64,000 nt of DNA from Leucoraja erinacea (taxonomy: Eukaryota). The notes under the pieces are model-generated. The model searched no databases and had not been told where the DNA came from. It saw nothing but the letters and a program-made list of their open reading frames with translations. The stretch covers positions 29,016,001 through 29,080,000 of the forward strand of contig NC_073389.1 in assembly GCF_028641065.1 (NCBI RefSeq), in the 5' to 3' direction. This document shows, one piece after another, positions 1 through 64,000 of the stretch (position 1 is its first letter; every line of letters starts with the position of its first letter). Made by a program: the position numbers and the translations under genes.

Positions 1-600
1 CTCTCTGTTGCGGTGAAACGGGTTCTAGCTTTTACAACCTTGTTAGCCCGGGACTGAGTGGAGGCTCACCTGTCCCCCGACACACCCCTGCTGGATTAAG
101 GAGGTGCTTTACAATTTAAAGCTTGGAAAACTTAGGTTCTCTCTCAAAGGCTCTACCAAGACATTCCTAGATACATGGAACCCTTTCTTGGAACTTGTTA
201 ACTCTCTCAACTTGTCCCCGGACTCGGAAGAGGACTGAGTGTTCTCCACCATTGTTCTGCTCTACTTCAGCTGCCTCCCCTTAACCCCCCCCCCCCCTCC
301 CCACACTTATTTATTTAATCACTTACTTATTTACTGTTATTAGTGACCCCCTTTTTTTCTTATTTTTTTAGTAGAGTACTTTTTGTTTCGTTTATCTTAC
401 CATATTTGTGTGGATGTGTATGTATGTGAGTGTTGTTTGTCCCCGTTTGGTTCCGACCTGATTCGGGTGGGTTGAAGGTGGGTAAGGGTAAGGGCTTTGA
501 GGGTCGCTTACATACTGTTGCACAATTATGCCTTGACTGTCACTGTCTGTTATCATTGTATGTATGCAAATTGCTGTGAAATTCAAATAAAAAGATTTAA
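1..600 (+). mobile_element. 3' end of an L1-clade LINE (ORF2 C-terminus + 3' UTR)
   Basis: Plus frame reads ...WRLTCPPTHPCWIKEVLYNLKLGKLRFSLKGSTKTFLDTWNPFLELVNSL, like fish L1 ORF2 C-termini (W..PP...W...L.LEK...F...W.PF), followed by a T-rich UTR and AATAAA plus an A-rich end at ~586-600. Confidence 0.65.
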
Positions 601-1099
601 ATCGAAAGAGGAGAGGTGGAGGGATGAGATAGGGGCCTGAGGGTGAATGGTGAATCGAGGATAGGTGATGGATGGCATACATATGGAGCCAGGTAAGGGT
701 GGAGGAGGGGGTGGAGCTGAGAGGCAGAGGCATACAGATGAAAGATGGAGGCAGACAAAAGAAGGAACATTGAATAAAAGCATATGGAGCCAGATGAGAG
801 GAATAGAGGGTGGAGTTGATGATAGTTGATAAGCTGGGACACAAAATTGCCAGAACTGAAAACTGATGGGCACCTTTCAGGAATCAGTGAAGGGCAGAGG
901 AAACCAAAACAAAATAGGAGATGGAGGGAGCGAGGTGCCTGTGGATGAAATGTGTGTGAATACATGGATGGAAACTGGAGCAAGAGAAGAATGAAAATGG
1001 GTGATATGGAGCGGATGTTATGGAAAGAAGTCAAAAAAGGGGGGGGAACCAAGGGAGAATCAGAAGAAGAGCAAAAAAGGGGGTAACATGCCTGAAGAG

Positions 1100-1540
1100 A
1101 AGGCTACCTAAAATTCAAGAGTTCAATTTCGTATCATTGGGTTGGAGACTACCCAGGTGGAATATGAGATGTTATTCCTCCCATTTGCATTGGGCCCTAC
1201 TCTGGCTGTTGAGAAGGCAGAGGAGGAACAGGTATACAGGGAATACAGGGATATGGATTATGAGGGATTAGTTTAATGTGGCATCATGTTCAACACAGAC
1301 ATTGTGGGCCGAAGGGTTGGTTTCCTGTGCCGCACTGTTTCATAAAAGATTGGTGTGTAAAGGGGGAAGGGGAATTGGTAGCTTGGGATGGCCATTGCAG
1401 GCAGAATGCAGGTGATGTACAACTCAATCACATAGACTGCACTTGATCACACCGATGTAGAGGAGGCCACATCACCAAATGTGCACCACTTCTAACCTCA
1501 TCGACTAAATTCAGTGCTCTTGATGCAGTCTTCTCTAAAT
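1100..1540 (-). mobile_element. Penelope-like element remnant (GIY-YIG region)
   Basis: Similar to the copies at 29915-30545 and 32795-33350; the minus strand gives decayed GLLYIG..K and LEE.HLIF.LGSLQP motifs; interrupted by a CR1 3' UTR piece. Confidence 0.5.
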
Positions 1541-2175
1541 TGCCGAGCTTAATGCAGGATTTCAACCTGAAACATTGTCACCACTTCTCCGCGAAACATT
1601 GACAATTCTTCTCCCCCTGCCATAACTGCTGCATGGTTCACAAAGTTCCTCCAGCAGACCGTTTGTTACGTCAGGTTACAGCATCTGCAGTCTCTTGTGT
1701 ATCCTTTAATTATTGGGATCCTCCCTGTTACCTGTTCCAGCAATATCATCACCCTACCTATCTCCATCTAAAGCAAATTCTCACCTGGTGCTCTCAATCG
1801 TTCCCATTTTCTTTACAGCTTTCCTTCACCATCACTGCTCAAAATGCTGGAACTCTCTAACAGCATTGTGGGTGTAGCCACATCTCAAGGACTGCCTCTA
1901 TTCAAGAAAACAGCCCAATGCCACCTTCTCAAGTGCAATTGGGAAAGGTAATTAAATGCTAGCTCAACCTTTGAAGCTCACATGCCTTGGATGAGAATTA
2001 AAAACCCCATTGTCATGTTAGTCTCATAGTCCTGTTAACCATTGCTACCTACTGTTCTCCACAAGAAGACTAAAGACAAATGAAAACACCAGGTCCCCGA
2101 ATGAAAAACATTCCATCTAATTCAACTCCTTAAAGTCCCAATCTTTAGAGCAAAGAGAAATATCAGAAACAGTAC

Positions 2176-2279
2176 CTGACTGCAGCCACCCCGTGACCTA
2201 TTTCATGAATGATGCCACTGAGCAGAATCACGCTGAAAAAATATACCAGCTGGCTTGTAGGTAGGTTAACACCAGGCAC
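2176..2279 (-). CDS. MBTPS2: MBTPS2 (site-2 protease) exon 4
   Basis: ctacag|GTG...AG|gtactg; 104 nt encoding [34 protein letters not shown](R), which contains the HEIGH (HExxH) M50 metalloprotease motif; downstream exons lie outside the window. Confidence 0.96.
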
Positions 2280-3371
2280 CTGTAGATATTATAAAGAAGC
2301 AGTAAGAATCGATTGTTCCGCCATCACATGGTGTATAGTCTTGTCGGGCATTGGATTGTTGTAGGGTTGACTCAGCAATGTTTGTTGTCTGTGCTTTTAT
2401 CCTGTCATGGATATCAAGCACCTGCAGTTCATTGCTGTGGACACCAACAAACCATCTTTTCATGCAAGCCACTGATCTGACTGCTCTTTGGACAGAAGCC
2501 AAAGATGCACGTGCTGTGGATTCACTCTCTGCATGGCCACCACTAAGTTAAACGATTGGAGGTAGAGAGGGCAGTGCATGCGAGCTTCCGATCACTCACC
2601 CCTTCCGTAAATGTGGTCACCATACATGAACAATGCAGGTGTCAGAGGTTATGGAGAGAAGGCAGGAGAATGGGGTTAGGAGGGAGAGAAAGATCAGCCA
2701 TGATTGAATGGTGGAGTGGACTTGATGGGTTGAATGGCTTAATTCTACTCCTATCTCTTATGATCATATGAAGAGCAGAATGATTCTGGGCCTACCATTG
2801 CTCAGCATTCAGTAACTGGTGAAAGTCAAGGTCATAGTCATAAAGTCATACAGCATGGTCAGGGCCTTCGGCTTAACTCATCCATGCTGACCAGGATGCC
2901 CATCTAAGCTAGTCCCATTTGTCTGTATTTTGTCCATATCCCTCCAAACTTTTTATATGTATGTGCCTACTCATAAACTGTGCTTTATACCTTTTTCAGA
3001 CTAATACCCTGAGAAGTGGTTATTTTTCACCTTCCTTCTTTTCTACTGCCCAGCATTTGTAACATCTCAGTCATATGGCTTCTAAGATGTTCTCCCACCA
3101 ATGCTTCACCCCTCTTCCAATGCCAATGGAAAAATAAGCCCAAGCTTGCAAAGGACTGTCATTTAATTTCTTGGTTCTCAAACAACCCATAGTTCACACT
3201 TTCTTTTCATCCAGTGTTCATTTTGGGCACAATGCTGACCTATCAATTGGAATTGGATCTGAAACATTAACTCTATTGCCCTCACACCAGAGAAGAGGAG
3301 GGTTTTGGCATTACTTCCCCTCCCCCACAACAATGTGCACAATTCTTCACTCCCAGGTTTGGGCCACTCAC

Positions 3372-3510
3372 CACAACTTGTAGAATGCGTTGGTTCTCAG
3401 CTGCCGGACTGTCCGCTGACATCAGTGCCAGTGTCTGCGAGAGGGTTTTGGTGAGAAGTATTATTGATATAAACATGAAGACCACACCAAATCCCATTCC
3501 AAGATTGAAC
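3372..3510 (-). CDS. MBTPS2: MBTPS2 exon 3
   Basis: ttcag|G...GTG|gtgagt; 139 nt, (W)FNLGMGFGVVFMFISIILLTKTLSQTLALMSADSPAAENQRILQVV, matching human WFNFGMVFGV...KTLMQTLAQMMADSP...QVLQVV. Confidence 0.95.
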
Positions 3511-3683
3511 CTGAAGATCAAGAAACACCCAATTACCCACAGCATGTTCCAATAAATGACCAGGAGCAATAAATGAGGCCATTTCATCCTGCTCAGAAGA
3601 CACTCCTAAAGAGTGTCAAGTTTTCAGACTTCTTGAACAAGCAAAAACTTTACATTTATATAACAACGTGCATTATTTAAATA

Positions 3684-4869
3684 CAGGTGCACAACCTTTT
3701 ATCCGAAAGCCTTGGGACCAGAGACTTGTCGGATTTCGGACATTTTCGGATTTCAGAATGGAAGATTTTTAGCGTAGATTAGGTAGGTAGCGCGGGCGGC
3801 TTGAAAAGTCTGGAGCAGCTGCCTCCTCCCCCGGAGACCGGGAGAATCATTGCATAAATGTTAGTCAGTTAGTTTGGAGGGATTTTATGTGGTGGTGGTG
3901 GTGTAGGGGTGAAGGGGGAAACTTTAATTCTTAGTCCCCTACCTACCTGGTCGGCGACTCCCAACCTCGCGGAGCTGGGGGCGCCGTCCGGCCGCGGGCG
4001 GCGCCGGTTGTAGCTCCGACCCCGGCAACTCTACCCCTGGCTGCGAGGCGCTCCAAATCCGGCGCGGCCCGCGGCCGGCCGCCCCAGCTCCGCGAATGTC
4101 GGGAGTCGGCGGCGTCGCAGCGCTGGGATAGCAAGCTCCGGAGCGCTGTGGCCGCCTTCTTCCAACATTCGCGGAGCGCGCTGGATTTGGAGCCGCGGAG
4201 CTGGGGGCTCCCCGCGGGCGGCGCCGGTTGGAGCTCCGACCCCGGCAACTCTACCCCTGGCTGCGTGGCTCCAAATCCAGCGACGCTCCGCGATGTTGTG
4301 TGTCGGCGGCCACAGCGCTCCGGAGCTTGCCGCACGGCGACCCGGTAAGGCATTGCCCGCACCCAGCGCTGCGATGCCGCCGACTCCCGACATTCGCGAA
4401 GCTGGGGCGTCCGGTCGCGGGCCGCGGGCCGCGCTGGATTTGGAGCGCCTCGCAGCCAGGGGTAGAGTTGCCGGGGTCGGAGCTACAACTGGCGCCACCC
4501 GCTGCCCCACCGGCCACAGCGCTGCGGAGCTTACTGCACAGCGACCCGGTAAGGCATTGACCGCTCCCCGCCTCTCCGACCAGGTAGGGGACTAAGAATT
4601 AAAGTTTACCCCTTCACCCCCCTTCACATAAAAGCCCTCCAAACTAACTGACTAACATTTAAGCAATGATTTACAGATGTTTAAGCGTCTCCCGTTCTCC
4701 AGGGAGGAGGCAGCCGCTACAGTAGTACAGACCTGGGTTGACCGTGGGTCGTTTTGGGTCAGGTTTGGCGCCAAACGCGAGCTTTGGTGCGCAGACGACA
4801 TCTGGAAAAAATGGCCGGTTTTCGGAGCTTTTCGGTTTCTGGAACACCGGATAAAAGGTTGTGCACCTG
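3684..4869. mobile_element. Non-autonomous Tc1/mariner-type DNA transposon (MITE) in MBTPS2 intron 2
   Basis: TIR CAGGTGCACAACCTTTTATCCG ... CGGATAAAAGGTTGTGCACCTG flanked by TA; long subterminal inverted repeats and internal GC-rich repeats. Confidence 0.9.
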
Positions 4870-5439
4870 TACCTACAAATGTTTTACAGCCAATGAATCA
4901 CTTGTGATATACTTATAACAGTGATTAATTCAAATACAGCAATGTCCTCAAAATATCATGGACATACATGTCCAGATCAGTTTTTGTGACACCGATGGAG
5001 AGATAAATATTGGCTAAGCTTCAGCAAAAACAAAGCAAAATTAATTCAAGCTTTTTTGTCCATTTCCTTTTAATGAAACAGTGGTCTTCAGTCATCAAAT
5101 CTATGCCAGTTCCCAGGGAACAACCCCATTCCCTGCAGCCTCAAAGGTTATTCTCCTTCAACCACCCATTTATTGTGTTAATGATTGGACATCAATGAAC
5201 AGCTCCTTATTGACCTACCAAAACGGAACTGAGGGAAGAGTTGCAAGAGAAACTACCAAAAGGAGTTATTTCTCATAACATTTGGCCTCAGACTATTTTC
5301 TCTTTTACCTTCATACAATTATCACATTAGGATCACCATTAAAACTTAACTGAGTGGTCACATTATCAATAACCAGAATTTTCCAAAAATAATCCTGGCC
5401 AATTTTAATTTTCAGGAGCAACTTTTCAACTCAACTTAC

Positions 5440-5588
5440 CATATGTGCAGAAACTGAGGCTTCCATCGTCCCAGCTTTAAAAATAACCGATTAAAGAAAG
5501 TAGACTGCCAACGTATGTGGAAAGGGGCAATGCTGATCCCAAATTTTGTCAGAAATTCTTCATACCAAACCTTGAGACTGGGCGATGA
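5440..5588 (-). CDS. MBTPS2: MBTPS2 exon 2
   Basis: gtgcag|TCA...TG|gtaagt; 149 nt, SSPSLKVWYEEFLTKFGISIAPFHIRWQSTFFNRLFLKLGRWKPQFLHI(W); PFHIRWQ..FNR is diagnostic. Confidence 0.95.
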
Positions 5589-5746
5589 CTGCACATACAG
5601 AAGACCAGAATGAGTGTTATAGAATTAAATATTAATACAGTCATTGAGTCATATAGCATGGAAACAGGCCCTTCTGCCAAACCCATCAGAGGGACATCTA
5701 TTTGCCAGATTTGAGTCATATCCCTCTCAACCTTTCCTATCCATGT

Positions 5747-6020
5747 ACAGTGCCCTCCATAATATTTGGGACAAAGACCCATCATTTATTTATTTGCCTC
5801 TGTACGCCACAATTTGAGATTTGTAATAGAAAAAAATCACATGCGGTTAAAGTGCACGTAATCCAGGGCTGCCAACTCTCACGTTTTGAGCGTGAGAATA
5901 ACGCATTTGGGCAAATTCTCAAGTTCTCACGCTGATCACAAATTTCTCACGCTCTGTCGTGAGAAATTCTGTGATCAACGAAAATTTCAAAACTCATATA
6001 AACTGCATGGGCCATGGGTG
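5747..6020. mobile_element. DNA transposon end fragments (Tc1-like TA|CAGTGCCCTCC end; CAGGGCTGCCAAC end at ~5863)
   Basis: Terminal motifs typical of Tc1 and hAT elements; partner ends not found. Confidence 0.4.
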
Positions 6021-7002
6021 TTGGACCTCCCATCTATCTCATTGGAGACCCTTGTACTATCTTTAATTGGACTTTACTGGATTTACATTAAACTTTATTC
6101 CCTTCATCCTGTATCTGTGCACTGTGGACTGCTTGATTGTAATTACATATAGTCTTTTTGCTGACTGGATAGCACGCAACAATAAAGCTTTTCACTGTAC
6201 TTCAGTACACGTAACAATAATAAACTAAACTGATCATCAATCCTTACCTGTCCATTGTTCTGGTCTTTACTGCACAATATACAAGCCAAGCTACTCCTCA
6301 AACCTATAGTTTCCTTTAATTAGGTTGAAAACCCTGATTTCAAATAGAACTAAATCACTTTCAAACTTATTTATGTACTATGGCCACTATGATTTGCAGA
6401 TGCTGGAATCTTGAGCAAAACAAGTGCTGGAGTAACTTGGCTGATCAAGCAGCATCTGTAGATGGAATGGATTGGCTCCACATGTGGCTCCTCATGCCCT
6501 TGACAGATGTTGTCTGACTCACTGAGTTTCTTCAGCACTGTGCTTTATTCTATAATATGGTCAATCTCCACAACAAGGTTATTAATTATCACAGTCCTTG
6601 CGACTTTTGTTGTTTGTGATATATTTTAATGTAAATGGGTTGGTTAGAGGGTTTGCAGATGACACCAACATTGGTGGAGTTGTGGACAGTGAGAATAGTG
6701 GATGAAATTTAATCTGGGCAAGTGTGAGGTGTACAGGGGGCTCTTTGGGTCTTAGTCCTTAGCTCCCTGAAAATGGCAACGTAAGTAGATGGTGTGGTAA
6801 AGAAGCCCGGGAAGGGTGTGGGGGTGAGGGAGAGCCCGGGGAAGGAGTGAGAGTGAGGGAGAGCCCCGGGAGGGGGTAAGGGAGACGGAAAGCCAGGAGA
6901 GCGTAGGGGTGAAGGAGAGGGAGTGGGGGTGATGGAGAACCCCAGGAGGGAATGGTGGTGAGAACCCTTGGGAGGGGGCAGAGCCCGGAAAGGGTCGTGT
7001 GC

Positions 7003-7225
7003 AGGAATGAACTGCAGATGCTGGTTTAAACCGAAGATATTAGACACAAAAAAACTGGAGTAACTCAGCGGGACAGGCAGCATCTCCGGAGAGAAGGAAT
7101 ATGTGACGTTTCGGGTCGAGACCCTTTTTCAGACTGCTAGTTGTCTCGAGCCGAAACGTCACCCATTCCTTCTACAGAGATGCTGCCTGTCCCGCTAAGT
7201 TAATCTAGCATTTTGTGTTTATCTC
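7003..7225. mobile_element. Palindromic Penelope-terminus repeat (two inverted copies with hammerhead-like cores)
   Basis: Arm GGAGTAACTCAGCGGGACAGGCAGCATCT...GACGTTTCGGGTCGAGAC followed by its reverse complement GTCTCGAGCCGAAACGTC...AGATGCTGCCTGTCCCGCT. Confidence 0.7.
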
Positions 7226-7432
7226 CGGGAAGGGTAGTGGTGGGGGAGCTCTGAGAGAGAAATCAGCGACAATGTGGAGGGAGTTCTGGAAACTGGGGGT
7301 AAGATGGTAGTGATCCCAGGAACGAGGGCTCTGGGGAAGGTGGGATGGGGTGACTGGTGACACGGGGTGCGGCGGAGGAGCTTTAATCGTGCCATTCCCG
7401 ACCGCAGGCCGAGCCGGAGCCATCCACCTCAC

Positions 7433-7507
7433 CTTGAACGCAGAGTCGGCGAGGCAGAGCGCACACCAAAACCCCACCGGGCCCAGCACCGCCGCGGCGG
7501 GCACCAT
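7433..7507 (-). CDS. MBTPS2: MBTPS2 exon 1 (coding part)
   Basis: ATG at 7507, 75 nt MVPAAAVLGPVGFWCALCLADSAFK, donor AAG|gtgagg, in a CpG-rich patch; phase 0 fits exon 2. Confidence 0.9.
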
Positions 7508-7790
7508 CACACCGGAAATGGCCACTCAGGTGAAGTCAGCTGGGCAAGAAGACGCCCGGGAGACGGCCATGTTGGTGAAGGATCTGCAGTTCCCTCTTAA
7601 ACATTGGTGAAGGATCTAACTGCCACGGTGGCGGCCATGTTGGTATAGGATCTAACTGTCACGGCAGCGGCCATATTGGTATAGGATCTAACTGCCACGG
7701 CGGCGGCCATGTTGGTATAGGATCTAACTGCCACGGCGGCGGCCATTTTGGTTAAGGATTTAATAACCACGGCGCCGGCCATATTGGTCA
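7508..7790 (-). promoter_or_regulatory. MBTPS2 promoter/5' region with ETS site and a 36-bp tandem repeat carrying YY1-like cores
   Basis: CCGGAAAT at ~7512; about 5-6 units of GGCCATGTTGGTATAGGATCTAACTGCCACGGCGGC (GCCATnTT core) immediately upstream of the ATG. Confidence 0.55.
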
Positions 7791-7826
7791 AAGATCTTAT
7801 AGCAAAGCTCTGCTATAAGATCTTTG
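7789..7826. mobile_element. 38-bp micro-MITE, P-superfamily-like
   Basis: TIR CAAAGATCTTATAGCA/TGCTATAAGATCTTTG; perfect 8-bp TSD ATATTGGT (7781-7788 and 7827-7834). Confidence 0.8.
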
Positions 7827-8022
7827 ATATTGGTGAGCAAACAAGGAACTGCAAATGCTGGTTTACAAAACAGCAACAAAGTGCTGGATTTCTCCCTGTA
7901 TAACCTGGGTTTCCTCCCAGCGATCCAGTATCCTTCCACATCCCAAAGATGTACGGGGTTGGTAGTTTAATTGGCCGCTGAAAATGTCTTTGAGTGAGCG
8001 TGGCAGGTTCGGCATAGGGAGT

Positions 8023-8050
8023 CTGAAGAAGGGTCTCGACCCGAAACGTC
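8023..8050 (+). ncRNA. Minimal hammerhead ribozyme motif in a Penelope-type terminal repeat (best-preserved copy)
   Basis: CUGAAGA-A-GGGU(CUCG)ACCC-GAAA-CGUC: conserved CUGANGA and GAAA boxes, stem II, and a GUC cleavage triplet after palindromic ACGU. Confidence 0.55.
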
Positions 8051-8224
8051 GCCAATTCCTTCTCTCCATAGATGCTGCCTCGCCCGCTGAGTTACTCCAG
8101 CATTTTGTGTCTACCAAGGGAGACACAGAATAGGTTACAGGAAGAAAAGTGGGAGAATGGGACTGGTGGGAATGTTCTGAGGCCCGGCATAGACCAGTGG
8201 GCTGAGTGACCTAAGTCGTAATGG

Positions 8225-8257
8225 CAAAGATCTTATAGCTTCGCTATAAGATCTTTG
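8225..8257. mobile_element. 33-bp micro-MITE, same family
   Basis: CAAAGATCTTATAGC-TTC-GCTATAAGATCTTTG with 7-bp TSD GTAATGG on both sides. Confidence 0.8.
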
Positions 8258-8717
8258 GTAATGGTATGTGGAAAATAAATATTTAAGAAGGAACTGCAGA
8301 TGCTGTAAAATCGATCTATGGGCATCTAGCGAAGGAAATAGGCGATGTTTCGGGTTGAGAGTGGCTATTTAACGTTGTATATGTCTGCCTCTACCACCTA
8401 TGGGTGTTAGTTCTAGATAAACTGATAATCGTCATGCCATTGAATATCAAGATAGGTGATTTAATTCTCTCTTGTTAGCTTTTTTTTGCTTTATCTTTAT
8501 GGCATGAATGGTATCAGCATTTGTGGATGTAATATGGAGTCATTGACTATCTGTTGTTAAGGAGCTGGTAATGGAATTGAACTTTTGTGCAATCATTAGT
8601 GAATCGAGCCACATTATGGAAGGTATTGACTGAAGACAGTTGGGTCTAAGACACTTCCATCACTAATTCCTGAAGCTATATCCTGGGGTTGGGATGACTG
8701 ATCACGATCATGATCAC

Positions 8718-9137
8718 CACCCCAAGTACAAGACACCCCAAGTACAAACACACCAACGGCTTCTGCCCCTACGGAACCCGCTGCCACTTCATGTACAACT
8801 CCGAGGAGGAGCGAGGAACCCGGCCTCGCCTGCGCCAGCCTGGGCTCGGCCTCCTCCGGCCCGGCGCTCGACTGGGCCGCGCTGTGGGCAGCCTTCAGCC
8901 CTGAGCTGGAGTTGGAGCTGGCCTGGACTCTGGGCTGGGCAAGGGAGGGGAAGGAGGTTGCTGCTGCGGCCAGCACCGCCATCACCAGCAGCTCCAGCGG
9001 GCGCCCGGACTGCACATGGTCAACATGAGCCCGTCCGCAGTCCCTCTCTCCGACCAGGACGACTCCAGCAGCAGCGGCTCTGAGTCGCCCGTCTTCGAAC
9101 AGGGTCGGCACTACCCAGGATCTTGCTGTCGGACTGA
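8718..9137 (+). pseudogene. Decayed ZFP36/TIS11-family (tristetraprolin-like) retrocopy, second CCCH finger to C-terminus
   Basis: HPKYK(T)...[28 protein letters not shown], then SDQDDSSSSGSESPVFEQGR and a frameshifted LPRILLSD-stop (remnant of the RLPIFxRxSxSD CNOT1 motif); the ELC segment with the first Cys is lost and the frames are broken. Confidence 0.8.
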
Positions 9138-9631
9138 GGGGAGGGGGGTGGAGGTGGAGGGCTGCCGGCCAACCCGGCGGGACAGACAGAGCCGAGCTGG
9201 AGCCAGCTGCTGCAGCACTGGTTGCAAGGCCAGGGCCGCCCCGCCAGCCAAGGACCACCCCGCCAGCCCAGGGCTACCCCGGACAGGGACGGGACACCGG
9301 GGAGGGGACGTCCCAGCAGCAACTCAGCAGCACTTGCAGCGACGAAGAGCCGGGCACGACCCCGACCACGGACGAAACGCAAGCCTGCACACAATGCAGC
9401 ACCACCATTGCCGAGACTGTTTATAGCTAGTGACCTATGACCTGGGCATGCGCAGTCGGAATACCGAACTCGCTTATTGGGTAGCTCCAAAAGAATTAAG
9501 ATCAGCAAAATGGCCCCTCTCCTTGCTTAGATTATTTCATTTTTGTTAATGAGACATAGACAGAAACAATTTTGAATAGTTATGATCATCATATGAAAAA
9601 TTCTGTTGTACAATTTGCTCTTTAATAGTAC

Positions 9632-9637
9632 TTTATT
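9632..9637 (-). terminator. Probable APOO polyadenylation signal
   Basis: AATAAA on the minus strand ~190 nt after the predicted stop codon. Confidence 0.5.
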
Positions 9638-9829
9638 AGATCATTTTATATACACATTTCTGTATGATTGAGAGGGTTTTGAACCCATTTTTCCAACCAA
9701 AAATAAATTTCTGATGAATTATTGAACTCATCATAAGAAGTGATTAAATTATAATGATTCACCTTCATTATGTTCCACAAGAAATATTGCTTCAGTTTTA
9801 GTTCGTGTTTCTTCAGCAGAACCATTCCA

Positions 9830-9838
9830 TTAATCCAC
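9830..9838 (-). CDS. APOO: APOO probable last coding exon (VD-stop)
   Basis: Branch-point-like TACTGAC, then ttttctgacag|GTG GAT TAA; phase 0 matches exon 7; followed by an AT-rich UTR and AATAAA. Confidence 0.5.
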   Translation of the reverse strand: MD

Positions 9839-10469
9839 CTGTCAGAAAATAATTTCGGTCAGTACCTTTACAAAGGTTATCCGGCAGTTCTTTACCTGGG
9901 GTAAGGATGATTCTGGCTGACCCAACCTGCTATCATTTGGCCTGTTACTGAACACTTAAGTTGAAGGGCCAAGTCACTGACATGGTGCCCTTGACAATCT
10001 ATCCCCTTTGATCCTGGGGGTGGTGGAGGTGATGGGTTCTTTCTGCTGATAAAGTGGGAGCGGAAAGAGTCGCACTTCTGTCAGTTGCGTGTGGTGAGGC
10101 AAGCTGACTTAATAAATGGTTGCCTGAAGATCAGTGGACCATCCAGGATTGGATAGTCCAGGGGAGCCACATGGGACTATGGATACTGGAATCTGGACCA
10201 GGTATTAGATGGCACCAGATGATGATGGGCAAATGCAGCCAGGTTTTGGGGTGGGGGAAGAAAACATTAGAGTATGGAGTCAGTAGCTGATGGAAATGGT
10301 GGAGAGAAAAATGGGCCTCTTATCCACACAGTATTTCAACTGAGTCTCCTATCCCGCTTCTCCAACTTGTTCCATTGGCCATCATCCTTCCATTTATCTG
10401 GTTCCACATCACCTTCCTCCTCAGATTCCCTATCTGCAGCCCTTTTTTAATACATTTTATACCTTCCAC

Positions 10470-10715
10470 CTGTTTTGATCCTCACCGCGGGTGCTGTCTG
10501 AACAGAGTTTGCACATTCTCCCTGTGAGCGCGTGGGTTTTCTCTGGGTGCTCCAGTTTCCTCCCACATCCCAAAGACGTGCAGGTTTGTAGGTTAACTGG
10601 CTTCTGTAAATTGGCCCTAGCGTATAGGATGAACCAGTTGGTGTATAAGTGATCACTGGTCAGTACGGACAGTGGCCGAAGGGTCTGTTTCTATGCTGTA
10701 TCTCTAAACTAAACT
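10470..10715 (+). mobile_element. HE1/V-SINE-type SINE
   Basis: V-domain GGTGCTGTCTG..AGAGTTTGCACATTCTCC..GCGTGGGTTTTCTCTGGGTGCTCCAGTTTCCTCCCACATCCCAAAGACGTGCAGGTT and a (CTAAA)n tail. Confidence 0.75.
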
Positions 10716-11992
10716 AAAAATCTATTCTCCTAAATATATTCGTGATTTTATACACTTTAGTATTTAGTTTAGTTTAGAGACACAGGCCCTATGGCCCATC
10801 AAGTCCACGTTGACCACCTGTTCACACTAGTTCTTTGTTATCCCACTTTTTCAGCCACTCCCTATCCATTTAACAATTCTACAATTAACCGACAAATCTG
10901 CACGTCTTTGGGTTGTGGGAGGAAACTGGAACACCTGAAGGAAACTCACACAGTCATGGAACAGACAGCACCAAGGTCAATGGTTCCTGTATTATTCTGT
11001 TCCTTTATTATTACGTCTACCATGTTACAGTGAGATTCCTTTTTTGTTTGCATCAGGATCAAGCCCGCGTTTCTGGCACTGTGAGGCAGCAGCTCTACCA
11101 GCGATTTAACCTTCCAGAGCGACCTGCCCTTCAAAATCTTGCTCCATCTGTTCCCTTTTCCCCTCATTCCCTTTTCATAGAACTGAATGGCATCTGATAG
11201 CAGGCAATCCCACAGGTTAGGGGATAGGGAGGACTCAGTGCATACCTGCTGGCGACACACTTTAAGAGGAACATTTCAGACACGACTTAAACCTCTTTAA
11301 CTTTTATAAATGTATCATTGTGAGCAAATTATTTTTAAGAAGAGACATAGAACAAACAAGGGTAAAGAACAAAATGCTGGAGAAGCTCAACACACGAGGG
11401 AATGGATAGATGATGTTTCAGGTCAGGACAGGACAAACACGAGACTTCAGATTCTCATCATCTATATGTGAAGAATTTAACATTATTATCTTGTACACTT
11501 CTTGAAGTAGACATAGAGTTACAAGAGATATTTTCCACATGATGTATGCAGGGAGATTGAACCGTCTGGCAATCTATCTAGAAAGTGGGTCAAAGCCCAT
11601 AATCCCTTTATTATGTGACAATTGATCTGTGTTGGTGGACAGTCACACAAACCCTTCAACATGGGATTGATCTGCGAAGGGGGCAGAGCCCAGTGTCACA
11701 CAGACCCTCCACAATGGGATCTGTTTGTCCAGCATGACTGTGTTATACAAATCCTTCACTTATATAGAGAAACAGTGCCATGGAAGTGATTCAGAATGGA
11801 TCAGTCTGTCTGAACAAGATATAGTGCCACACCATGCTTTGACTTAGCAACAATCTGTGCAGAATTTTGTGCTATACAAACTATTTATAATGTAGTTATG
11901 GAGTCACAGTTGATATGTGTAGGGTTATAAGAAACAGAAAAAGGTCAGGCCTAGATGATTTCAAAGTTGAATAAGACAGAAAATGAAACCAC

Positions 11993-12109
11993 CTTATTAC
12001 TCCCCTGTGTTGGGGAAGGTTCTTGGTTGTGGTATCTGTATTTCTTCCACAGTGATTCAATGGCTAAATACGATTGCATGGACATTTCATAAAGCGATGA
12101 ACCGGTCAC
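11993..12109 (-). CDS. APOO: APOO exon 7
   Basis: ttctcag|GTG...AAG|gtggtt; 117 nt VTGSSLYEMSMQSYLAIESLWKKYRYHNQEPSPTQGSNK (human [22 protein letters not shown]); the 3' boundary is less certain. Confidence 0.85.
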
Positions 12110-12743
12110 CTGAGAAAAGTAGAGCAGTTAGTCATACACGTTCGCTACATGTGGGTTTCAAAGGATCCAAAATCACCTTGACATTGTTACTTAGCTTGCT
12201 TTTTTAATGAAACCATTTGTCCTACCCCCCCCTGCACCAAACTAGGGTTACAGCATTGTCTTCTGTTCACAATTTAAATGGATGTGAACCAAGTCTCAGT
12301 GGCTTCTCAAAAAAACACAAGCAGAAAGTGTTGACTGTACAGTATGTATCAGTTAATCTCTGCTGGTGTTTTCATCACACCTCCCTCAGACCAACACCCA
12401 CTTCACCCTGCCGTTCACTGCCCTACTTTTTATATATTCCCTCAAATTCTCATTCCACTTCCTGGCTCATCTCCCTTCAACATCTCTCCTGCTGATTTTA
12501 ATTACACACTGCAGTGCCCTAGCCGAAATGTATTCCTTGGACAGATAGCATTGTATATTTGTTGTATGACCGGACCAGTGTTCAAATCTCATTTCAGCAA
12601 TAATAAAATAAGTATGAACACATAGTTCAGTTCAGCAAGGGCGAAATATATTAAATCCCAACTGCGTTAGTAATGTTCTTTCAGGGAAGGGAATCTGCCT
12701 TGTGTTTCTGGTCCACCCAGTGAGAAATTGCAGACACAATGTA

Positions 12744-13679
12744 TATGGGTGTTTCCGTAAATACACCACTCAGTAGTGAAACTGAAGGTCTCCAAACTTA
12801 CAGGTTATTTTCCTGTTTTTTATGTAATATTCCCATTGTTTCATATTCTGTATTTTAAGTATTGTAGATCATGGTGTAGAGCCAAAATAATGAGATGAAG
12901 CAAAAATAAATGAATCTGTTTTTACAAAGAAAAATATCAGATATGTCTTTTTTCTTGCCTTTTATTGTGACATTTTTCAAGCAGAATTTCACCAAATCCT
13001 TAGGCTAATTTATACCACAAAGATTACATTAATTTTTAAATTAAATAACTCTATATAAGCCAAACTCTGATTGTGCTTATGATTTTTATTATTTAATCAC
13101 CCGATAAGATGGTTTTCTGATGCCCCAAGCTTTTGCAGCAGAACGTGAATAACAGTGTCCATTTGGTCACGTGTGAAATGGGTGAATTACAAGCAAAGTA
13201 ACCGTTTTTATATTTATTGTTTCTTTTTTTATCGTTTATATTTTGTGTTTAAGCTTTCCATTAAAATACTTAATAATGAATAGAACTTGAAATCATGAAA
13301 TATAAATCTAGTTTGCTCACCTATTTTATCAATCTCATATCTGTAGTCCCTCCGGTTTTGTTTGCACTCGTCGCAATTTTAAAATTTTCTTTTTTAACAA
13401 TGCGATTGTAATGATCCTGACCTGAACTATGGGCCTCGTGGTGTTACGTGCTAACATTTTGTAAGGGAGCTTAGAAATCAATATATTATTTTTCTCGATT
13501 TTGTTTTTCAATATAGTAAATTTTGGTCCCATTTTCGTCGATTTTGATCACAAATTAGCTCAAAATTATCAAAAGGTAGACCCATTTTTTATGCTGTGGT
13601 ATTTCATTATGATTTAATAACTTTCGAATTTGGCCACCCATGTTACAGGTTGGTACCCTTATTTACGGAAACACCCATA
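12744..13679. mobile_element. Non-autonomous TA-targeting DNA transposon in APOO intron 6
   Basis: TIR TATGGGTGTTTCCGTAAATA ... TATTTACGGAAACACCCATA in TA context; AT-rich non-coding interior. Confidence 0.8.
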
Positions 13680-14491
13680 TAGACTCTTATCTGCAGCCTT
13701 GCAAAACCACTCAGATGACGGGCCATTAAGGATGGAGAGTAAATGCTGGATTTCCTAATGACATCCATGTCACTTGAAGAAAAAACAAGATTACAGCTGC
13801 AGATTAACTAGCCAGTTCGATTGAATGAAAAGAGGTCATTTGAGGTATTCTCATCAGCACTTTGTCATGGATGGTACATTCTGAAAGATTCATTAAACCT
13901 ACTCTTAAGTGTCCTAACATGTGGACCTGACAACAAATGCTCCACCAGCAGTAGCAGATGGTTTGATAATTCACTGCACAAGCTGGCACTGGCATTTCCC
14001 TACTCCAAAGAGTGCATTGTCAACAGAAAATCTAAAGCAGTTTTTGACAACCTGTGCCAAAGACACTAATTAAATGCATCAATTTCTTTGGGATATATTT
14101 TAAACAGCATAAATAATAAAAAAAATCCTGAGGCATGTCAAACAGATATAAATCATATTTTGGGGACCTGGAAGATTGTACGCCCTGGAATTTTGAGGGG
14201 AAAAAACAAAGTGCTGGAGGAACACAGTGGGTCAGGCAGCATCTGTGGAGGGAAACGGACAATGTTTCGGATAAATTTCTGATGAAGGGTGCCAGCTCAA
14301 AATGTTGTCAGGCCATTTCATTTCACAGGTGCTGCCTGACCCGCTGAGTACCTCCATCAGTTATTTTTTAGCTCATAAATCATGTTTAACAATTCAAATA
14401 TTTAGAATGAATCTTAACACCTAGTTATTGTTTTGATATTTCTATGATGGAATCAATCAATGTGGAACTGGGATTCAAACAAGGTACTCAC

Positions 14492-14583
14492 CTTTGTGAT
14501 TTCAACTGTTGCTTGAGGATAATACAAAGAGGCGCAAGCAGCTATAAACCCGCATGAATAAATCACTTTCCTTGCACGGGAAC
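14492..14583 (-). CDS. APOO: APOO exon 6
   Basis: tatag|GT...AAG|gtgagt; 92 nt (G)SRARKVIYSCGFIAACASLYYPQATVEITK, containing the ASLYYPQ motif. Confidence 0.93.
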
Positions 14584-15401
14584 CTATAATTTCATCAAAA
14601 TAAATATAAATGTACTTAAATGAAGCCAATGGAATACTAGAAATGAAACTGAAATCAACCCATCTTATTTAGAGAGATTGTAACCAGCAGTTCAACATCC
14701 CAGTGAATCTGGTGCTGGGGAGGGTGATAGTATGATTGGACATGCAAAAACAGAGGGCATTCGTTTACCTCCCAAATTGTTTTTTGGCCAATCTCAAGTC
14801 ATGGCTCCAGTTCATAGGGCCTATTTGTGTCCAAGGTAGTATATGTGCCTGTGCCAGGAGATTGCAGACATAAGCCAAACTCAGGGATTGTAAAGCAGCA
14901 ACCTATGCTTGCGTTTCAAGTGTAGCACTGTCAGAGTGTAGTTTTGTGAATGAGGGGATAAAGCAAGATACCGCATCCCCACCAGTGATGATGAAAAATC
15001 CCATGGCACAACTCGGAAACAAGATCACGTACTACTGGTGGCCAAACTAACACTGCCCTCGGTGATCCCCATCTCATTCCTTTTATTACAACTCGCTGTG
15101 CACACATTGGTTGCAACAATGTCTATCTAACAGGAGGCAGCTGCAATGCATCATAAAAAGTTTATGTCCTTTTATATTGTCTTTGCTCTCAGCCTCTTCC
15201 GTTTCTTGTCTATATCCTCCGCAACAACCCTCCCCCCACCAAGCCACGATGGTGTGTGCAGGTGAACGTTAACCATTGTATTTGTTTTGGTGAAATGGAA
15301 GAGTACAAGTCACTTAGTCATTGTAATTGCATGACTGAGCTCAGATAGGCTTCATCAGATGATAAACTGCATCTAAAATGAAAAGTTGCTCCTGGACCTA
15401 C

Positions 15402-15500
15402 CCCTTCCGGCCAGCAGTAGACCTGCCACTCCAGCGAGTGTGATGACTCCAGCCCGTGGGTAAAATCCCGATGGCGGATTCTTCAGAAAGATATAGCCGT
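15402..15500 (-). CDS. APOO: APOO exon 5
   Basis: gacag|AC...G|gtaggt; 99 nt (D)GYIFLKNPPSGFYPRAGVITLAGVAGLLLAGR, with GxxxG transmembrane segment. Confidence 0.93.
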
Positions 15501-16898
15501 CTGTCAGAGACAACAAAAAACATCAGGACAATCCATTACTACGACTGTGTTTATGAGCTAACGGTAAATGTATTTCCTTGGTGAAAACAAGAGGTAGAAG
15601 GGTGCTGTGCACGGTATAACCAGTCATAAAACAACTAATTTTAATGATTAAGCATCCAATATGCATATAGGAAAGGTTTAGAAGGATATGGGTCAAATTC
15701 ACGCAAATGGGACTAGTTTAGAGGGAGCATCTTGGTCAGTATGGACGAGTTGGGCTGCAGGGCCTGTTTCCACACCTTATGACACTATAGACACAAAAAC
15801 TGGTATGACGACTAGGGAGGGGGAGGGACGTAGAGAGGGGGGATGCAAGGGTTACTTGAAATTAGAGTAATTTATATTCTGCATGGAATACATGAGATTT
15901 GTTTATTGCACTGTAATTGGGTTCAGAGTGCACAATGATGGCCATGATTTAGGTTTAGTCTGCTGGGACAACCCACATGATTCTAAGTTAAGCTATTTTT
16001 ACAACACACACATTATCAGTCCAACTATCAGTATTTCAATGCCAATGAGAGGACTACCAAAATTGAAAACTGAATAAGACATTATGTATGATAAATTTTG
16101 ATGAGCAAAATTATTTCATGGTAACGGTCCTTGACACACATGACTGAGCTTGGCCACCTTAAAACCACGTTCACATGTGAATTAGCAAAGTAACAGCTGC
16201 CAGCTGTTCATCAAAGTCAAATGGTTTTGAGCTAGCCTTAGATGTGCTGAAATGGGTTCATTGATCAAACAGCAGTAATCCAGGGGCCTGATCTCCAGTT
16301 CGATCACCATATACAGCAGCAGAGAGTTCCTGTGTAGATAGTCAGTGAACGGAAGCAAAGCATTGCTCGTATATTTTAAACTGTCAAGACACAGAGAGGT
16401 GTCTATTTAGAGCAACCTGGTGCCCTTGTACTTAGGTCAGCAGAGGTAATATACAGGCATTGCAAGCAATTCTGAAGGGCTCTATTGCAAGAGGATTTGA
16501 TTACAAGTGTGGAGATGCTTTGCTCCATTTACATAAAGCCCTGGTATGTCTGCAGCTGGAATAGAGTGAATAGGTATGATCTGACTACCAAAGGAAAATA
16601 CACTTGCAACAGAGGAACTGCAGCACCAGGTTTATACTTGGGACAGTGGGTTGAGGAGAGATTAAACAGACTGGACATAATCTCCAAGAATTTAAAAGAA
16701 TGAAAGGTGTCTCTTCAAAACATGCTAAATTGTTGTGGCACTTCAGTAGATGCAGAATTGCGCTAAAAATGCAGTTAATTAGCATTACGGCAAAAGGTTA
16801 GCCATGAACGGAAGAGCTGTGTGATCTAATCACACTTCTATTTCTTAAACCTCACTCTGTACAAAGCACCAAAATGTACCACAAACTCAGATCCTTAC

Positions 16899-16953
16899 CT
16901 TTTCCAAACTGGACAGTTCTTTCTATTTTAGGCTGAAGATTCTTGTAAACACC
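16899..16953 (-). CDS. APOO: APOO exon 4
   Basis: cctcag|GGT...AAG|gtaagg; 55 nt GVYKNLQPKIERTVQFGK. Confidence 0.9.
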
Positions 16954-17643
16954 CTGAGGAGAAAAAAAAGTTAATAAATGAATATAAAAATCTGTCTTCA
17001 CTAAAGAACAAAGTCCACAATTGCATTCACTACTCTGCGCCTGAAGGCATTTCTGTTTGTATTAAATGAAACGTTTCTAAGTACCATCTTTAACAAAGGT
17101 CCACGTTTGATAAGATTACTAAATGCTTATGGGCATAGGTAAAATGTGTCAATATCTAGGGTTTTCTTCAGATACAAACCCTGTCCTGTATTGGAGAATC
17201 CACTATTAATTGGGATCTGCACCTATACCTAGCAAATCCAAGGAACAATGATAGCAATCTAATAGTTAAAACAAGGTGACACAAGAAACTCCAGATGCTG
17301 GAATTTTAAACAAAAACCTAAGTGCTGGAGCATCTCAGCGGCTCAGGCAGGGAGTGGACAAATGCCATTTTGGGTCAGGACATTTCTTCAGACTGCAGAA
17401 AAGGTCTAGATCCAAACCATCATCTGTTCATTCCCTCCACAGTTGCTGCCTGACCCACTTAGGTGCCATTTTATTTTTTAGTTAAACAAGGAGATTGCAA
17501 AAAAGTTCCCAGAATACAGTAACCCAGACTTCTACCAACTTCTCTCATTCTTGGAGGAAACTATTGGGAAACCATTGAGTCATACAATTCAAATAAATCC
17601 CACTTTTTTCTCCACAGAACAAAACTCGAGAGATTTGCCATAC

Positions 17644-17763
17644 CTGATACTGGGCGGCATATGGTTTGATGTGGTTCCGCAGAGCAGAGATCCTCTCTTC
17701 AAGCCGAGTGGGTTTTGCATCCTCAAAGTGATAAGCTTTAGCTGGAGTTGTATAAAGTGACAA
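17644..17763 (-). CDS. APOO: APOO exon 3
   Basis: ctgcag|TTG...CAG|gtatgg; 120 nt LSLYTTPAKAYHFEDAKPTRLEERISALRNHIKPYAAQYQ (human LSLYSVP...QLEESISQLRHYCEPY), closer to MIC26 than MIC27. Confidence 0.93.
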
Positions 17764-17798
17764 CTGCAGAACAAAGATAGAACACTTTTGCAATAGAC

Positions 17799-18134
17799 CA
17801 GGGGTCTCCAAACTATGGCCGCGGGCCGCATCCGGCCTGCCTCAAGATTTTATCCGGCCCGCAGCAAGCTCTTAACACGTTCCATGCGTCAGTTTGCCGT
17901 GGGCTTTCTAGTTGAGGGTTTGTGTGCAGCTCGGCGGTAGCGGTGGCCCTAGTGAGTGACTGGGTGTGGGTGGGTGTGAGTGTGTGCGAGTGGGTGGGTG
18001 TGTGTGTGAGTGTGGATGAGGGTGTGTGTGTGTTGGTGGGTGTGTGTGTGGGTGAGTGAGTGTGTGTGAGTGGCCCACAAAAATGTGCCAAATATATAAT
18101 GTGGCCCTCATGCTGAAAAGTTTGGAGGGCCCTA
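17799..18134. mobile_element. hAT (Charlie-like) MITE
   Basis: CAGGGGTCTCCAAACT ... AGTTTGGAGGGCCCTA; 8-bp TSD CAATAGAC/CTATAGAC; internal TG-rich microsatellite. Confidence 0.8.
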
Positions 18135-18229
18135 CTATAGACCATTGAACGGCTGCCTACACAGGCTAAAATAACAACACTAATGCAACCATTTACCAAT
18201 ATGAATTTGTAGAAGAATTTGTGAGTTTG

Positions 18230-18523
18230 TGAGATGCTGTTGTGGCCTAGACATGCAACTGCAGTTATCACATGCTGGTGGTGGAGGGATGAATGTAAAG
18301 AAAGAATTTGTCTCCTGTTAGGATCTCCCATGCTGGACAGGTCAAAGGATAGAGGCAAGACGAAGAGTGATCCAGGTTCGAGGTTGAGCACAGGGCTAAC
18401 AACCCTGTCTCGTAAAACAAATATGTTACGGAAGCAGCAACTGAAGGAATCAACAAGGAGTGGAGGACCTTCGTTGCTGCCCTACATGCCAGGAGGCATA
18501 ATAGGCAGTAAGTATGTAAGTAA
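18230..18523 (+). mobile_element. Short RTE-derived non-autonomous retroposon
   Basis: RTE-type 5' UTR motifs (CTCCTGTTAGGATCTCCCATGCTGGACAGGTC...GGGCTAACAACCCTGTCTCGTAAAA) joined to an RTE-like 3' end (TTCGTTGCTGCCCTACATGCC) and a (TAAG)n tail. Confidence 0.6.
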
Positions 18524-18719
18524 GAAAGAAAATGTAGTAATGACTGGGATGTAGATCTGCGTACAAAAGGTCACTGTCATCTCAGAGAAGCTGATTTCCC
18601 AAACAACTAACTCGCCTCTTCTTACAATGCATGCTTTTTCTTGGTAAATCGTCTCAGTTGATCTCTCCCTCCGATATGGAACATGTCAATAATATCAAAG
18701 TAAAAAATAAAAATGTTAC

Positions 18720-18815
18720 CTGCTCAACTTTGAGAATCCCTTTCCTTTCTTCGTTACTCTGTGCAAACACAGTTGCTGACACAAAGCTTGTGCGGAGTGG
18801 AGCCAATCCAACCAG
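18720..18815 (-). CDS. APOO: APOO exon 2
   Basis: ttgcag|CTG...CAG|gtaaca; 96 nt LVGLAPLRTSFVSATVFAQSNEERKGILKVEQ. Confidence 0.88.
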
Positions 18816-18855
18816 CTGCAAGAAAATGTAGTTACTGCAGTGGCCAACATTTAAT

Positions 18856-20703
18856 AGCGTTGTTACAAAACCTACCATCAGCAGCGCTGTAGATCTGTCA
18901 CTGCCGGTGTGTGTGATTCTGGAGGCTTTGGGGGCAGGGATTAAAATGCAGATTTGTATTGGTTGACGGAGAGGGATTTCCTCGGGCTGCTAGCTGATGA
19001 AGAAAAATCGTTCGGGCTTCCCTTCCCTTTTTTTTTAAATTTGCTAGACCATTGTGTCACTGGATTGAACTTAAACCGCCTTCAACATCACGGATCGCAA
19101 TATCAGGACAAAACAAAAGGTATGTCGTTTATTTAACATATTATTCTGCTTTTTGATGTGGCTTCATTTTAATCTTATGATGCGAAAAATGTTATTTAGG
19201 ACAGCATACGAATCGGCCTTGTCTTGCCTGCCGATATGGGCTTAAATTTATGGCAACGGCAACATTCCAATCGAAACCATTCCAGAAACATCCACTCCCC
19301 AAGATAATCAAATTCTTGTTTTTTTATGCACAATCATGCCATAAGAACATCTAAATCATCTATATTTTGTGTTATTGTCCATCCATGATCAATATTTCCA
19401 TATTAAATACCCAGAGTACAGTTTTAGTCAGATGTATTGTGCAAAAAATAATGATTTTGATTATCTTGAGAGTGGATGTTTCTGGATTAATTTATGGGTA
19501 TTAAAAATTAAATTCCTTCCATTTGGCATATAAATTTATGACAAAGTGAGATTTAAAAATCATGTTATAATGTGAATTCTTGTGTGAATGGGATCAGTTT
19601 GTTATTCGTTATTAGGATACTTAGGCTATTTAAACATTTTAGCCTTTTCTTAAGAAATGAATAGATGTTTAGATCTAGTAATTGAATTTAGATTGAATTG
19701 ATTAGATGAATTAGATTTGATGAAACTGATGAATATGATTTTTTGTTGGGTATTTACTATTTGTTTTAGTGTTTAACTATCATTTCTATCTTTTTTCTAA
19801 AATTGCAAATAATAACTTGTTTCTGTTAATGTTGTTCAGTGTTATTTTTCTTTACATTTTAAAAAGATGTCTCCAAAGAAGAAATGCAAAATTGTCAATC
19901 CAAATGCCCAGCAAGAGACTGATTTGGACAGCATTCGCAGAGATTATCCAAATTTGGACTACTCCAAATGTGATGATCTACATGACATTCTTAATGGGAA
20001 AGTAGTGGGCCGAAAGGCATGTCATGCGTGGTTCGAAGACCAAAACGTTGTAGTTCACAATGCCAAAATTGAAAAGTTGAGGAAAAACAAGGTGTACAGA
20101 GTTGCTTGTTGTTTACAATCTGAGGAGTATGATGATGCTTCTGATTATGATATGCCAATGTACCAGCTAGCAACTGATCTTCTCTATAAAGACGGTCTTT
20201 TGCTAGAAATTGTCATTTCTTTACCGATCTGTTACAGACTTACAGCATATAATACAATAATATTAAAGTTCTGAACTTGAGAATATCACATTTTTTAATT
20301 TGCAAGGCAGTCTGGGTGTTTATTACTATTTCTGTCACAAAGATCAATTTTGTAATTAGCTACAATTAGGTAACTAACTAATTATATGCTTTAATATCAG
20401 GTCATCCAAGTAAGATGTTTTATATTTGTTTCAGAATGCTTCAATATACAATAACTGCCAATTTCATTCAGTTCTCTTAATTTTTAAGAAAGTTATGGGC
20501 TTTTGACTGTCCTCGATCACAGCTTTTGTGTTAAGTCAATGGAAAAGCAATAGGGAACAAGATGCCAATTTCCGAGTATGACTTTTACAATACTGAAGAT
20601 ATGAAAGTGAATTAGGTATCAAATTAAAGTTATTTTTATTCTTTATCTGATGGGATAAATTATAGGCTTGATTTTCAAGATTTCAAAATGTTGGAACATT
20701 CCT
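18856..20703. mobile_element. 1.85-kb DNA-transposon-like element in APOO intron 1 carrying an ORF
   Basis: Perfect flanking direct repeat ACATTTAAT (18847-18855, 20704-20712); imperfect TIRs AGCGTTGTTACAA / AGGAATGTTCCAA (rc). Confidence 0.7.
19867..20274 (+). CDS. Element-borne hypothetical 135-aa protein with N-terminal NLS and Tudor/Spin-Ssty-like pattern
   Basis: Open frame with globular composition in AT-rich DNA; ATG directly after a pyrimidine tract and AG; upstream donor AG|gtatgt at 19120; MSPKKKCK. Confidence 0.5.
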   Translation: MSPKKKCKIVNPNAQQETDLDSIRRDYPNLDYSKCDDLHDILNGKVVGRKACHAWFEDQNVVVHNAKIEKLRKNKVYRVACCLQSEEYDDASDYDMPMYQLATDLLYKDGLLLEIVISLPICYRLTAYNTIILKF

Positions 20704-20724
20704 ACATTTAATTTGTGGAATATA

Positions 20725-21359
20725 GGGTGATTTCACCAAAGGTCAAATGAGCGTAGATCCCCCCTCACGTGACTGAAACATTTAACTGGAGGACATGTCA
20801 CTTCGGTACATGTTAGTGAATGGGGAAACACGCACTTTCACACCCGTTAAAAACATGGAAAACGACCGATGGAACTGAAGGTGCCAATCCAGCGGAAGTG
20901 CTTAGCAGACATTTGCCATGGAGATTTAAAGGTCCAAAATATCAGGAATTATCGCGTTTGCTCGCAGAATTTCATCAAAAGTAAGTTAATAATGCCTTAC
21001 TTTTGACGAAATTCAGCGAGCAAACGCGATAATCCCCGATATTTTGGATCTTTAAATCTCCACGGCAAATCTCTGCTAAGCACTTCCGCTGGATTGGCAC
21101 CTTCAGTTCCCTCTTGTAATTACCTTACTTTCTATCTTTTTCTTTGCCTGAAAATTTAGGTCGCTGTGCTTCTCGGTCACCCCGACTAGCACAGAAAATT
21201 TCAGCTCAAATATCGGCCGTTTTCCATGTTTCTAACGGGTGTGAAAGTGCGTGTTTCCCCATTCACTAACATGTACCGAAGTGACATATGTCCTCCAGTT
21301 AAATTTTTCGGTCACGTGAGGGGGGATCTACGCTCATTTCAACTTTGGTGAAATCACCC
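20725..21359. mobile_element. Foldback-type MITE with ~260-bp inverted arms
   Basis: GGGTGATTTCACCAAAG ... CTTTGGTGAAATCACCC flanked by TATA; arms pair up to a 10-nt loop at 20986-20995. Confidence 0.85.
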
Positions 21360-21479
21360 TATAAGATCTTTGGATGGGACCCCATCACTGGCCCGCTAGT
21401 TCACGGGGTGTAATGCTACCCGTGGCCTCTGTCCTCCACTGATCCCCTGCCACTGACCGACACAGACTGTCTGTCCTCA

Positions 21480-22330
21480 GCAGCTTCAGATCTCTTCCTG
21501 GCCCCGACCGTACGGACTTGGCTCCCACGTCCAGCCCCCGCTCGCCGGGACCCCCCCCCCCCCCCGACCGGATCGGACCCCGTCCCCACTCCCGACAGAA
21601 TCCTCGACCCGCCCCAGCCCCCGGTCCCACACAGACCGGGATCTTCCGCCGGGACCACCCAGCCCTCACCGCCCCCGCCCCGCTACACCCAGGCCCCGCT
21701 ACCACAGGCCCCGCTCCCCCCGACCAGGATCCCTTCCCCCGGGCCCCCCCTCGGCCCCGCTCCCCCCCAGGCCCCGGCCCCGCTCACCCGGGCCTCGGCC
21801 CCGCTCCCCCGGGCCTCGACCACCCCGGCCCCGCTCGCCCCCCCGCCCGCATCGGCCCCGCTCCCCCCGGCCCCGCATCGGCCCCGCTCCCCCAGGCCCA
21901 GGCCCCGCATCGGCCCGGCCCCGCTCCCCCCCCCCGGCTCCCCCCCCCCGCCCCGCCCCCCCCGGGCCTCGGCCCCGCTCCCCCAGGCCCGGCCCCGCTC
22001 TCCCCCGGCCCCGCATCGGCCCGGCCCCGCTCCATTCCCACCATCTTGGCGCCGCGTCCTCCGCTCGATGCTCGGGTCGAAGCGTTGGGCTCCTCTATAA
22101 TCTTTGGTCCAGACCCCGTACGGCGGCCGCGGGAGGACGGAAGCGCCGCGCGAATTCAAAATATGCGGCGCGGCGGTGAACCCGCCAAACCAAAGATTAT
22201 AGAGCGGAGCCAGACATCGGTGGTTCAAGGCTTAAAGTACAGTGAGGGTCGGTGACGGCCGCTGGATGAGTGAAGGGGTTTGCGTTGTTGGAGAGCGTGG
22301 GTTCAGTGAGTTGGGGCGCAGGGAGACGTC
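21480..22330 (-). promoter_or_regulatory. CpG island / APOO promoter and exon 1 region
   Basis: Very high GC/CpG; GGCCCCGCTC repeats; ETS CGGAAG at ~22138; AAGATGG YY1-like motif at the start codon. Confidence 0.7.
22042..22044 (-). CDS. APOO: APOO probable exon 1 coding part (start codon only)
   Basis: GGCGCCAAG-ATG|gtggga in a CpG island; phase 0 joins in frame to exon 2; an alternative donor at 21787 is out of frame. Confidence 0.5.
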
Positions 22331-22456
22331 GGAGTTAATTGGGGGGGGGGGGGGGGGGGGGGTGTTGGGTGAGTGTCTGGATTGGGTGAGGTGCAGGAAA
22401 GATGTTAGGGTCAGAGATAGAATTGTGGGTTCTGAGAGGGGGTTAACATGGAGGGG

Positions 22457-22950
22457 TTCTTCTTCTTCTTCGGAGTTTTACGGCAGCCGGCATCCACAAT
22501 GTTGCATTGCTGCCACCTTCTGGCTTCATTCCACAGTCCTCATGTCTTTACTTTATATCCTTTTTATAAGCCCAGAGGCCCTCAAGAAATCAAACAACAA
22601 CTTTATTCCTTTCCCTTTCCCTCCACACTCTAGAATGTTCTTTACTGATATTTCTGTCAATCCAATTTTCCTCATTTCAATTATCATAAATCCTCTTTCT
22701 GTCTCATATCTCCTACATGCAATTAGGGCATGCTGAACTGTTTCTGGCTGATGGCATTCCTCACACAGTCCAGTAGGGTGTTTTCCCAATAATTTTAATG
22801 TGCTGTTCAGATAATTGTGTCCTATCCTCAATCTTGTTAATACTACCTGTTCCCCCCTCCTGGCTTCATTCCACAGTACTCATGTATTTATATTAGATCT
22901 TTTTTATAAGCCCAGAGGCCCTCAAGAAATTAAACAACAACTTTATTCCT
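22457..22950 (-). mobile_element. 3' end of an I/Nimb-type LINE
   Basis: ORF 22553-22831 RIGH...GLCEECHQPETVQHALIACRRY (CCHC knuckle of ORF2 C-terminus), (GAA)n tail at ~22457-22471, partial internal duplication 22515-22607 / 22856-22948. Confidence 0.7.
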
Positions 22951-23169
22951 CAGGGAGGGGTTGGGGTACAGGAGGGGGGTTGGAGTGTTATGGGCCGTTG
23001 GTTCACTGAGCTGCGAGGGTCAGTGAGTTCGTATAGAAGGGGTGAGGGGTTAGTGAGGATGTAAAAATTCAGAGTGGAGGTGGGGTGTTCAGTGAAGGGG
23101 TGGGGGGCTGTGGGCCCAGAGAGTAGGGTGTGAGTTCAAGGTGGGGATTCTTTCAGGAGGTTAATGAAG

Positions 23170-23740
23170 GACTCAGTGACCCTGTGTAGTGTGTGATAGG
23201 AGGGTGGTGAGGGACTGTGTGATGGGAGAGGGGTGGGGGTGTGTGACCCTTTGTTGTGTGTGATGGGGATGGGGTGTTCCCTGTATTGTGTGTGTGATCC
23301 TGTATTGTGTGTGAGGGTGTGTGACCTTGTAGACACAAAATGTTAGAGTAATTCAGCGGGTCAGGCAGCATCTCTAGAGAGAAGAAATGGGTGACGTTTC
23401 GGGTCGAGACCCTTTTTCAGACGTTGTGTGTGTGTGTGTTCCTCTGTGTTGTGTGTGAGGGTGTGCGTGTTCCCCTGTGTTGTGTGTGAGGGTGTGCGTG
23501 TTCCCTGTGTTGGGTGTGAAGTTTTGTGTGTGAGGGTGTGTGTGTTCCTCTGTGTGTGTGTGTGTTTCCGTGTTGGGTCTGAGGGTGCATGTGTTCCCGT
23601 GTTGTGTGTGAGGGTGTGTGTTCCCCTGTGTTCTGTGTGTTCCTCTGTGTTCTGTGTGTTCCCCGGTGTTGTGTGTGTGTTCCCCCGTGTTGTGTGTGTG
23701 TGTGTTCCCCTGTATTGTGTGGCCTCATGTGTTGTGTGTA
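23170..23740. repeat. TG-rich degenerate minisatellite (GTGTTCCCCTGTGTTGTGTGTGAGG-like), interrupted by a Penelope-terminus repeat
   Basis: Visible tandem periodicity. Confidence 0.8.
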
Positions 23741-23922
23741 TGATGCGGTGGGGTGACCCTGTGGGTGATGTCCATGGGGGTGGGAAGGACAGGGCTGTGT
23801 CCCGGCTCCCCGCTGACGGGATAAGCCGGTCCCGCTCCGCCCCGCTGCCGTCAGCCAGCTCGCTCCTCCCGGTCCCGCCCGCCCGTCTGCCTGCTCGGCC
23901 GCAGTTTGTCGGCAGCGAGCGG

Positions 23923-24061
23923 ATGGCGGCGGTGAGGGTTGCGGAACGCCGGAGCGGAGCAGTGCGACCGGCGCCCAGCCCGGGCACCCCGCACGCCGAC
24001 TGGATGGGCAGCCTCCCGCGGTCACTCTGCGCCCTGCCCCTCGCCAACCTCGCCGTGCCGG
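23923..24061 (+). CDS. PLCXD2: PLCXD2 exon 1
   Basis: ATG in CpG island; MAAVRVAERRSGAVRPAPSPGTPHADWMGSLPRSLCALPLANLAVP(G)|gtaaga; ADWM.SLP...LPL.NLA.PG is the PLCXD N-terminal signature. Confidence 0.92.
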
Positions 24062-27000
24062 GTAAGATGCCGCTCGGCCGGGGGAGGGGAGTTGCGCCGG
24101 GGATCAGCATAAGTCTGGAGTGTGTGTTGACTGTAATGTATCCGCCACCTGTACTTTGTATGCACCATGCACCTACGTGTACACTTGTCACTGTGCGTTA
24201 CATTGTGTTTACCGGCATACCTGTGAGGTGTGCAGTTTCTGCTTACAACAAGCGTACATGTTTATATTCTGTCCAGTACATTTCTATGGGTCCATCGTGT
24301 TTTATGACCTATACTTATATGTATCAATAATATACTTTATCATTTCCTCCATCATATCCATAGGCGTCTATACTCATTGGTAAAACTGGAGCGATTCTGT
24401 CAGCTCTGCTGTGCTTTGTGGTGGGAACAGTCCCAGGCAATAGAATTTTTGCTGACGGATATATCCTGCTGGTATTATCGTGGTCAATCTTCTTTATGCA
24501 TTATACAGCGCCTCGCTCGTTTTTAAATTCGAAATCCATCAAGCCAACTATATCGAAACCATGTTCCGTTCCGGTTTAGCAACGCCACTACTCTGTTTTT
24601 CAGTTCCACTCTAACTTCTGGTACATTCTTTTGTTGTTAGCCTCTTTAACCTGCATCTCTGCTTTTCAGAATTTGTGTAATACTATTTATCTGTCCATGT
24701 CTTAGTTTTACTTTTACCGCTGCTATTGGTGTCTCTGGCAGGTGAATAGAGAGCCTTTGAGGTACCACCTCCAACTGATCCCTTTATTTATATTTGAACT
24801 CATTCCTTCTCAGCAGTAGAATGTTAGCGGCTAGCAAAAAAGTACGTACGTTTTTGCAGAATTATTACATGTTTCTTATTAAATTTAATGCTAGGGCTAT
24901 TCACAACCTGCATTTGAGTATTGTGTGCGCAAATAGAAATGGTACCAGCACAATAGGGTGACATTTTTAATAGTTTTATTTCTTACCACCTTTCCATTTG
25001 GCACTATTTTTATAAATGACACATCCGATTTTGTCAGAACTGATTAGAAATACGATTACCTAAATCCCATACCAAGTCCTGTCATTAAAGCAGCAACAAT
25101 TTGCTTTAAAGAACTGGGCACAGCTATTGGGTTTGTTCTTCTTAAGGGCAAGCTGTGAACTGGAACATACTTCACCAATCTTAAAGTAATTTGCCTGATT
25201 AATATTTTCTGATAACAATTTAGTTAAGATCGGTTTTCAGTGTCACCTGTCACAGGTGTTGATTTCACATTGTAAATTAATTGGATTGGGTTGGTACTTT
25301 GTGACCTGGTTCCTTCTCACAGTTTGTCTCTGAGTGAATCTCTGAATCAGATTCTTCAAACCAGTCATTTCAAGATTGGGTTGCATGTTGCCTCTTCCAG
25401 ATGCAATTCACATGAAAGAAAAAACGGTGAATATTTGTGCAAAGTTTGATCTTATGATGATGAATGATATTCTTGATTAGTACAGGTGTCAGGGGTTATG
25501 GGGAGAAGGCAGGAGGAGTATGGGGTTCGGAGAGAGAGATGGATCAGCCTATCCCTTTTGACCATATGAAATGTAGGTATAATAAGTGATTAGAAGGCAA
25601 ATGGTATGATGATCCTTATGGCAACCAGTACAAGAGTAGGGAGTTCCTGCTATGGTAGAGATTGAAAATGCTGGAAATACTCAGCAGCTGGGCCACCATT
25701 TTAACAAAGATACATTAAATATATTTGGACTTTCCTTAAATTTATCTCCCAGAACTATCTTCTGTCCCTTTTTGCCTTCCTGATTTCCTTCTTAAGATGC
25801 TCCTCTGTCTAAACTCCTTCAGGGATGCACTCGATCACAGCTGCCTATATCTGGTTCATGCCTCCTATTTCCTGAACAGAGTTTCAATTTCTCTCGTTAT
25901 TTTGGCTTCCTTACTCCCACCTGCCATACCCTTTAACAGGAACATCTCATCTCCCCTGAACTCTCACCTTTTAAAAGTGTCCAACTTTCTGGACTTCCAT
26001 TTGCCCACAAACAACCATTCCAATCAGCTTGCTGCGCCTACATTGCTAAACTTTTATGTTTTGTGTACAAGGACCCCTAGATTTCTTTTGTAACAAAACA
26101 TGTTCTCGGTCTCTTGAAATAATAATTTGCTGAATATGCTCACATTGTAGCTCACCCATCCATTTGCCCATTCACCTAATCTGCCCAGGCTTGCTGAGTT
26201 TCCTGGTTGCTAACATTTTAACTACCCTTCCTGTTTCTGTACCGGCTGTTACTCCAGCACTTTATTTCTTTTTTGTAACTCAGCAGGTCAGGTAGCAACT
26301 GTGGAGAATTCTGAAGAGAACTCTTGACTCAAAACGTCACATATCCATGTTTTCCAGTGATGTTGCCTGACCTGCTGAGTTACTCCAGCACTTTGTGTCC
26401 TTCTTTCCCTTACCAACCTTTCTGTCCTGCACTTCCTCCATTGCCAGAGTGAACTGGAGGAACTGCACCTCATTCTGCAGCATGAGCATTGAATTCCCCA
26501 ATTAACTTACTAACAACACCCCTTTTCCCTTCCCCCATGCCCTTCACCTATAACCCTTTCTCAGGCTTCATGTTTAGATTTATTATTGTCACGTGCCAAG
26601 CTACAGTAAGAAGTCTTGTGTTGCATGCTATCCAAACAGATCAGACATACTTTATATAAGCATAATCAAGTCAAACAAGAACCTGTGGAATTGGTCATTT
26701 CTATCATTAGCCGGGCTACATACCTTTCACAGATGCAGCCCTCTTAGGCTGTGTCGGCACGTAATGTTTACACAAACAGACTACTTTCCCACATTTGGTT
26801 GTGGCCATCCATGTATTAATTGTAACTACAGCTCCTTAAATCAGCAGTTAACATGACTAAACAATGGAATAGTATTCACATTCAACTTGCAGGCATGTAG
26901 CAGTTTAACAAAGAGTCAAATCGTGCTTCTCGATGAAGAAGGGAAAAAACATAGCCGGCTTCATCAACACTTCGCACTGCTTCAGAAAAGCAATGCAATC

Positions 27001-27298
27001 AAGGGCCTCTCGCACTCGCCTTGTCTCTCTCTTTTCTCTCTCCCGTGCGGTAGAAGATACAAAAGCTTGAAAGCACACACCACTAGTTTCAACAACAGTT
27101 TCTTCCCTGTCGTTATCAGACTCTTGAACAGCCCTCGCTATGCCAAGGATGAATTCTCAACCTTCCAATCTACCTTGTTGTGTTCCTTGCACTTGTATTC
27201 TGCACTCTGATTATTTTCTGTTTGCACTATCTGATGTACACCTGCATGGTATGCTTTGCCTGGTTAGCACTCAATACAAGGTTTTTCACACTATCTCA

Positions 27299-27710
27299 GT
27301 CTTCTTCTTAGGCCCCCTTCCGTCATGGCTGACCATGGGTGTCTCCAGGGTGCTATTCCCTATATGGAGGAAGCCTGTGCATGACTTTGTTTAACGTGGG
27401 GAGACTATTGCACAGACAGCCACCCCACGGTCCTTGACAGATCTGGGTTAGGATTCAGTGGCATGGAGTCCAAGACGACCGGAGACCCTTTTCTGCTGCA
27501 GCCTTCATCCGCCTTTCCAGCCGTTGTGACGCTCCACTAAGGTCAGCCATTATCCTCTGCCTGTTCTACCATTGAGGTCTTGGTTGGATTGTTCTTTGTC
27601 AGAGACCTCCCCCTCGACCGAACCGCCATGGGTGGCCCTACCAGGAGCATAGCTCCAGACGGCATCGCTCTCAGGATCTGGGGTCCACACAAGCTTCACC
27701 ACGACAAGGT
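27299..27710 (-). mobile_element. Short RTE (Rex3/Expander-like)-derived non-autonomous retroposon
   Basis: Minus strand starts ACCTTGTCGTGGTG...GATCCTGAGAGCGATGCCGTCTGGAGCTATGCTCCTGGTAGGG, resembling fish RTE 5' UTRs, and ends in (AAG)n. Confidence 0.6.
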
Positions 27711-29914
27711 TATCAGTAATAAATCAATACCAATACAACTGGCCCTGGTACCATGTTCGCTGCATGCTCTCAGACATGGTGAAACCAGCACAGAAGCCCT
27801 TTTAAAAAAAAATCAAAAGTCAGTGTGTTTCTAGTGTATTTGAACAAGAAATAGCAGGTTATCTGTCAACCATTCAAGTCCCTATATTTTGGCATATAAT
27901 TCTAAATCTATTTTACTACATTTCATATTCTGATCTTCTAATTCCTTAAAGTTGATCTTGCAGAAGGTATGTTATGTTTTTGTTTGTGTGAAGTTCAAGG
28001 ATTGTGCATCAACATCCTAAAGACAAGAGTAATGGAGAGATACAGCATGTGAATAGCCCTTCAACCCACCAGTCTATGCTGGCCATCAACTACCCAATTA
28101 TCACTAAATCCTTGTTAATCCCACATTCCCATCAACTACCTCCTTCAGATTCTGCCATTCGACCACACTTTAGGAGCAATTTCCAGTGGCCAATTAACCC
28201 ACCAAATCTGCAAGTAAATAAAAGACATGCCTCGAACAGTAAACTTGTAGTGCTGCGCAAAATATAAAACAGGAACTTCGGACAGCATACAACAAGGAAA
28301 TAAAGCAATCCTAGAGAGAGACTGAGCATTCAGCTAGCAAAGAGAATCAGACAGTCACATGGCAAAGAGACGGAACCCACCAAATCCACTCTCAGCATCA
28401 TGCACCTATTCACCACCATCCTTCACTTAATTCAGTTTTATTCTCCCTAGGTTCCCATCAACTCTCCCACCCAAATTCTACCACACCTACATGCCTTTGG
28501 GATGTGAGAGGAAGCATTAGGAGGAAACCCACTTGGTCTCAGGGGAAATGTGCAAACTCTACATGGACAGCACCTGAGATCTGGATTGAACCCAGGCTTC
28601 TAGTGTTGTGAGGCAGTGGCTGTATCAGCTGTGGTGCCCAAAACTCCTGCTATTTTATGTTTGGATGACATTTATTAGTTACGGACCATATTTTAATGAC
28701 ACACGAGAATGAAGCCTCAATTCATGAGGGTTTACCCAAAATGCCTTTAATCGTTTTGTACAAAATTACCATATTACTGTATTTTCATATTGCAAAGAAA
28801 TCTGGTTCACAAGGTAGATTCATCCAGTCTGCACCTCCATGTTTCAGACCTTGGTTTTGTAGATCTCACTGACCCATATTCCTGCTCACTGAAGTCTTGG
28901 GTCAGGAGTGTAGCCTCACTGAACTAGAGTAATAGAGACATACAGCATGGGAAAAGGTCACTTGGTCTGCATCGTCTTTCAAATCCTCACACTAACCCCT
29001 CCGATTAGATCCCTCACCCACACACTATGAACACATTGCAGTATCCAATAAATTCACCAACACTGGGATATGGAAGGAAGACGAACCCCTAGAGGAAACC
29101 ACGCAGCCACAGAGAACATTCAGACTCCACAAAGGCAGTTCCACAAAGACAGTGCTGGAGATCAGGATTGAACCTGGGTTTCTGGAGCTGCGAGGCAGCG
29201 GCTCACAATGGCCAGATTTACACCAGCTTCTAACAACAGCTACATGATCCAGAAGCAAAGCTCTTTCACTCCCCAGATGAGACTTAAACCCATAATCCCT
29301 GTCCTGCGATCCAGCGTCTTATCCATTAGGCCACCACATCAGCTGAAATACTACATCTGCACACAGAATGTAGTGGAAAGAAATGAGCACAAACATTTCC
29401 GTTCCAAAATTTTTGGCTACACTTTTCTGATAATGTTTTCCAAATGCGTAGATATGGCGGCATGTTTGAGTAGTGGAGATTTGAGTGTTTTAAAAAAAAA
29501 CACTTTTAAAAAAGGTGTATGGATAAAACGCAACAATTCAGCTCTATCTCAAAAATTCAAAAACAATCAGCATTGAATTCACAGAGACTCGGAGATGTGC
29601 CTGATTAGAGAAATACTACACGGAATTGTTAAAGGCAACTTATTTTAATTAATAAGTACACAAAAAAGCTGGAAAAACTCAGCGGGTGCAGCAGCATCTA
29701 TGGAGCAAAGGAAATAGGCAATGTTTTGGGCCGAAACCCTTCTTCAGACTATTTTAATTAATAGTAGATGAGACAACAGGGAGGATTGGTTATGTACATG
29801 GCCTTTCATTTGATAAAGCTCCACATCACAGGCTTTTCATGAAGGCCGGCACCAATGGAATATGAGGTCTGTTGAAGCATGGATATAAAATTGGCCAAGT
29901 TAGCGAGAAGTAGC

Positions 29915-30545
29915 AAAACAGAGTGCTGAAGGAACTCAGCAGGTCGGGCTGCATCTGTGAAGGGAATGGACAGATCATGTTTCAGCCAAACGGACCCTTC
30001 TTCAGACTAATTGTAGTAGGGTGGATAAAGCTGGAAAAAAGAGGTGGAGGCGGGACAAAGCTTGGCAAGTGATAGGTGAATGTAGTTTGGGTGGGGGGTG
30101 CGATTGGCAGATGGATGGAGTAAGCATTAAAAGCTAGAAGTGAAAAGGAGACAATGGATGTCAGATATGGAAAAGAGGAGGAATTGAATGTAAAGGCAGA
30201 GGGAGGGATATGAGTGAAAGAAGACGGGCACGGGAGGGAAAAGGGAAATGGGGCGGGGATAGGAGATGAATGTACAAAGGAGGGAAAGGAAAATGTGGCG
30301 GGGGTCAGGGGAAAGCGAGGGGGTGGGGAGTATTGAAATATACTGTTGGGTTCCAAGCTGTTCCTCCAGTTTGTGTGTGGCCTCACTCGGACAATGGAGG
30401 CAGCCAAAGACAAAAAGGTTAGTATGGGAAGAGGAGTTGGAATTAGCAACTGGGACTCCAGCAGACCATGGCAGGCAGCTCAGATGTTCAGCAAAATGGT
30501 CGCCTAGTCTTTGCTTGGTCTCACTGATGTGAAGGAGGCCACATC
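29915..30545 (-). mobile_element. Penelope-like element 3' part (GIY-YIG endonuclease remnant + terminal repeat)
   Basis: CGLLHISETKQRLGDHFAEHL...PVAN..SSSH...LHCPSEATHKLEEQ; CTGAAGAAGGGTCC hammerhead-like core at ~29980-30007. Confidence 0.8.
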
Positions 30546-30799
30546 GGGAGCTAATCCCACCTGCCTGTATTTGGCTCATATCCCACTAAACCTATCCTAT
30601 CATGTACCTTTCCAAATGTTTTGTAAACTATGTGACAGTACCTGCCTCAACTACTTCCTCTGGCCATACCTATATTCTATGCACCCTCCACCTTTTGTGT
30701 TAAAAAAAATTTGCCCCTCAGGTTCCTATTAAATCTCCCCCCCACACTTTAAACCTATGTTCTCTGGTTCTTGATTTCCCTACTTTGGGTACAAGATTG

Positions 30800-32430
30800 T
30801 TTCTTTAGATTCCCACCGTGTCCTTGGATATATCTACTCAGGGCCAGGAGATTTGTCCATCCTCATACATGCTAGGACCTTCAGCACCTCCATCGACCAT
30901 AATACTGACTGCCCTCGAGACTTCCATTGACAACCCCAAGTTCGCCGCTCCTCGTGTCTTTCTCCACGATAAAAACAGAAGAGAAATACTCATTGAGGAC
31001 CTTGCCCATCTCCTGTAGCTCCACACAGAGTTAACCACTTTGATTCCTGAGGGACCCCATTCTCTCACTGGTTACCTTTTTCCCTTCATGTACTTTAATA
31101 AACACGGGATTATCCTTGATATTATTTGCCAGCTACCTCCTGCCTCTTTTTTTGCTCTCCTGGTTTATTTTTTTTTAGTTTGCTCCTCAGTTCCCGAAAC
31201 TCCTCCAAGGAAACACTTGATCCCAGCTGCTTATACCTGCCCCATGCTGCCTCCTTAGTGTTAACCTGAACCAGTTTCTTTTCTCATCCAAGCTTCCTTA
31301 CACCCACCTGCCGCCCTTCACTCTAGTCGGTCCTGGATTCTTGTCAGCACACTCTTAAAAAAGATCCCACTTTCCAGACATTCCTTTCCTTCGAACAACC
31401 TGCTCCAATCAACATGAGTGAGTTCCTATCTAATACCTTTGAATTTGGCCTTGCCTCAGTTTAGCATTTTAACTTGTGGGCCCGCCCTGTCTCTTCATAT
31501 TATCCATCTATTCATAGTCACAGGTAGATAGCTTTGGGCACATTGGCCTTCATCAGTCAGAGTATTGAGTGGAGCAGTTGGGTGGTCATGTTGCAGTTAT
31601 GTAGGACGTGTATGAGGCCGCATTTAGAGTATTTTGTTCAGTTTTGGTCACAATGTTACAGGAAAGATGTCAAGCTGGAAAGGGTGCAGAGAAGATTTAC
31701 AATGATGCTTCCAGGACTCGAGGGCCTGAGTTATCGGGAGAGATTGAGCAGGCTAGGACTCGGAAAGCAGAAGAATAAGGGGCGATCTTATTTAGCGGTG
31801 TACAAAACCATGAGAGGAATAGATCGGATAAATATTAGTCATTGCCAGAGTGGGAGAATTGAGAACCAGAGGACATAGGTTTAAGGTGAGGGGGAAAGCT
31901 TTAAAAGGAAGCCGAGGGGTAACTTTTTTTACACAAAGAGTAGTGGGTGTATGGAACGTACTGCCAGAGGAGGTATTTGAGGCAGGTACAATCGCAATGT
32001 TTAAGATATTTAGGTACGTGGATAGGATAGGTTTTGAGGGATATGGGCCATATAGGTTTCGAGGCATATGGGGCTATTGTAGATGATCGGTGTGGGTAAG
32101 TTGGGCCGAAGGGCCTGTTTCCACATTTTATGACTATGACTCTATAACTATCTTTATTCCATTAGAACATTGGTCACTGGTCCCAAAAGGCTCACTATAT
32201 CCACTTACCGCTCCCAATTTCCTAAGACTAGACCAAGCCTTATCCAATGTAGGGCCCACTACATATTGGCTGAGGAAACCTTTCTGAACACATTTGACAA
32301 ATTCTGCCTTGTCTAAACCAGTCCCAGTCATTATTAGGAAATTTAAAATTCCATACTACAACAACCTTATTAGTCCTGCAGCTGTCTGCAATCTCCTGGC
32401 ATATTTGCTCTTCTAACTCCATTGCTGGAT
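30800..32430. mobile_element. Cluster of CR1 LINE fragments (plus-strand 3' end at ~31520-32140; minus-strand pieces on either side)
   Basis: RPHLEYFVQFWS..YRKDVKLERVQRRFT; RTRGHRFKVRG..FFTQRVVGVWN. Confidence 0.8.
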
Positions 32431-32794
32431 TACCCTGGTCAGAATGGACGTGTTGGGGTCGAGAGCCTGGTTTCCATGGTGTATGACTCTGACTTTAAAT
32501 GTTGCAGAGCTCTGGGGAGAGTGGGAGTGGGCTAGATGGATTTGTCTTGATAACTGATGCTTCTTCATGGGTTAAAGGACTTTTTTCTATGCTACAACCT
32601 TCCTGTTATTCTGCAAATTGCTACATCTACATTTTCTATTGTGTTTTGCCAAACATCATGTTATTCCAATGTGACCGAATTTTGTGGAGTACATCTCTGC
32701 AAGGTTGTAACTGCACTAGACTGCTTTGCTGCCATGTTGAATTTTGCTTTTAGTCACAGAAAGCGAAATGTTATTTGCATTGAGCCGTCTATAG

Positions 32795-33350
32795 TGTAGG
32801 AAGGAACTGCAGATGCTGGTTTACACCAAAGATAGACACAAAAAGCTGGAGTAACTCAGCGGGACAGGCATCATCTCTGGAGAGAAGGAATGGGTGACAT
32901 TTCGGGTTGAGATCCTTCTTCAGAATGAGAGTCGGGGAGAGGGAGACTAGAGATATGGAGGGGTAAGGAGTGAAAAGGACAGATCAAAGGTTCATTGTTG
33001 GCTGAGGGCAAGGAGACAACGAGACATCCAATCAGTAAAATTAATCAGGGCAGTGAACCTAGTCGGAAAACTAGGGTGGGGTAAGGGCGGAGTGAGAGGG
33101 AAAGCAAGGGTTACATGAAGTCAGAGAAATCAATATTCATGCCAATGACGTACAAGCTGCCCAAGCAAAATATGAGGTGCTGTTCCTCCAATTTGCGTTC
33201 AGCCTCACTCTGACAGTGGCGGAGGCCCAGGACAGAAAGGTCAGTATGGGAATGGGACGGGGAGTTAAAGTGTTTGGGAACCGGGTGATATCATATGTCT
33301 AGGCAGACTGAGCGGAGGTGTTCAGCGAAACGATCGCCCAGCCTGCGCTT
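32795..33350 (-). mobile_element. Penelope-like element 3' part
   Basis: Minus strand encodes RRLGDRFAEHLRSV...PKHFNSPSHSHTDLSVLGL...KLEEQHLIFCLGSL; terminal repeat at 32800-32925; ends ~60 nt upstream of the PLCXD2 exon 2 acceptor. Confidence 0.8.
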
Positions 33351-33412
33351 GAGCCAAGTCTATTGTTCCAAGAATAAACAAACTTTGTGCATCTTCCTTG
33401 CTTCCTCTTCAG

Positions 33413-33876
33413 GATCACACGATTCCTTCAGCTTTTGGATTGATGAAAACTCCCCCGTTGGTCTGGATCAGCCAGTTGTAGTCAGGCAGCTGGCTGGAAT
33501 CTTCCGTTCTCTCTGGAAGAAAACGATGAAGAAATGGTCTGTGACCCAGAGCTTGAATTTCATAGAGCAGCTGGAAGCTGGCATTCGCTACTTTGACCTT
33601 CGAATCTCCATAAAACCAGGAGAGGGAAATGAGCTTTATTTCATCCATGGGTTGTTTGGCATCAAAGTTTATGATGGACTGATGGAGATTAACAACTTTT
33701 TGAAATCTCACAGCAAGGAGGTGATCTTTCTGGATTTCAATCACTATTATGCAATGGAGGACATAAACCATGAATACCTCATCGAAATGCTTAAAGAGAT
33801 ATTTGGGTCAAGACTCTGCCGAGCCAACCTAGTTGAGGAAATAACACTCCAGTATTTATGGGAGCGCAAATACCAG
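33413..33876 (+). CDS. PLCXD2: PLCXD2 exon 2
   Basis: cttcag|GA TCA CAC...CAG|gtgggt; 464 nt SHDSFSFWIDENSPVG...QLEAGIRYFDLR...FIHGLFGIKV...FLDFNH...YQ; both catalytic His of the PI-PLC X domain present. Confidence 0.97.
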
Positions 33877-33998
33877 GTGGGTCCACTCAGCTTTGCACAA
33901 TTTCAATGGTATTAAAACATGCAACCAACTGCACAGAGTCTGCCATTGGGTTATGTACGTTCCACTTATGGGCACCCTACATAGCAGAACAAGTTATC

Positions 33999-34033
<35 letters not shown>

Positions 34034-34137
34034 ACATTTAGTAATTCTTCGTTCTTATCAGTCTTATGTGCTTTTGACGCCATTCTTTACAACACCACGG
34101 AGGTACAATACATATACAATACAATACAATACATACA

Positions 34138-34345
34138 AAGTCTCCAGAGGAAACCTCTGGAGACTTTGCGCCCACCCAAGGTTTCCGTGTGGTTCCCGGA
34201 GGTTTTTGTCAGTCTCCCTACCTGCTTCCACTACCTGAAACCTCCGGCAACCACCTGCAACCTCCGGGAACTGCACGGAAACCTTGGGTGGGGCGCAAAG
34301 TCTCCAGAGGTTTCCGTTCAGGTTTCCTAAGTGAGACAGGGGCAT
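34138..34345. mobile_element. Palindromic MITE remnant (Harbinger-like end GCCCCTGTCTCACTTA, rc)
   Basis: Inverted arms CTCTGGAGACTTTGCGCCCACCCAAGGTTTCCGTG / CACGGAAACCTTGGGTGGGGCGCAAAGTCTCCAGAG. Confidence 0.6.
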
Positions 34346-37300
34346 AAATGGAATAACAACGTAATGTGATATAGATATGTGGAGCCGCAGAACCGTGATT
34401 CAATTACATGGCATGAGCAACCTCTTCTCAAAACTACATTGACACTTTTACTAGTCAGTTTCACCATCTCCCGACTGCTGCAATGATCAAAAATGAATTG
34501 AATATTGTCAATGCCCAATCATAGCCAGCCCTCTGGGTGAAATGAATTGTAATGATTCACGTCGCTCTCAGTGGGGATTGAATATCTGCTTGTGACACTG
34601 CTCAGCTTCCATTTGTTGCTCTGTTACTGGAGCATTGGACTTGAGAAACAGCCCTCCTCCCTTCCAACACAACTTCACTTAAATTCAAAGAATGTTACAT
34701 ATTTCAAGAAGAGCATTTGTCATTCTTTTAAACTCTGACGATTGTTGGGTCATCTATTATACCCTCTATATCTATGCAAATGCGCAACTAAGTTTGGAAA
34801 TTATAGCTGAATCCCTTTGGATTTTAGTATTTATGCCTCTTACTAAAAAAAGGCAGTTTATTTGTTAATTGATATTCCATATTGATTGTCACACCTTTAA
34901 CAGTAAATTAATAGTAAATAGTAGACCACCCCCCCCTCAACTGCGATCAATCTAATTAGATCCTAATTTCATTTACCTCTTCTTTATGACTTATTTGAAG
35001 GGGCATCCAAAATATTATTTAACCAGTTTGCTTGTTTATTTATAGATTCTCCTTTTCTATCACAATATTTATCACTGAATGCTTCCTGATCATTATATAC
35101 AGATTCTCTTTTCATCTTGCTCATTCTCTATTTTCTCTATGCTTATCAATTCCACACATACCCTTTGCATTTAGAAAATGCTCCTATGCTGTAAGAGCTG
35201 TAATCTCCTTATGCATACTGTAAGCTGTTTTCATCTAAAGCTGTCCTTACCATCGCCAGTTCATGGAGGCTGTTCCAAATTTGAAGTGGAACATTCCTTT
35301 CTGAGAGGATTATATATCTTTAAAATAATATGTATATTTATTGCAATGCTTAACATTGCTTATGTGTTGCAATACCCTTTCAGGTGATTAGCCAGTGAAT
35401 GCTGCTAATTTATTTCCTAGAGTCATATAGCACAGAAACTGCTCCTTCAATCCATCATCTCCATGCTGACAATCAAGTACCCATCTACACTAATGCCATT
35501 TACTGGCACTGGGCCTGTAGATTTCTCAGTGATTGAAGTGCTTATCCAGATATGTTTTAAATGAGCCACAATCTCTGTTTCCATCAATCCCTTGAGCAAT
35601 GCATTTCCGATTTCAATCACATGATGGGTGGCAAAAAATCTTTCAGCAGAACTTACTTGTTACTCTAATCATATGCCCTCTAACTTTTACCATCTTTGCC
35701 GTGAAGTTGTCTGCGAATTTGATAAACTTCTATCAGCCCCCCCCCCTCCTCCCCCCACCCCTCCTCCCCCCACCCCACCTCAGCCTTCTCTCCAAGGAAA
35801 CAAACATTGCATGTAAAAAACATTCTGGTGAATCTCCACTGAACCCTCTCCTGTGGAAACATTTTGGTTCTTAAAGAGTGCTACAGGCTAATGAATGTTT
35901 TATAATGATGTAACATGATGACCCTGCTCTTGCATTCTAGGCCCTGGCATTAAAAGCAAGTATCCCTTATGCCTGCTTGTTACCCCATGTACCTGTGGTG
36001 CCACCTTCAGGGATCCTTGAACAGGACAGTCCCTCTGTCCCTCTTATTCCCCACGGCCCAACCCTTAATTGTGAATGTACTCCCAAATGGCATCACATTA
36101 GATGTGCAATGTTCCAATATTTACTTAACAGATGGGGTGTTTTCAGGCTGAGCCAGCATTTAATTGCCCTTGAGATGGTGGTGATGAGCTGCCCCCTTGA
36201 ACTGCTGCAGTCCTTGAGGTGTGGGTACACCTACAATGTTGTTAGGACGTTCCAGTATTTTGACCAGTGATGGTGAAAGGATAGTGATATATTTCCAGGT
36301 AAGGATGATGCTTGTAAAACTGCAGCAAGTAAGAATCGAAAAAGGGTCTCGAGCCGAAACGTCACCAATTCATTCTCTCCAAAGATGCCGCCTGTCCCGC
36401 TGAGTTACTCCAACATTTTGTGTCTACCTAAGAATCTCATTATTGTGTTTCCAGGGTGTATGACAAGTAAATACTCTTGACTGCAATTTCTTGCTGTCTT
36501 GGATGGAGTTATTCCCAAACCAGGCTGTGATTCAGTCCAATAAAATGCTTTCACCTCGCATCTGTTGAAGTTGGTAAGGGTTGTTGGGGACATGCTCAAT
36601 TTCCCAAACATTCTAAGGAAGTAGAGGCATTCTGTGCTTTCTTGAATGTGGCTGGTCCAGGACAAATATTTGTGATATGCTTGTGATATTTACTCCTAGG
36701 AACTTGAAGCTTTAAACCTTCTCTACCTCAGCACCTTCAATATTTTATGGGGTGTCTGTACTACTTCACTTCCTGAAGTCATTCACAATCTCCTTTGTCT
36801 TGCTGATATTGAGGTTACAAGGTTATCATCTGCTTTCTGTACTCCGGCTCGTCATTATTTAATATTCGGCCCAATACTGTGGTGTCAATAGACAATAGAC
36901 AGTAGGTGCAGGAGTAGGTTTCATTCGCCCCTTCGAGCACCGACATTCAATGTGATCATGGCTGGTCATCCACAATCAGTACCCCCCCGTTCCTGCTTTC
37001 TCAACATATCCCCTGACCGCTATCTTTAAGCCCTATCTAGCTCTCTCTTGAAAGTATCCAGAGAACCAGCCTCCAACACCCTCCGAGGCAGAGAATTCCA
37101 CGGACATAACTCTCTGTGTGAAAAAGTGTTTCCTCATTTCTGTTCTAAATCGCTTACCCTTTATTCTTAAACTGTGCCCCTGGTTCTGGACTCCCCCAAC
37201 ATCATGAACATGTTTCTTGCCTCTAGTGGTCCAAACCCATAATAATCTTATATGTTTCAATAAGATCCCTCCCATCCTTCTAAATTCCAGAGTATACAAG

Positions 37301-37516
37301 CCCAGCCGCTCCATTCTCACAGCATATGACCATCCCACCATCACGGGAATTAACCTTGTGAACCTACGCTGCACTCTCTCAATAGCAAGGATGTCCTTCC
37401 TCAAATTTGGAGACCAAAACTGCACACAATACTTCAGGTGTGGTCTCACTAGGACCCCGTACAACTGGAGAAGGACCTCTTTGCTCCTATACTCAACTTC
37501 TCTTTTTATGAAGGCC

Positions 37517-37712
37517 CCCTCCCTTTTCATCTGTGCATTAATTGCCTCATATTGTGTTGATGAATTGAATTCTGTCTTTACTCTGTGTACTAGTCATGTC
37601 TCTACTATTTATTTCATTCCCCTTACACGTTTTTCCTCTACCTGCTAAATTTTTGTAAGGTGTCCTTGAGACTCTTGAAAGGCGCCCATAAATAAAATTT
37701 ATTATTATTTTT
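37517..37712 (+). mobile_element. L2-type LINE/SINE 3' end inserted in the CR1
   Basis: TGTAAGGTGTCCTTGAG...GAAAGGCGCCCATAAATAAA...(TTA)n; CR1 sequence resumes exactly across it (AAGGCC|AACATGCC). Confidence 0.65.
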
Positions 37713-38338
37713 AACATGCCATTCGCTTTCTTCACTGTCTGCTGTACCTGCATGCTTACTTTCATTGACCGATGAACAAGGACACCCAGATCCTGTTGTA
37801 CTTCCCCTTTTCTCAACTTGACACCATTTTGATAATGATCTGCCTTCCTGTTTTTGCTACCAAAGTGGATAACCTCACATTTATCCACATTAAACTGCAT
37901 CTGCCATGCATCTGCCCACTCCCCTAACCTGTCCAAGTCACCCTGCATTCTCATAGCATCCTCTTCACAGTTCACACTGCCACCCAGCTTTGTGTCATCT
38001 GCAAATTTGCTACTGTTACTTCGAATCCCTTCATCTAAATCATGGATGTATATTGTAAATAGCTGCGGTCCCAGCACCAAGCCTTGCGGTACACCACTAG
38101 TCACTGCCTGCCATTCTGAAAGGGACCCATTAATCCCTACTCTTTATTTCCTGTCTGCCAACCAATTTTCTATCTATGTCAGCACTCTACCCCCAATACC
38201 GTGTGCCCTAATTTTGCCCACTAAATCTCCTATGTGGGACCTTATCAAATGCTTTCTGAAAGTCCAGGTACACTACATCAACTGGCTCTCCCTTGTCCAT
38301 TTTCCTAGTTACATCCTCAAAAAATCCCAGAAGTTTAG

Positions 38339-39432
38339 AATAGAATAGAATAGAATACGTTTATTGTCATTGCACAACAACTGTACAACAAAATTCCATT
38401 GCATCTCCTTCGGTGTGTACATAGAAGACACAGGATAAAAGATTTAAAAAGAACAAATCACAACAGCCATTGACTCACATATACACAAGATCAGTAAAGA
38501 AAATAATAAATAGGTATTAAAAATATTTTAAAAGAATATTGCGCATTATCTTGCACTCCGAATTATATTGTGCTTCCCCCAGTGTTCTCTGTTAGAGTTA
38601 AGTTATTTTATCGCACATGGGTAGAAACTATTTTTTAGTCTACCAGTTGTGAGCCTTCATAGACCTGTATCGCCTCCCAGAGGGTAGCAGGGTGATAAGG
38701 TGGTTGGCAGGGTGGGATGTGTCCTGCTTGATGTTTGTGGCCTGGTCATGGCGGTGGAACTTAAAGTCAGTGACTCTCTCCACCATGTCTCCTTTGATGT
38801 AGAGAGGAGCAGGATCCTCTCTCCTCCTCCTGAAGTCAATAACCAGTTCTTTTGTTTTGGTTGGGTTGAGTACCAGGTTATTTTTAGTGCACCAGACAGT
38901 CAGTTTTTGGACTTCATCTCTGTAGGCAGACTCGTCGTTGTTATTTATCAGCCCCACCACAGTCGTGTCGTCTGCAAACTTGATTATCCGGTTTGTGCTG
39001 TGTATTGGTGTGCAGTCATGGGTGCATATAGTGTATAAGATAGGACTCAGCACACAACCTTGTGGCGCTCCAGTGCTGAGCATCAGGACTGGGGAGTGAT
39101 TGAACCCCATCCTGACAGTCTGTCGAGGGTCTGTTAAGAAGTCCTTGATCCATCTGCATGTGTAGGCATTAACACCCAGGTCAGACAGTTTGTCCACCAT
39201 TCTGCTAGGGATGATGGTATTAAATGCAGAACTAAAATCTACAAACAACATCCTCACATATGAGCCAGGGTGTTCCAGCTGAGACAGTGCAGAATGTAGA
39301 CCTATGTTGATGGCATCCTCTGTTGACCTATTAGCTCTATATGCAAACTGATGCTGATCCTGGGTGGGTGGGAGTGAGGATTTAATGTGGGCCAGGACCA
39401 GCATCTCTAAGCACTTCATCACAGTTGAAGTG
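38339..39432 (-). mobile_element. 5'-truncated Rex1/Babar-type LINE inserted in the CR1
   Basis: VMKCLE...HQFAYRANRSTEDAI...VRMLFVDFSSAFNTI...GAPQGCVLSP...KFADDT; (TAGAA)n tail; 7-bp TSD AGTTTAG (38332-38338, 39433-39439). Confidence 0.88.
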
Positions 39433-39671
39433 AGTTTAGTCAAGCATGATTTCCCCTTCGTAAATCCATGCTGACTTGGACCGATCCTGTTACTGCTATC
39501 CAAATGTGCCGCTATTTCGTCTTTTATGATTGACGCCAGCATCTTCCCCACCACTGATGTCAGGCTAACTGGTCTATGATTCCCTGTTTTCTCTCTCCCG
39601 CCTTTCTTAAAAAAGTGGGATAACATAGCTACCCTCCAATCCACAGGAACTGATCCCGAATCTATAGAACA

Positions 39672-40113
39672 CTAGACCAAGTGCGGACCCGTTGGGTCTG
39701 TTCCCCCAACGTGCGGTTGTGGGGGGGGAGGCGGCATGCAGCGTCACACACACTAACTATCCCCCCCCCCCCTCCCCCTGCACTCACGCTAATTACCCCC
39801 CTTGATATTATTTTGCTCCTTTTACCCCATAACCACCCTATCTACTGACGCATAGCCCCCAACTTGCAATCACATCTTAAGAGGGGGGGAGGGGGGGAGG
39901 GGGGTAGATAATGAGGGAAGAGAGAGAAGCGGCAGGGACACAGAGAGAGGGGAAAGAGGGAGAGGGGGTGGCGAGGAGGAGAAGAGGGAGGGTGGGTGAG
40001 AGTGGAAAGGTGGGGGTGGAGGGGGAAGGAGAGAGAGAGGGGGGGGAGAGGTGAGGAGAGAGGGGGGAGAGGTGAGGGGAGGGGGGGGAGAGGTGAGGGG
40101 AGGGGGGGGGGGT

Positions 40114-40144
<31 letters not shown>

Positions 40145-40267
40145 AAGGGGGAGGGGGGGGGGGGGGGGGGGGGGGGAGGGGGGGGGGGGGGGGGGGGGAG
40201 GAAGGGAGGGGGAGGGGGGGTGGAGGGGAGGGGGGGGGGGGGGGGGGGGGTGGGGGGGGTGTGGGGT

Positions 40268-40319
<52 letters not shown>

Positions 40320-40848
40320 GGGGAGGGGGGGGGGGGAGGGGGAGGGGGGGGGGGGGGGGGGGGGAGGGGTGGGAGAGGAGGAGAAGGGGAGAGAGAGAGT
40401 GCCTTTTTATTTCAACCCAAACCCCCCAAACAACCATTTGCAGGCAGAGCTTTTTTACTTTAACCATATTTTCATTTTCAAACCGCATTAAGGGTACTTA
40501 CTCACAGTTGTGTGGACATGTGTTCAGTGTTATTCACAGCTCAGAGAAAAGTGACCCTCTGCCTTCTTCTAGCTTGCAAACTAATTGAGGCACACCACTT
40601 CCTGGTTTTATAGTCCATCCCCCCCTACCACCAGCGGGGGCAGCAGAGAGAATGGGGAATTTTGTAAAATCATTAATATCTCTATCATGTTTCATCGACT
40701 GGAAAAATCCTCGGCACACATGCGGCGGAGGGGGGCTCTGAGCGAGGTGGCCAAAAATGACGGCCGTAGGTGGCAGCGTTCTCTCGGAAATCGCAGCACA
40801 GATCGCCAAAACCGGTCAAGAACAGACTTTTAGTAATATATAGATAGA
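39672..40848 (-). mobile_element. Non-autonomous Helitron
   Basis: Minus strand 5' TCTATCTATATATTACTAAAA ... 3' hairpin GACCC-AAC-GGGTC then CTAG; inserted between A and T with no TSD (CR1 resumes GAACA|TTGGAAAATG). Confidence 0.85.
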
Positions 40849-42145
40849 TTGGAAAATGATCACCAATGCGTCCACAATTTCTAGAGCCACTTCCTTATGC
40901 AGACCATCAGGCCCTGGGGATTTATCAGCCTTCAGTCCCATCAGTCTACCCAACACCATTTCCTGCCAAATGTGTATTTCATTCTGTTCTTCCGTCACCC
41001 CAGATCCTCTGGCCACTAGTACATCAGGAAGATTGTTTGTGGCCTCCTTACCACCAATGATGCTGCCTGACTTTACTTTGTAGGTAGATATAGTCCTCAG
41101 GCCTTGCCACAGTCGATGGGTGTCTGAGTGTTTATGCTGGGACTCAAGTTCATCCTGGTATTGGCTCTTGGCATTCCTGTTGGCTTTGCAAAGGTCGTAG
41201 CGAGATTTCTTGTACCTTCAATGGAAGTCAAAAGTGGATTTGATGAAGTTGGATTACAACAAGATCAGATGAGATATGGAACAGCTGATGGTACACATTG
41301 GGGAACACATACGTTCGGAAAGAGATATGGGGGGGATATGGCAAACGGCCTCGTTACACAGCAATTGCTAATGATCTGGAACTCGCTGTCTCTGATGGTT
41401 CACTGAGGTAACAATTGAATAGGCACTTGAGGGGAATAAGCTTGCAAGGTTTCAGAGCTTGACCAGTGGAACAGGATTTTCTGTACTGCTCTGTACAGAG
41501 CCAGCATGGACAATGGGTTGCAGAGCCTCCTCCAGGATTGAAATGAATTCAAGACTCTACAGAAGTACTTCAAATGCATTGTAGGAACTTGTCTCCCTGC
41601 TGCGCTGTTCTATGTATGTAATATACTTTCACTGAATTTCGGCTTGGTGGTTCAATGACAGTAATGTTGAACATGGCAGCATGACGGTGCGATTACAGTA
41701 CTGTAACACAGTGTGGCAGTTGTGAGACAGTAATGCACACCTGAGCATGAAAGTTAATGACGTTGTAATACCATCATATTATAATAACGGTGAAATTGAC
41801 CAAGTAGTAGTGTGGCTCTATGTCTCTGTAATGTAGTCACACCATAATGTAGCAATACAATGCCAGAAGATCACAGGCTTTCTGTTGCTAGTGTAGTCTG
41901 TTTCACCATCAAATGTAGATGTTGTGAGGCAGTCACTTTCATGCCTGCTACATCATCACATTCTAATATAAACTGGGTGCTAAGTGCTACTCAGAGCTGA
42001 GCAGTGAGAGATTTATATGTAAAGAGACGATTTGGCACCAATTTTCTTCCCTCCTTCATTATTATCTCCATCTCTCCCCCACCTGACTCATTTGCTAATA
42101 AACCCTCTTCGCCCGGATACACATGTCTCTTGAGCATAATAGGGC

Positions 42146-42440
42146 AGCACGGTGGCCCAGCAGTAGAGTTGCTGCCTAGCAGCACCAGAGACGCAGGTTT
42201 TGATCCTTACTACGGGTGCAGTCTGTACAGAGTTTGTACGTTTTCCCCGTGACCTGCGTGGGTTTTCACCGAGATCTTCCGTTTCCTCTCACACTCCAAA
42301 GAGGTACAGGTTTGTAGATTAATTGGCTTGGTATAAATGTAAATTGTCCCTAGTGTGTGTAGGGTGGTGTTAGTGTGTCTGTGCGGACTTGGTGGGCTGA
42401 AGGACCTGTTTCTGCGCTGTATCTCTAAACTAAAAACTAA
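42146..42440 (+). mobile_element. HE1/V-SINE-type SINE
   Basis: tRNA-like head GCACGGTGGCCCAGCAGTAGAGTTGCTGCC, V-domain, (CTAAA)n tail. Confidence 0.8.
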
Positions 42441-42499
42441 ACACAAAATGCTGGAGGGACTCAGCAGGAAGCATCTGTGGAGGTAATGGAAAGGATTCA

Positions 42500-43020
42500 G
42501 TACCAAATTAATCTCGCACCACTAACACTCTCTTCCGCTTGGTTGAACTTGTCCTTGCCCTCAACAACTTGTCTTTTGACTCCTCTCACTTTCTCCAAGT
42601 TAAAGGTGTATAGCCATAGACACTCGCATAAGCCGCAGCCATGCCTGCCTTTTTTTATCGGTTATATCAAACAGTCCTTGTCGCATGTTTTATACTGGCA
42701 CTATCTCCCACCTCTTTCTCCACTACATCAATGAGTGCATTGGGGCTGACCCCTGCACCTGTGCAGAACTCACTGATTTCATTAACTTCACCAAGCATTG
42801 TCCTAGTGAACGTTTCACCAAACACTCATACTTGGTCCACCATGGCTTACTGCATCTCCTGGCTAACCATTTTAACTCTCCTTCTCATTGCAATACTGAC
42901 CTTTCAGCCTGGGCCAGCTCAATTGTCATTGTCAGGTCACACACAAACTGGAGGAACAGCACACATTCTACTTGGATAACTTACAACCCAGGGGTACAAA
43001 CATTGAATTCTCCAATATCA
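42500..43020 (+). mobile_element. Penelope-like element remnant (RT + GIY-YIG pieces)
   Basis: ELVLALNN.SFDSSHFLQVKGV and ERFTKH...LANHFNSPSH..TDLS motifs, with deletions. Confidence 0.7.
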
Positions 43021-44185
43021 GTAGCCTCTAATACCCCCCCCCCCCCCCCCCCCCCCATTCACAGATAAAGGGTATAAAATGAGTTGCAAGATCAAATCTG
43101 ATTAAAGATAGTTCAATCTCCTGTAAATTGTTGGGAGGACAGGACCACACTCTAACTGATGAGAGGACTGTTCATTTGCCTGTTAAAGCTGGGAAGAAAC
43201 TGTCACTGAATCTGGAGGTACAGTATGTGTTTTCGCACATCTGTTCCTCTTGACTGAAGGGAGAGAGGAGAGGGTGAGACTGGTCCTTTATTATGCTGGT
43301 GGCCTTGCAAGGCGCCATGAGGTGTAAATGGAGTCCATGGAAGGGAGATTGGTTTGAGGGATAGTCTGGGCTACGACAACAACTCTGCAACTTCTTGCCA
43401 CCTTGGATGGGGCTGTTCCCATACCAGGCTGTGGTCGCATCTGTAGAAGTTGAGTCTGTGCTGGCTCACTGAGCAATCCCATCAGTTCTATTCTCCCACA
43501 AGTTCCTCTGTCATCTTTTTTTTTACACTTGTCGGCCAAATCCCTCATCAGTTCTACCACCACTCTCCCACCCACATCAGGGGTAATTTACAGTAGCCAA
43601 TAAACCTACCCATACACACATCTTTGATAAAAATCCATGTAGACAACATCCACTTCCCCAACCCTCAGGGATCACCTTCGTCACCTCAAAATGTCTATCA
43701 AGATAGTAAGACATGACCTACCACATTTAATGGCATCTTGATACTGCGCCAACTGGCCTGAGATGTCTGTTGGGAGGAGTGCAATGCCCCCACCGGTCTA
43801 AGAGGCGATCACACTCTTCCCAAGTGTTCTTAGTTTTTTTTTAGTTTTAGTTTTAAAGACACAGTGTGGAAACAGGCCCTGCGGCCCACCGAGTCCACAC
43901 TGACCATTGATCACCCTCACACTAGTTCCATGATATCCTACTTTGGCATCCTACATGTTAGGGGCAATTTACAGAAGCCAAGTTTGAAAGTGGGAGGAAA
44001 CCAGAGCGCCGGGAGAAAATCAATGCAGTCACATGGAGAATGTACAAGCTTGGCACTGACAGCACCTGTAGTCAGAATCCAAACTGGTCCGTGGCACGGT
44101 GAGGCAGCAGCTCTACCACTGCACCACGTGCCGGGCTGTCGCTGCTCTCTGGTAACATCTTGGTTTTCATTTTCAAAATGTCCAG

Positions 44186-44427
44186 GTGCTCGTGTTCTAC
44201 CACCACCCCATGGCCCACAGCTTTCCCTTCCTCTGGCCGGGGCATCAGATCCCAGCACCCTGGGCCAATACCAATGATGCTCAGAAACTGGTGCAGTTCC
44301 TGGAGACAACCCTGAGTGAGCGGGCAAGGCGAAGGACTTTCCACGTGTCGCAGGCAATCCTGACCCCACATGCCAAGACTGTCATCCAGGGAATGATTGT
44401 CGGACTACGGGATTCTCTCGTCGCAAG
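44186..44427 (+). CDS. PLCXD2: PLCXD2 exon 3
   Basis: tccag|GTG...AG|gttggg; 242 nt VLVFYHHP...WPGHQIPAPWANT...FLETTLSERA...FHVSQAILTP. Confidence 0.95.
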
Positions 44428-44634
44428 GTTGGGTAAAATTCTTGTATTTGGCACTTGCATTCATTGTTTTGTTACTATGCTTATGAAGAAACATAAGTCA
44501 TACAGTACTGAAACAGGCATTTGAATCTACCTTGTCTATGCTGACCAGCAAATTTACATTAATCAAATTTTCTAGCTCTTAACCCTTGATTTTCTCTGCC
44601 TTGATAATCTACTCATCGAGATGCATATTAGACA

Positions 44635-45876
44635 CTAGACTAAGTGGGGGGGTCCCAGTCACACGGGAGGCCTGGTTCCCCAACGCAACCCATTCCCCCA
44701 ATGCAATATTCCCCCACTCACCCATAGCCCTAACTATGCAGGCGTGGCTCACTTTCCCACATCCCCGAGCACTCCCTCCCCCTCCTCTTCAAGTGTGAGA
44801 GGGGAGGGGGGTAGGTTAATGGGGTGTGTGGTGGGGGGTGGCGGGGGGTGAGGTGGGAGGGGAGGGGGTGTGAGTGGTGTGTAGGTGTGTGGAGGTGTAG
44901 GAGGGGTGGGGGGAGAGGTGGGTGGGGTGTGGGGGGGGGGGGGGGGGGGGGGTGGGGTGTTTGGGGGGAGGTGTGTGTGGGGGGGGGGGGAGGGTGGTGT
45001 GGGGGACGGTGTTTGGGAGGGGTTGTGTGTGGGTGAGGGGTGTGTATGTGGGCAGGGGGGGTGGGAGGCTTGTGGGGGAGGGGGGTTGGGGGGGGGAGAA
45101 GGGTGTGTGGGGGGGGGGGGGAGTGAGTTTGGGGAAGAGCAATGGGGGAGAGGGGGGCATCACGGGGGAGGAGGGACCAGAGCGGTAGTGGCTGGAATTG
45201 GCGGTGCGGTGGGAACTCGCAGCTGGTCGCTGGTCGTTCTCCTCCGCTGGGATCAGAGTCTCCGCTTTCTGTTTGGCGACATCTCCGGTTTGGGCTGGGT
45301 CTCTGACTCTGGGCTGGGCTGGTCTGGGTCTCCCATGCTGGGCTGGGTGGGGTCTCCGACACGGGGCTGCTTCTTTGGGGCTGGGCTGCTGCTTGGGGCG
45401 GGGCTGCTGCTTGGGGCGGGGCTGCTGCTTGGGGCTGGGCTGCTGCTTGGGGCGGGGCTGCTGCTTGGAGCTGGGCTGCTGCTTGGGGCGGGGCTGCTTC
45501 GGGTCCCTCTGAATGTCCGGTTGGAAACCTCCGCCGGCCACCCTCAGCTCCAGTAAAGATAGGATGTCGCAGGAAGGGGTGGACCGTCCCAGGGAGTGAC
45601 AGGGAAAGAGACTAATTCGCTCGGCACTGACTGGCAGGAGATGAGTTCGATCTGCTTACGCGCGTTTTTTAAAAAAAATTTAAACCTCGCTAACTTTTAC
45701 GACATTCAACTGATCGGAACGCATCGTAGACTCGCAGCACAGGAGAACAGTGAGTGAACTGGCAAAAATTCGTAGCGCTATTGCAAACCGTTTTTGCTCA
45801 AATAGAAAGACTGCCAAACCGGAAAGTAACAAGATCAGAGTTTTAGTGATATATAGATAGAAGATAGATAGATAGA
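44635..45876 (-). mobile_element. Second non-autonomous Helitron
   Basis: Minus strand 5' TCTATC...TATATATCACTAAAA, 3' CACTTAGTCTAG; A|T target (GACA|TTGC); internal G/C-rich tract and 18-bp minisatellite. Confidence 0.78.
45377..45498. repeat. 18-bp minisatellite (GGGGCGGGGCTGCTGCTT-like, ~6-7 units)
   Basis: Direct tandem copies inside the Helitron. Confidence 0.85.
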
Positions 45877-46538
45877 TTGCAATGTATCTGCCTCCATCAC
45901 CCACCCAGACAATGTGCTCCAGATTATAATATCTAAAATTATGATAGGCAGAACCTTTTTCCCCAGAGCAATTTCTCCAGAAATGTCCAATACTAGAGGG
46001 CATACCTATAAGGTGACCAAACTGACAATTGTTTTTACACAGAGGGTGCTGGGGGACTGAAGCGTATTGCCTGGGGTGGTGGTGGAGGTAAATACGATAG
46101 CAGCATTGTTGAGGCTTTTAGATAGGCATATGGAAGTGCAGAGAATAGAGGGATATGGATCATTCGCAGGCAGATAAGATTGGTTCAACTAGGCATGATT
46201 TCAGAATAAACATTGTGGATTGAAGGGCACACTCCTGTGCTCCACTGTTCTGTGGTCTATGTAATCATCCCCTAACTATAAAGTTCCACCTTGGATCCCC
46301 AGCCCAGTCCATCACACAAATGAGCCTCCTTACGCCACCTCTTCCCCACCATTGATTATGTACACCACGCTACTTCAGGAAACCAGCCAATACAATCAAG
46401 GACTGCAGTTTTGACAATATAAATCTTATTAGCAGTGTAATAATAGGCTGGAGCTATTGGCAAAGGAATAATCTGGATTGTGTGTCGGCGAATGTTATGA
46501 TGAAGGTACACTGTTTTTTTTATGAGGAAAAGTTGTGT

Positions 46539-48027
46539 AACCATATAACCATATAACCATATAACAATTACAGCACGGAAACAGGCCATCTCGACCCTTT
46601 TAGTCCGTGCCGAACACATAATCTCCCCTAGTCCCATATACCTGCGCTCAGACCATAACCCTCCATTCCCTTCCCATCCATATAACTATCCAATTTATTT
46701 TTAAATGTTAAAAACGAACCTGCCTCCACCACCTTCACTGGAAGCTCATTCCACACAGCTACCACTCTCTGAGTAAAGAAGTTCCCCCTCATGTTACCCC
46801 TAAACTTCAGTCCCTTAATTCTCAAGTCATGTCCCCTTGTTTGAATCTTCCCTATTCTCAGTGGGAAAAGCTTCTCCACGTCAACTCTGTCTATCCCTCT
46901 CATCATTTTAAAAACCTCTATCAAGTCCCCCCTTAACCTTCTGCGCTCCAAAGAATAAAGCCCTAACTTGTTCAACCTTTCTCTGTAACTTAGTTGCTGA
47001 AACCCAGGCAACATTCTAGTAAATCTCCTCTGTACTCTCTCTATATTGTTGACATCCTTCCTATAGCTAGGCGACCAAAATTGTACACCATACTCCAGAA
47101 TTGGCCTCACCAATGCCTTGTACAATTTTAACATTACATCCCAACTTCTATACTCAATGCTCTGATTTATAAAGGCCAGCACACCAAAAGCTTTCTTTAC
47201 CACCCTATTTACCTGAGATTCCACTTTCAGGGAACTGTGCACAGTTATTCCCAGATCCCTCTGTTCACCTACATTCTTCAATTCCCTACCATTTACCATG
47301 TACGTCCTATTTTGATTTGTCCTGCCAAGATGTAGCACCTCACACTTATCAGCATTAAACTCCATCTGCCATCTTTCAGCCCACTCTTTCAACTGGCATA
47401 AACCTCTCTGTAGACTTTGAAACTCTACTTCATTACCCGCAACCCCACCTATCTTAGTATCATCTGCATACTTACTAATCCAATTTACCACACCATCATC
47501 CAGATCATTGATGTACATGACAAACAACAGTGGACCCAACACAGATCCCTGTGGCACCTCACTCGTCACTGGCCTCCAACCTGACAAACAACCATCCACC
47601 ATTACTCTCTGGCATCTCCCATTCAGCCACTGTTGAATCCTTCTTGCTACTCCACCAGTAATACCCAACCATTGAACCTTCTTAACCAACCTTCCATTGT
47701 CAAAGGCCTTACTGAAGTCCATATACACAACATCCACTGCTTTACCCTCATCAATTTCCCGAGTAACATCTTCAAAGAATTCAAGAAGATTAGTTAAACA
47801 TGACCTTCCAGGCACAAATCCATGTTGACTGTTCCTAATCAGACCCTGTTTATCCAGATGCTTATATATATTATCTCTAAGTATTCTTTCTATTAATTTG
47901 CCCACCACTGACGTCAAACTAACAGGTCTATAATTGCTAGGTTTACTCTTAGACCCCTTTTTAAACAATGGAACAACATGCGCAGTACGCCAATCCTCCG
48001 GCACTATTCCCGTTTCTAATGACATTT
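46539..48027 (-). mobile_element. Young 5'-truncated CR1 (HER1-like) LINE with open RT frame
   Basis: Open frame 46628-48049 with NYRPVSLTS, QHGF, DFSKAFD, VPQGSVLGP, YADD; 8-bp tandem tail (AACCATAT)n. Confidence 0.95.
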
Positions 48028-48101
48028 GTGTAGATTTCATATTTAACATTTTCTAAATGACAATGGACATTTCATATGCCTCATTTTGTTCTTCTTGTTA
48101 G

Positions 48102-48264
48102 AAATCTTCCTGTAATAATGAACTGGGTGAAGTGCCAGAAGCCGGGTGTAAATGGAGTCAACATCATCACGTCAGATTTTGTGGAACTTGTGGACTTTGC
48201 TACAACTGTGATCAAGCTAAATTACCTGCTCCTGCATGACAAGACCAAACGCGAGCAGGTTTAG
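48102..48264 (+). CDS. PLCXD2: PLCXD2 exon 4 (to stop)
   Basis: ttgttag|A AAT...TAG; NLPVIMNWVKCQKPGVNGVNIITSDFVELVDFATTVIKLN...; the four exons sum to 1008 nt = 335 aa + stop. Confidence 0.95.
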
Positions 48265-49004
48265 CACCCTCCCTTGCACTAGAGGCTGTTAAAATAACAA
48301 AGACAGGATGGCATCTGGTTTTCAGATGTGGTGTGCTGTGGGCTTGTTGGGCCTGTGTGTGCGGATGTATTTCAGTCTCCACTTTAAAGTTGCACATTCT
48401 GCCCTCATGTTTCCAACAAAGAATCGCTTGTGCAAACTAATTGTACGGCATTAAATTCTGCACCATTCCCATTGGAGGGTGGGTGTGACCAAACTGACAA
48501 GTTTAACATAAAACAAAGTGCTGGAAATGCCCAGCAAGTCGGGGCATCTGAAGTCTAAAAAGGTTGGAGATGGAAAAAAATTATATTGCTGCGATTGATT
48601 CCAGAAGGTAATCTTTCATATATTTGTATGCTCCTGGCCTTTGTCACTCCTGACCTCCTTCTCCTGGCTGCGTCATTCCTTTCCTCATTGATCATCACTG
48701 CTACCCCATTACTGTCCTTCCTATTAAAACCTATGTTCCCCCCATCACTGCCCCAAGCCCCACAATATGCATCAGAATATTTATTTTATCTTTTGTCACG
48801 TCACGAGTCGAGAGTGTTTTATTATCATATGTCCCGATTGCAAAGACTAAATCAATCCTCCAAAGTGTTTAATGTAGTGGTTGTTGGAAGATCATCGAAA
48901 TGAAAGGTGAATTTTCTCTCCCCACAGATGTTGCCTGACCTGCTGAGTAATTCCAGCAGTTACAGAAACGTTTTTATTCGCACTTGTGACAAGTCTTCCC
49001 CAGA

Positions 49005-49113
49005 TTATGTACACCCCATGTATGTACAGCCCATTCATATACAGTTATGTACACCCCATGTATGTACAGCCCATTCATATACAGTTATGTACACCCTAAG
49101 TATGTACAGCCCA
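49005..49113. repeat. 40-bp tandem repeat, ~2.7 copies
   Basis: TTATGTACACCCCATGTATGTACAGCCCATTCATATACAG units. Confidence 0.85.
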
Positions 49114-50244
49114 TACATATAAATGAGCAAGTAGGATACCAGTGGGATGGATTTACCAGTTGCTGAGGGGCTACAGGCATCTCCTGCTGCGTGGGAATTT
49201 GTTTCAATGCAATATCTGAATTGTTGAGCTGAACGCCCGGGTGAAACTACAGGTTGCCCTTGGTTGCTTATGTTTTTGTTTAAATATATTACCAAGCAGC
49301 CACATTTTGGGTTACAAACAGTTTTCTGGAACAGAACCCTGTTTTAACCTGGGGAGGATCTGTACACAATTATAAAAATGGGTGTATAGAAGGAGGATAA
49401 TGAATGTGATCGATTTATATTTAGAACTCGGCAATATTGTTATTAAATTGAAGAGTTTAAGTTCTCTCGTACTGGACATGTCCCATAGCCCTGCCACTTG
49501 CAACACAATGTCCTTCTGTGTTTGTATTGTTGCCCTCTAAATGCCCCATTATCCTTTTGACCAGAACACCCAAGTTATCCCCATGGCAGCCCTGATCTTA
49601 CCCTCCCAATCATTCCCTTTGAGCTATACATCCCTCCGCAACTTAAAACTACATTATCTTTTTCTCCTTGATTAAAGGTCTGTGACCCGAAACGTTGACT
49701 CTGTTTTCCTCTCCACAGATGCTGCCTGACCTGCTGAGTGCTTCCAGCACTTTCTGCTTTTGTTTCAGTTTGCACTGTCTACAGTATTTTTTTTTTAAAT
49801 CATGAGTTTTTTGAAATTCTGCTTTGGAAAATGAATAGTTTTTTAAACATTTTTGATTCAGGTTGTCTGAAAGAAGCGTATTGCCTGGGCTGGTGGTAGA
49901 GATGAAAGAAGCATTGCAAAAGATTTGGAAACCTGAAATAAAAGCAGAAATGCTGGAGGAGACATACCAAATTCAGTTTGATTTATCATTTTGTGTGTGT
50001 GTGTGTGACACAGTTTAAACAGTAACAAATTGATAATGGAGTATCAAATCTTAATGGATCATCTTAAAAACGTTTGATTATTGAGTTTCATTGCCTGGAC
50101 TGCAATTTAACGCAAATGCAAAACGGATATGTGGACCCGCAGTTAAATATAAATCGCAATGGGATTGTACTTTGTCATGCCGAATTCGATTTGATCGACA
50201 TTTTTTTTTTGTATTTTCTCGAGTCCAACAGCTTCAATTAATGT

Positions 50245-50680
50245 GTAAGAAGGAACTGCAGATGTTGGTTTAAACCGAAGATAGACATAAAAAACTGGAG
50301 TAACTCTGCGGAACAGGCAGCATCACTGGATAGAAGGAATAGTAATCAACAGTACTGTACACTGACAATGACAATTAAAGTCTGAATCTGAATCTGAATC
50401 GGTAGTTGACGTTTCGGGTAGAGCCCCTTCTTCAGACTGGTTAGGGATAAGGGAAATGAGAGATATGGACGGTGTTTAATGGCCTGTTTCCTTTATCATC
50501 GTTACTCTGTGCATATATTTCATTCATTGTTCTTTATCTCTCCACATCACCATCTATATCTCTCGTTTCCCTTATCCCTTAACAGTCTGAAGAAGGGTCT
50601 CGACCCAAAACGTCACCCATTCCTTCTCTCCAGACATGCTGCCTGTTCCCCTGAGTTACTCCAGCATTTTGTGTCTAGCT
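50245..50680. mobile_element. Palindromic Penelope-terminus repeat pair with hammerhead-like cores
   Basis: Minus core at ~50409-50437 and plus core CTGAAGAAGGGTCTCGACCCAAAACGTC at ~50587-50614; inner inverted repeat GTTAGGGATAAGGGAAA / TTTCCCTTATCCCTTAAC. Confidence 0.7.
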
Positions 50681-51605
50681 TCAATTAATGCTCAGCAACA
50701 CTGGAATTCCATACAAAGCAACGACAATAGACTATTTTCCTTTCCAGGTATGCGTATACTGATTTCTTGTCTTTATTGTAAGTTAGGAGAGTAATTGGAT
50801 CACATAATGTTATGTTTGAAGAATTCACTTAGTCCGTGTCATAACATTGATTGTCTTAATCATTACATTAGTTCCTGTGGAAAGTAGGATTTCTATTCCA
50901 CACCTGGGGTGTAAAGTGGTTGAACTACATCTGTAGTTTAGTAAAAATATGTGAGCCAAGTTCTATTGCTGTCTCACAGTACTTGGGCATTTTGGTTTTT
51001 GTTTTTGGTTTAGTTGCAGGGTGCTTTCTCAGGTTTTATTTAGCAAAATAAGGTATTTTTGATTTTTCTTTTTAAAACCTTCACGTAAGGTACTCATCTT
51101 CAATCCCTGTAAATTGTAACTAAATTAAAATAGGTAGAAGGAATATCTGTGGACCAGCAGCTGAATTATTTATTCTGCAAATTCTTCATATGATGAGTGC
51201 CTCGAGTCTATCACCACTTCCATGCGAGCGTTTGCTCTTCAGTCTTTTCCACCACACAAGACCTGCAAATCCAAAGGCATTATTCTGTAAAAAATAAATG
51301 GTCCTTATTAGAACAGTCAAAATATCCAGTGGTTCAACTAACTGCCTGACACCCTTCATTTCAAAACTAGGAGGTCACCAAATTGATTAGAGATGACTAA
51401 CCAATCATTCTTGTGTTTCAGTTATTAGTTTCTCAAGTTAATTTTTGTGGCCGTAATACTTGAAGAACAGGATATTTAAACGTGTATGAGAATTGTCATT
51501 AATAAATTGTTTTCAGGGATAGCTTCTAATGTATTGTTGGGAAAGTGCAATGTCTATGTTTCCAATCAACAATTACGTTTTCTGTACTCTTTTCTGATTT
51601 GTACA

Positions 51606-51611
51606 AATAAA
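51606..51611 (+). terminator. Candidate PLCXD2 distal polyadenylation signal
   Basis: AATAAA at the end of a long AT-rich, UTR-like stretch (TTTGTACAAATAAA); other AATAAA hexamers exist upstream. Confidence 0.3.
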
Positions 51612-52817
51612 TATTTTAAATGACGCTCTGATTATTCAATTTGCTATTTAAAAGGCAGAAGAAAACTGAAGGTTCATTGTCTTTCTTGATATAATCAAGA
51701 TATGATCACGGAATTGTTGGATCTCCAGTCACTAGGAGAACCATGTGGATCAGGAGTTCACATGGAATCATTAGTTGTATCACTGAAGGAGGCCATTAGA
51801 TCCATTCTGTTTACGGTACTCGCAGATGCTGGAATCTCTGGAAAACAAACTACTAGAGGAACACAGCTGGTCAGGCAGTAACTGTGGTGGGAGATGGATG
51901 GCATTTTGGGTCAGGCCCCTTTGTCAAACCGATGGAGTAGAAAGCTGGTAAAGTGAGATGGAGGCGAAGCAATAATCCATTAGGTACCTGCTTGCTCTTT
52001 GCAAGAACAATCCAGCCAATCCCAACAAACCCCATCCCCCTCCCCTATTATCAATTTCTACCCCCACTCCTGCAAATTCTTCCCTTTCCCTCCTAACACT
52101 GCAAATTAATTTGCCCTGGTAGCACATTTCATTATGTTACATCTGATTCTTTTGTCATCATCTTTATTGGATGTCCCCTTGTTCTTGACCACTCCACCAA
52201 TAGGAACAGTTCCTCTCTATCTGTTCTGCCTACAGCCTTCATGAACTTAAATCTCTGTCCAGTGCCTTTGCAACTCCATCTGTTCCTAACAGCGAAATCC
52301 CATCTCCTTCAAATTCCTCATCCCCAGGAATCACATTGATAAATGTCTTCTGCACCCTCTAAAGAATTCCAAAGCAACTATCAAAAAATAGAAAAACGTA
52401 GAGTGGAAACGTTTGTTTATTTGGAGGTGACGACACACAAGGATGGTTGATGGTCTAGGGAGTTTTTTGGGAATGCTGAGAACTATAACAGAGTTATATT
52501 TATTGGGTCTCTGAAATTGATTTGATAAACATATTTGTCTGTAATCAGATTCCAAAAGATAAGGGACAATATCCCGATGTAACATTCTGTTAGCTTCACT
52601 AAACAACAGCCACAAACCAAAGTGATGAAGCCTGGTGATGAGACCACCAGTGAAGAATGAACGCCTTGTGTGAACTGTTGGATACACTCGGTTCCAAGCC
52701 CTTCTGCATCAATTGGAACAACGGATGGATGCTGCACTTTGGTTAATTGGTGACTGGAAAGTGATGGACAATAATCCAGCTGAGATTGGGTAACTGGCTG
52801 AAATGGATGGGAGCAAT

Positions 52818-53690
52818 CATATAACCATATAACAATTACAGCATGGAAAACAGGCCATCTTGGCCCTTCAAGTCCGTGCCGAACACTTACTCTCCTAGTC
52901 CCATCTACCTGCACTCGGACCATAACCCTCCATTCCTTTCCCGTCCATATACCTATCCAATTTATTTTTAAATGATAACATTGAACCTGCCTCCACCACT
53001 TCCACTGGAAGCTCATTCCACACAGCTACCACTCTCTGAGTAAAGAAGTTCCCCCTCATGTTACCCCTAAACTTCTGTCACTTAATTCTCAAGTCATGTC
53101 CTCTTGTTTGAATCTTCCTTACTCTCACTGGGAAAAGCTTATCCACGTCAACTCTGTCTATCCCTCTCATCATTTTAAAGACCTCTATCAAGTCCCCCCT
53201 TAACCTTCTGCGCTCCAAAGAGTAAAGACCTAACTTGTTCAACCTTTCTCTGTAACTTAGTTGCTGAAACCCAGGCAACATTCTAGTAAATCTCCTCTGT
53301 ACTCTTTCTATTTTGTTGACATCCTTCCTATAGCTAGGCGACCAAAATTGTACACCATACTCCAGAATTGGCCTCACCAATGCCTTGTACAATTTTAACA
53401 TTTATATCCCAACTTCTATACTCAATACTCTGATTTATAAAGGCCAGCACACCAAAAGCTTTCTTTACCAACCTATCTACATGAGATTCCACCTTCAGGG
53501 AACTATGCACAGTTATTCCTAGATCCCTCTGTTCAACTGCATTCCTCAATTCGCTACCATTTACCATGTAGTCCTATTTTGATTTGTCCTGCCAAGATGT
53601 AGCACCTCACACTTATCAGCATTAAACTCCATCTGCCATCTTTCAGCCCACTCTTTCAAATGGCCTAAATCTCTCTGTAGACTTTGGAAA
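52818..53690 (-). mobile_element. Second copy of the same young CR1 subfamily
   Basis: Nearly identical to 46539-47420; same (ATATAACC) tail; frameshift near 53400. Confidence 0.93.
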
Positions 53691-54089
53691 TCCACTGAAT
53701 GCGGTACATCCAAAAGGAAGAGCATAGAAGGAATTAGAGGAAGAAGGGTTTTGGAAATGGATTTAATTCCTTATCAAACCCCAAAACCACATGATGCCCT
53801 AGGATGGAGAGGAGGAATCGTCAACCTACGTATCAGAGAACTCTAGGTTTCGGATGTTTGATATTGAGCACCCAGAGTCTTGACTATGCAAATGAGTGCT
53901 TGCACCTTGTGTAATGAAGAGTTTGGAGCAAACTAAGTGTGTTGGTGTTGTGCTTTAACTGGGCACAACAGTGTCCTCTTCCATCATGGAAAGGGATTCA
54001 ATGATTCTCAATGAAGGACATCATTATCCTCAGGTGATTTTTTTTGCAATGTGAAGGCGTTATTGTACTTTTTAAACCTTTTTAAGTCA

Positions 54090-55215
54090 CAGGCCTCCAG
54101 TCCAAAAAGCAACCTTCCACCAGCACCCTCTGCTTCTTTCCATGGAACCAAATTTCTATCCATTCAGCTCTAACCTACCAGAGCAGTCTACATGCAGAAC
54201 CTTGCAGAGTGCCTGCTGAAATCCATGTATACAATGTCTACAGCTCTACCTTGGTCGAGCTTTTTGGTCACATCCTCAAAAAACTCAATCAGATTCGTGA
54301 GACAGGACCTCCCACGTACAAAACCATGTTGACTATCCCTAATCAGTCCTTGTCCATCTAAATGTATGTATATCCTACCGCTCAGAATCTTCTCTGATAA
54401 CTTTCCAACCACAGATGTTAAGCTCACTGGCCTGTAGATCCCAGCCTTTCCCCTTCATCCCTTCTTAAATAGAGGCACAACATTTGCCACGAATCTCAGC
54501 CAGAGCTCCTGCAATTTCCTCTCTAGCTTCCCACGGTGTCCTCTGATATATCTGATCAGGCCCAGGAGATTTGTCTATATTCATACACGTCAGGACCTTC
54601 AGCACCTCTGTGACCGAAATACTGACTGCTCTCAAGACATTTCCAGTGACTGTCTACCACAACTCAAGTGTCCTGGCCCAAAATGTCATCTAACCATTTC
54701 CTCCAGACTGACCCGCTGAGTTACTCCAACATTTTGGTGTATTATTATCGTTGGTGTGAGATGTGTTGGGTTGTACCCAGGATGATGTGTGAGTGCCGCT
54801 TTGTACTCACGGTAGTTATTAGTGCTGTACTAGCTCCTAGAGTTCACATAGAACTTGGATTCTTTTCTCTGGAGAGTCGGAGGCTGAGGGGAGACCTGCG
54901 AACAGCATATACAATTATGAGAGGCATAGGTCGGGTAAACAGTCAATATATTTTTCTCAGGATGAAGATTTCAAGGTCAAATGGGGAAATGTAATTTAAA
55001 GGGAATGTTGGATGCAATTGTCTTACACAGCAGGTTGTGGGTGCCTGAATCGTGCTTCCAGAGGTGATGGTGGAGCCAGATACCACAGTGGCGTTTAAGG
55101 GGTTGTTAGATAGGTAAATGCAGGGAATGGAGGTAAATGGATCACATGCAGGCAAAGGAGATAGTTGAACTTGGCATTGTGACCAGTACTGACATTATGG
55201 GCCGAAGGGTCTCCG
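54090..55215. mobile_element. Older CR1 fragments (minus 54090-54650; plus 54850-55215)
   Basis: SLTSVVGKL...SQHGFVRGRSCLTNL; FSLESRRLRGDL. Confidence 0.75.
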
Positions 55216-55229
55216 CATTCATGGTTGCA

Positions 55230-55570
55230 CTCGTGTCCAGCGCGCCGCCGGGTCCGCCCGCTCCCCGCCCCCGTGTGCGCGCCCCCCGCTCCCGCCTCCA
55301 CCCCTGCCTGCCTGCCTGCGCTACGTGGCCGGAGGGAGGGAGCGGCGGCCGGGGGGAGGGAGCGCACAGCGGTCCGGCCCGAGGGGCGGCGGAGCCGGCG
55401 ACAGGCGGAGTGTGAGTACCCGAGCCCTCCCCGGAGCCCAGGCTCACACTTCCCACACAGCAGGGGCCAGGACTGGGCTGGGCTGGGGAGAGGAGCAGCC
55501 TGTTCACGCCGGGGTCTTTGGGGGACGTAGCGATGGCTGTGGCTCCTCTCCGCAGCCAGCTGACAGGGCG
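55230..55570 (+). promoter_or_regulatory. CpG island with probable non-coding first exon of the next gene
   Basis: CpG-dense, GC boxes CCCCGCCCC, TACGTG, donor GTGAGT at 55412-55417. Confidence 0.55.
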
Positions 55571-58500
55571 GTTTAAAGGTGTATTAATTACCATGTCTGA
55601 CAGTCACTTTCTTTCTTCCTCCTTCTGCACTCCCCCCACCAACTTACCTATTCCTTCCAGCCTCCTCCCCCAAGCCCCCCCCCCCCCCCCCCCACTTTCA
55701 CAGCACCCCCATCCTCACCTCACGTCCCCCATCCATCCACCCTCCATCTCTCATTTCCTCCTTCTCCCCTTCCACCCCTCCCCCTTTCACAGCACCTCCA
55801 TCCTCCATCCCCCATCCATCCCCTCCCTCTCATGTCCCCCCACCCATCCCCCATCCACAGCACCCTCCATCCTTACCTCTCTCTCACCTCCCTTTCAGTT
55901 CCTCCTTCCCCCCTTCCACCCCCCCCCCCCCCCTTTCCACACCCTCCACTCCTCCCTTTCCCCCTTACATATCCCTTCCCCCTTCCCATTCCTCCAACCC
56001 CCTCCCATCCACAACTCCCTCCCTCCCCACTCCCGTCCCACTGTCCACCTCCTACTGCCCCCTCCCGCATGCTCTTTCACCTCTTCACTCCTCCGCTCTC
56101 CTTCTCCCCCTCTCCCGCTGTTCCCCTCTTCCCCTTTCTCTCTCCCCCAGGGTGTGGTGGTGGGGTAAGCTGAGAACCTGTTGGTGAACCTAGAGACATT
56201 GGTGAAGAGAAGGGATGAGGGATGATTCTCAGGACAGGGAACCAAGGCTTGTAGCTGGCTCAGTTTGGCGCAGTTTGATCTGGTGTCAGCAAAGTGGAAC
56301 GTTGATTTGAATTATTGTAGCATGTAATTTTCAGCTCAGTGACTTTCCCTCCATTCCTTTTCATCTAAACCCATCTATACACTAGTTCCTCCTTTGTGGT
56401 TCGGTAGCTTCTCCCTGAAGGCATTTCTTGTGGTAATGAGAATCGTATCTTCCCAATGGCCATGGGCCATCTGAAGGCAGCTGCAGGGCTGTGGAGAGGG
56501 AGCCATTCAGGGCAACACGTGAAGCAGCAGCTGGAAGCAGGAGCAAGAGGTCTGAGGACAGTGGAAACCAGCTGCATGTCTATGCAGGATAGACGCACAG
56601 TGCTGGAGTAACTCAGCGGGTCAGGCAGCATCTCTGGAGAAAAAGAATGGATGATGTTTCGGGATGAGACCCTTTGCCCACCACCCTGGGGACTCAACAC
56701 TTTGTGTCTATCTCCGCCACTTTCTTGGGTATAAACCAACATTTAGTTCCTTGTTTCTACTTCAATTCATGGCAAAGCAATTATTTTATGTTATCAACAC
56801 GGAGTCTCAGTTGTAAAAGGCTATGAGTCCGTCCTTGTGGTGACAGCCCAGGATGACACTATCATGCCAGGGTTAGTTGTGAAAACGATCAACAGATATA
56901 AAAGCAGCAGTAGACCATTCGGCCCCTTGAGCCTGCTCTACCATTTCAGTACACAGCTATGCACAAACATCACATCCCTACACTAGCCCCATATCCCTTA
57001 ATTCTCCTAAGGTCTCTCATTTCTACCCTGACCTTATGGGGCGACTGAGTCTCCACAGTCTCTTGGGTGGAGAATTTCAAAAATTCAGCATTCCCCAGTT
57101 GAAGTAATCCCTCTTTGTCTGTTCTGAGAGGCGAACCCCTTATTTTCACAGTGGAGTGGTGAATCTTATTTTCACAGAGAGTGGTGAATCTCTGGAACTC
57201 TCTGCCACAGAGGGTAGTTGAGGCCAGCAGGTTCATTGGCTATATTTAAGAGGGAGTTAGATGTGAATGTCCTTGTGGCACTTGGGGATCAGGGGGTATG
57301 TGTGAGATTCAAGGCAGGTACGGGATACTGAGTTGGATGATCAGCCATGATCATATTGAATGCTGGGGGTGCAGGCAGCATCTCTGGGAGAAGGAATGGG
57401 TACTCCTGCACCTAATTTCTATGTTTCTAGTTTTGAGACTGTGCCACCTAGGCCCCTGGTATTAGGTAGGCACTTACCCAGTTTTGATCATTTAACTACC
57501 TCCCCAACCTGTGACTTCTACCACTGAGGAGACAAGGGCAGCAGGGGCATGGGATGGGCATGGCACCTCCCCCACCACAATCAATCAGAAGAAGGGTTCC
57601 GACTTGAAATGTCACCTATCCATGTTCTGCTGACATGCTGCCTGACCCGCTGAGTTACTCCAGCACTTTGTGTCTTTTTCTAACGGCATCATGACTGGGA
57701 CAGACATTGTGGGCCAAAAGGCCAGTTCCTGTGCTACATTGTTCTAACAGTGAGAGAGTTAACCAGAGGTACAAGGGAAATACCAGCAAATGGACGGATC
57801 AGCTTGCAGAAATGTTGGGATGCGTTTTGCAAAGTTCAAGGTGTACAGGCAGACTGAATGCTGTGTGTTGATGTGAAAGAATGTCGAGATCTAAATCTTT
57901 ACAACAAATTCATCCAATGAGATTTTAAATGGGCGATACCTTGAAATGCTGTCCGATCTTTATCATTCCTTGTTTAAATATTTAAGAGTAGGATTGCATG
58001 CGTTGTCCAGACTTTGATATGAAAGGTAGAACAAGCTTTTTGTCCAAAGCTGTGCAGCACTCAAGCTTCAACAGGAAAGTGTGCCCCAACATTCGCAATC
58101 ACTCACTGACAGGAATGTCTGAACATATTTGGTTCAATGTTTATCCTAAATGGCAGCCTGTGCTGTGAAAAACCTTTTCTTCAGTTTCAATCAGATAAAT
58201 CTTTTATCTGCACAAATCCTTCTCCTGGTCGTGGGTGAAAGTCTGTTCACAACCCTGATCAAAGATTCCTCTCACAGGAAGTTTGCTTGCGATGTGGGAC
58301 CAATGCCATCCATAAGCAGGATAACAGGATGATGAGTGGGATGAAACTAATGCTATGGCAGGGCAGTGTTGAGTTTGAACCTGCCCAATCCTCAGTGTTC
58401 TTGTTCATAGTTACAGTAAAACCTAGTCAGGCATGGAGCCCTCCCCACTTGCCCACTTAATCGGCACTCCATCCATCATGCTAAACACTAGTACACCACC

Positions 58501-60306
58501 GGTACAATGTGCACTGTGGTTACTTGCCCGAGCCGATCAAACGACATCTACGCAACCCGTAACTTCTACCACTGAGGAGATGGGCAGCAGGGGAATGGGA
58601 ACACCACCACCTATAGATTTGTTACCCAATCCTCACTTGGAATTGTTACACTGCTCCTTCATTGCCACTGGGTCTAAGTCCTGGATCTTCTGCTCCAAAG
58701 GCACTATGAGAACCCCTTCACCAGAAAAACTACAATGGTTCAAGATGGTGGTGAATAGAGATGGACAATGAATATGTCTGTTCAAATAAGTGTTGGACAA
58801 ACAGTGCCCAGAAATCTGGAAACTGAATAAAAAGGCTTCCATTTCATATAGCAAAAACCTCTCTGCACGGTTGCCAGTGGCAATATCAAACCAACAGTTG
58901 GTATTGAGCCCCATGAGGGAATGTTGGTGCGGGTGATCACAACCGATTGAAGCATATTTGAATGGTGGTGGTGACACTTCAGGAAGGAACTCCAGAGGTT
59001 AAGGTCTTGGGCCCTGAGTGGACAGTTTGCACAGCACTGCCAGTGAGCCAGATTGGGGAGCCAATATCTATCACTTGGTAGGTTAATTGACCTCTGTAAA
59101 TGACCCGTGGTATACAGGTGAGTGGTGGGTGGAATTTGGGGGGCGTTGATGGGAATATGGGGAGATTAAAATTAGATTAGTGTAAATGGTTGGTTGATGG
59201 TCAGCATGGATATAGCAGGCCGAAGGGCCTTTTCTGTGATTTATGGTTCCATGACCAATTTGAAGAATGCAGAGAAGGTGGGGTTGGTGGGGAGGGAGAG
59301 AGTGGGTTGCTTTAGATTCTACATTGGGGAGGAGGTTGCCAAGGTCACAGTGAGCGAGACAAAGAAACGGAAGAGGTTAGTCAGCATCTGTGGAGAAAAG
59401 GAATAGTCGACGTTTCTGGTCGAGACCCTTCTGCAGACACGGTAGTTTGAACGGGACAGGAGTTCTCTGCGGGCACCTGGCCAAAAGCCAGCTCTCTCTC
59501 AGCAAACCCTGGGCAGATTACTCGTCCATGATCACATTGTGAGTTCTTCCTGCACTCAAACAGATTCCAAGTTACTACCTTCCAAAGTACTTTGCTGACT
59601 ATAACGTGCACAAGGATGAAATGCATTGTAGAAATGCTGTAATTTATGACTGTGTATGCAGCCTATCTTGTGTTGCATGTGATTCTGAATATTAACAGCT
59701 GAGTTACACAGTGATTTAAATAAGTTCATTCCACATCCATGCAACCACAACTATTTCAGTCCTGCTGGTCAATTCTGCTTGTAATTAATAATTTATTACT
59801 TTGTGCATTCCTTTTCCCCAAATAGTCCAATGATAGGCACCATCCCTTTACGAAATGAAACAGTCTCCTGGGGCAGCAGCCTTAAGCCCAGATGTCCGCA
59901 GCTGGAAGTCCCTGCATTTCACAGTCAGACTATGTACGGGTTGTGCTGTAGCAGCGGGACTCATGAATTTACAAACACGGCATTTATTACGAAAGGTACA
60001 TGGAACAGGAGACCTGGAGTCAATACCAAATGTAAACAAAACTCTCTGCATTATATCAGCCATGAGAATCTGTTAGCACTGCTATTGAAGTTACTTCATG
60101 GAGGTGACTTACATATTCATGGGGAGATAGAGCACAAAAAACAGGCCCTTTGCCTCATTGGGTCCATGTTGACCATCAAATACACATTTTTACACTAATC
60201 CTACCCCACACATATTATTCTAACCACATTCCCCTCAACCCCCCAGATTACATCTCTCACCTACACACCAGTGACAATTTACAGCAGCCAGTTAATCTAT
60301 TAAATT

Positions 60307-60570
60307 AGGTGGCACAGCAGTAGAGCTGCTGCCTTACAGCACCAAGGGCTCATGTTCGATCCTGACTATGGGTGCTGTCTGTGCGGAGTTTGTATTTTCT
60401 GGTTTCCTCCCACATTCCAAAGATGTACAGGTTTGTAGGTTCATTGCGTTCTGTAGAAATGTCCCCTGTGTATAGAATGTGAAACTGGGATAACATAGAA
60501 CTAGTATACGTTGGTTGGGGCGGATTCGGTGGGCTGAAGGGCCTGTTTCCGTGCTGTGTTTCTAAACTAA
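60307..60570 (+). mobile_element. HE1/V-SINE-type SINE (nested in an opposite-strand SINE)
   Basis: GGTGGCACAGCAGTAGAGCTGCTGCCTTACAGC..GTTCGATCC (A/B-box-like), V-domain, CTAAA tail. Confidence 0.75.
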
Positions 60571-63239
60571 GCTACCACCGAGGATATGGGAGGAAACTAA
60601 GCACCAGAAGAAAAGACACACTGTGTCAGGGAGGACATGCAAACACCACACAGACAGCACTCAAGACCAGCTGTGAGGCAGTGGCTCTACCAGTTTCACT
60701 ACTCTGCAGAACGTGGTTACAGTTGAGGCAGCACACCTCAATTGAGGTGCAAGAGCCTTGTAAATAGTCTTTAGCAAAATCTGTCCCACAGATTAACCCC
60801 AATTAATCAGTTGTATCAGACATTGGTTGTAATGTTTATCAAGAAACTTTATAAAATGGAGCAACATCGGGGAGGAAGTATCCAACCTATCACACTTCCC
60901 TGCTTCCTTATCTAGCCTGTATGTAATTATCTATTCTCTTTTAAAAGTTCCTCCTCAACTTGCGTCCGTCGACCTTTCAGGAAGTGCGCTACAAGATCTT
61001 AATGTTTACTGTATAAAAACATTGCTTCCTCACGTCACATTTGGTGCTCTTGCTAATGACTTTATGTTTACATCTTTCGTTATGACTAATCAGACCAGGG
61101 TCTAAACTTAGAACAGGATTAAAGGGTCCTTCCACAGTCCTCGGCTCCCTGTGGCCCAAACACCAGAAATAAGAGTCATCAAAGCATTCAGTACGGACAC
61201 AGTTCGTCCTGTCATAAACAAAAACCAATTGTCTAAACGAGTAGTCCCACTTGCCTATGCCTGGCCATATCCTTCCAAACTTTTCCTATCCATGTACCTG
61301 TCTAAGTGTACTTTAAAAGCCATCATTGTATAAATCATAACCACTTCCTCTGACGGTATGTTCCATACACCCACCACCAAAAGTATCCCTCAGGTCCTTT
61401 TAAATCTTTACCATCTCATCTTAAATCCATTCCCTCTAGTTTTAGATGCCCCTCCCCTGCAGAAAAGACTATAGCTATTCAGCTTGTCTGTGTATCTCAT
61501 GATTGTATAAGCCTCTGTAAGGCCACCACTCAGCCTCTCATGCTCCAGGGGAAAAAAACCCTGGTGTATCCTGTTTTTCCACGTAATTCAAGTCCTCCAT
61601 TCCCAGAAACATCCTCATAAATTTTCTGCAACCTTTTGAGTTGAATGAAATCTGAAATCAAGATGTAAAATATTGGAAATGCACAGCTAATCAGGCGGAG
61701 AGAAGTAGACATTAGAAGTGAATATTAGCAGAATTTTCAATTCCATCCACAGTAAATCAAGCAGGGTCTACATCCAGCAGGACCTGGACAACATTGAGGC
61801 ATAGGCAGATAAGTAGCAAATAAAAAACTATCCACATGGCCACCTCCAAAATGTAAAGGTGTGCTCACCTGACCTTGACCATCAATGGCACTACCATCTA
61901 TCAGACCCCCATTATCTATATCTTGCTGCTGATTACAATTGACAAGAAACTAAACTGGATCAACCATGGTACAAAAGCAGGGTATCCAGTGGTCAGTGAA
62001 TCATCTGACACCCCCAAACCTTTCCAGCATCACACGGGCCGAGTAAGGATTATGATGGAGCACCCTCCAGATGTCCAGATGAATTCAGCTCCAACAACTC
62101 AACACCATCTAGGCCAAACCAGCTCACTTGATTGGCACCCGATCCACCACCCCAGACCTACATTCCCTCCACCAGTCGGGTACACCGTTACTTGCCTGGG
62201 CTGTTCCAACAGCACCTCTCCTATACATGATCTTTACCACCAAGAGTGATGAGCAACTGTAGATGATGGAATCTTGAGCATAACACAAAGTGCTCTAGTA
62301 ACTCAAGGTTCAGACAGAATCTGTAGGGAGAATGGAAAGGCAATGTTTTGGAACAAGACCCTTCTTCAGACTGTGAACTGCATACAATACTGGACGTAAT
62401 ACTCGAAATAACGGCACACAATTCTCCAAACTCAAGAGGAGGATTGGGAAGGATTGCACAGTTGATCCTTTGGCTTTTGCACAATGCGGCAAGGCAGGGC
62501 CAGTAAAACCAAACAAAGTCTCCTCTTGCTGGGCATGCTGTTCTGTTCTCTGATACAAAGCTATCTGAAGCACTGAGATGCCCCAGCTAAGTGCTGTTGA
62601 CCTCTCTTTTTCTACAGCTGTTGACCTCTCTTTTTCTACAGCTGTTGGAAGCTCGTGCATTCCCTTAAGGAGGAATGAACCCCAGGTACTGTATGCCCAG
62701 GCACGTGATGGAAGAAATGGGGTAAATCTCAGAAGTAACCACCATGGATACGCAGTATGATCACTTTTGATGGGGGTGGCCACCACTGCCACTAATACAA
62801 AATTACGTTCCCCTTATAGAGCAGCCATTGAAGGGGTGCCACAAGGTGATGCTGGAATGGGAACTATAGATTGGGAAGAGGTTTGATAGATGAGCCATTT
62901 CTACTGTGAAGCAGAGATGAAACTTACAAGAGTTCTAAGATATGGATTTGTACAAAATGAAGCGGAAAGATGACATTTTAGTTGGCGATAGTTTATAATT
63001 CAAAGGAGACACAGCAATTGCAGAGGCCAGAGTTCTGAGTAATAGAAAACGCTGGAGGAACTCAGTGAGTCAGTCAGCATCTGTGGAGCGATGGACAATT
63101 GGCATTTCAGGACAAGACCCAACCTTGGAACCCTGCAATAGTCCTGATATAGTGTCTACATCTGAAATGTTGACCATCTTCCAATCTCCACAGTTCCTCC
63201 AGTAGTTTATTTGTCATTCAGAGGATTTTAGAACGAGCT

Positions 63240-63520
63240 ATAGGGAGCCAGAGGGAGAAGATGAACAGGCTAAGACTTTATTCCCTGGACACCAGGAAGA
63301 TGAGGGGTGATCTTATGGAGGTGCATAACATCATGAGAGGAATAGATAGGGTAAATGCTCAGAGTCTTTTACCCAGAGTAGGGAAATCAAGATTCAGAGG
63401 ACATAGGTTTAAGATGAGGGAGGAAAGATTTAATAGGAACCTGAGGGGCAACTTTTATACAAAGGTGGTAGGTATATGGAATGCGCTATCAGATGGTTAA
63501 GGCAGGTACTACCACAACGC
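63240..63520 (+). mobile_element. CR1 3' fragment
   Basis: RLYSLDTRKMRGDLMEV...RGHRFK...RGNFYTKVVGIWN. Confidence 0.75.
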
Positions 63521-64000
63521 ATACAGAACTTTTGAACAGGTCGCATGAAGTGTGAGAAGCAGTTACTCTCTCTCCTGGTGCAAGGTGCAGTGTTGCTCCC
63601 TTATGAGAGTGGCAATGTTACTTTCTCTCATGAAGTGTAAGAGGCAGTGTTACTCTCATGAAGTGTGAGAGGCAGTGTTACTCTCACTCATGGATGGGTG
63701 GATGTTTTTTCCTGGTGGAATAAGTGAAATACTGCAGATTGTAAGGTGTTGACCAGCAGGGTGTGTGCCAGCGGAGGATATGAGAGAGCTGATCCTGCCC
63801 TCCCTTCAGCGTGCTGCTTGCATCACTGCCTTGTTGCTTCCACTGGAGGTTCAGAGGCCAGAGTCCCTCCCGTCATTGCCTGTGCTGAGGTTAGCTGTTA
63901 GTCTCATGGCCAGCCCACTATTGTTCTTCCCTCTGGCGCAATGAATCACTGCTTTGTGCGCTGTAAAGTGCGACAACATCAGAATGCAAGGCGTGGGCTG

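Follow-up and report, generated by a model that had tools for sequence, protein, structure and literature searches.

Short TSD-flanked hairpins near skate promoters as probable excision scars of a P-superfamily-like transposon

Introduction

In Drosophila, promoter targeting by the P element and the staggered cutting of P-type enzymes are established. The cleavage site lies 17 nt inside the terminal repeat (PMC7776569). The repair junctions of P{wa} tabulated in PMC2895639 (Tables 1-3) have the TSD on both sides and terminal tails only, joined at a self-complementary dinucleotide, with a small number of recurrent lengths near 30 bp; some products are asymmetric or one-sided. Products of the form TSD-tail-(2-nt overlap)-tail-TSD account for 14/68 junctions at 30 bp and 5/68 at 32 bp (Table 1 of that paper), in a table that comes from Rad51-deficient flies; in the wild type most products arise via partial synthesis. 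Both 7- and 8-bp TSDs are known in the P superfamily (PMC3276498, PMC4168063, PMC3698922), and the ends of P and of zebrafish Pdre2 start with CA (PMC2895639, PMC10983969). Further hallmarks of the superfamily are a transposase with THAP and P-type DDE domains, GTP-dependent cut-and-paste chemistry and a leaning towards promoters and replication origins as targets. Galileo and 1360 have a 7-bp TSD, occasionally 8 bp, and exist as single-end copies (PMC4168063, PMC3276498). The zebrafish Pdre/THAP9 system is a vertebrate P-like one with short CA...TG ends, 8-bp TSDs, one-ended cutting and flanking deletions after excision; in assays its THAP9 carries out excision and not integration, and the available text describes neither promoter clustering nor natural footprints (PMC10983969). 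Made1 and other end-only MITEs consist of terminal repeats almost alone, with a microhomology junction (PMC3814204).

Here we describe a family of hairpins found in a 64,000-nucleotide stretch of DNA from the skate Leucoraja erinacea (the window). We lean towards reading them as scars left by the excision of a probable P-superfamily transposon, and not as mobile elements. They resemble the Drosophila footprints in all of the respects listed above, asymmetric and one-sided products included. They differ in tail length, which is up to 20 nt against 17 in P, in the GC or CG join and in having TSDs of both 7 and 8 bp, and, unlike the laboratory products, they are natural vertebrate sites. With Galileo and 1360 they share the 7-bp TSD, with an occasional 8, and single ends, and one target, that of hairpin E2, starts GTA as in the Galileo consensus. 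In Galileo the repeats are long and the transposase is known; here the agreement of the three TSDs with the palindromic consensus is loose, and no transposase is linked. The likeness to Pdre/THAP9 extends to the short CA...TG ends, the 8-bp TSD and one-ended products, though the 13-bp end of Pdre2 has a different sequence (PMC10983969). Made1 is similar in structure; it belongs to the mariner family, has a TA TSD and was amplified as one form.

Results

Two hairpins upstream of MBTPS2

The two complete hairpins, E1 and E2, lie 282 bp and 718 bp upstream of skate MBTPS2 (Table 1), exon 2 of which is 100% identical to a Leucoraja erinacea record. E1 is flanked on both sides by ATATTGGT and E2 by GTAATGG, two TSDs that differ in sequence as well as in length (8 bp and 7 bp). 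An exhaustive scan of the 64 kb for hairpins with TSDs (perfect arms of at least 10 bp, length 22-119, TSD 5-10) returned these loci as the sole ones, at the coordinates and with the TSD lengths that an earlier note on this DNA had given. Folding z-scores are -6.8 and -9.0 for the two hairpins. Among 60 dinucleotide shuffles, a single hairpin with 12-bp arms appeared in 4 and more than one in 0, and an origin by chance or as terminator-like structures was rejected. Positions 16-17 distinguish the arms of E1 from those of E2, and the 20-nt arm of E2 has the final letters GCGAAGC. The adjoining 36-bp tandem array, 68 bp shorter in sequencing run X13, was considered as a derivative of the element and rejected: it matches part of the end at 9/10 positions, yet its flanking units suggest an independent origin.

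Table 1. Features of the window discussed in the text (strand "." where none applies).
Feature	Position	Strand	Remarks
MBTPS2 coding exon 1	7433..7507	-	ATG at 7507; translation identical to P0004 residues 1-25
36-bp tandem array, 5.2 copies	7603..7788	+	E1 target site within last unit
8-bp TSD of E1, left copy	7781..7788	+	right copy 7827-7834
E1, 38-bp hairpin	7789..7826	.	two 20-nt terminal tails, GC overlap; probable excision scar
7-bp TSD of E2, left copy	8218..8224	+	right copy 8258-8264
E2, 33-bp hairpin	8225..8257	.	15-nt and 20-nt tails, GC overlap
Palindromic non-autonomous element, 635 bp, unclassified	20725..21359	.	GGG...CCC, TATA both sides
Single end, 13-14 nt, same sequence as E1/E2 ends	21360..21372	-	intron 1 of APOO-like gene, directly against palindromic element
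APOO-like start codon	22042..22044	-	gene name and exon structure presumed
Sister-variant single end	22087..22106	-	faces away from segment 22107-22190
Sister-variant single end, 20 nt	22191..22210	+	final letters GCGGAGC; 19/20 identity to long arm at L004

A repeat family of several lengths

Sequencing runs were compared for region 7380-8720 in 4 of 24 runs, from four organisms. In 4/4 the hairpin is a repeat family, with variants of 28, 30 and 33 bp, and its depth is 355-908x that of flanking unique contigs (about 355-443x at E1), a depth that is not a copy number. Variants make up 4-13% of the depth each; the run comparison lists differences of at least 5%. The view that E1 and E2 are transposon-derived insertions with 8- and 7-bp TSDs is borne out, and they recur in four organisms.

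In run X13, a contig piece ends exactly at 7780 (42 letters not displayed), which is the predicted empty-site joint of E1, and points to a probable empty site there in that organism. At E2 the contig of the same run ends at 8221, against 8217 for a plain empty site. Of the empty orthologous sites that had been proposed as a check, the one at E1 is probable and none was seen at E2. An empty site cannot tell a MITE from a scar. No filled allele, with a full element at E1 or E2, was seen over 7380-8720 in the four runs.

The same join in another animal

A metagenome scan, with a pattern that required just one 20-nt arm, found the 33-bp form in DNA of another animal (L004:2988-3020), where it lies between divergent genes, has a 7-bp TSD and carries the sister end. 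Its architecture is that of E2, a 15+20-2 join, and its 20-nt ends are near-identical to those of the skate; the host is an invertebrate-looking, distant-looking animal. Neither viral nor metagenome contigs contained the exact hairpin pattern (0 loci in each), and viral contigs had 0 loci for the sister hairpin pattern. A degenerate pattern for the 20-nt arm matched 52 loci, 50 in metagenome and 2 in viral contigs. Of these, 50 were set aside as chance matches (stop-free frames of at least 112 aa, no hairpin, no similarity to the window). A degenerate hairpin gave 8 prokaryote loci, rejected with a TSD in 0/8. A THAP regular expression found no transposase with a THAP domain in the window or the 52 pattern loci, and no full-length parent element with these ends was found in the window or the pattern loci.

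Searches of the openly available literature listed no work on this hairpin family and none on P footprints occurring naturally in vertebrates; the family may already be catalogued in Repbase or Dfam. In the papers searched, the 14-mer that forms the E1 and E2 ends occurs in one, on an unrelated bacterium.

Single ends near the APOO-like gene

This 14-mer occurs exactly 5 times in the window, always in 7789-8257 or at 21359-21372. The exact 12- or 14-mer is absent elsewhere in the window, in keeping with the earlier statement that none was visible in the remaining ~40 kb. The three solo ends reported around APOO exon 1 are present, but the one at 21360-21372 is not free-standing: it abuts the 635-bp palindrome, which either inserted into this end or owns it. 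We take the gene with the start codon at 22042-22044 to be APOO-like, and its exon structure is likewise presumed; a Pfam search with its single exons gave no match. The palindrome was compared with ISL2EU elements, which have an AT TSD in A|AT|T, ends beginning GG and a THAP-DDE transposase. An AT or a TA/TATA duplication can be read at its borders, and the outer A/T bases misfit. A THAP-like reading in 20993-21205 has no relative in Pfam, in a homologue search, among 1.84 billion representatives or in the atlas; given this, we refrain from calling it the remnant of a transposase.

The two sister-variant halves form a perfect 16-nt inverted pair, facing outward around 84 bp of DNA that lie a little upstream of the APOO-like start, and the sister end matches the arms of the complete element in the other animal. 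As 3-mismatch matches, the halves 22093-22106 and 22191-22210 do not exceed chance expectation (10 hits, with an average of 7.06 in shuffles). The outer flank of the 22087-22106 end, GTCCAGAC, matches the Drosophila P target motif listed in Table 4 of PMC3276498 at 7/8 positions.

Proximity to promoters

All 5 sites in the window, and the element in the other animal (663 bp from a laminin start), lie at most 720 bp from a start codon. With 9.4% of the window within 720 bp of a start, p is about 0.009 for two clusters, a post hoc value. A promoter bias is suggested by three loci. The earlier note had gone further and tied the elements to housekeeping promoters only. This found no support: two of four promoter-like places in the window have no element and the site in the other animal adjoins a laminin gene.

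Proximity could also reflect function or retention rather than targeting, if the end sequence were under selection near promoters, either for binding a factor of THAP type or another kind or for forming a cruciform. The near-identity of the 20-nt ends between skate and a distant-looking animal would fit, as would the outward-facing pair by the APOO-like start and the GCGRAGC that terminates 3/5 long arms, a very stable mini-hairpin recognised by a phage RNA polymerase (PMC13037366). We nevertheless hold selection to be very improbable. The TSD is different at each site, which shows insertion, and E1 is probably missing in a close relative.

Discussion

All five forms of the hairpin (E1, E2 and the 33-, 28- and 30-bp variants) are two tails of at most 20 nt with a 2-nt GC or CG overlap. 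All 5 fall within the 7-11 products that microhomology allows for each arm pair, where about 101 end-to-end joins are possible with tails of 10-20 nt. Five separate 20-nt arms have AGC-RR-AGC in common at positions 13-20, and it is present even at positions unpaired in E1 and in an arm outside any hairpin. ViennaRNA predicted no structure for the isolated 20-nt arms; mini-hairpins are missed by such folding models (PMC13037366).

We suggest that a longer parent element inserted near a promoter and duplicated the 7 or 8 bp observed at the sites. Its transposase, by analogy with Drosophila P (17 nt), would have made a staggered cut about 20 nt inside the ends, so that both flanks kept a 3' tail. 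The tails may then have annealed at a self-complementary dinucleotide, either GC (positions 14-15 or 19-20) or CG; alternatively, one tail may have folded back on its own GCGNAGC tip. These routes could give the observed lengths of 28, 30, 33 or 38 bp. One-sided loss would leave single ends. Such scars would be small enough for promoters to tolerate and could hence build up.

The unit of 33-38 bp had been described as the mobile element itself, a claim that the length classes and the geometry suit less well than excision. Could the hairpin of 28-38 bp still move as a TIR-only MITE, mobilised in trans (as Made1 is by Hsmar1) by a transposase with binding and cleavage at the very ends? If so, it would to our knowledge be among the smallest mobile DNA elements; Made1 is about 80 bp long. 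Depth is several hundred-fold in 4/4 runs with recurrent length classes, the arms and TSDs are perfect, the 33-bp form recurs in another animal, and a MITE can arise when the ends at an excision site are joined through microhomology (PMC3814204). We consider it unlikely all the same. A mobile MITE would be expected as uniform copies, but at least five forms (28, 30, 33, 33 and 38 bp) stand side by side, with arms that are unlike in E1 and E2, and the other animal has the same join with a different arm sequence, which indicates a repair rule and not copying. Drosophila P, moreover, requires internal binding sites beyond its 31-bp repeats (PMC7776569). With those sites needed and the cut 17 nt inside, a P-type enzyme would be unable to release the hairpins as duplex, and an element of 28-33 bp would have no duplex core after cutting.

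Excision scars, the reading we prefer, also meet difficulties. Because the tail sequences used in the join model come from the arms of the elements, the agreement for E1 and E2 is in part circular. Lengths of 38, 33 and 28 bp could also result if a single mobile master slipped between its GC repeats, which are spaced 5 nt apart. The 20-nt tails exceed the 17 nt of Drosophila P. E1 and E2 differ in TSD length, whereas single P-type families usually have one length (98%, PMC3276498).

For P membership itself, the TSD is 8 bp at E1 and 7 bp both at E2 and at the site in the other animal, and all ends start with CAAAG. The CANRG terminus rule on which the earlier note relied was not found in the available P-superfamily literature. 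The product lengths are compatible with a staggered cut leaving tails up to 20 nt plus microhomology, an agreement that is indirect and partly circular. The P-type origin proposed earlier is still the best fit, with no transposase found for it. Since neither a transposase nor a parent element was found, P membership and excision are both what we infer.

If the hairpins instead arose when gap repair aborted and left extreme internal deletions of a transposon with 8-bp TSDs (hAT or another), no P-type staggered cut would be needed. CA...TG ends are not unique to P, minor hAT groups with a 7-bp TSD exist, and no P transposase was found in the window or the 52 pattern loci. On the other hand, hAT excision footprints are made from flanking DNA and not from element ends, and abortive repair should give a broad length range, yet the arms of all complete forms are at most 20 nt. 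An 8-bp TSD is also typical of hAT, being found in 99.8% of hobo cases (PMC3276498), but 2/3 of the TSDs here are 7 bp; the fixed 8-bp length that had been named as evidence against P was not seen. We rate such a deletion as improbable.

If the hairpins are scars, hundreds of natural events in a vertebrate genome document where the transposon landed and what repair produced. The targeting of vertebrate promoters and a superfamily-wide long staggered cut would then become testable from sequence alone, and tiny TSD-flanked "TIR-only MITEs" can be dead-end repair products. More tentatively, and with some doubt, there may have been a new P-type lineage that targets vertebrate germ-line promoters, cuts about 20 nt inside ends with nuclease-resistant GCGNAGC mini-hairpin tips and left hundreds of stereotyped scars in skates. 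Its nearly identical ends in an invertebrate-looking animal would imply horizontal transfer or very deep conservation. If this is true, the scars could be counted as a fossil map of promoter-directed insertion and germ-line end joining.

Hairpins and single ends

The hairpins E1 and E2 (see table), which lie upstream of MBTPS2, are real. The earlier note had described two elements consisting of little more than TIRs, with TSDs of 8 and 7 bp, and an exhaustive hairpin-plus-TSD scan of the whole window recovered these two only. A single hairpin with 12-bp arms is rare in shuffled windows (4/60). The exact 14-base end occurs five times in the window, four of them in E1 and E2 and one at 21359-21372.

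Read inward beyond the paired stem, the arms have a common AGC-RR-AGC pattern at positions 13-20. Of the five full arms, three terminate in GCGAAGC or GCGGAGC; the remaining two differ by one change, which is consistent with CpG decay. All three solo halves that the earlier note had placed around the next gene are located, but those at 22093-22106 and 22191-22210 belong to a sister variant and point outward, bracketing an 84-bp segment, and the third (21360-21372) abuts a palindrome. We favor insertion of the palindrome into this 13-nt end, as the inner sequence deviates from the AGC-RR-AGC pattern; less favored is that the palindrome owns the end and has lost 9 bases at its opposite side. Its far side abuts an AT-rich element carrying a protein remnant. 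The palindrome arms are readable as a decayed THAP-like N-terminus, up to a splice-donor-like GTAAG. Since this reading found no relative in Pfam, a homologue search, 1.84 billion representative sequences or the atlas, the palindrome is left unclassified.

Features of the window and of the outside locus L004
Feature	Position	Description
GC-rich element	3684-4871	~1.2 kb, long nested inverted repeats, in MBTPS2 intron; explains CpG peak 4001-4500
36-bp tandem array	7603-7788	upstream of MBTPS2; 68 bp shorter in run X13, partly uncovered in run X9; each unit has a GCGGCCATNTTG word, presumably YY1-like, and a 10-mer matching part of the element end at 9/10
E1	7789-7826	38 bp, perfect 16-bp arms, 8-bp TSD ATATTGGT
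E2	8225-8257	33 bp, 15-bp arms, 7-bp TSD GTAATGG
GC-rich stretch	8700-9420	reads as decayed CCCH zinc-finger retrocopy, which we take to be ZFP36-like
Short element	17790-18140	inverted ends, near-perfect 8-bp flanking repeat; assumed to be hAT-like
AT-rich element	18856-20720	starts TAG, truncated at palindrome; remnant of 118 aa with 66% identity, over half its length, to an unnamed protein of 309 aa; that protein's atlas neighbors are eukaryote clusters without names, those of known origin mostly from cnidarians and molluscs
Palindrome	20725-21359	635 bp, TATA at both borders, adjoins half 21360-21372
Third hairpin	34136-34168	12-bp-plus arms, at end of another element; sequence unrelated to E1/E2
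Exon-like stretch	55240-55420	CpG-rich, ends in splice-donor-like word; promoter-like control
Divergent promoter region	L004:2280-3690	BAT2/PRRC2-like versus laminin gene; AAGATGGCG word at 2417

Copies and length forms in other genomes

We compared 7380-8720 with four of 24 sequencing runs, one for each of four organisms. In the four runs, E1/E2 were covered at 355-908 times the depth of flanking unique contigs; because depth is not copy number, we read it solely as the sign of a repeat family that probably has hundreds of members. Three shorter forms recur in all four runs, namely hairpins of 33 bp (E1 minus 5 bases, 3-7 contigs per run), 28 bp (E2 minus 5 bases, 7-12 contigs) and 30 bp (E2 minus 3 bases, 5-7 contigs).

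The search for empty sites, proposed by the earlier note, gave one probable case. A contig piece of run X13 stops exactly at 7780 with 42 letters remaining. With alignment joints placed leftmost (verified on joint 7578-7647 of the same contig), an empty E1 site predicts a joint at 7780, and an extra tandem unit one at 7775 or 7783. We infer that the E1 site is empty in X13, an indirect reading since the last contig piece was not displayed. At E2 the X13 piece ends at 8221, and an empty site would give 8217. Contigs of X6, X9 and X13 all cease aligning at 8360, with 211-234 more letters (region 8282-8360); the window's lineage has probably lost part of the SINE fragment to the right of E2, or had it replaced.

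Proposed mechanism of hairpin formation

Every form corresponds to a pair of tails that meet at a self-complementary GC or CG: 20+20-2 for E1, 15+20-2 for E2, and 15+20-2, 15+15-2 and 16+16-2 for the variants. Tails of 10-20 nt allow ~101 end-to-end joins, of which 7-11 per arm pair have at least 2 nt of microhomology. All five observed forms fall within this set. For E1 and E2 the agreement is in part circular, since their tails were taken from their own arms. Slippage could also have produced the 5-base length steps.

Cleavage by the Drosophila P transposase falls 17 nt inside the repeats (PMC7776569), and the donor ends retain 17-nt 3' tails (PMC2895639). Among the short-microhomology junctions from Rad51-deficient flies, the most frequent retain the two TSD copies and the two tails, with AT or TA at the join; junction lengths are 30 bp in 14/68 and 32 bp in 5/68 (PMC2895639, Table 1). 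E1, E2 and L004, a hairpin locus on a metagenome contig, have the same TSD-tail-tail-TSD anatomy with a dinucleotide join, whereas their tails are up to 20 nt and joined at GC/CG. The earlier note took the 33-38-bp unit itself to be mobile. This does not hold up well: lengths and joins fit P-footprint anatomy, and the hairpins are less uniform than copies of a mobile MITE should be. By computation, a P-like cut leaves a 28-33-bp element with zero duplex core, and P also requires internal binding sites (PMC7776569); thus, a P-type identity sits poorly with mobility at 33 bp. In our view the hairpins are probably excision scars, and it is unlikely that they jump.

We suggest that a staggered cut would leave tails of ~20 nt, and that two donor tails would rejoin at the self-complementary GC or CG to give the observed lengths. 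Fold-back priming on the GCGNAGC tip is a speculative second route to the 33-bp form, possible because GCGNAGC forms an unusually stable, nuclease-resistant mini-hairpin (PMC13037366). Single ends would arise by one-sided loss, as observed after excision of P (PMC2895639) and THAP9 (PMC10983969).

Searching with one degenerate 20-nt arm, we matched 50 loci in metagenome contigs and 2 in viral contigs; 50 of the 52 were set aside as chance-like, being located in coding frames. L004 and L047 are the same site, assembled twice. L004 has a 33-bp hairpin with a 7-bp TSD and the GC-TTC-GC junction of E2, and its end is 19/20 identical to the sister end at 22191. Since the search pattern demanded one arm only, the recurrent join reads as independent support for the repair rule, at one locus. 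L004 has introns and shows no CpG depletion, which suggests host DNA of an invertebrate animal.

Promoter proximity

MBTPS2 is encoded on the minus strand. Exon 2 matches a record named Leucoraja erinacea at 100% identity, and the exon 1 translation equals residues 1-25 of the same protein, which places the window in a skate. E1 and E2 lie 282 and 718 bp upstream of its ATG. Distances from the three single ends to the start of the next gene, which we take to be APOO, are 672, 49 and 147 bp; single exons gave no Pfam support for this identity. The window also has a PI-PLC-X gene (Pfam) with a putative first exon near 23924. On one side of the L004 hairpin is a Laminin_N gene, whose start is 663 bp off, and on the other a divergent BAT2_N gene, with a coding exon of the latter ~2.5 kb away and a putative non-coding first exon at ~600-700 bp.

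Four anchors were used (MBTPS2, the APOO-like gene, PI-PLC-X and the 55.3-kb stretch). Within 750 bp of them lies 9.4% of the window, which gives a post hoc p of ~0.009 for two independent clusters. All five window sites are at most 718 bp from a start; the PI-PLC-X first-exon region and the stretch near 55.3 kb, both promoter-like, carry no end. The promoter association proposed by the earlier note is, across three loci, suggestive.

Classification

P superfamily elements have TSDs of 7 or 8 bp (PMC3276498, PMC4168063, PMC3698922). The hairpins share this TSD length and the CA ends, in keeping with the earlier P assignment; the defining P transposase was found neither in the window nor at the 52 scanned loci. 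Other points also weigh against P-type scars: the tails exceed the 17 nt of Drosophila P, no parent element was seen, and the same end has both 7- and 8-bp TSDs, though single families are ~98% fixed (PMC3276498), with a few exceptions in Galileo (PMC4168063). The open literature searched held no report of the hairpin family, which may already be catalogued, for example in Repbase or Dfam. A typical hAT has a fixed 8-bp TSD, unlike the hairpins. By analogy, a P-type origin is likely, and the system behaves like a P-element donor-site footprint.

What the first reader, a model, noticed from the sequence alone, without database searches (positions are those of the whole stretch)
18856..20703. 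TSD-bounded element in APOO intron 1 carrying an apparently spliced antisense mini-gene (NLS + Tudor/Spin-Ssty-like protein)
Seen: a perfect 9-bp direct repeat ACATTTAAT flanks 1.85 kb with weak TIRs. Inside, on the strand opposite APOO, are an ATTGG (CCAAT) box at ~18958, a donor AG|GTATGT at 19120, a pyrimidine tract + AG directly followed by ATG at 19867, and an intact 135-aa ORF. The protein begins MSPKKKCK (SV40-type NLS). Inference: VVGRKACHAWF...NAKIEK...VYRV...EEYDD...YQLATDLL resembles the VGKxxxH...YxxxY..D...YxLxxD pattern of Spin/Ssty (Tudor-like) chromatin-reader folds. No transposase motif is visible, so this may be a non-autonomous transposon carrying an accessory chromatin-binding gene. 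This is the best candidate for an undescribed system in the window.
Basis: partly seen in the sequence, partly recalled or inferred. Interest (0 to 1): 0.75.

Follow-up and report, generated by a model that had tools for sequence, protein, structure and literature searches.

The report
Gutted hAT-like transposon, not mini-gene
This is a decayed copy of a high-copy jumping-DNA element inside an apolipoprotein O intron, whose short reading frame is the likely start and the tail of a 960-residue transposase predicted to fold like hAT enzymes, so it is most likely an ordinary remnant; only the transposase's predicted Tudor-like tail, a possible histone-mark reader, is unusual.

Summary
The repeat, splice signals and frame exist, but this is not an accessory gene. 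The 135-aa frame joins about 15 residues like a transposase start to the last ~95 residues of 850-1000-aa proteins (66% identity to the closest). One full-length relative folds like the hAT transposase Hermes (Z 19.1). The catalytic core is deleted. The element is a high-copy repeat in 4 of 4 DNA runs. This copy is damaged: it has a frameshift at 20193 (the last 26 residues are read-through) and has lost conserved Y64, Y81 and W82. Many copies have the junction out of frame or lack the frame. The ends are best read as TAG...CTA (18855-20704) with a 7-bp target duplication, not 9 bp. Both come from the transposase gene. The scan found this transposase type before on other DNA (e1-7787808). Verdict: ordinary non-autonomous element from an unusual, unnamed hAT-like lineage.

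The parts
   Evidence: relatives' ends begin T/C-AGG; one relative has an exact 7-bp flank repeat
18855..20704 (+). whole non-autonomous hAT-like element, 1850 bp, TAG...CTA ends
   Evidence: 12,326-18,011 contigs laid per run in 4 of 4 DNA runs vs flank depth of about 6-36; a contig of another copy starts aligning at 18855 (record 10)
18855..18870 (+). left imperfect terminal inverted repeat
   Evidence: 12 of 20 matches to the right end; like the left end at L013:3650
20689..20704 (-). right imperfect terminal inverted repeat
   Evidence: 2 mismatches in 14 to the right end of transposase locus L002
20705..20711 (.). right target-site duplication CATTTAA
18958..19119 (+). likely promoter region and non-coding first exon of the old transposase gene (start not mapped)
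   Evidence: donor at 19119/19120; skip of 747 in run X15 and a contig leaving at 19119 in X19; the ATTGG itself is not enriched
19120..19866 (+). 747-nt 5'-UTR intron, likely inherited from the transposase gene
   Evidence: joints skipping 747 and 748 in 2 contigs of X15; an acceptor 3-10 nt before the ATG in 12 of 14 full-length loci with a recognisable start (by eye; several are one family)
19867..19911 (+). likely first 15 codons of the transposase (basic NLS-like start)
   Evidence: resembles starts of P0147, P0146, P0180, P0009
19912..20193 (+). last ~95 codons of the transposase: short helices plus Tudor-like beta-barrel; deletion junction at about 19912
   Evidence: 66% over 93 aa to the end of 960-aa P0146, 59% to P0144; fold
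20194..20206 (+). original end of the frame (V-F-C-stop), now out of frame in this copy
   Evidence: 2 extra bases after 20193 in 21 of 33 reads of X23 and in contigs of X15, X17, X19; homologs end in similar residues
20194..20274 (+). 26-residue read-through tail, not homologous to relatives, low model confidence
18720..18815 (-). host APOO-family exon (likely exon 2), whose acceptor lies 39 nt from the element's left end
   Evidence: (X17 record 9; X15 loose end); gene identity from the exon at 15379-15522

Best explanation
The element is a decayed, non-autonomous copy of a high-copy DNA transposon, likely made by an internal deletion that joined the first ~15 codons of a ~960-residue transposase, predicted to fold like hAT enzymes, to its last ~95 codons. 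Steps: (1, inferred) an autonomous element with TAG...CTA ends, a 5'-UTR intron and one transposase exon lost about 850 codons, including all of D-D-E; (2, high copy number shown, mechanism inferred) the short element kept both ends and was spread in trans by cut-and-paste, making 7-bp duplications; (3, shown in one run, near-shown in three) one copy landed antisense in the APOO intron before several related organisms diverged; (4, shown) this copy then took a frameshift and lost conserved aromatic residues, as expected of neutral decay. Promoter, intron, NLS and Tudor-like barrel are leftovers of the parent gene. In the parent, the barrel likely contacts chromatin or DNA; reading of methylated histones is untested.
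For: Homology: of 138 hits, the long ones match at their extreme C-terminus; 66% to P0146 and 59% to P0144. A profile of the tail hits 87 of 119 long homologs, 75 of these within 6 residues of the end, and 67 of 79 that carry all five catalytic-core motifs. Parent fold: P0144 model pLDDT 85; Hermes is the top hit by Foldseek (E 2.8e-6) and VIA (Z 19.1, rmsd 3.3, 339 aligned; Z 17.1 vs 11.1 for the next fold). Start: residues 1-15 resemble full-length starts (score 43 vs 22 elsewhere in P0147); P0009 is a separate short protein with the same start-plus-tail layout. Copy number. Decay: frameshift; 8 of 12 listed majority differences change a residue, all 8 away from the residue commoner in 67 homologs (Y64 55 vs 0, Y81 65 vs 1, W82 60 vs 1). 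The frame is dispensable: the best-supported joints in 4 of 4 DNA runs skip about 661-667 nt and remove it entirely; 2 extra bases at the junction put other copies out of frame (majority by depth in X15, X17, X19).
Against: The direct autonomous parent was not found; no host genome was available. The start match is short and low in complexity: the N-terminal window scored best in only 25 of 59 long proteins. In raw RNA run X23 only 8 of 65 reads carry the junction insertion, so an in-frame short ORF may be common there. The 12 differences are the ORF rows among the best 40 of 222 shown, a small selected set. The left junction is bridged by 31 or more letters in only 1 of 4 runs (26-27 letters in the other three). 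The 7-bp reading rests on relatives' ends and one post-hoc example; L011 and L013 have candidate ends without matching flanks.
Confidence: 0.9

Rival explanations
1. The founder deletion made an in-frame NLS + Tudor-like mini-protein (~113 aa) that intact copies elsewhere express. It acts in trans as a dominant-negative or chromatin-binding regulator of the transposase, in the manner of P-element KP protein (recalled). This copy is a dead member.
For: The junction is in frame here and in 57 of 65 X23 reads that show no insertion. The intron is skipped in 2 contigs of X15. X23 reads over 19470-20130 are mostly of one orientation, consistent with sense RNA. The family-majority residues keep the conserved aromatics. 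The break falls just before the folded domain.
Against: The junction is out of frame in the majority by depth of 3 of 4 RNA-type runs, including X15, where splicing is seen. X23 covers the intron as deeply as the ORF, 78% of its reads run on into unlike sequence, and no spliced joint is among the rows shown. ORF-less derivatives give the best-supported joints.
Confidence: 0.07
2. One reading: this locus holds a functional accessory chromatin-reader gene unrelated to a transposase.
For: Open frame, splice signals, Tudor-like fold.
Against: The sequence is the transposase's own tail. This copy is frameshifted and lacks Y64, Y81 and W82. Only 4 of 1409 X23 reads are 99% or more alike, though that organism may differ from the window's.
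Confidence: 0.01
3. Same remnant, different class: the parent belongs to another CxxH superfamily (MuDR with a 9-bp duplication, P, or Dada) and the ends are AG...CT.
For: The 9-mer is a perfect repeat. [quoted passage not shown] No Pfam hAT domain is hit.
Against: Hermes Z 17-19 vs ISCth4 10-11 and P 8.4. Atlas structural neighbours include clusters rich in Dimer_Tnp_hAT and DUF659. Relatives' ends start T/C-AGG.
Confidence: 0.1

Closest known systems
Hermes / hAT superfamily transposases (PDB 6dwz, 4d1q, 8edg)
   Same: The parent has an RNase H DDE core with a helical insertion, a CxxH motif and short imperfect terminal repeats; Z 19.1 over 339 residues.
   Different: About 960 aa. No BED finger or PF05699 hit by Pfam. 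A likely 7-bp rather than 8-bp duplication. An extra C-terminal Tudor-like barrel. This copy lacks the core.
hATm family (PMC6004678, passages)
   Same: TAG...CTA ends; the right end begins TAGG.
   Different: hATm ends are TAGGGTG/CACCCTA with 8-9-bp duplications and PF05699; here TAGCGTT / TAGGAAT, 7 bp, no PF05699.
hAT families with 7-bp duplications (Repbase label, PMC4455052; fungal hAT7, PMC12730594; hATw of Hydra, recalled only)
   Same: Likely 7-bp duplication; many Hydra vulgaris homologs. That hATw has 7-bp duplications and comes from Hydra is recalled, from no call.
   Different: No Repbase or Dfam sequence was available, so identity with hATw is untested; hAT7 is a fungal lineage.
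Spindlin / Spin-Ssty and other Tudor readers (PDB 4uy4, 9t31, 7de9)
   Same: Barrel topology: P0144 899-973 vs RDM15 Tudor Z 7.7, rmsd 1.7 over 58; Spindlin-4 Z 7.3, rmsd 2.7 over 65. The family profile's best PDB hits are Spindlins (E 0.036-0.7).
   Different: A single barrel on a transposase. Scores are in the range common for small barrels (the TraI translocation domain ties). No binding data.
Earlier scan finding e1-7787808 (sea-urchin hAT-like transposon with Spindlin-type tail)
   Same: Same architecture as the parent reconstructed here.
   Different: That one is described as intact and autonomous; this is a decayed deletion derivative in a vertebrate intron.

Membership tests
hAT superfamily (broad sense; parent protein) | RNase H DDE core with helical insertion domain, Hermes-like | tested here: met
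   on P0144; conserved D419, D496, E778
hAT superfamily (broad sense; parent protein) | CxxH motif between second D and E | tested here: met
   C521 and H524 invariant in 81 sequences; motif not specific to hAT
hAT superfamily (broad sense) | short terminal inverted repeats and a fixed-length target duplication (usually 8 bp; 5, 6 and 7 bp known) | tested here: inconclusive
   imperfect repeats, 12 of 20; 7 bp preferred over 9 from relatives; one insertion only
canonical hAT families Ac/Buster/Tip | Pfam PF05699 dimerisation domain | tested here: inconclusive
   no Pfam hit in 16 long homologs scanned, yet the structural match runs to Hermes residue 609
canonical hAT families Ac/Buster/Tip | 8-bp target duplication | tested here: not met
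   symmetric readings give 7 or 9 bp; 8 bp needs asymmetric ends
hATm | TAGGGTG...CACCCTA termini, 8-9-bp duplication | tested here: not met
   ends are TAGCGTT and TAGGAAT vs PMC6004678
hATw (definition recalled) | sequence clustering with Repbase hATw transposases | not testable with these tools
   no Repbase or Dfam library; papers name the class without defining it
Spin/Ssty (Spindlin) Tudor-like | Tudor/SH3-like barrel fold | tested here: met
   Z 4.7-7.7, modest
Spin/Ssty (Spindlin) Tudor-like | significant sequence match to the family | tested here: inconclusive
   profile E 0.036 to Spindlin-4; Tudor-type Pfam hits at E 0.005-0.05 in a few of 68 members
Spin/Ssty (Spindlin) Tudor-like | binds methyl-lysine or methyl-arginine through an aromatic cage | not testable with these tools
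   aromatics W55, Y64, Y77, Y81, W82 are conserved in the family; three are lost in this copy
non-autonomous deletion derivative | both ends kept, catalytic region lost, many copies | tested here: met

The most novel reading that the evidence does not exclude
This hAT-like lineage carries a Spindlin-type Tudor domain that reads methylated histones to steer integration, as chromodomains do for some retrotransposons. The founder of this short family fused the NLS to that domain, so in-frame spliced copies make a small reader protein that competes with the transposase or with host readers: a transposon-encoded epigenetic decoy spread to thousands of copies.
Probability: 0.07. Interest if true: 0.7.

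Novelty: new member of a known kind. Interest (0 to 1): 0.22.

Why it matters
As it stands, little: internally deleted DNA transposons are common, and this copy is dead. The lead worth keeping is the parent. It is a ~960-aa Hermes-fold transposase, found in molluscs, Hydra, echinoderms, priapulids and fishes, that Pfam does not recognise and that mostly ends in a Tudor-like barrel (67 of 79 complete cores). If that barrel reads histone marks (my estimate about 25%), it would be a cut-and-paste transposase with built-in chromatin targeting, of use for understanding target choice and for gene-delivery tools. I did not find the combination in searches; the scan noted it before (e1-7787808).

Tried and rejected
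Pfam and PDB sequence searches with the 135-aa frame gave nothing significant. The Atlas feature hit (0.90, no Pfam family, recognition below the bar) was set aside. Pfam scans of three short host exon pieces and one longer frame gave nothing; one of those pieces was read in the wrong frame. A PDB sequence search with the full-length profile gave only coiled coils. No second copy lies in the window, and no host genome is held, so copies could not be counted or aligned and dN/dS was not computed. No RNA holder was listed on record; runs X15, X17 and X19 are guessed RNA. The spliced joint is not among the 15 joints shown for DNA runs (203 not shown) nor in raw run X23 (5 not shown). The X15 joints are placed 5 nt left of the predicted site, with ends not GT..AG as listed, so they support but do not prove it. 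Searches for paired ends plus duplication in 48 metagenome loci were mostly empty; one 7-bp case was found. No relatives in viral or prokaryotic contigs. No Rfam match at 17500-22500. The bacterial promoter scan does not apply to a eukaryote. Run X5 has no cover at 20741-20790 (neighbour MITE); not used as evidence. Literature searches gave no definition of hATw or hAT19. The supplement search of PMC12730594 had no hits. The .doc supplements of PMC6004678, which hold the hATm terminus and duplication tables, cannot be read and may bear on the subgroup. No complex prediction was run: a methylated histone peptide cannot be tested there. Scan look-ups were empty.

Full report
Observation. The 9-mer alone is weak (846 such pairs at 1-3 kb in the window) and ATTGG is not enriched (159 vs 218 expected). 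The host gene is APOO-like: a minus-strand exon hits Pfam ApoO (E 4.1e-6, below the curated cut-off). The exon at 18720-18815 is spliced on both sides in RNA-type contigs. The element's left end lies 39 nt from that exon's acceptor. That the intron is intron 1 is inferred.

What the frame is. Pfam and PDB sequence searches gave nothing. Protein searches gave P0002 and P0003, which match residues 16-109 at 66-68% but extend far upstream. The exhaustive search gave 138 hits, among them proteins of 850-990 aa matched at their extreme C-terminus. A search with the 973-aa chiton protein P0144 (XP_064605117.1) gave 118 homologs, all unnamed or 'uncharacterized' apart from one BTB-fused record, from molluscs, Hydra, echinoderms, a priapulid, a brachiopod, a sponge and teleosts. 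The closest full-length one is P0146 (960 aa; 66% over 93 aa). A profile of the tail hits 87 of 119 long homologs (75 within 6 residues of the end) and 67 of the 79 that have all five core motifs. Residues 1-15 resemble the starts of these proteins: 37 of 54 long proteins open with a similar basic patch, and P0147 scores 43 against 22 elsewhere, but the start window wins in only 25 of 59. So the frame is read as start plus tail with about 850 codons deleted; the tail is shown and the start is likely. P0009 has the same start-plus-tail layout.

What the parent is. The 81-sequence alignment keeps D419, D496, C521xxH524 and E778. The model of P0144 (pLDDT 85) matches Hermes best: Foldseek E 2.8e-6; Z 19.1, rmsd 3.3, 339 aligned; Z 17.1 against 11.1 for the next fold, 10.2 for ISCth4 and 8.4 for P. 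Atlas structural neighbours include hAT clusters. Pfam does not recognise 16 long homologs scanned as hAT. The tail is a small barrel: RDM15 Tudor Z 7.7 (rmsd 1.7, 58 aligned) and Spindlin-4 Z 7.3 (2.7, 65), tied with the TraI translocation domain at 7.2. The window's own model gives only Z 4.7-5.0 and Foldseek E 0.5 or worse, though mostly to Tudor and chromo domains. The family profile's top PDB hits are Spindlins at E 0.036-0.7.

Ends. Shifted by one base, the ends read TAG...CTA (18855-20704; 12 of 20 matches) with a 7-bp duplication. Transposase loci from metagenomes (48 loci) have similar ends: L013:3650 on the left, L002:2896 on the right, and both ends of L011. A contig of another copy starts aligning at 18855. 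In L003 a pair of 7-base identical ends at 198 and 15341 encloses the transposase with an exact 7-bp flank repeat: 1 of 129 such pairs, 0.01 expected, post hoc. L011 and L013 show no matching flanks, which may reflect collapsed assemblies. I put 7 bp at about 75%. hAT families with 5, 6 and 7-bp duplications are known (PMC12730594 and PMC4455052, passages). hATm has TAGGGTG ends and 8-9 bp (PMC6004678, passages), which this element does not meet. hATw is my best guess for the name, from memory only.

Copies and decay. Twenty listed runs from 12 studies and nine coded organisms hold part of the element. In 4 of 4 DNA runs laid, 12,326-18,011 contigs fall on the stretch, against flank depth of about 6-36 (depth is not a copy number). 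Contigs run from the host flank into the element in all four, by 42 letters in X5 and 26-27 in the others (31 is the tool's bar), so the insertion here is probably shared and old. The best-supported joints skip about 661-667 nt from near 19686 and remove the whole frame. Other copies carry 2 more bases after 20193 (21 of 33 X23 reads; contigs in X15, X17, X19), which gives the homologs' ending; this copy is frameshifted. Of the 12 majority differences inside the frame among the 40 rows shown (of 222), 8 change a residue, and all 8 move away from the residue commoner in 67 homologs, including Y64, Y81 and W82. At the deletion junction 2 extra bases occur in 8 of 65 X23 reads but in most of the depth of X15, X17 and X19: the reading frame across the junction is not conserved.

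Transcription. Two contigs of X15 (guessed RNA) skip 747 and 748 nt at the predicted intron, though placed 5 nt off. In raw stranded run X23, 1409 reads were laid. They are mostly of one orientation, consistent with sense RNA (the host-exon control is only about 2 reads). They cover intron and frame alike, 78% run on into unlike sequence, and 4 are 99% or more alike. This looks like many copies inside other transcripts and shows nothing specific to this locus. In full-length loci an acceptor lies 3-10 nt before the ATG in 12 of 14 with a recognisable start (17 examined, by eye, not independent), so the intron is likely the transposase gene's own.

Mechanism and rivals. Best reading (0.9): a deletion derivative mobilised in trans by the parent transposase, inserted antisense in the APOO intron and now decaying. 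A trans-acting mini-protein from intact copies remains possible (0.07), because the junction is often in frame and splicing is seen; no selection test could be run. A functional stand-alone gene at this locus is about 0.01. Separately, there is about a 0.1 chance that the superfamily call is wrong.

Literature and novelty. Two searches for a Tudor or Spin-Ssty domain on a transposase (listings and abstract starts only) showed no such report; the library lacks Repbase Reports and most subscription journals. I also saw passages of PMC8721813, PMC12905397, PMC8869645, PMC13465017 and PMC3942097. The scan had already noted an intact element of this architecture in a sea urchin (e1-7787808, seen after my own fold results); that is not independent evidence. 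The finding is a new member of a known kind, interest 0.22. The parent's tail domain is the part worth a bench test.

Noticed in passing
window 20723-21361: A separate MITE starts 18 bp right of the element: ~150-bp terminal repeats at 95%, an inner 118-bp palindrome, ends TAGGGTG...CACCCTA as described for hATm, but flanked only by TA/TA with no 8-9-bp duplication, so it may be Tc1/mariner-like.
   Followed up: partly
window 19119: One contig of guessed-RNA run X19 leaves the donor site into unrelated sequence: the element's first exon may splice into host genes at other copies.
   Followed up: no
window 19274-19493: Imperfect 51-bp inverted repeat inside the intron; many copies have other sequence before 19486 or skip 19275-19499, suggesting a small insertion or inversion-prone segment.
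   Followed up: no
window 19686-20349: Shorter subfamilies lacking the whole frame give the best-supported joints in 4 of 4 DNA runs.
   Followed up: partly
P0009, P0011: Short unnamed proteins with a transposase-like start joined to the same tail domain; possibly independent deletion derivatives that keep the tail.
   Followed up: no
P0146, P0176, P0180, P0220 and invertebrate homologs: Patchy occurrence in fishes and marine invertebrates with 66% identity to the window's tail hints at horizontal transfer; not tested.
   Followed up: no
L013 3650-13256; L003 198-15341: Autonomous-type relatives appear large (about 10-15 kb), L013 with arrays of subterminal repeats.
   Followed up: partly
window 46547-47429 and 52815-53696: An 885-bp direct duplication at 94% identity.
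   Followed up: no
window 21500-22050: GC-rich low-complexity repeats just inside the presumed APOO intron 1, beside a CpG-rich first exon.
   Followed up: no
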